Source: Octopus bimaculoides (taxonomy: Eukaryota). From it: DNA of 64,000 bases. Under the pieces are notes generated by a model, which made no database searches, was not told the DNA's origin, and worked only from the letters and a program-made list of their open reading frames with translations. Made by a program: the position numbers and the translations under genes. Location: contig NC_068983.1 of assembly GCF_001194135.2 (NCBI RefSeq), forward strand, positions 83,610,421-83,674,420, in the 5' to 3' direction. Shown here piece after piece: positions 1 to 64,000 of this stretch; within the stretch, counting starts at the first letter, position 1, and every line of letters starts with the position of its first letter.

Positions 1-196
1 TTTTTCTTGAATTCAGGAAGACTCAATAACATAATTATAGTGAATGATAATACAGTACATACTTCTAGCATCAATGTGATTTATATAAGTTTGAAATTCA
101 GAAATTAAAGTTAATACATCAAATTTATTTAAAAGTATATTCAATTTAATTTTAGTTTTAGATTGACTATTTTCATGTTAGTATGAATTGAATTGT

Positions 197-579
197 GGAG
201 ACGCAATCATCCAGTGGTGAGGGCAGCGGACTCGCGGTCATAGGATCGCGGTTTCGATTCCCAGACCAGGCATTGTGAGTGTTTATTGAGTGAAAATGCC
301 TAAAGCTCTACGTGGCTCCAGCAGGGGATGGTGGCAAACCCTGCTGTACTCTTCCACCACAACTTTCTCTCACTCTTACTTCCTGTTTCTGTTGTACCTG
401 TATTTCAAGGGGTCAGTCTTGTCACACTGTGTCACACTGAATATCTCCGAGAACTACCTTGAGGGTACACGTGTCTGTGGATTGCTCAGCCACTTACATG
501 TTAATTTCACGAGCAGGCTGTTCCGTTGATTGGATCAAGTGGAACCCTCGACGTCGTAAGCGATGGAGTGCCAACAACA
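197..579 (+). mobile_element. tRNA-derived SINE, full length (family also at 46540-46919 and 55955-56260)
   Basis: Degenerate A-box plus B-box-like GGTTTCGATTCC; high similarity over ~380 bp to 46540-46919; (CAA)n tail; 10-bp direct repeat ATGAATTGAA at 183-192 and 579-588 (TSD). Confidence 0.85.
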
Positions 580-1319
580 TGAATTGAAATAGTATAAACT
601 TTATATTTGTGGATATCTTTGTCCCAAAAGGTTCTTTGAATCTAAACCAAACCAACAATGGGATGGGAACAGTTCCAATTTCAAGCTAATAAAGGTGCTT
701 CAATGTGCAAGAAATAGCAACCAAATATCTCTCAAACCACCCTCTACCATCTTTAAAAATTGGATAATGTGGTCCATATCAAACTACAACTAGCATTTAC
801 TTTATTAGCTCAGAAAACAGATACACCAAAGTAAATCCTGATCAGATTTGAACTCAAAGTGAACTGAATCCCACTAGATAATACTTTATTATATTTTGCT
901 GACTCCATCTGGTTGATCACAATAACTAATGCAAATCATTACCTGTTCAACTTAAACTTTCAGTCTTACACTTTCTAGTAAAATAAGAACTGAAATGCAA
1001 TTTCAGTGTGTGCAGTGATGGTGGATGATGGCAGGTGGGTGGGGTGGGGTAACTAGAATATGTTTTATATATTAAATTAGTAGAATACCGCAAAACATCT
1101 AATTGGCAATAATGTCTCTGCCAAATGTCTACCAGTATTACATGGCAATAATAACAAGCATAAGAAACCCAAGAAAAAAATTTCAATATGAAAATAAAAT
1201 TAGTATCATATTAGAATGTAAAGAAAATGGCTGGCAGATTCATTACAATGCTGGATAAAATGTTTATCAGCATTTCTTCTGGCTCTTTATGTCTTGAGTT
1301 CAAATCCTGTTGAGGTCAA

Positions 1320-1900
1320 TTTTGTTTTTCACGTGTGACACATGAGGTTTTCGAGCGAGATCGTCGCTGGTGCCCCTGGACTGGCTCATATGCAGGCGAC
1401 ACATGAAATCTTTCGAGCGGGATCGTTGCCAGTGCACCTGGACTGGCTCTTGTGCGGGTGACACATGAAATTATTTGAGTGAGTTTGTTGCCAGTGCCCC
1501 TGAACTGGCTCTTGTGTGGGACCGTCATAGGATTTTCGAGTGAGATCGTTGCCAGTGCCCCTGGACTGGCTCATGTGCGGGCGACACATGAAATCTTTCG
1601 AGTGGGATTGTTGCCGGTGCCCCTGGATTGGCTCATGTGCGGGCGACACATGAAATCTTCCGAGCGGGATCGTTGCCGGTGCCCCTGGGCTGGCTCNNNN
1701 NNNNNNNNNNNNNNNNNNNNNNNNNNNNNNNNNNNNNNNNNNNNNNNNNNNNNNNNNNNNNNNNNNNNNNNNNNNNNNNNNNNNNNNNNNNATGCAGGCG
1801 ACACATGAAATCTTTCGAGCGGGATCGTTGCCAGTGCACCTGGACTGGCTCTTGTGCGGGTGACACATGAGGTTTCTCGAGCGAGATGAGCATGGCCGTT
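1320..1900. repeat. ~62-bp tandem minisatellite (about 9 units, interrupted by an N-gap)
   Basis: ACATGAAA anchor recurs at 1401, 1463, 1586 and 1648; unit approx GGCGACACATGAAATCTTTCGAGCGGGATCGTTGCCAGTGCCCCTGGACTGGCTCTTGTGCG. Confidence 0.9.
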
Positions 1901-2116
1901 GCCAGTACTGCCTGACTGGCCTTCGTGCGGGTGACATGTAAAAGCACCCACTACACTCTCTGAGTGGTTGGCGTTAGGAAGGGCATCCAGCTGTAGAAAC
2001 TCTGCCAAATCAGATTGGAGCCTGGTGTAGCCATCTGGTTTCACCAGTCCTCAGTCAAATCATCCAACCCATGCTAGCATGGAAAGCGGACGTTAAACGA
2101 CGACGACGACGACGAT
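1320..2116 (+). mobile_element. 3' UTR/tail of an RTE-type LINE containing a 62-bp minisatellite
   Basis: Ends GGAAAGCGGACGTTAAA(CGA)n; nearly identical to 14349-14635 (reverse) and 45580-45790. The 14349 copy lies downstream of an RT ORF on the same strand. Confidence 0.8.
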
Positions 2117-2239
2117 CCTACTAGGTATCAATAAAATAAGAACCAGTTTGGTACTGGAGCCAATGTATTCAACTTACCTTCTACCCTAAAATTACTGGCC
2201 TTGTGCCATAATTTGAGACCATTATTATACTAGAATGTA

Positions 2240-2460
2240 AGGCAGCAAGCTGGCAGAATCATTAGCACACCAAGCAAAATGCTTAGAAGCATTTTGTCTG
2301 TCTTTACATTCTGAGTTCAAATTCTACCAAGGTGAATTTTGCCTATCCTCCTTCTACAGTTGCTAAAAAAAATGCCATTTGAACACTAGAGTCAATATAA
2401 TTGACTATCCCCTGTTCCCCAAAATTACTGGCCTTGTGCCAAAATTTGAAACCATTATTA
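2240..2460 (+). mobile_element. SINE family with GACTTTGCCTTTCATCC core (Meta-SINE-like); many copies in the window
   Basis: GCTGGCAGAATC...TTCTGAGTTCAAATTC...TTTGCCT(T/A)TC motif, repeated at 27030, 28040(-), 29725, 30010, 35740(-), 39310, 52355 and 55435. Confidence 0.75.
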
Positions 2461-2480
2461 TACTAAAATGTAATGTAAAG

Positions 2481-2817
2481 ACCTCCTTTGATCATGGATG
2501 ACCATGGGATTGCACCTAGAAAGTTACCCTCTGAGGCACACGTCTGGGCAAGATTGTTTTTGTGGAAGACCAGCAGTCACCCATGCATACCAGCCTCCCC
2601 TCTCTGTGCCACTAATGTTATCCAAGAGAAAGACAAAGGCCAATACAGCTTGGCACCAATGATGTCACAACTCATTTCTACAGCTGAGTGAATTAGAGCA
2701 ATGAGAAATAAAGTGTCTTGCTCAAGAACACAGCACACAGTCTGATCTGGGAATCAAACTCATAACCTCAGGATTGTAAGCCCAATGCTCTGACCACTGA
2801 CCCATGCATCTTCACTA
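2481..2817 (-). mobile_element. tRNA-derived SINE
   Basis: Reverse strand shows a tRNA-like head (CAGTGGTCAGAG...GTTTGATTCC) and CTTGAGCAAGACACTTTA core; related fragments at 5487-5800 and 19975-20100. Confidence 0.65.
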
Positions 2818-3217
2818 GAATGTAGTAAATAGGACAAAATACACTTAGAATATCAGAAACATTATTCGTCAGGAGACAAAATACAATTTAGTTTTCAGAA
2901 ACATTAAAAATTATTCCAAAAATGATTTAGCAGAAAACGCCTAGTAAATTAGAAGCCTCTTAGCTGGCTATTAATACTAAACAAAAGTTCTTCTTGCTGT
3001 TAAATGTTTATAAATATCCACAATTGTGATAATATTGGTACCAACAGTATAACAGGAATGTTGACTTCTCTTTCATCTCATTGAAACATCTGCAAGCGAT
3101 TGACCACCCTCCCCACCACTCACACACACATACAACCAGATAGAATTTTGACAATGAGTGATGATTTCTAGTAACATCTGGCAGCTTAACTTGATTTCAA
3201 AAATAATACTAGTATTA

Positions 3218-3218
3218 C

Positions 3219-3261
<43 letters not shown>

Positions 3262-3298
3262 AGTGGTGGTGCTGGTGCTGCTGATGATGATGATGATG
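3218..3298. repeat. (TAG)n/(GGT)n/(GAT)n microsatellite
   Basis: Direct reading. Confidence 0.95.
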
Positions 3299-6018
3299 TT
3301 TAACTCCAGGTCAGCTGTGATTGAGCAGACCTACAACAAAGACTATTTCCATCTTGTACTTTGTTTTTTTGGTGGGAACATCTAGAATTAGGACTACATT
3401 ATATAATGTGTTCTTTTTCTAAGAAAGGAGAGTGTCATTTGAGAGAAATTTGGTTGCTATATCTTGCAAACTGAGTAACTACCTATCGGCTTCTTCATTG
3501 TTTCATTACTGCAGCAAGACAGAATGGTTAAGACGTTTGCTTCACAACCAGGAAGTTTGATCCTCCTTTGTAACATATTCAACATTTTTGAATAAAGCTG
3601 AGTTAACAGATACTAGTCAGAAGCCATCGAATGGATCATAACTGTATTATACACACTGTATCATACTGATTCTCGTTGAGAATTACATTAAGTTATACAC
3701 ATTAATTTAAAGAAATTATGATTCACATGAGCAAACAAATAAATACTCATCATCAAAATCAAGAGAGGATCTATTTAAGTTGTTGTTGTTGTTCTATAAT
3801 TAAAATAGCAAATTCAAAACCATTCTTGTCTGGTTTGGCACTGGTGATTAAGTATCAAATATTCTTTCCTTGTTACATTGGTTTCAGCCCAGGTAATGAT
3901 CTTCATTCAGTGCAGTACTGGGCCGAAAAACCAGCAAGCTTGGGACCAGAAGTGGCCCAGATTTATGGTTGTACTAGTTTTCTGGAGTAAGCCTAAATAT
4001 ATAATTAAAATATAAAATAAACTGTGAAAAGAAAAGAATTAAATTGTATTTAACAGATTCAAATGAACACATTTCTAAAGCAGTCTCTTTGATATCTATT
4101 AATCCACTTAAAATTCTTAAAATATATCATATTGTAGCATGTATACAACATAAAGTTTAGAGGAGAAAATTAATTGAAGAAAAGTAAAGAACATAATTCT
4201 ATTCAACAGATACAGGTACAAATTAATACACCTCTAAAGCAGAGTCTATTCAATCTTTATTAATACAAATACAACAGCAAAGAACAAAACCTTTTAAAAC
4301 ATTGTTTGCAAATTAATCAACTTCATAAACATAGTCTGTTTACTCAATACAGGGTACAGTATATTGTATGATGTTACCCAGTATTCCAGGATTTCTAGAA
4401 GCCAGATAAGAGATCCATTACTATATTGCAATTTACTATGACTACTCATATGTTAAAGTAAACTCTTAACTCTGTTTCTATTTTGTAGTTGTATCCTTCA
4501 TGGTAGGATATGACTTCAGTTTCAAATGACTAACAAAAGGCTCCCAACAATGGAAACTTTACATTTCTTAACCTTTCGTAAATGGCAGATAGACAAATTA
4601 ATTGTACCTATTTTACAGTCAGACTGACTGAGTCAGTTAAGAATTAAGTATCTTCGTCATGTATGACCCAAATAAAGGCAGAACCAATAAATATGGTCAC
4701 CTGCTTTGCTAAAGATTGTAACAAAATTTCCCACAAATCACACTCAACTGTTTTGAAGCACATTTTGAATAATGTGGTTCTGGATTCCCTGTGCATAGAA
4801 GAAAAGACAAGATGGTCAAGGCTGGAATGCCACTGATCCCAGGTCTGTTCCATTAAGATTAATATGGGGTAAAGCAACCACCACAGCAAAAGCAATAACA
4901 GCTAACTAAAGTATGCAAACAATGGATCATTCAGTTAGCAATGGAAAACCTGACACAACAAGCAATGGTTCTCTAAGCATTATAAAATATCATGATTACT
5001 GCATTATGTTTTTACTGTTATTATTTCACCTCAGTGCAGACTTGAATTACTTGATTTTGCCAAGTTACAATGGACAGTTTGTGGGAGATAATAAACTAAG
5101 AATGCACACCTGAATTCAATATTTCATTCTCAGAGATAAACCAATGCCAAATGCCTAAAAGCCAAATAAATCTTTAATGAAAAAGTTTGGTTGTTATTTG
5201 AATCCTTTCTTGGAGACGATAGCAGTAGCAATGTTAGAGCTGGAAACTACTTTTGTAACAATTACAGAAGAGTGAGGAGTATGTTGTTGCTGTTATTCAT
5301 ATTCTTAAGCTCCAGGTCAATGCTGACTGTCCTCACCTATGGCATTTCAATAGTTAATTGTATGTTGAGTGCCAAGTCAACCATGATTGAGCAGCAAACT
5401 TATCATCTAAAACACTCCAGCCATAACAAACCTGTTTTCACACACACACACATTATATATATATATATATACATGTCAAAGTGCATAGCCTAATGGTTGG
5501 GGTATTGTACTCATGGCTGGTCGCTACATTGTGGGTTTGATTCCCAAACCAAGCTGTACATTGTGTTCTTGAGCAAAACACTTCATTTCCTATTGCTCCA
5601 CTCCACTCAACTGTAAATGGATAACCCTGCGATGGAACAGCCTTCCAATCAGGGGTAATGTTGGCTTGTTTGCTTATCAAGCAGGATGACATCATTTGAA
5701 AGCTAAAACGATGTAAAACACATTGTGACCAGTGATGTATAACAATATCTGGTAGTCTGGTCAATACCATGAGATACATATATACAATTCGATTTTGAGC
5801 AGAGCCATTGCTTGATTTCCTTATGCCCCAGAATATCATCGATGAGCTGTATAAATATGACTTTTGAGGCCTGCCAAAGACTTGCATGCTTTTTGACAAT
5901 TAGTGCAAGAAAACTTGGTGATTGTATAGTCTACAGTTCCATGAACTTTACTATGCCTTTTCAAGCTAATTTTTGATCTGCATTCTTTATGACAGAGTAT
6001 GCATTCGAAATCATCTGT

Positions 6019-6577
6019 CTATCTATAATCAATATGCAGTTGTGCAATGTGTGATTTCACATGGCTCTTTAGCCCAGACTTACTGAGACAAATCTTTCCA
6101 CATTTATCACATGTAAGATCATTACATTCATTAATGCTTGTTAGAACATCATTCCTGTCACTTTTTCTCATCGGTCTTTTGATCTTTGCATGCTCCATTC
6201 TCTTCTTTACAAATTCATTTGTGCCTTCATACACAACTTTTTTTCCACTTTTCTTGACAATGTGCTAAACCTTCCCAGTTGTCAATTGGAACATTTATCT
6301 TATTCAATCCCAACTTCAGACAATCTTTGTACCTCATCTTTGGTTTGTGGGATGAACACTTACCTGCCATCAATTCTCCATAAAAATGTTGTTTAGGCAT
6401 TCTGTCATCTGTCATTCTGACTAAGTGTCCATTCCATCTCAATCTGTATTGCAATAACAAAGCCTCAATACTGACGCATTTCCATCTTTCAAGCACCTCA
6501 TCGTCACTCAGAAACATTTTCCAACATACATACATTTCATTAGAGGATATTTTAACTTTGAGAAGGAATGGTTGCAT
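6019..6577 (-). mobile_element. RTE-clade LINE ORF C-terminal remnant with C2H2 zinc finger
   Basis: RLRWNGHLVRMTDDRMPKQHFYGEL...KPKMRYKDCLK...WEGLAH, followed by CDKCGKICLSKSGLKSHVKSH; frameshifted between two track ORFs. Confidence 0.9.
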
Positions 6578-7282
6578 CCAAGGAGTACTGGTTCAATACC
6601 TAGTATTGTTGGGGAATGAAATTCCCTTAAAAGAATAGGTATATATTAAGCATATAGTTTATATCCAGTTGAAAGAAGAAAAGAAAATGGAGACAAGGAA
6701 GTTAATTATTTGTTGTTAACAAATTGGCCATCTTCACTTCTTACAGCCGTTTCAATTAATATTCAATAATTTAATTACAAATTTGTACATTAAATTTGCA
6801 TTTATGTAAGCATAATCTCATCAGAGGACAAAAAAAGCTGTGCCATGGAATGTTATATGTCGACCTATTTCAGCAGACTTTCTTAAAAAAGAGAATACAT
6901 TGGACTGATATATATATATAGGGAGATTTAACTGTTGTTTCAAGATGGTTGAATGATCAAATAGGGGTCCGTCCATTGGCTTTAACCAATAGACAGTTAC
7001 ATCATACTTCTATGTATTTAAGGTGCACGCCATGCACACCAATACGTAGTAGCTGAGCTGTCGTACTGGATTTTTTTTATTTGTTGCATAAACTGCTTGA
7101 ATGTTTGCATGCAGCCTATCTGCAGACGACTGTGATCATGTGAAATACATTGATTTGTATTACACGTTCTTTGCAGTATGCTGCAGCAAATCTGCAATAA
7201 ACCTTGATGTAGCTAAAATAGTCTTTGTACATAAGTTTGTTGTTTTTTTATGTTGGCTAAATACGTGAGGGTTAGGTCTATG

Positions 7283-7835
7283 TACGAGATCTGTTCAAAA
7301 AGAAAATGAACATTAAAAAAAAGTTATTTAGATACCAATCAATCAGACCAATCTCCTTCAAAAGAGTTCTTTCCACAGCTCACGTTTTTATTTTTGTTTT
7401 GCTTTATTTTTGTTTTGTTTTTTTGTTTTGAATTTCGTCTTCAGAGGAAGCATGCAATTTTCGTGAATTTTCCTCAGTCATTTCTATTGCTTGAAATCGG
7501 CGACATTTGGGGGTGGGGTAGATTTCAACTTCGGAGAGTGAAAAAAGAAAAGTCTACGGGAGCCAAATCGGAAGATTAGGGTAACTAGGGGACAAGAGTC
7601 GTCTCAAGTTTTGCCAGAAGTAATGGACGAGAAATAACACGTGTGCAAATGCGTTGTTATTCTTTTAGTCCATGTCCCAAGTCTCTTTCTTAGCACTGCT
7701 TCTCCCAATTGCATCGGGACATCCGAGTTAAACTTTCTGCTGATCGCTTGACGATGTGAAACAAACTCGTGATGAAAGCACTCTCCCAATAACAAAAAGA
7801 CGATCATCACCACTGTAGCGAGGCACAAAGAAGTC
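7283..7835 (-). mobile_element. Tc1/mariner transposase C-terminal fossil with one TIR
   Basis: HHEFVS..Q.I..KFNSDV..QLGEAV.RKR..WT, FFF.SPKLKST and SFEGD motifs; TA|CGAGATCTGTTCAAAAAG TIR-like end at 7283. Confidence 0.8.
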
Positions 7836-8061
7836 AGCGCCATTTTGAAATAGCGGGATCCCGCCTGCAACCATTGCCATACGCGAGAAAAAAACGAGAT
7901 CGCGCCTGCAACCATTATTCAAGGAAAAGACAACAACATTTTCCCCCTCATGCTTTACATAATGTTCGAATTGATTTGGTGTATTTGCTGATCGTGTGAA
8001 GAATTGTTGGCTGTTTTGTGCTGCTTTGCAGCGGTTTTCTGGTTGTGCTTTCTCTCCGCCT
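7836..8061 (-). mobile_element. Unclassified DNA-element end, possibly Kolobok-like
   Basis: Minus strand reads TTAA|AGGCGG (Kolobok-type TTAA plus RR terminus); internal direct repeat CGCCTGCAACCATT; CpG-rich. Other end not found. Confidence 0.3.
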
Positions 8062-8669
8062 TTAAGGAGAGTTAGCCATGGCAATGGTAGAGAATATGTT
8101 CTGTTCGGACCTAAATGGGTCCGAACTGTCCTCTTCCGAGGAGGAGCTCGTACGAGCAATTGATAGAATGGACAAGTGTTTAAGGAAGAAAAATTTTGCT
8201 GAAATGACAGAAGTCACAAAAAAAAAAAAAAAAANNNNNNNNNNNNNNNNNNNNNNNNNNNNNNNNNNNNNNNNNNNNNNNNNNNNNNNNNNNNNNNNNN
8301 NNNNNNNNNNNNNNNNNNNNNNNNNNNNNNNNNNNNNNNNNNNNNNNNNNNNNNNNNNNNNNNNNNNNNNNNNNNNNNNNNNNNNNNNNNNNNNNNNNNN
8401 NNNNNNNNNNNNNNNNNNNNNNNNNNNNNNNNNNNNNNNNNNNNNNNNNNNNNNNNNNNNNNNNNNNNNNNNNNNNNNNNNNNNNNNNNNNNNNNNNNNN
8501 NNNNNNNNNNNNNNNNNNNNNNNNNNNNNNNNNNNNNNNNNNNNNNNNNNNNNNNNNNNNNNNNNNNNNNNNNNNNNNNNNNNNNNNNNNNNNNNNNNNN
8601 NNNNNNNNNNNNNNNNNNNNNNNNNNNNNNNNNNNNNNNNNNNNNNNNNNNNNNNNNNNNNNNNNNNNN

Positions 8670-8768
8670 GCCGACTACATAAACAAACGATTCTGAAACA
8701 ATTAACCCTAACCCTAGGGTTGGGGTTAAAGCAAATAAAACGAAGAATCGTTTGTTTATGTAGTCGGC
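8670..8768. repeat. Nested inverted repeat (25-bp perfect arms around a 14-bp telomere-hexamer palindrome)
   Basis: 8670-8694 is the exact reverse complement of 8744-8768; 8702-8729 = TTAACCCTAACCCT|AGGGTTGGGGTTAA. Confidence 0.95.
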
Positions 8769-10000
8769 AGTTAATGTATATCGGCTGAATGGACGTCAGT
8801 GATTGGTTGAAATTATCGAAATAAGACAATTTTTTACATGAAATAAATTCGAATCCAAAAGTATTTTTCTGTTCTATAACACAAAATAGATAAGTATACG
8901 AAGTTTGAAAGTCTTTCGGTACCAAAAACACTACGTAAAACATTAATGAAAAATGTGGCCCCCGTTTTAAAAAAAGATCCAGAAGTTTTTCTTAGAAATA
9001 CAATATTTAAATTAAATAACGCAATACGTATATTTTAAACACAAATTCAAAGCTTTTGTCAGGGTTAAAATATGAATGGAACAATGTTGTATCATAACTC
9101 ATAATGTCCAAAGGTTCAATATAATTTAATCGCATAATTCTTCACTCGTTGATAATTTTCGTAAGAAAATAATATAGCGAGCATTAATCCGCGCAAATAT
9201 CAAGAAAGATACATGTACTGGAGAGGAAAGCATGTTGGGAAAATATAGATGATATACTACAGCATAAAATCTATTTCTGTTTGTTTTGCTTTGTGCTATT
9301 GTTTGTTGTTTGTAGCGCTGAATAAATGGCACGGAACTACAAAAGTTTTAGAATCTCTGAAATAGAGGGGTTCCATAGTTATATCGCTATTGTCACCTTT
9401 ATACAGTTATACCGTCAATGCAAAAGTTGTTGAAAGGGGTAATTTATTGAGATTATTAATCCCACAGTTGTGATTGTGGAAAAGAAAAATATTCGGAAAT
9501 TTTTAAATACATTGGATGTATGTTTGAATTTATAGATATCGATATACTAAAATTTACTGAAATTGCCCGAAGAAGATTTTAAAATAATTCCCATCTTATA
9601 AAAAAAAAAGTTTTTATTAAAATAAATATTCTTCATATGTTGAATTCTTATCAACTTTTAGTTTCGGTCTTCCACACTATACATACATATATGTATATGT
9701 TTATATATTTATTTATATATCTATATGCGTGTGCATGTATTTAAATATACGAATTTGTATATGTGTGTGTGTAAATGTATATATGTATATAGAGAGATTT
9801 ATTAATGAGGGTAGAAATTGATATTAATCAATTAAAACCAGTGGTCTAGCATATTTTTGTATGTATATAGGGAGAGATAGTTAGATATATACATATAGGG
9901 CTTTCCTATAAGTAGGTTATCTCCCTTGGCTAGGCGGCGCTCCATGTAGACAATTAAACTTCCGCAGACTATCCACGCCATTGTTATTGTTTTACGTCTT

Positions 10001-10118
10001 ATGGATACAAAGCAGCTCGATGATTCCGCTATCGAAGTACTTCTGTGCCTGAGTTAAAGAAATATTTAAGATTATATGGACAGTGTGTTACTGGAAGAAA
10101 GGCGGACTTGATTGAAAG
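10001..10118 (+). pseudogene. SAP-domain N-terminus of a transposon accessory gene (1-nt frameshift)
   Basis: MDTKQLDD/FRYRSTSVPELKKYLRLYGQCVTGRKADLIER matches the SAP pattern (ELK..L..G....G.KADLIER); followed by a possible AG|gtataa donor. Confidence 0.8.
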
Positions 10119-10576
10119 GTATAAAAATTCTGTCGATGAAGAACGTCAACAAAGTAAATTCATCGGATGATAAGTCTGAAATATTTTGCAAATAAGTTAA
10201 ATACGGTTTTACGTGGGCATAGCTTTCAGCAACCATTCACTGATTTGGCCATGAGCATGATGAGGTGAGAAGAGATAGGGACAGTCACACTATAAAGTCT
10301 AATAATTAGAGGAATATTAGATTCAATGCTATAAAGAAAAATATCATAGCTAGGTTTACTCGGAATTCCCACATTCATTCAGAACATTAACAACAATTTC
10401 AATGTATTTATTATTTGAATGCAAAATTCTTTATTAAAAATACCTGTACATCAACACACCAATTATTAGATTAAACATTCGTGTTTAGCCCAACGTACAC
10501 CACTTGAATTTTAACATGTTCTAATCTGTTAATGAAGAGATAAATCAAAGAGACATTTCACTCATCATGCACTTAC

Positions 10577-10846
10577 TGATATTTTAAATACTTTATTTGG
10601 AAAAACGGATGGCAAGGGGTGATCTTTCGATGGTCCATTACAATTGACGAAATGCTGGGAACACATTTGGCTATTTGCAGTGTAAACAAAGTCTTTCCTC
10701 ACAAGTCTCGATCTCTGAAGCCAAATACGACGAATAGCTACGTTTGCAGGATATCTATGTAGTGAAATAACTTTGCTGTCTACATTCTTCCCTCTATAGT
10801 GGCTGCATATACAGCAGTATTTGCGTGATTTCTTCGGGTGAGTCGT
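10577..10846 (-). pseudogene. THAP (C2CH) DNA-binding domain exon of a transposase
   Basis: Open 90 codons THPKKSRKYCCICSHYRGKNVDSKVISLHRYPANVAIRRIWLQRSRLVRKDFVYTANSQMCSQHFVNCNGPSKDHPLPSVFPNKVFKIS ending at a gtaagt donor; ACG sits where the start ATG is expected. Confidence 0.85.
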
Positions 10847-11839
10847 CTGCGGAAGTTAAAGCAAGTCACTGAGCATGCGTACATGTCATACGGGAGAGTT
10901 CCAATCAGGGGTGGATAACAACCTTATAGGAACCCCCTATACGTAATATATCCGTATATGCATTTATGTACACTAGTGTAGGTGTGTACTAACGGGTTAC
11001 AATTTTAATATAGCAAATTATTTTGGGCATGTAAAACAAGGTGAATCAAAATAACGATGTGTACATTCATTTTTAATATGGTTCGGCAGATTCAAGCTTA
11101 TACATTGCTTTTCACTGTTGGATTTACCCTTGAAGAATGACTTCTCATAGAAAATGTACGTAAACAACATATTCGCAAGTGATGTCGATGGACTAACAAA
11201 TACGGGTGATTCAGCGTTTTGCACCTCCTCAAAGATAGACATTACCGGGTGTGTCATAGTCCATGGCTTTTATACATACAAAAACAACACTCTACAGCAA
11301 CTCGTCACACCAAGCTCTTGAGGGAAAGTTAATTTAAAGCACGAACTCAGAACGCTGAGTGAAAGAATTCGTTATCGTAGAAAGATGTTCTACGCAACCG
11401 GCACACATACTAAGTTTGCTTTCAATTCATAGGCATTGTATCGGGAGATGAGGAAGAAAGACATTACCGTTAAGAAAACCACTTCTCAACAAGATCTTGA
11501 AAATAGATTTCAACCAGAATGCATCGTAGCTAGATGCAGTTGGGAAAAATGTTCTGCTAACCTCAACAGTAAAACATTTACAATCGACCCAGAAACACAG
11601 CACTTCCGCCTATCAGTCCTAATTGACTTGGGGATAAGACCTCGTATTCACCGAAAATAGGAATGAACTCTTGTGTATCGGAAACTCTGGTCTTGCTGGT
11701 GGCTACCACATCTAAATCTAGTGATATGGGATTGTTGAGCATGTGGCCCTGTTCCCATGTAACAGAGATGACGAAGAAATTAAATAACAAGTATCAAACA
11801 AGAAAATAAGAAAAGAGGAAAATAACCACATATACAAAA

Positions 11840-23549: not shown

Positions 23550-25316
23550 CTGACACACAATTCGCGTTAGCTTAATGAAAATGAATACGCCAAATGAAGA
23601 GAAAAATATAAGGGCAGAATCGAATGTTTCAAGTTATGCTCTTTCCCAAAGAGAAGTAAAAGCATTAAAAGTGGAAGAGAAAAAGAAAAACGCGCGATAC
23701 CAAATTGACTATATTTATAAACACTGTAAAAAAGGGGGAAATTTTATAAAGTTTGAAGCTAAATTCAGTTAGTGGTATGGTTTGTCTCCTGTGCTATGAT
23801 TGCCCTTTTACAAATACTCTCCATCGTTTCTCTGCGTTGCCTCTTCTCGATTTTGTTTACTCTTCCGTACGAGAACGGGCAGTTGTTGACTAGTTGTCTT
23901 GTTCCAATGTCTTAGAGCAATTTAAAGAACCTAATGTTCTAAATTCTGTGTATTTGTCTCATTTAATGCTTCTCGTTTTCAATCAAGCAGCTAATAATAT
24001 TTACCCAATGTGTTGTGCATGCTATCACAAATTTATTATGAAGCATATATAAGTAAACGTTTACGTAAGAAACACAATCCCCCCCAACCATCCCTTGGAA
24101 AATCCTTGCAACCTAATCTGAGCAGAAGACAATTTCTCTTCAAAATAAGATTCTTCTTCTAAACGTCGTTTCGAAATATTGGAATACTACGGTATGTTTG
24201 CATAACACACACATAGATGTGAGCGTCTATACTTAGATGCAGATATAAAATTATGCATGCAACTGTACAAGTATACCTCTATGTCTATTTATGCATGCAA
24301 GTATGTGTATGTATACATACATATATCTTTATACATATATACATACACATATCGGTACATACGTACATACAGAGAGACAGATATATATATATATATATGA
24401 ACACCTCAATCATTTCTTTGGTAGAACTATCTGAAAAGTTTAATGGATGTGCTTTGTTAAGTACTGAGATTTCATTATGGCTATTCATTTCTAGAATGTA
24501 CAGAATTCTATAAGGATACTATGTTAACCTTTCAGAATATTTAGTTCTTTCACTGAAAGATATTTCTAAAATACACTGCAAAATAACAGTTTTCCTTTCG
24601 CTAAGACCTATGTGCAACCGATTGCATACTGTCGCTGTCAAAATATGATCTTTATATTATGAAAAATGTGGGTAGATATAGAGGAACAATATAAGAGAAA
24701 TGGAAAAAATACTCAGAAATATTTCATTGAAGAAATATTCTCATTCATAATAAATATATCAATAAATATATAAAAATATGCAGAAATAAATGTGTCAGAA
24801 ACAAAATTAAACGTCTTTTTCTTGGTTGAAATATTTTCTGATCCAAACATATCTTTTTTTGTTGTCCACGAAAGATAGGTAAATTGAGATGTGTTATAAG
24901 TGTTATATTACTTCTAGTAATCATTATGATGATGAAATCCGTTCTTAATGTGGCCATGTCGTTTTGTATTTGTTCCTAAAAACGGGCCATATTAGCCGAT
25001 GTTCTTCATAATTTTCGGCGAGAATTGCGATTTACATATTTGTGTTCTAGCACTATGATACTAGGATTTGGAATAACCTCATACAGATTACTCACGTTGT
25101 TCTATATTCACAGACACACGCTACACACGCACACAACGCACACACTGTACTACTCATACACTCACACATATATATATATATACCTATATATGCACACAGA
25201 CACACACACACACACACACATATCTATCTATATATATATTATATATTATATATTCACAGATATGAATACCTACACATAAAGATATGCTTATACACCTTTA
25301 TGCGAATATACATATA

Positions 25317-25353
<37 letters not shown>

Positions 25354-25525
25354 GCACACACACACACATATATGCATTCACTCATATATTCATGCGCAAA
25401 CATATGTACATGCATATACACCATACACATTAGGAAAAAAATCATATCAGATTGTCTCTCATTTATCAGATGAGATATTTGATAAAGTGTATTATAGGAA
25501 AATAGATATTATAAAGTATACTTGC

Positions 25526-25560
25526 CTCTCTGTTTCTGATAATTCTTGGCTATCGGCCAT
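25526..25560 (-). CDS. Candidate first coding exon MADSQELSETE(R) with possible GC donor
   Basis: AAAATGG start context; AG|gcaagt matches the GC-AG donor consensus; phase 2 compatible with 23549. Confidence 0.25.
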
Positions 25561-26004
25561 TTTATGAGTACAATTTTCACACAATTTTCTAGATCACAAT
25601 AAAACAAGGATTTTCTCTTGCTAAACTCTTTTACCTTTACTTCTCGTTTACAAGTTTCAACAGCATCTGTAATCCTTGTTTCTGTGAAATTTCACAACCA
25701 CAGTCTTCACAGCTATATTAGAGAAGCTTCTTATTTATTAGGCGTGTTATAAAAGAAATTAACACAAATATGAAAAAAAATAAATAGATAAATAGACTAT
25801 GGTGTTCAAATATGATTTTCAGATAAAAGGATCTGATTTTTTTTTTTTTATGTAATATGTTTATTGATTAAGTTATGAAGAACATGGAGGTTTTGGAGTA
25901 TGTTACAACCAAGTAGGTTATAAACAAAGTAGTAATCTAAAATAAAATGCTGGACACCAGTTCAATTCTATTTGGCCAAGAAGAGTTATTTTTATTAAAC
26001 TTCA

Positions 26005-26037
26005 ATGGTTGGAGATTTACATGAACAGGAAATACAG
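26005..26037 (+). CDS. Candidate exon of the compact + cluster (MVGDLHEQEIQ; another frame is also open)
   Basis: CAG|gtaatc donor, 96-nt intron to the next acceptor. Confidence 0.35.
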
Positions 26038-26133
26038 GTAATCATTAAAAAAAAATTAAATTAAAAATGGCAGAGATAGACAGAGTTATGTTCCTTAATA
26101 ATTTGTGCAACATAATTTCTGCTATAATTTCAG

Positions 26134-26192
26134 AGACATTTTGCTCGATACAAAAACGTCCATGAGCTTCAGAGGTTCTTGTACTCAGTGAG
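26134..26192 (+). CDS. Candidate exon (RHFARYKNVHELQRFLYSV, or DILLDTKTSMSFRGSCT with donor at 26187)
   Basis: ctataatttcag acceptor; gtgagg or gtagct donors. Confidence 0.45.
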
Positions 26193-26335
26193 GTAGCTGA
26201 TCCTGGCATCTTAGTGGCTTTCTAACTGCTCATATTGCAAGAAATATTCTACATAACTCATGGCTCATCACATGTAAAAATCATAAATTAATCTAACTTG
26301 TTATTGATCATTGTCTTGGAATTGAATGATGCAAG

Positions 26336-26388
26336 AATAAAAGAAATGGTGATCAACAAGGAAGTTAAGCAAGAATGGACCAGAGGTT
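26336..26388 (+). CDS. Candidate exon (IKEMVINKEVKQEWTRG)
   Basis: gtgagt donor; phase 2 to 1 bridges the flanking exons; acceptor modest. Confidence 0.4.
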
Positions 26389-26570
26389 GTGAGTAGATTT
26401 CAGTCTGTCAAAAAAATTTAAAAAAAGAATTTCCTCTGAGACTTTGAGCGACATACTAAACAAATGACTATCATTCAAGTACCACTGTGGAGGGTTTTAA
26501 TATGTCACTTTATTGCATTGTTTATCATAAATGTCACACTGCACTGTTTTTTTTTTGTTTTTTTTTACAG

Positions 26571-26631
26571 ATGCCATCTTGTTCTACTCTCCTACTCTAA
26601 GAGCAACATCTCATGTTGACATTGCTGTCAG
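26571..26631 (+). CDS. Exon (AILFYSPTLRATSHVDIAV)
   Basis: Very strong poly-T-acag acceptor, CAG|gtaatc donor, one frame open across the exon. Confidence 0.6.
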
Positions 26632-27444
26632 GTAATCCAAAAATCTAATATCAATGTCAATAAATACTTCTTAATAGTTTCCATTTTGCTTAATGCCATC
26701 AGTCCTTGTATCAAGCAAAATAGCTCTAAAGTTAAGGTTTTCAAACTGACTACTTAGTCATGATTTCAAACCATATAACAGCAGTCTTTGTCAAGAAACA
26801 ACTCTGTTTGCCTCAGCAAATTCTATTTTTATTTTGTAGTTAAATGATTAGAAGTCAATGACTTATGTAATGATATTTTTTTTTTTTTTTTAGTATAGAT
26901 TATTGTTACATTGTGAAATGGTGGTTGTAAACAGTTTAAAAAATAAAATTAAATAAATTTTAAATTAAACAAAATTAATAAAATAAAATACAAGTTATAA
27001 ATCCTATAATATTATTAAAGTGAGTAAATTGGCAAGCAGGCAGAATCATGAGTACATTGGACAAACTGCTTAGCATTCTGAGTTCAAATTCTGCCAAGGT
27101 GGACTTTGCCTTTCATACTTTTGGGGTTGATAAAATAAAATAAGTATTGAGTACTGGGATCAATGTAATCAGCTATTCTCTTCCTTGAAAACTGCTGACC
27201 TTATGCCAAAATTTTAAACCGTTATGAAAGTTATTACTAAAATTATCATAACTACAGTATTCATAAATGATTTCTTTATTATGCACATGACCAGATAATT
27301 TTAAATAAAAATAAAAAAGAGGTTGTGTTTTGTCTAGATTTGTATTTTAATAAATGAAGTCATTTCAACAAAGATTTAGAATAAAACATAAACCTAGATT
27401 CAATGTTTTATAAAATATATTTGTGAAATTATTATCTTTTGCAG

Positions 27445-27481
27445 GCAAACAAAACACTATCAAGTTGCAATTGGTCACTGA
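27445..27481 (+). CDS. Candidate terminal coding exon (RQTKHYQVAIGH*)
   Basis: atcttttgcag acceptor; phase 2 compatible with 26631. Confidence 0.3.
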
Positions 27482-27819
27482 AAATATTGATACTTCATAA
27501 AATAAATCTAAATCTAAAATGAATTTAACAACTTTACATGTTTTTGAATGGCCTTTCCATGATGTAGGAGCTTCAGTTTCAACATAGTTTTAGCTTAAGT
27601 CATTTGCTAGACAAGAATGACTTCAACATTTCAAGAGTTTTAGCCACGTTGCAAAAACTCTGAGGAATGCTGTTATATTTTGCCTAAGTCTAGATTACAT
27701 TTTGTAAGAATTTATTCCCAAGTTATTAGTTCAAGGTTCAGCCTCAAAGTACAAAATATTATATTTAGAAGATCATATACATATTCATATTCTTTACTCA
27801 TTTTTTTTTCTTTGCCTAG

Positions 27820-27889
27820 TTGCTTCACATAACAAGAGGGAATAAAAGCATTGCTCATGGCCTTTTTATAGGATCCCTGAGACTGGCAG
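27820..27889 (+). CDS. Candidate exon (LLHITRGNKSIAHGLFIGSLRLA)
   Basis: tttttttttctttgcctag acceptor, CAG|gtgaaa donor, one open frame. Confidence 0.3.
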
Positions 27890-28037
27890 GTGAAAGAAAA
27901 GAAGAAACTATGACTCAAGGGTTGCTGAAGTCAGAAGTGGCACATCAAGATGTTTAGAAATCATTCCCCAGACTGGACCGAATTCTCACACCATAGTTAA
28001 TACCACTAACAACCACCAAGGCTCAGGCATTCATATT

Positions 28038-28272
28038 TAATTCTTTATTGCCCACAAGGGGCTAAACCTAGAGGGGACAAACAAGGACAGGCAAAGGGAC
28101 TAAGTCGATTATATCGACCCCAGTGTGTAACTAGTACTTATTTAATCGACCCTCAAAAGGCTGAAACGCAAAGTCGACCTCGGCGGAATTTGAACTCAGA
28201 ACGTAGCAGCAGACGAAATACCGTTAAGTATTGCGCCTGGTGTGCTAACGATTCTGCCAGCTCGCCGCCTTC
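28038..28272 (-). mobile_element. Young Meta-SINE-like copy
   Basis: CpG-retaining copy of the GACTTTGC(C/G)TTTCA family with a GGGCAATAAAGAA tail on the - strand. Confidence 0.8.
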
Positions 28273-29459
28273 AGACATTCATATTAAGCTGAAAGAAAGA
28301 GTAAATCTACAGGAAATCTTCAGTGTTTTTTCTTCTAAGGGTTTTATTGTATAAATATAAAATATGAAAATATATTTGAGTGTTCTTTCCATACACTGAA
28401 AAACGGTTATAGTTATTGCTGTTTAATGCTAGATCTACCCTCAAGCAGACCCATGATCAAAGGCAATCCACTCATGAACATCACACATTTTTAAGAATAT
28501 ATGGTAGATACTTCATCAGTCTCAGCAATGAAAATCCAATTAGTTTCCTACCCATGAATTTAAAATGAATGTGACTAAGTATTCCACAGACATATGTACT
28601 TTCAATACAATTCCATGGACAAATCAGTGCAACACAATATGACATGGTCGAATTGTATGTACAATTTTGAGAGAGGGGGAGGAGGAGAGAGAGAGTCAAA
28701 CTAGTTCTTTACTAACTCCAAAAGGATTAAAGGCAAAGTTGATCTTGAGGGATTTGAACTCAGAGCAAAGAAAGTCAGAATGAATATCACAAGGCATTTT
28801 AGTAATGCTCTACTGATTCTGCCAATTGACTACCCTTTAAAGGCATGTGGAGCTATATTATCTATTGTACTCTTAAATAGTTTTAATTAGTATAGTGTGA
28901 TTTAAAAGAGATTAAGCTGCTATTTCTAGCAGATTCAATGAGCACATAGAGGTGCCCACATTGCTTAATCCTCAGTAGTAGTACATACTGGAACTGATTC
29001 TCTAGTTCCTCACCTACAAAGATTAAGTGTTGTTTAGAAACAGATCAGCCAAGATTGAGTCAATCTTCTGATGACAGGCATTCCACCCTCCTTCCTCATA
29101 AATCTGCTAGCCTTGTGATAAAATTTGAAGCAATTAGATTGACGGTGACCAGGGCAAATTGTCAGCACACAAAACAAACTGCTTAAGGGCATTTTGTCTG
29201 TCTTTAAATCCCGACTTCAAATCCCACTGAGATTGATTTTGTCTTTCATCCTCAGTCAAGTACTGAGGTTGATGTAATCGACTGATACCTACCCTACCAA
29301 AATTTCAAGCATTGTGGCTATAGTAGGAAGGATTATTATTGCTATTATTAAGAAGGTAAATTGGTAGAATTGTTAGCATGCCAGACAATGTACTTAGCAG
29401 CATTTCATCCATCTCTCCATTCTGAGTTCAAATTTTGCTGAGATCAACAATGTTCGGTA

Positions 29460-29655
29460 TCCACTGTCTGGTCAGGTGATCACACTGGATCACTGCATCC
29501 CACAGGATTTTGCAATTCTCTTTCTTGGTGACTCCTTCTGGAGTTTTCTCATACTACATCGTTGCTCTTTGTAGGCCGTGATTTCCACAGAGCTCCCAAT
29601 GGACCATTCTTGCCACATTGTCATAGTGTCCTTTGTATTTGCTTTGTCCCAATTT
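29460..29655 (-). mobile_element. R4/Dong-type LINE fragment (CCHC/RLE region)
   Basis: YKGHYDNVARMVHWELCGNHGLQRA..YEKTPEGV...NCKILWDAVIQCDH. Confidence 0.8.
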
Positions 29656-29665
29656 ATTATTATTA

Positions 29666-29696
<31 letters not shown>

Positions 29697-29949
29697 GATT
29701 ATTATTATTATTATTATTATTATAAAAGAGGTGGTGAGCAAGCAGAATTGTTAGCATGTCAGGTAAAGTGCTTAATGGTATTTTGTCAGTCTTTATATTC
29801 TAAGCTCAGATTCCACTGACATCGACTTTGCCTTTCATCCTTTCAGGGCCAATAAAACAAGTACCAGTTGAGCACTGGGATCGATGTAATGGACTTAGCC
29901 CCTGCCTCAAAATTGCTGGCCTTATGCCAAAATTTGAAATCATTATTAC

Positions 29950-30012
<63 letters not shown>

Positions 30013-30257
30013 GGTGATGAGCTCGCAGAATTGTTAGCGCACCGGGCGAAATGCTTAACAGTATTTCATCTACCACTACGTTCTGAGTTCAAATTCCACT
30101 GAAGTTGACTTTGCCTTTCATCCTTTCATGGTCAATAAATTGAGTACCAATTGAGTAATGAGGGTCAATGTAATCGATTATCCCCCTCCCCAAAATTTCA
30201 GGGCTTTTGCCTATGGTAGAAAGGATTATCATCATCATCATTATTATTATTATTATT

Positions 30258-30300
<43 letters not shown>

Positions 30301-30320
30301 ATCATCATCATCATCAAAAT
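29655..30320. repeat. (TAT)n/(CAT)n microsatellites alternating with two SINE copies
   Basis: Direct reading; SINEs at ~29725-29940 and ~30010-30225. Confidence 0.9.
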
Positions 30321-31034
30321 TTATTATTAGTTTGTTCTTTTCCTAAAATCTGTTTTGGAAAAACAGCAAAATCAAATTATAACTTTTTAGATATTTCAAC
30401 ATCTAATAGAAATAGACTTAGGGTTTTTTTTAAGAAAATATACCTCTTAAAGAAAATAACTCAACAACAAATAAATAAAATCTTGTCACAATATATCTGT
30501 AAATATTTCACTGCGATGCTTATGTATTAAGCTTCACTGAACATACCAGAGCGCAACAGTCAGTTCTTAACATTGACTTGATGAAGAAATGAAATGGTTT
30601 TGAAAAGGGGTTTTTTTTTACACCTCTTCCCAGCTCTCACAATTTTTATCACTATAAGATAAAAAAATATAACATTAGGTCTTGTGTTAGATATATATAA
30701 CACTAAAATATAACTAGATATCACTAATGTAAATTTATGGCTTTTTTTTTCTTCATAAACAATAAAGGAGAATGTGATATTATACTTTAAAAGGAGCTTA
30801 ATATGCAATACACAATTACGTATGTATGCTTGCATATATATTGATGCATGCATATGTGTGTGTGTGCTTATATTAGTGATCGCCATCAATTTTCTGCTCT
30901 GTTGGTTTCATTTATCTCTCTTTTATACATGTATTGTGTAAAACAGCAAAAATTTAAATAAAATGAAAGCCAAGTAGGAATGAAAGAAAAAGAAATTGAT
31001 AAAATTAATTATTTTCATTCAATTTCAATAATTC

Positions 31035-31052
31035 CACACATAATGAGGGAGA

Positions 31053-31101
<49 letters not shown>

Positions 31102-31228
31102 CATCAGCATGGCCGCAGCTCTGAGCTGAAACTTTGAAATGAAAATATATATATATATATATATGTATATATGAATGTATGTATATATATATATATATGT
31201 ATGTATGTGTGTATATATATGTGTGTGC

Positions 31229-31270
<42 letters not shown>

Positions 31271-31455
31271 ATATATGTTTATATGTATATGAATATATAT
31301 GTTCATATCCATATACAAATAAACAAACATATATGTATATATATATATATCACACACGCATGTACATACATAAATATCATCATCATCATCATCATCGTTA
31401 TATACATACATAAATATATACATATATATATACATGTGTGTGTGTGTGTGTGTGC
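31035..31455. repeat. Compound (TA)n/(TG)n microsatellite
   Basis: Direct reading. Confidence 0.95.
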
Positions 31456-31814
31456 GTATGATTGTTGTATCTTGCATTGGGTGTTTAATTTTAATGCTAA
31501 GCCATTGCCACCATATTGATCTTTTAGTGTAGTTGTGTCATGATGATAAATAACTTTGCACCATTAATCTTAGTTAAAAGAGAAGATAAAATATACATTA
31601 ACATTAACATCATCATTGTCATCATTATCACCATCGGTATCGTTATCACCATAATTGAAGAAAAGAAATTTTAAAAAAAACATACTAAAAATGCAATATT
31701 TCTTCAATCCTTCTAACAAGACTGAATGTTTACAACTCTATGTTTACCTATGTATTTATCTATATGTAAATGTCTATTTGTTTTATCAAATCTATAAGTT
31801 TCTTCTATAATGGT

Positions 31815-32220
31815 TAGGCATGGCTGTGTGGTTAAGAAGCTCGTTTTGCAACCATGCTGTTTTGAGTTCAGTCTTATTTTGCACCATCTTGGGCAAATGT
31901 CTTTTATTATAGCCCTGGGTTGATCAATACCCTGTGAATGAATTTGATAGATGGAGGCTATGTGGAAGCCCACCATGTGCATGTGTGCCTTTGTGTTTGT
32001 GTGTGTGTTTGCCTTTGTGTGTGTGTGAGAGACATTGTGTTTGTGTATGTGTGCCTTTGTGTTTGGGTTTGTCCTCCGCCCCACCACCACCTGCCAACAG
32101 GTGGTGGTTTGTTTATGTCCCCATAACTTACCCTTCAAGACAGTGCCTCAGCATGGTCTCAGTCCAATGGTCTCAGTTCAATGACTAAAACAAGTAAATG
32201 GTAAAAAATAGAAAAAAAAG
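31815..32220 (+). mobile_element. tRNA-derived SINE with internal (TG)n (family also at 34007, 43282, 48598, 42950(-), 49200(-))
   Basis: GGCTGTGTGGT(T)AAGAAG head, TTGGGCAA(A/G)TGTCTT core, AAACAAGTAAA tail. Confidence 0.8.
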
Positions 32221-34272
32221 AGCTTTGTCTATGACCCTTCACGAAGCCTCCAAGACTATTGGTGGAAGAGTGGTAGGTGTCTTCCAGTCAGTGATCTGGA
32301 CCAAATGCTTGCAACATGGTGGACTCTACTACATGCAGGTACCCAAACTGCAAAATGTTTGTGTTAAAACTGGGCGGCAGATTAAGTCTACCATCCAACT
32401 TGGCGACTGTAGGATATGAACTCAAGAATCCATGAAGTCAAAATAAATATAGCATGGCATTGTTTTTGATGTTCTAATGACTCCACCAGGAAATCCTTGT
32501 AAACTGGTATTCTATTTATCAACTCTGGAAAAATGAAAGGCAAAGTTGACCTTGATGAGATTTGAACTCAGGGCACAAGGAGTCAGAATAAACATTACAA
32601 AGATTTTTTCTCTAACACCCTAATATCTCTACTAAATCACTCTCCTGAATGTTGTCGTTTAGCTCCCGATTTACTTTACTTGAACAGAACCCTGATCAAA
32701 GACTTTTCAGATATGACCATCCTATTTGTTTTTATACCTAGGACTTCATTATCCAATATGCATTTTAAGAAGATTTGATTACTATTTTTAGCAGTTTCAG
32801 CAACCGCACAGAGACTCACCTCTTAGCTGAATGTTATTAATTTTTAACTTCTGGTCAGCCCTAGTTGAACAGGCTAACTGTTTTTAAAGACATTCCAGTC
32901 ATGACCATCACATTTTTTTGCATAGCTATGTTACCCAATGTGAAATTTATGAAAGATTTGGTTACTATTACTAGAAAATCGAACAACCACACCAAAACTC
33001 ACTTGTTGATTGGTATAAATTCAAAAATTAATGAATTAATGATTTTACACTTAATTAAGACATATGACATTATTAAAAGTTTTTAAATATGATAGAAGAG
33101 AAGAAGACTCTTAATGCTGGTGAGAGGGTGGTGATTTAGTTGACGCAAATATGTGACTGATACTAATTTTATCAACTTTAAAAGGAAAAAAAAGTAAAGT
33201 ATATCTCGACAGTATTTGAACTCAGGACATGCAATGACATAGAAAACTACTAAGTGTATTGGTGCTTTCTTACTCACTACAACACCTCAGAGTATATCTG
33301 TCAACCATCGCTCGTCATCATGCAACCAATAGACAATATATGTGGTACACATCTGTGCTGTAGCACAATAACAAAAAATGTATGAAAGATAAAAAGTTGT
33401 GCTGCCAGTGTTTGAATTCATACAAAAACCACCAACCCTAGTACTTTTTTTTTTTTTTCTGTTGATTAATCTGAAAGAAAAGCAATGCTCAATTCTAAGC
33501 TTCTGAGATTAGTGGGAGGAAAGGATGTATTTGTTCTCATGCACTAAAGATTCTGTCAGTCCACTTCTTTAGACTGGAATTTTTATTGACCTCCAGTGAT
33601 GGAAAGTAAAGTTGAATTTGGCAAGAATTGAACTCATGATGCAAGGAATAAGTAAAGCAAAGTATCTTGGACAATGCTCTAAAGACTACACTCATTCACA
33701 ACCTACAAATTCTTTACTTGCTTCTGCCATTCATCTCCTCACAAACTATCCACATCACCTATCATTGGTTCCTCTGTCTCACAACCACTTCCACTTAGTC
33801 AACCAATCACTCTATTCCAATTGTCTTTATTCCACTTTTTTATTTTGCCATCATACAACCAATGAGAAAACACCTCTATAACAGTGAAAGCATATTTGTC
33901 GATTGAGGCAAATTTAAATCACTTTTCTTTGAAAGCGGAATAACTGAAAACTTCCACAAGGCTACTGGTTTGTTTTGTCTATAGGTCTCATTACAGAAAT
34001 TCAACAGGTATGGCTGAGTGGTAAGCTTGCTTCACAACCACATGGTTCTAGGTTCAATCTCACTGTGTGGCACCTTGGGCAAGTGTCTTCTACTATGGCC
34101 TGAGGTCAACCAAAGCCTTCTGAGTGGATTTGGTTGATGGAAACTGAAAAGAAGCCTGTTGTATATGTGTGTGTGTGCATGCGTGTGTGTGTGTCTTTGC
34201 GTCTGTGTCTGTCCCCCCCACCATCACACACACTAACATGCACACTCAACACACACAACACACACACACACG

Positions 34273-34320
<48 letters not shown>

Positions 34321-35960
34321 TGCACAAATATCCCATGTTCATCCATCAGAGTAATGAGGAGCATCTAGCCAGACAATAAGGATGTGTGATGATTGCATGG
34401 TGACTTTGTTTAAAATGAAGAATTGTTGAACCTGTTCCACCGCACTCTCTCTTCAATCCAGTGGCAGGACCAGGTTAGGATGATTGGAGATGGAGACAGA
34501 TGCAGTGGATGACCAAGATATCTTACTTACCCCATCATGCTTTCTACACTCTACAATGTGCTACTGTAAGCATCTTCCCTTTCATCGACCTATAAAGGTT
34601 TCTTCCACAGAATCTGCTAGACCAGTCTTCCCATGCGTTAGTAGGTAAGCCCATACACATATACATACATACACACTTACATACATTCATACACACATAC
34701 ATAAATATATATACATACACACATAAGTATGAAGGACAAACCACATCCCCCATCAAGAAGGCCTATGATGATAAAAGAGGAGTATATACAATTCCCTTTG
34801 TTTAATACAATAAAGACAAAGCATTTTAAACATGTCCAATACCAGTATGGTAAAGAAAGGAAAATATATGGATGTAAATTATTTTGTCTTCTTGTAAATA
34901 AAAAGGTGAAAGGGAAAAAAAAATCCCTTTTTTTTAATGATGGTCCTCATTTTGTGGACTACTGCATTAAATATCTTTCTCAGTGTATATATTTGCATGT
35001 GGCTGTGTACATATTTGTTAATATACATATATTATGTATCATATATTATTTAGTATGTATGATATATTGTCAGGTGTATGAACTTGTTCCATATAACTCA
35101 TACATTTTTTTCAATTACAGCCATTTTATCTAATGTCTCTATTTCTTTTGTAGGATTATATTCCCTCTTAAGTTTCAGGTTTAATGACAACCATCTGCAT
35201 ATGGTTAATTGAACAAAGTAGATATTAATATACAACCTCCATAGTTTGCTTAAGTGCTTCTCAAAAAAAATTAAAATGCATATCACACCTTTTTTAATGT
35301 ATATATATGTACATATAGCAGCTGAAGGTAAAGACAAGCATTTACCTCATACATATTTATATACACACACATACATATATATATATGTATATACATTTAT
35401 ATATATATATATGTGTGTGTGTATGTGATTTTAAATTATCTCTTTACATTAAAATGGAATCCAGGGAAACAAAACCATGTATATCAATGGAATTTTATTG
35501 AAATTAAAACCTCATTCTTTCCAGAATGTTTGATTTTGCATATCTTAAATCTGATTACAAGAGCAAATAAAGAATTAACATCTACTTTCAACTGATAGAA
35601 ATGTAATTTCCTTTTTATTAATCCTTTTAACATATACTGTACCTACAAGTTTTGGATGTCCTCTCATAATTTTAGAAAGTCATAATCATCATCATCATAA
35701 TCATTTAACATCCATTGTGCATGATGGCATGGGTTGGATGGTTTGGTATTTATTTTATCAACCCTGAAAGGATGAAAGGCAAAGTCAACCCTGGTGGAAT
35801 TTGAACTCAAAACGTAAAAAGAAATGAAATTCTGCAAAGCATTTTGCCCAGTGTACTAACAATTCAGCCAGCTCGCAGCCTTTGTTGGGTAAGGCTGGAA
35901 CAATGCAAGAAGATACAAAGTAAACAACAAAAACGAAACAAAATAATGCAAATTTGTAGT

Positions 35961-36080
35961 TTTACCTTATATTTCTATATTTCAGGGCTATGACCTCTTC
36001 TTCAGGACATGTGGAAAAGTGCTTTTCCACATGTCCTGAAAAAGGGGTCATAGCCCTGAAATATAGAGATATAAGGTAAA
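35961..36080. repeat. 120-bp foldback (59-bp arms, 2-nt loop, 3 mismatches)
   Basis: 35961-36019 is the reverse complement of 36022-36080 at 56/59 positions. Confidence 0.95.
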
Positions 36081-36169
36081 GATGCAATAGCTATGGTAGA
36101 ATATTTAAGATTAAACATGATGTGAAGATTCATCAATGCAAATCAAAATGCAAAGAGTACCTAGAGTAA

Positions 36170-36630
36170 TGCAAAACATCTCACTCTGCCCAGAAGCTTA
36201 ATTTGGGGAATATCAGCAGCACTTGTCAGTCAGAGGACCAGGGCAGGGAGGCAAACCACAATGCCCAGAATTTCTCTCCTCAGCTTGCTCAATGCAGAAG
36301 AGGAGTAGATGAACCTGAAAACCCTGAGAGTTTCAAGAAGAAACCACAGCTGAATTTGCCACTGGTGACTGATCCAAGATGGACACAGCTGAACAAGGAC
36401 ATAAACATCAGGACTTAGTCATTGAGTCCTTTGGCAAGGGCTGTCATGCAGCTTCATTCACCATTGAAGTTGGCTACCACAACTTTCCATCTTGATCAGT
36501 GTGTTATTTCCTGCAATAGATAGGTCTCTGAAACCCAGTCAGCTGAAGAGAGCCATCAAGGAAGTAAGCATGGTAGCAGAAACTTGCTCAAGATGGCCAT
36601 GGTTCATAAGAGACCACAAGCCCTGCATGG
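36170..36630 (+). mobile_element. R2-superfamily (HERO-like) LINE C-terminal fossil
   Basis: Degraded CCHC (NLGNISSTCQ..DQGR) and TIEVGY...QLKRAIKEVSMVAETCSRWPW, resembling the PVEVG.RGF...AIK...AE..S.WLW RLE tail. Confidence 0.65.
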
Positions 36631-36837
36631 TTATAGAAGATATTGCGTATCTTGCCTCTCTGTTTAAATGCTATTGGTTAAAAGAGGACTTGAGGTATCA
36701 AGTTTCAAATGCATGAAAGCACAGAATAAGTATTTCTCAATGATCAAAGAGATAAAACTGTTAAATGAAAAACACTGTCTGAAGAATGTGATACTGAATA
36801 GTTAGAAGAGGGAATGGGTGCTGCACAGACATAAGAG

Positions 36838-36868
<31 letters not shown>

Positions 36869-38539
36869 TGTGTGTGTGTGTGCGTGCGTGCGCGTGCATG
36901 TGCATATGTTTACATCATCACAATCGCTAAAAAATTTCAAAAATGAAAAGAGACAAGATTAATATTAGAGAAGAGGATGACTGTGAGTGAACATATTGAG
37001 TCTAATAGCCCACTAGGTAAACATGGAAAAACTACCTTGAAAATTCTTTTAATTAAGTAATAAATTGTAATTCAATGAATTTCATATGTCTTTAAAACTG
37101 GTTGAAAACCCAAACTTTGCATTACAAATATTGTTGCCATTCTCACACCAAAAGCAGTTCATCCATTTATTTGATATTACAAAGAAAATCAGAAACACAA
37201 ACATAAAGATTTCCTTGTCAATGATTCATGAATCACAACTGATTTCCATAAGCACCACATTAAAATGATATTGATCTAGCTGAGAATATTTAGGGTAGGA
37301 CGCCTTCTGATATGGAATTTCTCTGTTAATTTTACCAAGTACGCTAGTCAGCTAATGATCTTAACCTGCTAATAATTTGCATCTAAATTCCCCAAAATTC
37401 TATTTTATAATCTTAAAAAATGAACATATTAGTTATCACTAGTATGTCATCTCTTGTGAAAGTGCTATGGAAAAAGTAACCAGTACACTATATAATTTGG
37501 TTGGCATTAGGAGGGGCATCCACTCTTAGAAATATTTTTTTTTAAATGACAAAGGGAGAAGAACATTTCATTTTTCCTATGAAGCATGGGGCATTGCAGG
37601 ACAGCTAGTTGTTTCTTCAAAACTCTGCTTAACTTCAAAGATGATGACAGTTATCACCATCATTTTAATGTCCATATTTTCATGTCAAAGCAGACACTGG
37701 AGTACAGTGCAGTCTTCTACTTCATCAGTTCCTGTCAAACCATTCAACCCATGCCAACTTGGAAGCTAAATGTTAAATGATAAGGTGGTGATGGTGGATA
37801 GTGTAATAGCATAGGTACTAAATGACAAACTGACAGAATCAAAGCATTGGACCAAATTTCTCACAGTTTCCTACTAAATTTAAATCCTTTTGTGACCAAC
37901 TTAGCCTTCCATTCTACTGGGATTGATAAATAATGTACCAGGCTAGGTACTGAACTGGCAGAATTATTAGAGTGTCGATCAAGATGTCTGGTGGCATTTG
38001 TTCTTGTTTTTTGTGTTTTAAGTTCAAATTCCACTTTGGTTGACTTTGGTGATAGACTATCATAGCCTGCTTTAACATCACCACCTAGTCTTTGTTTGCC
38101 TTTAGCTGAGTCCTTTTAATGCAAATATTTTGGCTGGGTACTTTGTTTGAGACTATTTTCCTCCCTCCCACAAGGTCACCATTTTCAGAGGTCCTATAAA
38201 ATGTCATGGACTCCACCCTTCCCGCCTAACTTAACAGTGAAAAAGTAACACTATGTGCCATTTTAGAATATGGGATGGTCACAGCTACAATGCCCCTGCT
38301 TCTATATTAGTTAGGAACTTGACAACTTGGACTTAGCTATTAACAAAATCTACATCCTCTAGTTATTTCTGGAACTTGAATAAACTCATTTTTATTCCTT
38401 GGAACAAGCTGTCAATAAATCAATGTATATACATGTATAAAAGTGTACATTTGCATGTAAGTATATGCATGTGTGTTTGTATGTGTGTATATAGTCGTTC
38501 TCTTTTATTCTCTTTATATTCAAACAAAGACATTGCATG

Positions 38540-39230
38540 TCACAGTGATGAATGTGTGCACATCATCACAATCTTCAGCTTTTTCCAAATAAGAATTGGG
38601 TGGGTGATACTTTTAGAGGCAGTATTCTCTGGATAGATTCCCTTCCTTATATCAATGTTTACTTGTTTTTCAAGTAAGGTACCTTATTCCACTGATATTT
38701 GTCTGTTGATCTGATGAAATGACAATCGTATTGTTTATATGGTCATAAACAGATGTCAGCACTGTTATTTTTTTCTTATTTTTAATTCCACCCCCCACCC
38801 CAACCCCTAAAATAACATTCAAATTTCTTTACCAACTCGTATTTTAACGTTTTCATGAAAATAATTGGCAGAAATATTTATCTGCATGTAGGGTATGTGT
38901 TACCCTTCCGATGCCCATTTTCTCATTGGTATTGTTTTCACCTTCATGCCCCACATCTTGAATACTTCAATTTTGGGTTCTTTGTATTTTGACAATTTCT
39001 CCACTCTTTTTTTTGAAAATATTTTGATCAGAAGGGACTGCAATGTCTATCAGTAAGCAGGTGTTTTTTTTTCCCCAATCCTTGATTATCATGTCTGAAT
39101 GATTAGCTTTTATCCCTTTCTTGGTTTAAACCAGCAAATCCCAGATGATTGTGGCTTGGTCATTGTCTTGTACCTTGTCTGGCACATGTTTATACCACCT
39201 ATTGTCCGTTTTAATGTTGTAATGCTGGCA
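38540..39230 (-). mobile_element. R4/Dong-type LINE fossil (RLE region plus RT trace)
   Basis: IKANHSDMIIKD..K.TCLLIDIAVPSDQNI..KK.EKLSKYKE.KIEV.KMWGMK; IDIRKGIY at ~38640. Confidence 0.75.
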
Positions 39231-39689
39231 TATTGTCTATTCAATATAACTGCTTACGTGGTCATCTCTGTACATATATTCAGATCTGGCAAAAACTGGG
39301 CAGCCAGAGAAGGCAAGCTGGCAGAGTTGTTAGCATTCAAGACAAAATGCTTTGCAGTATTTTGCTTGTCACTATGTTCTGAGTTCAAATTCCAGCAAGG
39401 TCAACTTTGCCTTTCATCCTTTTAGGGTTGATGAAATAAGTACCAGTTATGCAGTGGGGTTGATTTAATTGACTAGCCCCTTCCCCAAAAATTTCAGGCC
39501 TTGTGCCTATAGTATAAAGGATTATTATTATTACATAGACTGATAACAAATTCTTACTCTTGTCAGAAATGAAGCAGTATCACAGTATTTGAAGAATAAA
39601 GCAGATTCAAAACTGGAATTTCAGGAAAGGAATGCATTTCTCTCTTCTATCATTATTGTTGTTGTTTTCTATTAATTTTTTCCAACAAA

Positions 39690-39749
<60 letters not shown>

Positions 39750-40689
39750 CTAAATCTGCTAATAGAATAAAATCCAATAATAGGTGAAGAAGTTTCCAGT
39801 AATTTCAACAACTGCAACAGCAACAAAACCTAAATAAAAGTGTTAAGAAGAAAAAAAAAAATTGTTAATTTGCCAAATCAATAAATTTACCTAATTTCAA
39901 AAGATTTGATCCAAAGATTGGCCATATGTAGCAAAGAAGCTGTAACTCTGATTGTATCATATGATTGTAAACATTACATTTTGGAATCAGAAAAATTAAT
40001 CAAGTTTAGCTAAGGTAATTAAGAGGGATCTATAAAATGGAACTTGTGTATTTTGGCAATTAATTTCCTACAATATTTTGGACTTGTGAATGTTATTGGA
40101 TGTCAGAGAGAGAAGAAGGTGTTAGCCATTTAGTGATTTTGTGAAGAATAAACAGGAAACTGAGAACAAAGTGGAAAAGTTGTATTCGATAGAAAGTCAA
40201 TAAGGAGTAATTTAATTTTTCTATCAAATTGATACCAAGTTCCACTTCCATGATTCTGGAAAACTGTTAAAAGAAATATTTGCAGCAAAGAATAAGTTAA
40301 AACTTTCTTGAAATAAAGCAGCAAACATTCAGTAGCTATGCTTAGAGAGTGTGAAAGCAAACTTGCTGTTGATGGCTCACATAAATACATATGCTCTGAT
40401 AAGTGTGACTATGTGAAAAATTTGGTTGCTAGAAAAAGTAGTGAGTGCTCCCTCAAATTATGTTCTATGGCTATCTGAAAAGAATTGGAGGATTCATTAG
40501 ATAATGTGCCCAGAAAGAAAACATGATATTCATGGCCAGACTGCCATTTATCATAGGTTTGCTCAGTAAGAGCTGTACTGGAGCTAAACAATATCATATT
40601 CAAAAGCACAATTTTATTTTACTTTACACCCAAATACTCATACATACAGTTTAACACACGTACACAGATATAGACACACACATACACAG

Positions 40690-40985
40690 GCACTCAAGGG
40701 TTCCAGATGATCCGATTAACATAACAGTCTGCTTGTGAAATTAATGTGCAAGTGGCTGAGCACTCCACAGACACACGTACTCTTAATGTAGTTCTCAGAG
40801 AGATTCAGTGTGACACAGAATGTGACAAGGCTGGCCCTTTGAATTACAGGTACTGCTCATTTTTGCCAGCTGAGTAGACTGAAGCAGTGTGAAATAAAGT
40901 ATCTTGCTCAAGGACACAATGCGTTGCTGGAAATTGAACTCACAACCTTGTAATCATGAACCGAATACCCTAACCACTAAGTTAC
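40690..40985 (-). mobile_element. tRNA-derived SINE
   Basis: Reverse of TAGTGGTTAGGGTATTCGG...GAGTTCAATTTCC; shares GAGTGCTCAGCCACTTGCACATTAATTTCAC with the 197-579 family. Confidence 0.7.
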
Positions 40986-41165
40986 ATGCCTTCACATACA
41001 TACACATACAGATATATTCAAGAAGAGACATGTACACAATTATATGCACACAGAACCAACAATCCAGGCGTCTGTACATGAGGTTATACTTCAGTATACA
41101 GAGAATATGACAGGAATAAAACTAATTTAAAATTTAATCATTGTTTTCTGCATATCTATACACAG

Positions 41166-41283
41166 TTACTGAAGCAGTTTGTCATTGCATACCATGTTTA
41201 CAATGGTATCCAACCATTCATTCCTTAAATCAGAATTTGTACACAATTTCTCCAGGTAACACAATGAAGATAATGTCTTATTG
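41166..41283 (+). CDS. 118-nt exon (TEAVCHCIPCLQWYPTIHSLNQNLYTISPGNTMKIMSY) of an unidentified + gene
   Basis: ttttctgcatatctatacacag acceptor, TTG|gtaagt donor, single open frame, phase 1 to 2. Confidence 0.6.
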
Positions 41284-42549
41284 GTAAGTTGCAGATATAT
41301 GATGTTAATAGGTAAATAAATTAGTAATAAAGGAGAATTTTTGAATGAAACAGTAAAAGTAAAAGGGAAAATGAGGAAGTGGTGGAAAAGTTAATCAAAC
41401 AAAATACAAGATACACAAATATACAAAGTATATATATATATATATATATATATNNNNNNNNNNNNNNNNNNNNNNNNNNNNNNNNNNNNNNNNNNNNNNN
41501 NNNNNNNNNNNNNNNNNNNNNNNNNNNNNNNNNNNNNNNNNNNNNNNNNNNNNNNNNNNNNNNNNNNNNNNNNNNNNNNNNNNNNNNNNNNNNNNNNNNN
41601 NNNNNNNNNNNNNNNNNNNNNNNNNNNNNNNNNNNNNNNNNNNNNNNNNNNNNNNNNNNNNNNNNNNNNNNNNNNNNNNNNNNNNNNNNNNNNNNNNNNN
41701 NNNNNNNNNNNNNNNNNNNNNNNNNNNNNNNNNNNNNNNNNNNNNNNNNNNNNNNNNNNNNNNNNNNNNNNNNNNNNNNNNNNNNNNNNNNNNNNNNNNN
41801 NNNNNNNNNNNNNNNNNNNNNNNNNNNNNNNNNNNNNNNNNNNNNNNNNNNNNNNNNNNNNATATATATATATATATATATACCAGTATAAACTGTAATT
41901 TTTGTATAATTATGTATTGTTAATATAACAATACATAAACTATAAAACTATAAATTTATTTATTGATTCTTGAAGGAATTGAACACACACACACGCACAC
42001 ACACACACACACACGCACGCACACATATTATATCTTGCATTGGACATATGGTATTATTCCTGTGGTTTTCCACCGTTATGTATCTATTTTTACTATAAGA
42101 TGTATACCAGTATATTTATATATATATATGTTGGGCCTCACGGATGCAATGACCGAGAGCTTTGGCATTATGTTGTGCTTGAGAAGGAGACCCATCAAAC
42201 AGAACAAAATCAGTCATGGTAGGTACCCGTGCCAGTGGTAGCACATAAAAGCACCCTGGTGTCACACAAATGGCACATAAAAGCATCAATTACACTCTCA
42301 GAGTGGTTGATTTTAGGAAGGGCATCCAGCTGTAGAAAGCCATGCCAAATCAGATTGGAGTGTGGTGCCACCTTCCAGTGTGCCAGCCCAGTCAAACCGT
42401 CCAACCCATGCCAGTATGGACAATGGATGTTAAATGATGACGATGATGATGATGATTATGAAACAAAGCATCAGAACACCAGACCTAGATACAAGATATA
42501 CAAAGATTTGCCGGACCTTGATACAAGATACACACCAGTAATTTAGGTA

Positions 42550-42606
<57 letters not shown>

Positions 42607-42878
42607 NNNNNNNNNNNNNNNNNNNNNNNNNNNNNNNNNNNNNNNNNNNNNNNNNNNNNNNNNNNNNNNNNNNNNNNNNNNNNNNNNNNNNNNNNNNNNN
42701 NNNNNNNNNNNNNNNNNNNNNNNNNNNNNNNNNNNNNNNNNNNNNNNNNNNNNNNNNNNNNNNNNNNNNNNNNNNNNNNNNNNNNNNNNNNNNNNNNTAT
42801 ATATGTATGTATATTTATATGTCATCATCATCATATACATATATATATATATGATATATATATGTATGTATATATATG

Positions 42879-42932
<54 letters not shown>

Positions 42933-43281
42933 TGTGTGTGTATGTATATGACTAGCTTCTTTCAGTCTCTTTCTATTTCATTGACTCACAAGGCTGTGCT
43001 CAGTCTGGGGCTATTCTAGAAGACACTTGCCGAGATTCCATACAGTGGGACTGAACCAAAAGCCATGTGGCCTTATTTGATGCCAGAAAATGTTTTTACC
43101 TCACAACTACCCCTATGCCTGTATTTCCTTTCTCCTTTTATAGGAAAAAAAACGAACCAATATGGAAGTGTATGAACATGATGTGGTCTGCTGATCGATT
43201 TAGGAGGACAATAGTTCTGAAAAAGAAATGATTCATATCAGAATAACCTGTCCAGCCCACACATGCTATTAAAAAAGCAAG

Positions 43282-43650
43282 TGGCTGTGTGGTAATTAGC
43301 TTGCTTACCAACCACATGGTTCCGGGTTCAGTCCCACTGCGTGGCACCTTGGGCAAGTGTCTTCTACTATAGCCTCGGGCCGACCAAAGTCTTGTAAGTC
43401 GATTTGGTAGATGGAAACTGAAAGAAGCCCGTTGTGTGTGTGTTTGTGTGTCTGTGTTTGTCCCCCCACCATCGCTTGACAACCGATGCTGATGTGTTTA
43501 CGTCCCCATAACTTAGCGCTTTGGCAAAAAGTGACCGATAGAATAAGTACTAGGCTTCCAAAGAATAAGTCCTGGGGTCGATTTGCTCAACTAAAGGCAG
43601 TGCTCCAGCATGGCCGCACTCAAATGACTAAAACAAGTAAAAGAGTAAAA
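43282..43650 (+). mobile_element. Near full-length tRNA-derived SINE
   Basis: GGTTCCGGGTTCAGTCC head, core and AAACAAGTAAAAGAG tail; CpGs retained. Confidence 0.85.
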
Positions 43651-44617
43651 GAGTATGATCTGATGATGATGATGATTGTTTTGGTGCATACACAAAAAGT
43701 TATCCTGCTTCATCTTTGCAATGCTTAGAATTTTTATAAACTCCTTTAACATTAGTTTTGTGAGCTCAATGGAGTTTCATAGGCAGTCTCTCTTTTAAAT
43801 TGTCAGTGCTTTGCAATAATCTTGGAATTGATGGGACTCTAGTCACATGATGAACAGGGTCTCAGAATGCAAGGAGTGAAATTAGATTTTGCATGAGACC
43901 TCATTTGATGCCACAAAATTTCCACTGTCCTGGAGACTGGTAATTTATCTATTGACCCTCACCAACAAGATGAAAAGCAAAAATCAACTTTGGTGGCATT
44001 TGAACTCAAATGCACAGAGAACTAAAACAAACACCACAAGGTATTCTATTTAACACTTTAATGATTCTGTAAATTCACACTCTTATTTACATGTACATAT
44101 GTGTGTGTGTGTGTGTCCGTGTGTGTCCGTGTCTGTGTCTGTTTCTGTCTGTCTGTCTGTGTATGTATGTATGTGTACATATATGTATGTATGTATGTAT
44201 GTATACACACATAGACACACACATATATGTGTGTGTGTGTGTGTGTCTGTGTCTGTCTGTCTGTCTGTGTATGTATGTGTACATATATGTATGTATGTAT
44301 ACACACATACACACACACATATGTGTGTGTGTGTGTGTGTCAATAAGTAAAAAAGTGGAAGACAGCTTATCTGAAGATCTTTTAAATTCAAAATATTCAA
44401 ACTACCAAAACATCAAAAATAATAATAGATAAGGGTCCAATCCAGTTCAAAGCATGCATTTATGCACTAAAATATTATGATTCATGAATGAGTGAACAAA
44501 TAAATAAAGCTTATGCGATATTATACATGCTTCAAGCTAAACTCTCATAGTACTGGACAATGGTTGTATAAATAACAGACAAATTTGTTTTGTTTTTTTG
44601 TTGAATTTTTTAATCAG

Positions 44618-44665
44618 TGTAGTTACTTTTCAAGGCTATGATGTAGAAATCAACAAAGATTTTAG
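44618..44665 (+). CDS. 48-nt exon (VVTFQGYDVEINKDF)
   Basis: ttttttaatcag acceptor, AG|gtaaag donor; only phase 2 open, matching the upstream exon. Confidence 0.6.
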
Positions 44666-44940
44666 GTAAAGCATTTGTTCCAGGCAGAGTTCAGCTGAGA
44701 TTTTATCAGAATAGTGATAGTATTAAAAAAATGAAAGTAAACAATGTTGTCAAAAGAACTGTTTCTAGTTAATAATAAATATGAAAATGGTGATGCAGTT
44801 TGATAACCTTTATACCTGAAAGGCTTGGAAATAGAAACATTTTGGATATTTTGGGGTTTCTTTTGAATTTCTGGGTCAATTTTTGTAGTATCAATAAACA
44901 TCAATAAGTTCTTCTTTATCTTTGCACTAATACCTTTAAG

Positions 44941-44996
44941 AATATCTGCAGGTTTCCTCCAACATTTTCAACATAAACAAGAGCATGACACACTAG
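44941..44996 (+). CDS. 56-nt exon (ISAGFLQHFQHKQEHDTL)
   Basis: CTAAT branch site plus cctttaag acceptor, AG|gtaagt donor, phase 2 to 1. Confidence 0.6.
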
Positions 44997-45289
44997 GTAA
45001 GTAAAACACATGAAAGTGTTGCTATCAAGGCTTCTGCCAACAAATCTGCAATGACTTAAATGGATTAGACAAGTCCAAGCCAAGGTAGGTGGGATCATTC
45101 AAAACTCATTACCCTCAAGAGTTGTACCTTGCTCAGAAACATTCCAAGTGCTTTGTGTAATTTTTACACTTGTGAGCCCTCCAAATTCTTTTGGGATTTA
45201 TAAATAAATATTGATTAACCTACACTATCAAAAATTTTCACTAGATAAAACTGGCTGACCACTTCTAAATTTACAGAATATCGAGGCAA

Positions 45290-45790
45290 GTGAAATCAAA
45301 ATCAAAATCGAACTAAATTCGGCAACTGACCCCCATGCCAACGTCTTCTCCTTCATTGGACACTAAATTCACCTTGCGAAGACCTGTTGGGGCAAGCGAA
45401 AGCGAAATCGTGATGGCACCTGTATCAGTGGAGCACTAAGAGCACCGTTCGAGCGTATCGTTACCAGCGTCGCCTTCCTAACACTTGTGCCGGTGGCACG
45501 TGAAAAGTCGTTCGAGCAAGATCGTTGCCAGTTCTGCTGGACTGTGCAGGTGGCACGTAAAATACACCATTTTGAGCGTGGTCATTGCCAGTACCGCCTG
45601 ACTGGCCTTCGTGCTGGTGGCACGTAAAAGCACCCACTACACTCTCTGAGTGGTTGGCATTAGGAAGGGCATCCAGCTGTAGAAACTCTGCCAAATCAGA
45701 TTGGAGCCTGGTGTAACCATCTGGTTCACTAGTCATCAGTCAAATCGTCCAACCCATGCTAGCATGGAAAGCAGACGTTAAACGATGATC
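45290..45790 (+). mobile_element. RTE-type LINE 3' UTR/tail
   Basis: Same family as 1900-2116, ending GTTAAACGATGAT. Confidence 0.8.
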
Positions 45791-45794
45791 ATCA

Positions 45795-46230
45795 TCATCA
45801 TCACTGTCATTATTTTTACGTCTACTTTTCTGTACTTGCATGGGTTCGGTGGGCTCTTCCAAACACTGCATCTCACTATTCATTGTATTTCTTTGTAACT
45901 GTGTTTGTCAGCTTTCATCACTTCTACCAATGTCTTCCTAGGTCTTTTACTTCCACAGTTTCTTCCTACTTCAATCTTTGGGCACTTGTTTATCCATCAG
46001 TTATCATCCATATGCATTAGATATCTGTGCCATCATAGTCTTCTCCTCTCTTGCACACTACATTTGATTCCTCTTATACCCTGCTTATCTTTCAATCAGT
46101 CTGTACCACGTCCTTCATGCACCCTAACATCCTGTGGAGCATACATGCATCATTTCACTCCAGCCTTTGCATATCTCTTGTGTTCAATACCCACATCTCA
46201 CTTTTCATGCCACATTGCACTGAATATCAA
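45795..46230 (-). mobile_element. Older RTE LINE 3' end
   Basis: Reverse strand resembles the RTE C-terminal coding end and CAAGTACAGAAAAGTAGACGTAAA tail. Confidence 0.55.
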
Positions 46231-46254
46231 ATTCAGCATTAAAATTTTGTGTAC

Positions 46255-46322
<68 letters not shown>

Positions 46323-46325
<3 letters not shown>

Positions 46326-47619
46326 GGGTACTCAAAAGTAACCAGAAACCTTCTCTGGGGACAAACCTGTTGTAGTTCAGGTTTCCACTGCTAAAAGCCA
46401 CTTGATGTGACCCCCAGACATCAGTCTGCTGACCAGCATCATCGTGTGAAGTTGTACTGCCACATGGTGTGTCATTGTTTAATAGTGTTTCTCCACTGTT
46501 CATTGATTTTTGTGATGGGTGGAATGAAGGAGCATTGTGAAGGCACAATGGCCCAGTGGTTAGGGCAGCAGACTTACAGTCATAGGATTGCGGTTTCGAT
46601 TCCCAGACCATGCGTTGTGAGTGTTTATTGAGCGAAAACACCTAAAGCTCCACCCGGCTCCGGCAGGGGATGGTGGTGAACCCTGCTGTACTCTTCCATC
46701 ACAACTTTCTCTCACTCTTTCTTCCTGTTTCTGTTGTACCTGTATTTCAAAGGGCCAGCCTTATCACACTGTGTCACACTGAATATCCCCAAGAACTACG
46801 TTAAGGGCACATGTGTCTGTGGAGTGCTCAGCCACTTGCACGTTAATTTCACGAGCAGGCTGTTCCGTTGATTGGATCAACTGGAACCCTCAACGTCGTA
46901 AGTGACGGAGTGCCAACAAGGAATAAAGGAACGGTGTGCTTCTGTGAAATTCTGTTTTCTATTGGGTAAAACAGCAGCTGAAACAGTTGTCAAGCTTCAA
47001 GCAGCTTACAAGGATGCTGTCATGAGCAAAACACAAATTTACAAATGGTTTCCATGCTTTAGGAATGGTCACTTGTTGCTTGAAGACCAACCTCATTCAG
47101 AACAACCATCAACCTCCCAAACAAATGAAACCATCATGAAAATTCATGCACTGATCTTGGAGAACTATTACTGAACAATTAACAAACTTGTTGATATGAC
47201 TGGTGTGTCCTGGAGCTTGTGCGAAAGAGTTTTGAGTGAGGAATTGTGAATGAAAAGAGTTGCAGCAAAACTTATGACTCACATACTCAAGGAACATCAA
47301 AAACGGTCACGACTGAATGAGTGTTGTGAACTGAAAGAATAGTTGAAAGTTGATCCGGACCTTTTTTCTGAAGGTCATCACTGGTGAAGAAAACTAGTGC
47401 TATGGAATTTGCAGATGTGGAAGGGGTGAAAAACAACAACAATGGAGGTGTTAAAAGGCCTCACTTCACAAGTGTTCCAGCACTGCTTTGAACAGTGGAA
47501 AATATGTCTGGACTGATGCATTGCTTCAAGGGGAGAATACTTTGAAGGCAATAAAAATGTAAAAGTAAGTGAATAAGATAGTATTGCAAAATTATGATTT
47601 TCTTTTGGGTAGCCCCTTG
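46323..47619 (+). mobile_element. Mariner element with both TIRs, central deletion and SINE insertion
   Basis: TIRs AAGGGGTACTCAAAAG and rc(CTTTTGGGTAGCCCCTT); ERCASVKFCFLLGKTAAET...KWF...EDQPHSEQPST; C-terminal FEQW..CIASRGEYFEG. Confidence 0.85.
46540..46919 (+). mobile_element. tRNA-derived SINE inserted in the mariner
   Basis: A-box TGGCCCAGTGG, B-box GGTTTCGATTCC; degenerate 19-bp TSD at 46521-46539 and 46920-46938 (15/19). Confidence 0.85.
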
Positions 47620-48097
47620 GATATTGTATCATTTAGAGTAAGGGAGCTGGCACAAAATATGCAGGTAAGAATAAAATTTTAACCAGTGAAGTATGTATAA
47701 TTAAGAAAATGCTTTCCCTGCTGGACATCCATCTTTACAACTACCATTCAAAAAGAAGCACACCTCAGCAACTAACTGTCAGGCTCTCCATACATAATAT
47801 TAGATTCTTTACTTTGTATTTTAAAAGGTTTTGCTACAAAGCTATCTCTTATTTTTATATATTTTCAACTCTTTTCTCCATAGATCACTATGGCAAACAA
47901 TTCAAAAAGAGAAAAATACAATAGAAATACACACAAACACACTTGAGGAGGCAGAGAGAGAAATTTATGTTCATTTTTTTTTTAAGAAAGAATTTATATT
48001 ATAAAAATTCATTCAATCATTCTTGTTACTTGTTCCTGTTTTCTGACAGCTCACTTCTCATCTCACACAAACAAGCACAACTACTCAAACAAATACA

Positions 48098-48134
<37 letters not shown>

Positions 48135-48380
48135 ACACACACACACATATACATCACACACAAATACAGCTATACATACTTACATGTATTGAAAGACATA
48201 TGCTATCACATGTATATTCACAGGTCTGACTGTGAGAACTACTGTGAATGCATATCGTTTTTACATATACATATGGTTGCACCTGTATATATATATATAT
48301 ATATATATGACTCAACAGATAATGTGTGTATACAGTTTATCAGGAACAACTGGCATGTGTGCATGTTTTTNNNNNNNNNN

Positions 48381-48434
<54 letters not shown>

Positions 48435-50694
48435 CACGCACACACACAAAATATAATACAGAAGGGTATTGAAATACCACTTGCTATGAACAGAGCTGTC
48501 GCTCTAAACAACAATTTACTCACTATAAAAATACAGAGGTTGTGGCCATTCTTGAGCACAACCATTTGTGTGATTGCTAAGTTATTTCATATAAGTACAA
48601 GCATGGCTGTGTGGTAAGAAGTTTGCCTCTCAACCATATGGTTCTGTGTTCCATCTCACTTCATAGGACTTTGGGTTAGAGTCTTCTACTACAGTTTCAG
48701 GTTGACCAAAGCCTTGTGAGTAGATCTGGTAAATGGAAACCGAAAGAAGCCTGTCATATATATATATGTGTGTGTGTGTGTATTTGTATCTTTTTGTCCC
48801 CCACCACTGCTTAACAACTGGTGTTGGTGTATTTATGTCTCTGTACTTAGCAGTTTGGCAAAATGACTGACAGACTAAATACCAGGTTTAAAAAATAATA
48901 AGTACTGGAGTTGAGTCATTTGACTAAAATTCTTTATGATAGTACTCCAGCATGGCCACAGTCTAATGACTCAAACAAGTAAAAGATAAATGATAAAAGA
49001 GGCATATATGGTTCAGCTAACGCACACAAATATATGGAAAAATGAACATAAAAATGGCAATAATGATAATGTAGCTTGTAGTGAAGGAATTGAGGATTAG
49101 AATTTTGAAGACATTTGGCAAATAAATGGTGTATTTTATGGAATAATTTCAAGCTCTTCATTTCTATTTCAACCAAACAGCAAAATAGCAGAGTCAATAG
49201 GGTACTGCACAGAATGCTTGTTTGACCCAAGGCTATAGTAGAAGACACTTGCCCAAGGAGCATTGCAGTGTGACTGAATCTGGAACCATGTGATCGGGAA
49301 GCAAACTTCACACAGCCACACCTGCACCTATTGATGACTTTTACTTTTGTTTGTTTCAACCAGAGGTTGTGGCCATTCTTGAACACTACTATTGGTGTGA
49401 TTGCTAAGTTATTTCATTTCTTTTCCACAGCTCTGCCTCCATATTTGGTTCTGGTTTCATAGTTACAAAATCAGCGATTGTATGACACTGTTTTCTATAT
49501 ATTGAAAGAGAGGTAAACTGCTGCCATGCCTGGAGATTCAATACACCACCAAAGAGATCCAAAACTGATTGAAACCACATGGTCTGGTGGTCTCAAAGCC
49601 AGGGTGGCAGGAGTTATCTCCCACTTGCAATAAATACCAGGTACAAGAAGCACAATGAATAAACCAGCTGGAGGAGATATCTCCTCCAGCCAATACCTAG
49701 ATGCCACCCCCCCCTAATACCTAGATGCCCAGGGCAGTTGCCCCCTCCACACCCCTATAAATCCAGCCCTGGTGACAAATATTAACTAGTAAATTTCAGT
49801 GTTATATTTAATTTTACAATGACTCAACATTCAAATGCGTAGCATAAGAGTTAGTTGATTGAGGAGTTTTAATTAATAATCTAACATAATTTGGGAAGAG
49901 GGGTTATTCAATGAAATTGATATTCTATTGGCTATTTTATTTTGTTGACCCCCAGAAGAATGAAATTATTGTGTCACAAATACGAATCAATAAAAAAAGA
50001 TGAGAATGAAAAGAGTTGCAATGTTGAATGAGAATGAAAAGAGTTGCAATGGTGTGCCAAAGTAACTGGAAATGAATATTGTTTAGAATGCTGATATTAA
50101 ACCCTCTCATACAAACCTAAGTTAATACCTGTTAGTTTTTAGTGTGTATTATTACATGCTGGAAGCTAAAGAAAAATAGAGTCTACATTCTTTAACAGAA
50201 TATAGATTTTGCCTTCAATAAGCTTTTACTATCAATTAGCAGGCCTAAACATTTTTTTATATCAAAAAGAATAAATGCTATGTTGAATTATACAAATATA
50301 GATAATAGATTTTCACATATGAAATATAATTTGAGAGTGAAATGGGAACATTACTTGTTTGGTTACTGATAGGAAAAGGGAGGAACTTTTATAAAGCTCA
50401 GAAAATTAATGTCAGTCAGACCTTTACAAGAATTAAATAATATGGAAAAGAAAGTAAATATGATAAAAACTATTTGTTTTTTTAACTATCACAGCATAAT
50501 AAATGATTCTTCTAAAATTGGTCTAAGAACTTTTACCAAATCTTTATTGCTGAAATACAGAAATTAACTATGCAAACAACAAAATATAGTCCCACCACAG
50601 CTTTTACCATTTTATAAATACTGATTTATGTTGCATAAGCAAAAGCAACTTGTGTTGTGATAATCTTTATTGGTGAAAGAAACTGAGAGAAGTT

Positions 50695-50726
<32 letters not shown>

Positions 50727-50849
50727 GAATGTATTTGGTTTGGTTTTACACCAAGTCACCAGGAATTTGTTTAGTATGGATGTTGGTTTAGCCAGAATGT
50801 AAAAGCAACAAAAACAAAGCTAAATATTTGTGCAACTTTACTGTCAAAG

Positions 50850-50910
50850 GTATCTCCAAATGGTTGCAGTTGGTTGATGCCTTGTTGAACAATGCCACCC
50901 AGAGAAACAG
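50850..50910 (+). CDS. 61-nt exon (ISKWLQLVDALLNNATQRN)
   Basis: ctttactgtcaaag acceptor, CAG|gtgttt donor; phase 1 to 2 links 44996 to 51545. Confidence 0.5.
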
Positions 50911-51544
50911 GTGTTTATCTTGATATCTGTGGCACAGTAACTTTAGAAAGGGAAATAAACTGTTAGAATTTATTTTAGGCTTCTTGGGTTGCCATTTAAA
51001 TCTTATACATATCAGATTCTTACCCTTCTGATTAGTGGTATGAGGGTGTAAAAGGGTACAATGTCAACTTAGAAAAAAAATGGGTCAAACGTTTCTTTAA
51101 ACTGACAATCAAATCTAATGCTTGTATTCTTTTCAACCCCTACTCTTTGAACAGTGTTACTATTCGACAGAACAGATTTCAACTAGAATTCAGAACACTT
51201 ATCATGAGAGTAAATAAAACATACAAAAGTAAGCAATAAAATCTAGACTATATAATCTGCTGAGTTTATAGTTAGCTTCTAAATATACAAGCAATTATTG
51301 GTGTATAACACATCTACTTAACCAGAATGTAATGGAACTTCTATATAATTATTTGATCTACCTATTTAAGAACCAAATTTTGATGATCTTTAAAAATTGG
51401 TGAATCACAGTTAATTAACAAGCAACAATAATTATAAGGCTGTATTATTGCTATTAATGATGAGTAGCTCTGCTTGAAAAGATATTTCTAAAGAAGAATA
51501 TTATGCAATTTATATTTCAATTTTTCTTTTTTTTTTTTTTGCAG

Positions 51545-51575
51545 GGTAGAATCAACATTAAATAGATCTCTCTGA
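51545..51575 (+). CDS. Terminal coding exon (RVESTLNRSL*)
   Basis: T-run-gcag acceptor; TGA at 51573-51575 in the compatible phase. Confidence 0.5.
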
Positions 51576-51605
51576 TCACTTACCTTGTCTGATTTTAACT
51601 AAAGA

Positions 51606-51611
51606 AATAAA
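51606..51611 (+). promoter_or_regulatory. Putative polyadenylation signal
   Basis: AATAAA 31 nt after the stop, followed by a GT/T-rich stretch (CTTTGTTGTACTTTCATTGTT). Confidence 0.4.
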
Positions 51612-53109
51612 AATCTTTGTTGTACTTTCATTGTTCCACTTTGTCTATAAAGTTTTTCCTTTTTTTCTCTCAAATTTTTATTTCGTTAACATTTTTTTTA
51701 CCTATAATTTTCAAAAAGTCACCATTGATATAACATTAGTGATTTAATATAAACTTTCTAACGTTGGAATATATATTAGAGTTTAAGCAACAACATATCT
51801 TAAGTCATTCTTTTTCTATGATATATCTTCCTAAGACAATTCTCATATATACTCTTGAACTAATATTTAACTTTCCATCAGTTTATGGTACATATTTATA
51901 CAACATGCATCACTAATATGCACATTGATTTCTTCCTCTGTTCTGTTCTTTCACCACTTTCAAACTGCCATCATCACTATAACCACTGCCACTACAACTG
52001 TTACTTAGCAGAATGTAACCCACTGAAATTAAAGAAATTAATGCTTAAGCTTTTTCATACTCACCTGCTTAATGTCACATTGGTTCTGTCATACAAAATT
52101 ATCTGCTTTAATTTGTCTATAAGCGTATATAAGAAGCCCTTAGTTAAGCTATATTCCAATATATTGGTGATTAGTTATTTAACTTACCCCCTCAAAATTC
52201 TTGATTATTCTAAAAAATTTTCTGAAACATGCAGAGACTGTATGATCACAGAGGTGTTAATTACTTCAAAAGAATAGAATGTGTTGAATATCTGAAAGGA
52301 TAATATATTTATTCAACAGATAAAATAATATAAATTTCTGTCTAATGCAGTGATCTGGCAGAATCATTAGCATGCCAGGCAAAATGCTTAGCAGCATTTC
52401 GTCTGTTTTTACATTCTGGGATCAAATTCCATTGAAGTTGACTTTGACTTTTATCTTTTCAGGGTCAGTGAAATAAGTATCAGTTGAACACCAGGGTCGA
52501 TGTAATTGACTTATCCCCTCTCCGAAACTGCTGGCATTGTGCCAAAATGTGGAATCTATGTGAATTTCAGCCTACTTTACTTTGTGGCAGAATAACTGTA
52601 GAAATCCTTAATATATTACTCAACATGTGTGTGTAACATTTCTACAACTAAATAAATTAAGACAGTAATGACTTCCTTCTTACTTGTTTTTGTAAGGAAA
52701 TATTCAGTCAACAGATGAAGAATTATAAATCTCAGGCAGCTACCTTTATTAGTGGCAGAAATAACAGTAAAAATCTTTAATTTTGATCATTGCCCTATAT
52801 ATGTGCAACACATCCGCAACTGAACAAATGAACTAACAGAGCAATGACTTCCTTCTGCATTGTTTTTGTAAGAAAAACTTCCTTGGAGTCTGAGTTGATT
52901 ACAGTATTACCTCATACATAATCTTCTGACTGAAAGTTAATTTCCAGCTTGTCCTTTGCTAAAACAGTTGTTTTGTTTCTGTCTGGTTAAAAGAAACCAG
53001 ATGAAGGCAATAAGAAATGAACAAATAATTTAACTAGGTTTTTCAGTCTAATGTTTCATAATAGGCTTGTTTAGATAAGGCTAACATTTTCATTCCATAT
53101 TTAATTTTT

Positions 53110-53240
53110 AGCTATAAATCCTGCATGCTTGAAGAGGCAGTGTAAACACTGGTTACAGAGATATTCAAAATTGAACAGAAGGTCAGTCCTGATGCAGTCA
53201 TTTGGGATGCATTTGCTAAGGCAGTGGGGAAATATTCAAA
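53110..53240 (+). mobile_element. Possible L1/Tx1 LINE fossil
   Basis: TLVTEIFKIEQKVSPDAVIWDAFAKAVGKYSK resembles the L1 EN-RT linker (.WDA.K...G...YS). Confidence 0.35.
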
Positions 53241-54568
53241 ACTCTCTCTCTCTCTCTCTCTCCATCCCCCTCCTTCTTTTTTCTCTCTCTTTTCTTCCTC
53301 TCTCATCTAAGTAAATATTACATTTGGAAACTTAAGTACCAGATGTTGAAAACTTATTTGCTTTGCCAAGCTGAAAGAAGGAAACAAGTTTGAAACTAAA
53401 GATTTAATAACATAAATATGTTACAAAATAAATTAGATTGATTTAAACTAAATATAACTAAATTTATTTCAGTATTTAATTTTATTTGTATTTTCTTGAA
53501 ATTTTTTATAGTTCTAATTTTTTATTAAAACTTTTATTGCATGACATTTATTTTTAATCTTGATTTCTCTTTTGCACAGTTCAAAAAGTTTTTTTTTAAA
53601 TTAAGAATGAATTGTTTGCAGATTTATGAAATAATAGTTAACAACTAATGCTTTGAAATATAGTTATTATTATTTTGATATTTAACAGAAGTAGAATATT
53701 TCAGAGCAATTTTTACTTCTCTTCGCTTAATGCACAATAAATTAATATTTCAAAATAAAGCTTGTTACAAATTATAATATTATGATAAAAATCATACACA
53801 AATGTACACAACTGCACACACACACACACACACACACTCACATGCACGTGCATGTGCACATAAACATACGCAGAGAGCATGCAAGAATGTTAATTAAGTT
53901 TTATTTGCGTAGAAACTTAACTTTAAACTGAAAAATCTATTTTTAGTCTTTATCTACCAATAAACCATTTCATTAAGAGACAGGTAACTAAAAAAATAAT
54001 GATTTACAGTGATATATATTCATAAAGTGGGGTAAATATGATTATGTGCTGTGTATGCCTTTCTTAAATGATTAGTGATATAAGTGAAGTGAAATGGCTC
54101 AACCAGGAAGAAAAATCATATCATGACTTTGACTCACTCCAATCTAACTTCCACTCTGCATCCCTTCCTAGAGGAAATTAAATGCTTTTTCCTTTTCTTT
54201 CTTACCTTTTTTTTTTTTTTTTTTGATTTTTAACAAATAACATCATTGTTTCTTTATCTTAGGCAAGGTTTGAAGAGGAAAGAATAAAGAATAATTTACT
54301 GAATTTTTGACGGTTAAAAATTTTATTTAGATGTGGTTAAATGTCCTTATGTTGGTGGTGGTTGCAGCAGTGGCAGTGGTGGTAGTGGTAGTGGTGACAG
54401 TGGCAACGGTGGCAACAGTGGCAACAGTGGCAGTTAGCAGTGGCAAAGGTGATGGTGGTGGTGGTGGTGGTAAGGAAGAAGAGGAAAACAGTAATGTTCA
54501 AAAAATTATTTTAATTTTTGATAAAATATAGCATTCGAAATTTCAACAGGGAGAAGAAAAGTTTATTC

Positions 54569-54602
<34 letters not shown>

Positions 54603-56585
54603 TGATGATGATGATGATGATGATAATAACAGAATCTAACAAATAAAATTATATTCTGTTTTGTTAAGAAATCAAAAATTGTAAACTTTTAATATTATAT
54701 AGGAAATTTTTGCTGCCACCAGAAAGATTTTAAAACAGTTGCCTTCAGCTTTCTGGGAGAGGGATCCTTCAATTCAGATTTAAAGATATTCAGATTCTCT
54801 TAAAATTTAGTCATCTATATTTTTGTGAAAATCTTTACATTTCAAGTGAAAGAAAATGAGAGTGAATGGACACTCATAATAAAGAACAATAAATGTTATT
54901 CAAAACGTAAAAATAAAATCACTTCTACTTAAATAACAGGCAAACTTTGCCCATTATAAAATTACTTGATAAATAGAAATGTAAAAATCTCAGTTAAAGT
55001 TCTGCTAAAACAATTAAACAGTGCTTTTAATAGTAGTCGTTTCAATGGCATTTTTCTGTTTTTGTTCTAAAAATCTTTACAGTTTTAAGTTTAGTGATCA
55101 GATCATGAACTCTAAAAATGCTTAGCCAGTAAAATAATAGATGACAAATTTGAACAACACATTATAATGAACCAGTATTAGTTTTATGCTAAGCACAATG
55201 GTATGAGTGTTGTTTGCTAAATGTATGGCAGGCATGATTAGATGACTTATCTTCACTAATCATAACAAATTTAACTTATCCATTTAGTACTTCATTCATA
55301 ATTATTTTAGCATATGTTTGTTTTTTTAATGCAGATATAGATATGCCATCAATATTTCATCTTTTTTTAATGCATTATAATAGCATCATACCTGAAAAGT
55401 ATACATTTCTGATATGTCATAATATCAATTAGCTTTTAAGGTGGTGAGCTAATCCTAACCCTAACCCTAATTGTTTGTACAAGGGGCAAAATGTTTCATG
55501 TCATTTCATCCATCTTCACGTTCTGAGTTCAAATTCCACCAAGGTTGTCTTTGTCTTTCATCCTTGCAGGGTGGATAAAATAAGTACCAGTTAGGGTTGC
55601 TATTATCAACTTACCCACTGCCCCAAAATTGCTGGGCTTGTGCCAAAATTTTAAATCATTATTCATTAGTTTTTAATCCCAACCTATCTCACATAGACAT
55701 GGAATTTCTTCAGAATGTAAGTGTCAGACATTCACAGTATAACCTTAGACTAGACACCTCACCAGCATATGTTGACCTACATCTTCATTGATTTCACTTT
55801 CTTAATTTCATTTTTTTTAAAGTTCAAATTACATACTGAATGCACTTTATTCTATTCATCAACTTCAATTACTGAAGATCGTCAGCAATTACTACCTGTG
55901 TGTCCATGAAATGCAGAACCACACATTTGAAATACTTTCATTCAATAAAAATCAGTGAAGGCACATGGCTTAGTGGTTAAGGTCATGAGTTCAATTTCTG
56001 GTGGTGTACTGTACCCTAGAGCAAAACACTTTATTTTACACTGCTCCAATCCACTCAGCTGGCAAAAATGAATTGCACCTCTATTTCAAAGAGCCAGCCT
56101 TGTCCCATTCTGTATCATGCTGAATCTCCCTGAGGACCACATAACAGTATGTGTGACTGTGGAGTACTCAACCACTTGCACATTAATTTCATGAGCAGGC
56201 TGTTCTGTTGATTTGATCAACTGGAATCCTTATTGTCGTAACTGACAGAGTACCTGTCAATGAATATCTTTCATCCTTTAACCCCATCCCTAAAACTGTC
56301 CCCAACTCTATAATCAATTATAATTAACACAAATTAATAACATAACTTACCTCTTACTTATTTTGGATATTAACACGAGAAAAATATTTTAACATTTTCA
56401 TATTGCAGAAGCAAGTAATTTACAGACATATGCTATTAGAGTGAAAATTGTATTGCCAGTCAGACAAGCTGAAGTATGTATAATGATATATTTGTCCACC
56501 AAACACTACCTATTAACTATAATGATCATTATCATATATTTATAGTCAATAAATTTTTATTATGGATAAAATTATTACTAACTTA

Positions 56586-56830
56586 TATTCAGATATCATC
56601 ATCATCATTGTTTTTACATCCATTTTCCATGCTTGCATTGGTTGGATGGATAATCTCCAGCAGAGCATCTTGCCACTTGTTGCAACCTTTTATCACCTCA
56701 TTTGTGAGGTTCATATTCTTGAGATCAACTTTCACCACTCTTTTCAGGTCTTCCTTATTCATCTTCTTCCACAGGCTTCTACCACTTGGCACTTGGCACC
56801 ACTCAACTCTCATTTTCCACATACATCATA
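56586..56830 (-). mobile_element. RTE LINE 3' end
   Basis: VVKVDLKNMNLTNE....KWQ.ALLE..HPTNASME followed by a (GAT)n tail. Confidence 0.7.
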
Positions 56831-57113
56831 TCCATATCAATGTGCTCTTCTGTCTTCTATACTAAATTTGATTTCTCTTTTAATCTATGTTTTCTCTCAG
56901 TGCATATGTTCTTTGTTATTCATACTTGATTGTTTGCTTGCTTCGTGGTGTTGTTTGATGGGGCTGGGGTCATCCCAGGTTTGTGGTCCCAGAGGTATCA
57001 TTGTACATAGAGCTGACCAGGTCCACCAGTGCTCCCCATCGCAGGTGGTCATGTACTAGCTCCTCTGCATCCTCCAAAGTGACATTGGGGCTCTAAAGAC
57101 CTTCCTTAATCAT

Positions 57114-57226
57114 GTTCAGTGCAGGCCTACCATGGGGTGCAAGCCTACCATCTAGTAGTTCAGTGCAGGCCTATCATGGGGTGCAAGCCTACCATCTAGT
57201 AGTTCAGTGCAGGCCTACCATGGGGT
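57114..57226. repeat. 44-bp tandem repeat, 2.5 copies
   Basis: Unit GTTCAGTGCAGGCCTACCATGGGGTGCAAGCCTACCATCTAGTA starting at 57114, 57158 and 57202. Confidence 0.95.
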
Positions 57227-57309
57227 CTCCTCCAGCCTGCAGCTGCTACATCAATTGAGAGTGAGGCCCCGATAGGATGATCTGGTAGGGGGCAGAGGAC
57301 ATGTCCATA

Positions 57310-57620
57310 TTAGTGCATGTGACAAATAGCTTTGAAAATATGCTGGTACCATCTGATGTTCTTGATGGTTCTTAGGACTCTACTATTGAAGCTGTTGATC
57401 TTATTTGCCTGGGTTTTCATAAGGGGCCACATTTCTGCTCCACAGCGGAGAATGGAGAGGACTAACACATTCTCCAGGAAATAAGCAGTGACACCAAAGG
57501 AGCTTCCATGGGGAGTACATAACCCCAATGGCCAGGCCACATCTGTGGTTGATCTCCAGACTGTATTGCTTTTCATGGAGCCTAACATAACACATGCAAC
57601 AGTGCATGCTTGTCTCATTT
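57310..57620 (-). mobile_element. LINE RT C-terminal fossil (partly duplicated at 59144-59315)
   Basis: VLSILRCGAEMWPLMKTQANKINSFNSRVLRTIKNIRWYQHI. Confidence 0.75.
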
Positions 57621-58074
57621 CTTGCTAGCCTTCAAATATTCTCCACATTCAAGCGTCATACAATCAGTCCTTCAGTGGGAGATAGCAGCTCTCTAAACCT
57701 GTTCTTGCTCCACTAATTAGGTCACTTATATAGCAGAAGCTATCCACTATTTTTAGTAAGCATTCCAAACATTTAAAGGGATTCTTATAACTAATTTCTT
57801 TTATGCATCTGTTACACATAAAGTCCCTTCTCTCTGTCAGCTTACCTGTGATCCCATTGCATTTCTTCTAAAGTATCAGGATAACTGTCCCAGGCAACAA
57901 ACCCTTTATAAATATTAAATATGCAATTATTAATGTTTTACAGTTATTAATTATGCAATATTAATAATAATTATTAATTATGCATTTATCCATGTTTGAA
58001 ATTTATATATGCAATTAATAAAGTATGCAATTATTAATTATAATTATAAATTATGTAATTATTAACATTTGCAG

Positions 58075-58216
58075 TTGTGATGGTGATGATGATGATGATG
58101 ATGACGACGATGACGATGACGACAACAACGATGACAATGACAACGATGACGATGATGATAATGACAATGACAACGATGACGATGATGATAATGACAATGA
58201 CAATGATGATGATGAT
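58075..58216. repeat. (GAT/GAC/AAT)n compound microsatellite with a 30-bp higher-order unit
   Basis: Direct reading. Confidence 0.9.
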
Positions 58217-58499
58217 TATGCACATATTAATGTTTGCAATTAATATTTGCCATTATTAATGATTGTAATTATTGTGAGTATAATCTTTCATTTGCAATTT
58301 TAGTGGTATAATTACAATAACATAAGAATGTAAGTCTTATAACTAGATATTACTTCTTGTTGCATAACATAGAAACATGAAAAAAAAATCCTTGTTAGTT
58401 TCATTAATATTTATTCGATTTTTGCTGTGACTGGATTTAAGAGATTAGCCAAGTATTCTCTACACTTCTCAAAAATGCTCTTCTCCATAATGAGAACAT

Positions 58500-58800
58500 C
58501 AGCCAAGTTCATAATGGCAGGTGAGGAAGAGAGTTTGAATACAAGTGGCCAAAATGGGATTTCTCCAAAGGATCTCAAGAATAATGTTACTCAACAGGAT
58601 GCATAGCTCAAAAATGAAGGAGTTTCCCAACGTTGAGTCACTATTTCTCTGCATTGAGAGATCACAGTTCTAGTACAACAGACATGTGATCAGAATGTCA
58701 CATAAAAGAATCACAAGACATATTCTTCAAGCCAAGCCAATCAGCAGGATACCTAAGGGTAGACCAAGAATGAAATGGTTGGATAATATCTATTGTCTCA
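58500..58800 (+). mobile_element. LINE ORF C-terminal fossil
   Basis: RHVIRMSHKRITRHILQAKPISRIPKGRPRMKWLDNI. Confidence 0.7.
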
Positions 58801-60074
58801 TTTGGTTGTGGTTAGGAATCCAGCCATAAAGTCTAATGAATGTTACTTCTGATAGGACCCTATGGGGGAGATGCCTGAAAACTCTAACCCCATGAATCTC
58901 CAAGGAATAGTGGGCAGAGAAGACAATTAGATGGATGGATTATTTATTTGTACCACCATAGTGGTGTTTTCTTCTTAATTAGAGAGACTTCTTAATTAGA
59001 GACATTTCTTAATTAAAGAAATTATTCAGAGGGAAATTAATTAGGAATAGTTGTCCTATAGGGGTAATAGTGTATGGAACAATTTCAGAAGCAATTACTC
59101 CAGGCAAGTTGTCACAGAACCCTCTTCGTTCTTTGAATCAGTAGATGTTCTCGATGGTTCTCAAGACTCTACTATTGAAGCTGTTGATCCTATTTGCCTG
59201 GGTCTTCATGAGAGGCCACATTTCTGCTCCACAGAGGAGAATGGAGAGGACTAACACATTCTCCAGGAAATAAGCAGTGACACCAAAGGAGCTTCCATAG
59301 GGAGTACATAAACCCAGCTCTGAAAAGCTCAGGACCTTTTCAGAGATTCTGGAACTGATGGAAGGCTATCTCAAACTGGAGACTTGGTCTGAATGTTTGC
59401 AACAGAGTAGACTCTGCAAAAGGCATCCAAAGTGCCAAGTGATGGTGCTAAACTGGGCAACCAATTCAGTTAACCACCCAAGTAGACCCTAGTGGGATTT
59501 GAGCAAAGAATGCAACAAGCTGGAACAATTACCACTCAGCATGTTGTCTGATGTTCTAAGAGTTGAATTGGGATTTTTTTAATCAATCCTGATAGAATGA
59601 AATGAAATGTTAACCTCAGCAGGATTTAAATTCAGAACACAGGGAAATGGAACAAATACCTGAGACATTCTATCCAATGCTCTAATGATTCTGCCAGTTC
59701 AGCAGAGTTGATAAATGTTACACTGTACAGAATTCCTCTATTCATTTTCTGCCTACTAAAGCATGACAACAAAACTTTTTCTCATAGATTTACTTTGAAG
59801 CCTCTCAAACAAATACCTTGCTTCCTCATGGGAAATTTTTTTCTCTAATTCTTTGACAGATTTAATTAAGAGAACTAGATCAATATACAAAAAGTGTTCC
59901 TATGGTGATGCCACAGATTGCTGTTTGAAACAGGTAAAAGGATATGAACAGCTGGTCTGAAACTGTTATAACCTGGATAAATATAATAAACATTAGGAAC
60001 AACAAGAATTAAAACCTGATGGAATTAAAATCAACTTGCATGTTAAGTGTCTTATTGAACTCATTGTTAGTACT

Positions 60075-60440
60075 CACCTTGCTCACAGCATTTTTGTATA
60101 TGGTGTACAAGTCATGCAAATCATTGATGTACACATAGCATTCTTAGCATACACCAGACCACTGGACATGGCACCTTGTCAAAGTCCTTTTCCAGGTTAA
60201 TGAATGTTAGGTGTGGTGGTTTGCGTTTAGCCCAGAACTTTTTCTGAAGTCGTCTCAAGAAAATACTTTGCTCTTTTCATACCTTGCCCTTTGTTTTGTT
60301 ATGCTTTCTATCATCTCATCTTTTATTTAAGTTGACTCTCTTTCTAATCATGTCCACTGTAACTCTTTCTACCTCTTTCATAACTTCATCAATTTGATGC
60401 TTCTGTTGTTACTTCTTTTGTAGATCATCTTCTTTATCTC
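60075..60440 (-). mobile_element. RTE RT fossil
   Basis: FINLEKDFDKVP..VVWCMLRML (cf. FIDLEKAFDRVP..WWALRKL). Confidence 0.7.

Positions 60441-64000: not shown

What the first reader, a model, noticed from the sequence alone, without database searches (positions are those of the whole stretch)
9897..10938. Compact two-gene transposon shell: convergent SAP and THAP heads between imperfect TIRs
Seen: 25-bp TIRs (20/25), AT on both flanks, a frameshifted SAP domain starting 104 nt from the left end on +, and a 90-codon THAP exon with a gtaagt donor starting 92 nt from the right end on -. Neither appears in the ORF track. Established knowledge: ISL2EU elements have RR..YY termini, AT TSDs, and encode a THAP-DDE transposase plus a second, YqaJ-like exonuclease gene. 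Inference: this is a central-deletion derivative that kept both DNA-binding modules and lost both catalytic domains. It could be an undescribed cephalopod family, or a source of repressor-like DNA-binding peptides. A similar terminus-like string lies at 9364-9378.
Basis: partly seen in the sequence, partly recalled or inferred. Interest (0 to 1): 0.72.

Follow-up and report, generated by a model that had tools for sequence, protein, structure and literature searches.

The report
Gutted ISL2EU transposon copy in octopus
This 1 kb stretch is a dead, internally deleted copy of a known kind of cut-and-paste transposon (ISL2EU) that kept only its two ends and the first DNA-binding exon of each of its two genes, which is an ordinary, correctly read piece of junk DNA.

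Summary
Window 9897-10938 carries 25-nt inverted termini (20/25) flanked by AT. It has a 90-codon THAP exon on the minus strand (Pfam 31.3 bits) ending at a GTAAGT donor, and a SAP head on the plus strand (32 bits).

Full-length relatives in two bivalves have homologous termini and the same convergent layout. These are Sinanodonta woodiana (4333 bp, decayed) and Solemya velum (4591 bp, transposase intact). One gene is a THAP-HTH_Tnp_4-DDE_Tnp_4 transposase; the other is a SAP-SWIM-YqaJ gene. This is the published ISL2EU architecture (PHIS superfamily).

The window copy is therefore a non-autonomous internal-deletion derivative, about 3.3-3.5 kb shorter than those relatives. Both heads survive because each gene starts about 100 nt inside a terminus.

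This copy is dead. The THAP frame has no ATG, and the SAP frame carries a 1-nt deletion and an inferred 8-nt deletion. Octopus bimaculoides proteins show that other copies and other deletion variants exist.

The AT target duplication fits all three loci, but TA or TATA fit equally well. The terminus-like string at 9364-9378 is chance. The repressor-peptide idea is not supported for this copy. Overall this is a new member of a known kind, of low interest.

The parts
9895..9896 (.). AT flank, putative left copy of the 2-bp target-site duplication
   Evidence: All six flanks in the three species read ...TAT before (A/T)G. TA or TATA cannot be excluded.
9897..9921 (+). Left (SAP-side) terminal inverted repeat, AGGGCTTTCCTATAAGTAGGTTATC
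   Evidence: Matches the right terminus at 20/25. Its first 50 nt match the Sinanodonta SAP-side end at 37/51, against a shuffle maximum of 32. It is homologous to the Solemya end AGCCCTTTCCCGAAACTAGGTTATC.
9954..9976 (+). Subterminal inverted-repeat block containing TTCCGCAGAC (9960-9969)
   Evidence: the repeat finder pair I3, 23 nt at 83% with 10838-10860. The same motif TTCCGGAGAC lies at nt 73 of the Solemya SAP-side end. A role as promoter element or transposase-binding site is inferred.
10001..10183 (+). Head of the second gene (SAP-SWIM-YqaJ family). The SAP domain is at 10042-10119. The frame is broken by a 1-nt deletion near 10043 and an inferred 8-nt deletion near 10118.
   Evidence: Pfam SAP 32 bits. 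Alignments to O. bimaculoides P0006-P0022 show the frame changes and show homology ending at ...NSSDDKSE, about 10183. Homologous to the N-terminus of the Solemya second gene.
10184..10570 (.). Interior of unassigned origin. It is probably mostly intron 1 of the transposase gene and contains the deletion junction.
   Evidence: No significant match to 170 related proteins or to the bivalve elements. Sinanodonta has an intron of about 430-470 nt at the same place. The assignment is inferred.
10571..10576 (-). GTAAGT splice donor closing the THAP exon
   Evidence: GTAAGT sits at the same codon in Sinanodonta and GTTAGT in Logan contig L002.
10577..10846 (-). THAP zinc-finger exon (90 codons) of the transposase gene. 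The start codon is lost: TTHPKKSRKYCC here against MMSPKKSRKYCC in P0003.
   Evidence: Pfam THAP 31.3 bits. It is 90-97% identical to O. bimaculoides P0001/P0004 and 74% to Sinanodonta P0002. No in-frame ATG.
10838..10860 (-). Subterminal inverted-repeat block containing TTCCGCAGAC (10854-10845 on the minus strand)
   Evidence: Pair I3. The motif lies at nt 84-86 from the terminus in octopus, Sinanodonta and Solemya.
10872..10880 (-). ACGCATGCT, a GCGCATGCG-like palindrome at nt 59 from the right end
   Evidence: It lies at nt 58-59 from the THAP-side terminus in all three species. Reading it as an NRF1-type promoter element comes from general knowledge and was not tested.
10914..10938 (-). 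Right (THAP-side) terminal inverted repeat, AGGGGGTTCCTATAAGGTTGTTATC on the minus strand
   Evidence: Its first 50 nt match the Sinanodonta THAP-side end at 36/51, against a shuffle maximum of 33, and its first 100 nt at 69/103, against a maximum of 65.
10939..10940 (.). AT flank, putative right copy of the target-site duplication

Best explanation
Window 9897-10938 is a non-autonomous, internally deleted and now decaying copy of an ISL2EU-group DNA transposon (PHIS / Harbinger-like superfamily) in an octopus genome.

The parent element was about 4.3-4.6 kb, judging from its molluscan relatives. It carries two convergent genes, each starting about 100 nt inside a terminus. One is a THAP-HTH_Tnp_4-DDE_Tnp_4 transposase read inward from one end. 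The other is a SAP-SWIM-YqaJ exonuclease gene read inward from the other end.

A deletion removed the middle, probably by abortive gap repair after excision (inferred). What remains is both termini with their subterminal motifs, the first 61 codons of the exonuclease gene, and the THAP exon with part of the following intron. The two-headed look follows simply from that gene layout.

Such a copy can move only if a full-length element supplies transposase in trans. The transposase would bind the conserved ends, cut the element out and reinsert it at an AT in a TATA-like context (inferred).

This particular copy makes no protein by normal translation. The THAP frame lacks an ATG and the SAP frame is broken twice.
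For: Shown in the window:
- Both domains score above their Pfam cutoffs.
- The termini match at 20/25, with AT on both flanks.

Shown in full-length relatives:
- Sinanodonta woodiana L001 9884-14216 is 4333 bp. It has homologous ends, a THAP exon with GTAAGT at the same codon, and a DDE_Tnp_4 (50.6 bits) plus HTH_Tnp_4 body. On the other strand it has SWIM and YqaJ (52.7 bits) and a SAP-like head.
- Solemya velum L004 5841-10431 is 4591 bp. It has a 29-nt perfect inverted match and an intact 471-aa transposase, P0029, with THAP, HTH_Tnp_4 and DDE_Tnp_4 (145 bits). The convergent gene has SAP (23.8 bits), SWIM-like and YqaJ (67.5 bits).

Wider family:
- An exhaustive profile search with the THAP exon gave 247 hits. 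Among the long ones tested, those from Solemya, Argopecten and Haliotis carry all three domains (THAP, HTH_Tnp_4, DDE_Tnp_4) and the Mercenaria one has a partial DDE_Tnp_4 match.
- Octopus bimaculoides has at least 20 clusters of short proteins 79-97% identical to the two heads. Some join the SAP head to the SWIM exon (P0012-P0015). One joins SWIM directly to the right-terminal sequence of this window (P0018), which is a different deletion variant.
- The architecture matches the literature definition of ISL2EU.

Constraint on the ends:
- Synonymous sites between the octopus and bivalve THAP exons are saturated (pS 0.89) while dN is 0.17.
- Even so, the non-coding termini keep about 70% identity over 50 nt, with motifs at the same distances from the end. 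The ends are therefore constrained cis elements.
Against: - No full-length octopus copy could be fetched, so the parent, the breakpoints and the copy number in this genome are inferred from bivalve elements and from octopus protein predictions.
- The 387-nt interior matches nothing. A single clean deletion cannot be told apart from deletion plus filler DNA, or from recombination between two copies.
- The AT duplication is not proven, because the flanks are palindromic (TAT|...|ATA) and TA or TATA fit equally well.
- The termini begin AG rather than the 'usually GG' of PMC4482050.
- The flanking context is T-AT-A, not the published A-AT-T.
Confidence: 0.9

Rival explanations
1. The short element is kept because it makes THAP-only and/or SAP-only DNA-binding peptides. 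These would compete with the full transposase or exonuclease at the transposon ends and so repress the family, as the KP deletion derivative does for the Drosophila P element.
For: - Both promoter-proximal regions and both first exons are retained, and the subterminal motifs are conserved.
- Other O. bimaculoides copies carry intact short frames: P0003 has an 86-aa THAP peptide starting at ATG, and P0006 a 63-aa SAP peptide.
- The KP precedent comes from established knowledge.
Against: - In this copy the THAP frame has no ATG and the SAP frame has two frame-breaking deletions and an early stop.
- Retention of both heads follows from geometry alone, because each gene starts about 100 nt from an end.
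- No expression data are available.
- Several different deletion variants coexist, which looks like neutral decay rather than one selected form.
Confidence: 0.05
2. The element belongs to another THAP-bearing transposon superfamily (Kolobok or P element), and the SAP piece is an unrelated neighbour.
For: THAP domains occur in the transposases of Kolobok and P elements (established knowledge). The window itself contains no catalytic domain.
Against: - The closest long relatives of this THAP exon all carry HTH_Tnp_4, and most also carry DDE_Tnp_4.
- Two full-length elements with homologous termini carry that transposase together with SAP-SWIM-YqaJ.
- The flanks are TAT/ATA, not TTAA.
Confidence: 0.02
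3. This is a chance juxtaposition of two independent pseudogene fragments (a THAP gene and a SAP gene), with a spurious inverted repeat in AT-rich DNA.
For: Inverted repeats of similar length and quality are common in this low-complexity region: 20 pairs in 2 kb. In one of 300 gapped shuffles the 25-mer identity reached 20.
Against: - The same two heads, in the same convergent orientation and at the same distances from homologous termini, occur in Sinanodonta and Solemya.
- Homology to the relatives stops exactly at the proposed ends.
Confidence: 0.01

Closest known systems
ISL2EU group of the PHIS (PIF/Harbinger-ISL2EU-Spy) superfamily, e.g. ISL2EU-1_CGig / Repbase ISL2EU-8_CGi of Crassostrea gigas (PMC4482050, Table S2)
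   Same: - N-terminal THAP on an HTH plus DDE_Tnp_4 transposase.
- A second gene with a YqaJ exonuclease domain.
- Short TIRs and AT on both flanks.
- Element size of 4.3-5 kb in full-length relatives.
- A mollusc host.
   Different: - This copy lacks both catalytic domains.
- The termini start AG(G/C), not GG.
- The flank context is T-AT-A rather than A-AT-T.
[quoted passage not shown]
- Octopus was not in the 2015 survey.
KP element, an internally deleted Drosophila P element encoding a THAP-only repressor (established knowledge)
   Same: An internal-deletion derivative that keeps the N-terminal THAP DNA-binding domain and the termini and loses the catalytic part.
   Different: It belongs to a different superfamily (P element, 8-bp duplication). 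KP has an intact frame and a demonstrated repressor function. Here the frame has no start codon and nothing is known about expression.
PIF/Harbinger elements and their MITE derivatives (Tourist-like)
   Same: A related DDE_Tnp_4 transposase, a two-gene autonomous element, and abundant non-autonomous deletion derivatives mobilised in trans.
   Different: Harbinger has a 3-bp TWA duplication, a Myb/SANT second gene, and no THAP or YqaJ.
Spy elements (PMC4122938)
   Same: The same superfamily. They are found in molluscs, and some were first deposited under ISL2EU names.
   Different: Spy has one gene, no THAP or YqaJ, no target duplication, insertion in AAATTT, and GGANNNNG termini. None of this fits here.

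Membership tests
ISL2EU (PHIS superfamily) | Transposase with a DDE_Tnp_4-type catalytic domain, an HTH and an N-terminal THAP | tested here: met
   The window keeps only the THAP exon (31.3 bits). Relatives sharing that THAP subtype and homologous termini have THAP, HTH_Tnp_4 and DDE_Tnp_4: P0029, encoded by the Solemya element L004, scores 145 bits for DDE_Tnp_4, and the Sinanodonta element L001 50.6 bits. The feature is met for the family and absent from this copy by deletion.
ISL2EU (PHIS superfamily) | A second gene encoding a YqaJ-domain exonuclease | tested here: met
   YqaJ PF09588 scores 52.7 bits in L001 and 67.5 bits in L004, on the strand opposite the transposase. In L004 it lies downstream of the SAP head that is homologous to window 10001-10183. 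The window keeps only the SAP head.
ISL2EU (PHIS superfamily) | 2-bp AT target-site duplication | tested here: inconclusive
   AT lies on both flanks in the window, L001 and L004. All flanks read TAT|(A/T)G...C(A/T)|ATA, so TA or TATA with ends shifted by 1 nt fit equally well. No empty site was available.
ISL2EU (PHIS superfamily) | Short TIRs that usually begin with GG | tested here: inconclusive
   The TIRs are 25 nt and match at 20/25. The termini begin AGGG in octopus, (T/A)GGG in Sinanodonta and AGCC in Solemya. GG is at positions 2-3 in two species and absent in the third. The paper says 'usually', so this does not exclude membership.
Kolobok | TTAA target-site duplication and a Kolobok-type transposase | tested here: not met
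   No TTAA occurs at any of the six flanks. The relatives' transposase is DDE_Tnp_4 with HTH_Tnp_4.
PIF/Harbinger proper | 3-bp TWA duplication and a Myb/SANT second gene | tested here: not met
   The 3-nt flanks are TAT on the left and ATA on the right, so they are not a direct repeat. The second gene is SAP-SWIM-YqaJ.
Spy | A single gene, no THAP, no duplication, insertion in AAATTT | tested here: not met
   THAP and a second gene are present in the relatives, and the flanks are not AAA/TTT.

The most novel reading that the evidence does not exclude
The octopus family of gutted ISL2EU copies is not just debris. Copies with intact short frames, seen among the O. bimaculoides predictions, would be transcribed from the conserved terminal promoter-like blocks. 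They would yield THAP-only and SAP-only peptides that bind the transposon ends and damp transposition, giving a two-component, KP-like self-repression system in a Harbinger-like superfamily. A milder version is that the position-conserved terminal motifs (a GCGCATGCG-like palindrome at nt 58-59 and TTCCGSAGAC at nt 84-86) are shared transposase-binding and promoter elements, kept across three molluscan lineages (a cephalopod, a unionid bivalve and a protobranch bivalve).
Probability: 0.06. Interest if true: 0.5.

Novelty: new member of a known kind. Interest (0 to 1): 0.2.

Why it matters
The practical value is for annotation. In octopus assemblies these copies are being called as 'THAP-type domain-containing' and 'SAP domain-containing' proteins; at least 20 UniRef clusters do so. 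They should be masked as ISL2EU debris instead.

Three modest points may interest transposon specialists:
- The second ISL2EU gene in this molluscan lineage has a SAP-SWIM-YqaJ architecture.
- Both genes start about 100 nt inside the termini, so internal deletions automatically leave two DNA-binding heads.
- The non-coding ends keep sequence and motif spacing between a cephalopod and two distant bivalves even though synonymous sites are saturated. This marks them as the cis elements to test for transposase binding.

Nothing here challenges current understanding.

Tried and rejected
- **Terminus-like string at 9364-9378.** Its best gapped alignment to the TIR scores 17, below unrelated matches elsewhere in the window (20-22). 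A 16-mer search with 3 mismatches found only the two true termini. Rejected as chance.
- **More copies in the window.** blastn of the element and tblastn of the bivalve DDE, YqaJ and SWIM pieces found nothing else in 64 kb.
- **Origin of the interior (10184-10570).** tblastn with all 170 collected proteins, and blastn against L001 and L002, gave only noise.
- **Metagenome scan with the THAP alignment.** It returned one locus, L003, which matches only the RIWLQRARL word and has no THAP exon. Discarded.
- **Contig look-up of octopus protein P0008.** It is not on record. The other octopus hits were listed from UniRef (one also from metaclust) with no contig count, so no octopus DNA outside the window could be read.
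- **An 8-9 bp or TTAA duplication.** The window flanks match at 6/8 (ATACATAT against ATACGTAA). The two relatives show no such repeat (counted by eye from the flanks), so this was put down to the TA-rich context.
- **A longer TIR that includes the palindromic flank TAYRTAT.** In Solemya no duplication flanks that longer version. A palindromic target preference is the simpler reading, but the point is not settled.
- **Recent horizontal transfer between octopus and bivalve.** Synonymous sites are saturated, so this was rejected.
Full report
**1. What is in the sequence**

Window 9897-10938 (1042 bp) begins AGGGCTTTCCTATAAGTAGGTTATC. Read on the other strand, it ends AGGGGGTTCCTATAAGGTTGTTATC. 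The two termini match at 20 of 25 positions, and AT lies immediately outside both ends.

A second inverted block lies 58-101 nt inside the ends. It spans 9954-9976 and 10838-10860, matches at 19/23, and has the core ACTTCCGCAGAC.

On the minus strand, 10846-10577 is an open 90-codon frame...KKSRKYCCICSHYRGK...MCSQHF...HPLPSVFPNKVFKIS. It has the C2CH spacing of a THAP finger and scores 31.3 bits against Pfam THAP, with a cutoff of 23.9. GTAAGT follows at 10576-10571.

On the plus strand, an ATG at 10001 opens MDTKQLDDSAIEVL. The frame then breaks. VPELKKYLRLYGQCVTGRKADLIER continues one frame over and scores 32 bits against Pfam SAP.

Neither feature shows as an ORF. The THAP frame has no ATG after its upstream stop, and the SAP frame is shifted.

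**2. Relatives**

Word-indexed protein searches with the two peptides found only short proteins (63-151 aa). Most are from Octopus bimaculoides at 79-97% identity. There is also a 127-aa THAP protein from the freshwater mussel Sinanodonta woodiana (74% identity) and one from an unidentified Logan contig.

The octopus proteins allow the head of the second gene to be pieced together from predictions on different copies. It reads MDIKQLDDSAIEVLTVPELKKYLRLYGQYVTGRKADLTERLKGIKILSMKNVNKVNSSDDKSEVSDD...DLCKLPNFTDNDIYNYLVLRMKAKQQLRSGIFYHDRHVHSIEYHDVSESCSHCIVRC...VTGNVHSADCNC.

Against this sequence, the window copy has three defects:
- A 1-nt deletion near 10043.
- A net loss of 9 nt by about 10118, read as a further 8-nt deletion between TGAAAGG repeats. 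This is inferred at the protein level.
- Loss of homology after ...NSSDDKSE, at about 10183.

P0003 starts MMSPKKSRKYCC where the window reads TTHPKKSRKYCC, so the start codon has been lost here.

P0011 reads through the left 5' region of the window. P0018 joins ...SADCNC directly to SKSLSMRTCHTGEFQSGVDNTL, which is the plus-frame translation of window 10859-10925. Other octopus copies therefore share both terminal regions, and at least one other deletion class exists: SAP-SWIM head joined to the right end, with no THAP exon.

**3. Full-length elements**

*Sinanodonta woodiana (L001).* The locus holds a 4333-bp element at 9884-14216.
- Its ends align with those of the window.
- The THAP exon (10001-10268) ends at GTAAGT at the same codon.
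- An intron of about 430-470 nt follows, then a body homologous to residues 99-468 of transposase P0029.
- That body has HTH_Tnp_4 and DDE_Tnp_4 (50.6 bits) but several stops and a frameshift.
- On the other strand lie a SAP-like head carrying a stop, a SWIM-like finger (18.6 bits, just under its cutoff) and YqaJ (52.7 bits).

*Solemya velum (L004).* The exhaustive profile search with the THAP exon gave 247 hits at E<=0.001. Of the ten long hits scanned against Pfam, eight carry HTH_Tnp_4 and four of those also DDE_Tnp_4; the named ones are from Solemya, Mercenaria, Argopecten and Haliotis, with all three domains in the Solemya, Argopecten and Haliotis proteins. The Solemya protein P0029 is 471 aa. 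Its locus holds a 4591-bp element at 5841-10431:
- A 29-nt perfect inverted match at its ends, 7 nt of which is flank.
- An intact two-exon transposase.
- A convergent gene with SAP (23.8 bits), a SWIM-like region and YqaJ (67.5 bits). One apparent frame change lies inside YqaJ.

This architecture matches the ISL2EU group as defined in PMC4482050, PMC4122938 and PMC9179366. Mollusc families such as ISL2EU-1_CGig are already listed there.

**4. The ends are constrained cis elements**

Between the octopus and Sinanodonta THAP exons, synonymous sites are saturated (pS 0.89) while dN is 0.17. The lineages are therefore old and the domain is under purifying selection. A recent horizontal transfer is excluded.

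The non-coding termini are nevertheless conserved, and in an end-specific way. Over the first 50 nt:

| Comparison | Identity |
|---|---|
| THAP side, octopus vs Sinanodonta | 36/51 |
| SAP side, octopus vs Sinanodonta | 37/51 |
| Cross-side comparisons | 31/52 and 32/54 |
| Shuffle maximum | 32-33 |

On the THAP side, two motifs sit at the same distances from the terminus in octopus, Sinanodonta and Solemya. A GCGCATGCG-like palindrome lies at nt 58-59 and TTCCG(C/G)AGAC at nt 84-86. On the SAP side, TTCCGSAGAC lies at nt 64 in octopus and nt 73 in Solemya. The ATG of the second gene lies at nt 105-114.

Whether these blocks are promoter elements, transposase-binding sites or both is inference. 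The resemblance to NRF1 and ETS sites is from general knowledge.

**5. Target site**

All six flanks read ...TAT before (A/T)G. An AT duplication with AG...CT ends fits the window, L001 and L004.

Because TAT|...|ATA is palindromic, TA or TATA with the ends shifted by one base fits equally well. The one mismatching base, in L001, is the same under every reading.

In Solemya and octopus the palindromy extends further, as TAYRT-AT-AYRTA. This looks like a symmetric target preference. It differs from the published A|AT|T context. No TTAA, no 3-bp direct repeat and no consistent 8-bp repeat is present. An empty site is needed to settle the question.

**6. Interpretation**

The window element is an internal-deletion derivative, about 3.3-3.5 kb shorter than its full-length relatives. 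It keeps the following:
- Both ends.
- The first 61 codons of the SAP-SWIM-YqaJ gene.
- The THAP exon.
- Probably most of transposase intron 1. The 387-nt interior matches nothing, and the Sinanodonta intron at that place is of similar length.

Both genes begin about 100 nt inside a terminus and converge. Any deletion that spares a few hundred bases at each end therefore leaves two DNA-binding heads. No selection needs to be invoked.

The copy can move only with transposase supplied in trans. With a lost start codon and two frame breaks, it is not a plausible source of repressor peptides. Whether other copies with intact short frames act like the P-element KP repressor is open and was given a low probability.

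**7. Verdict**

This is a new member, or possibly an already catalogued one, of a known transposon group. Its value is mainly for masking mis-annotated 'THAP' and 'SAP' proteins in octopus gene sets.

**8. Limits**

- No octopus DNA outside the window could be read.
- Repbase and Dfam were not available.
- The source species is inferred from 79-97% identity to O. bimaculoides proteins and from the gap-rich draft-like assembly.

Noticed in passing
window 1800-2100, 14375-14635, 21043-21212, 42278-42437, 45488-45785: A dispersed repeat of about 300 bp is present at least five times in the window, at 73-84% identity and in both orientations. At 1337-1696 and 14576-14635 it adjoins a 62-bp tandem unit (GACACATGAAATCTTTCGAGCGAGATCGTTGCC...). 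It is probably a high-copy SINE-like element with a satellite-like tail.
   Followed up: partly
window 12085-12760 (+): Two overlapping ORFs. The second (12347-12760) matches the Pfam rve integrase core at 37.8 bits, so this is a fragment of an LTR retrotransposon.
   Followed up: partly
window 14532-15698 (-): A long ORF interrupted by an assembly gap. Its N-terminal part carries a PHD-type finger (27.7 bits) after a sequence that looks like the tail of a reverse transcriptase. It is probably a retroelement fragment.
   Followed up: partly
window 1697-1791, 8235-8669, 14636-15328, 19412-19766, 41454-41861, 42607-42797, 61920-62359 and three 10-nt runs: Ten runs of N, typical of a scaffolded draft assembly. 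Several sit inside microsatellites or repeats, so repeat structure near them cannot be trusted.
   Followed up: yes
window 21831-22294: A 33-bp minisatellite of 14 copies at 78% match (TAAAGGGGCTGTGTTAGAAAGGGCATCCAGCTG). It partly overlaps one copy of the dispersed repeat noted above.
   Followed up: no
L001 9884-14216, L004 5841-10431 and window 9897-10938: Intron positions in the transposase gene differ within the family. Octopus, Sinanodonta and Logan contig L002 have a donor right after the THAP domain (KVF-x-S|GTAAGT). Solemya reads through that point and has its intron about 35 codons later.
   Followed up: partly
L004 about 8367 (-): In the otherwise intact Solemya element, the two halves of the YqaJ domain lie in different frames and meet at one base. 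This is either a frameshift in that copy or an assembly error. The annotated gene model stops short of the second half.
   Followed up: no
L002 (Logan SRR25433422 contig, 985 bp): A third THAP exon of this subtype, 71% identical at the protein level, from an unidentified organism. It has the same upstream CCCCTAATTGGAACTCTCC, GCGCATGCG and CTTCCGCGGGC blocks. The contig appears to begin just inside the terminus.
   Followed up: partly
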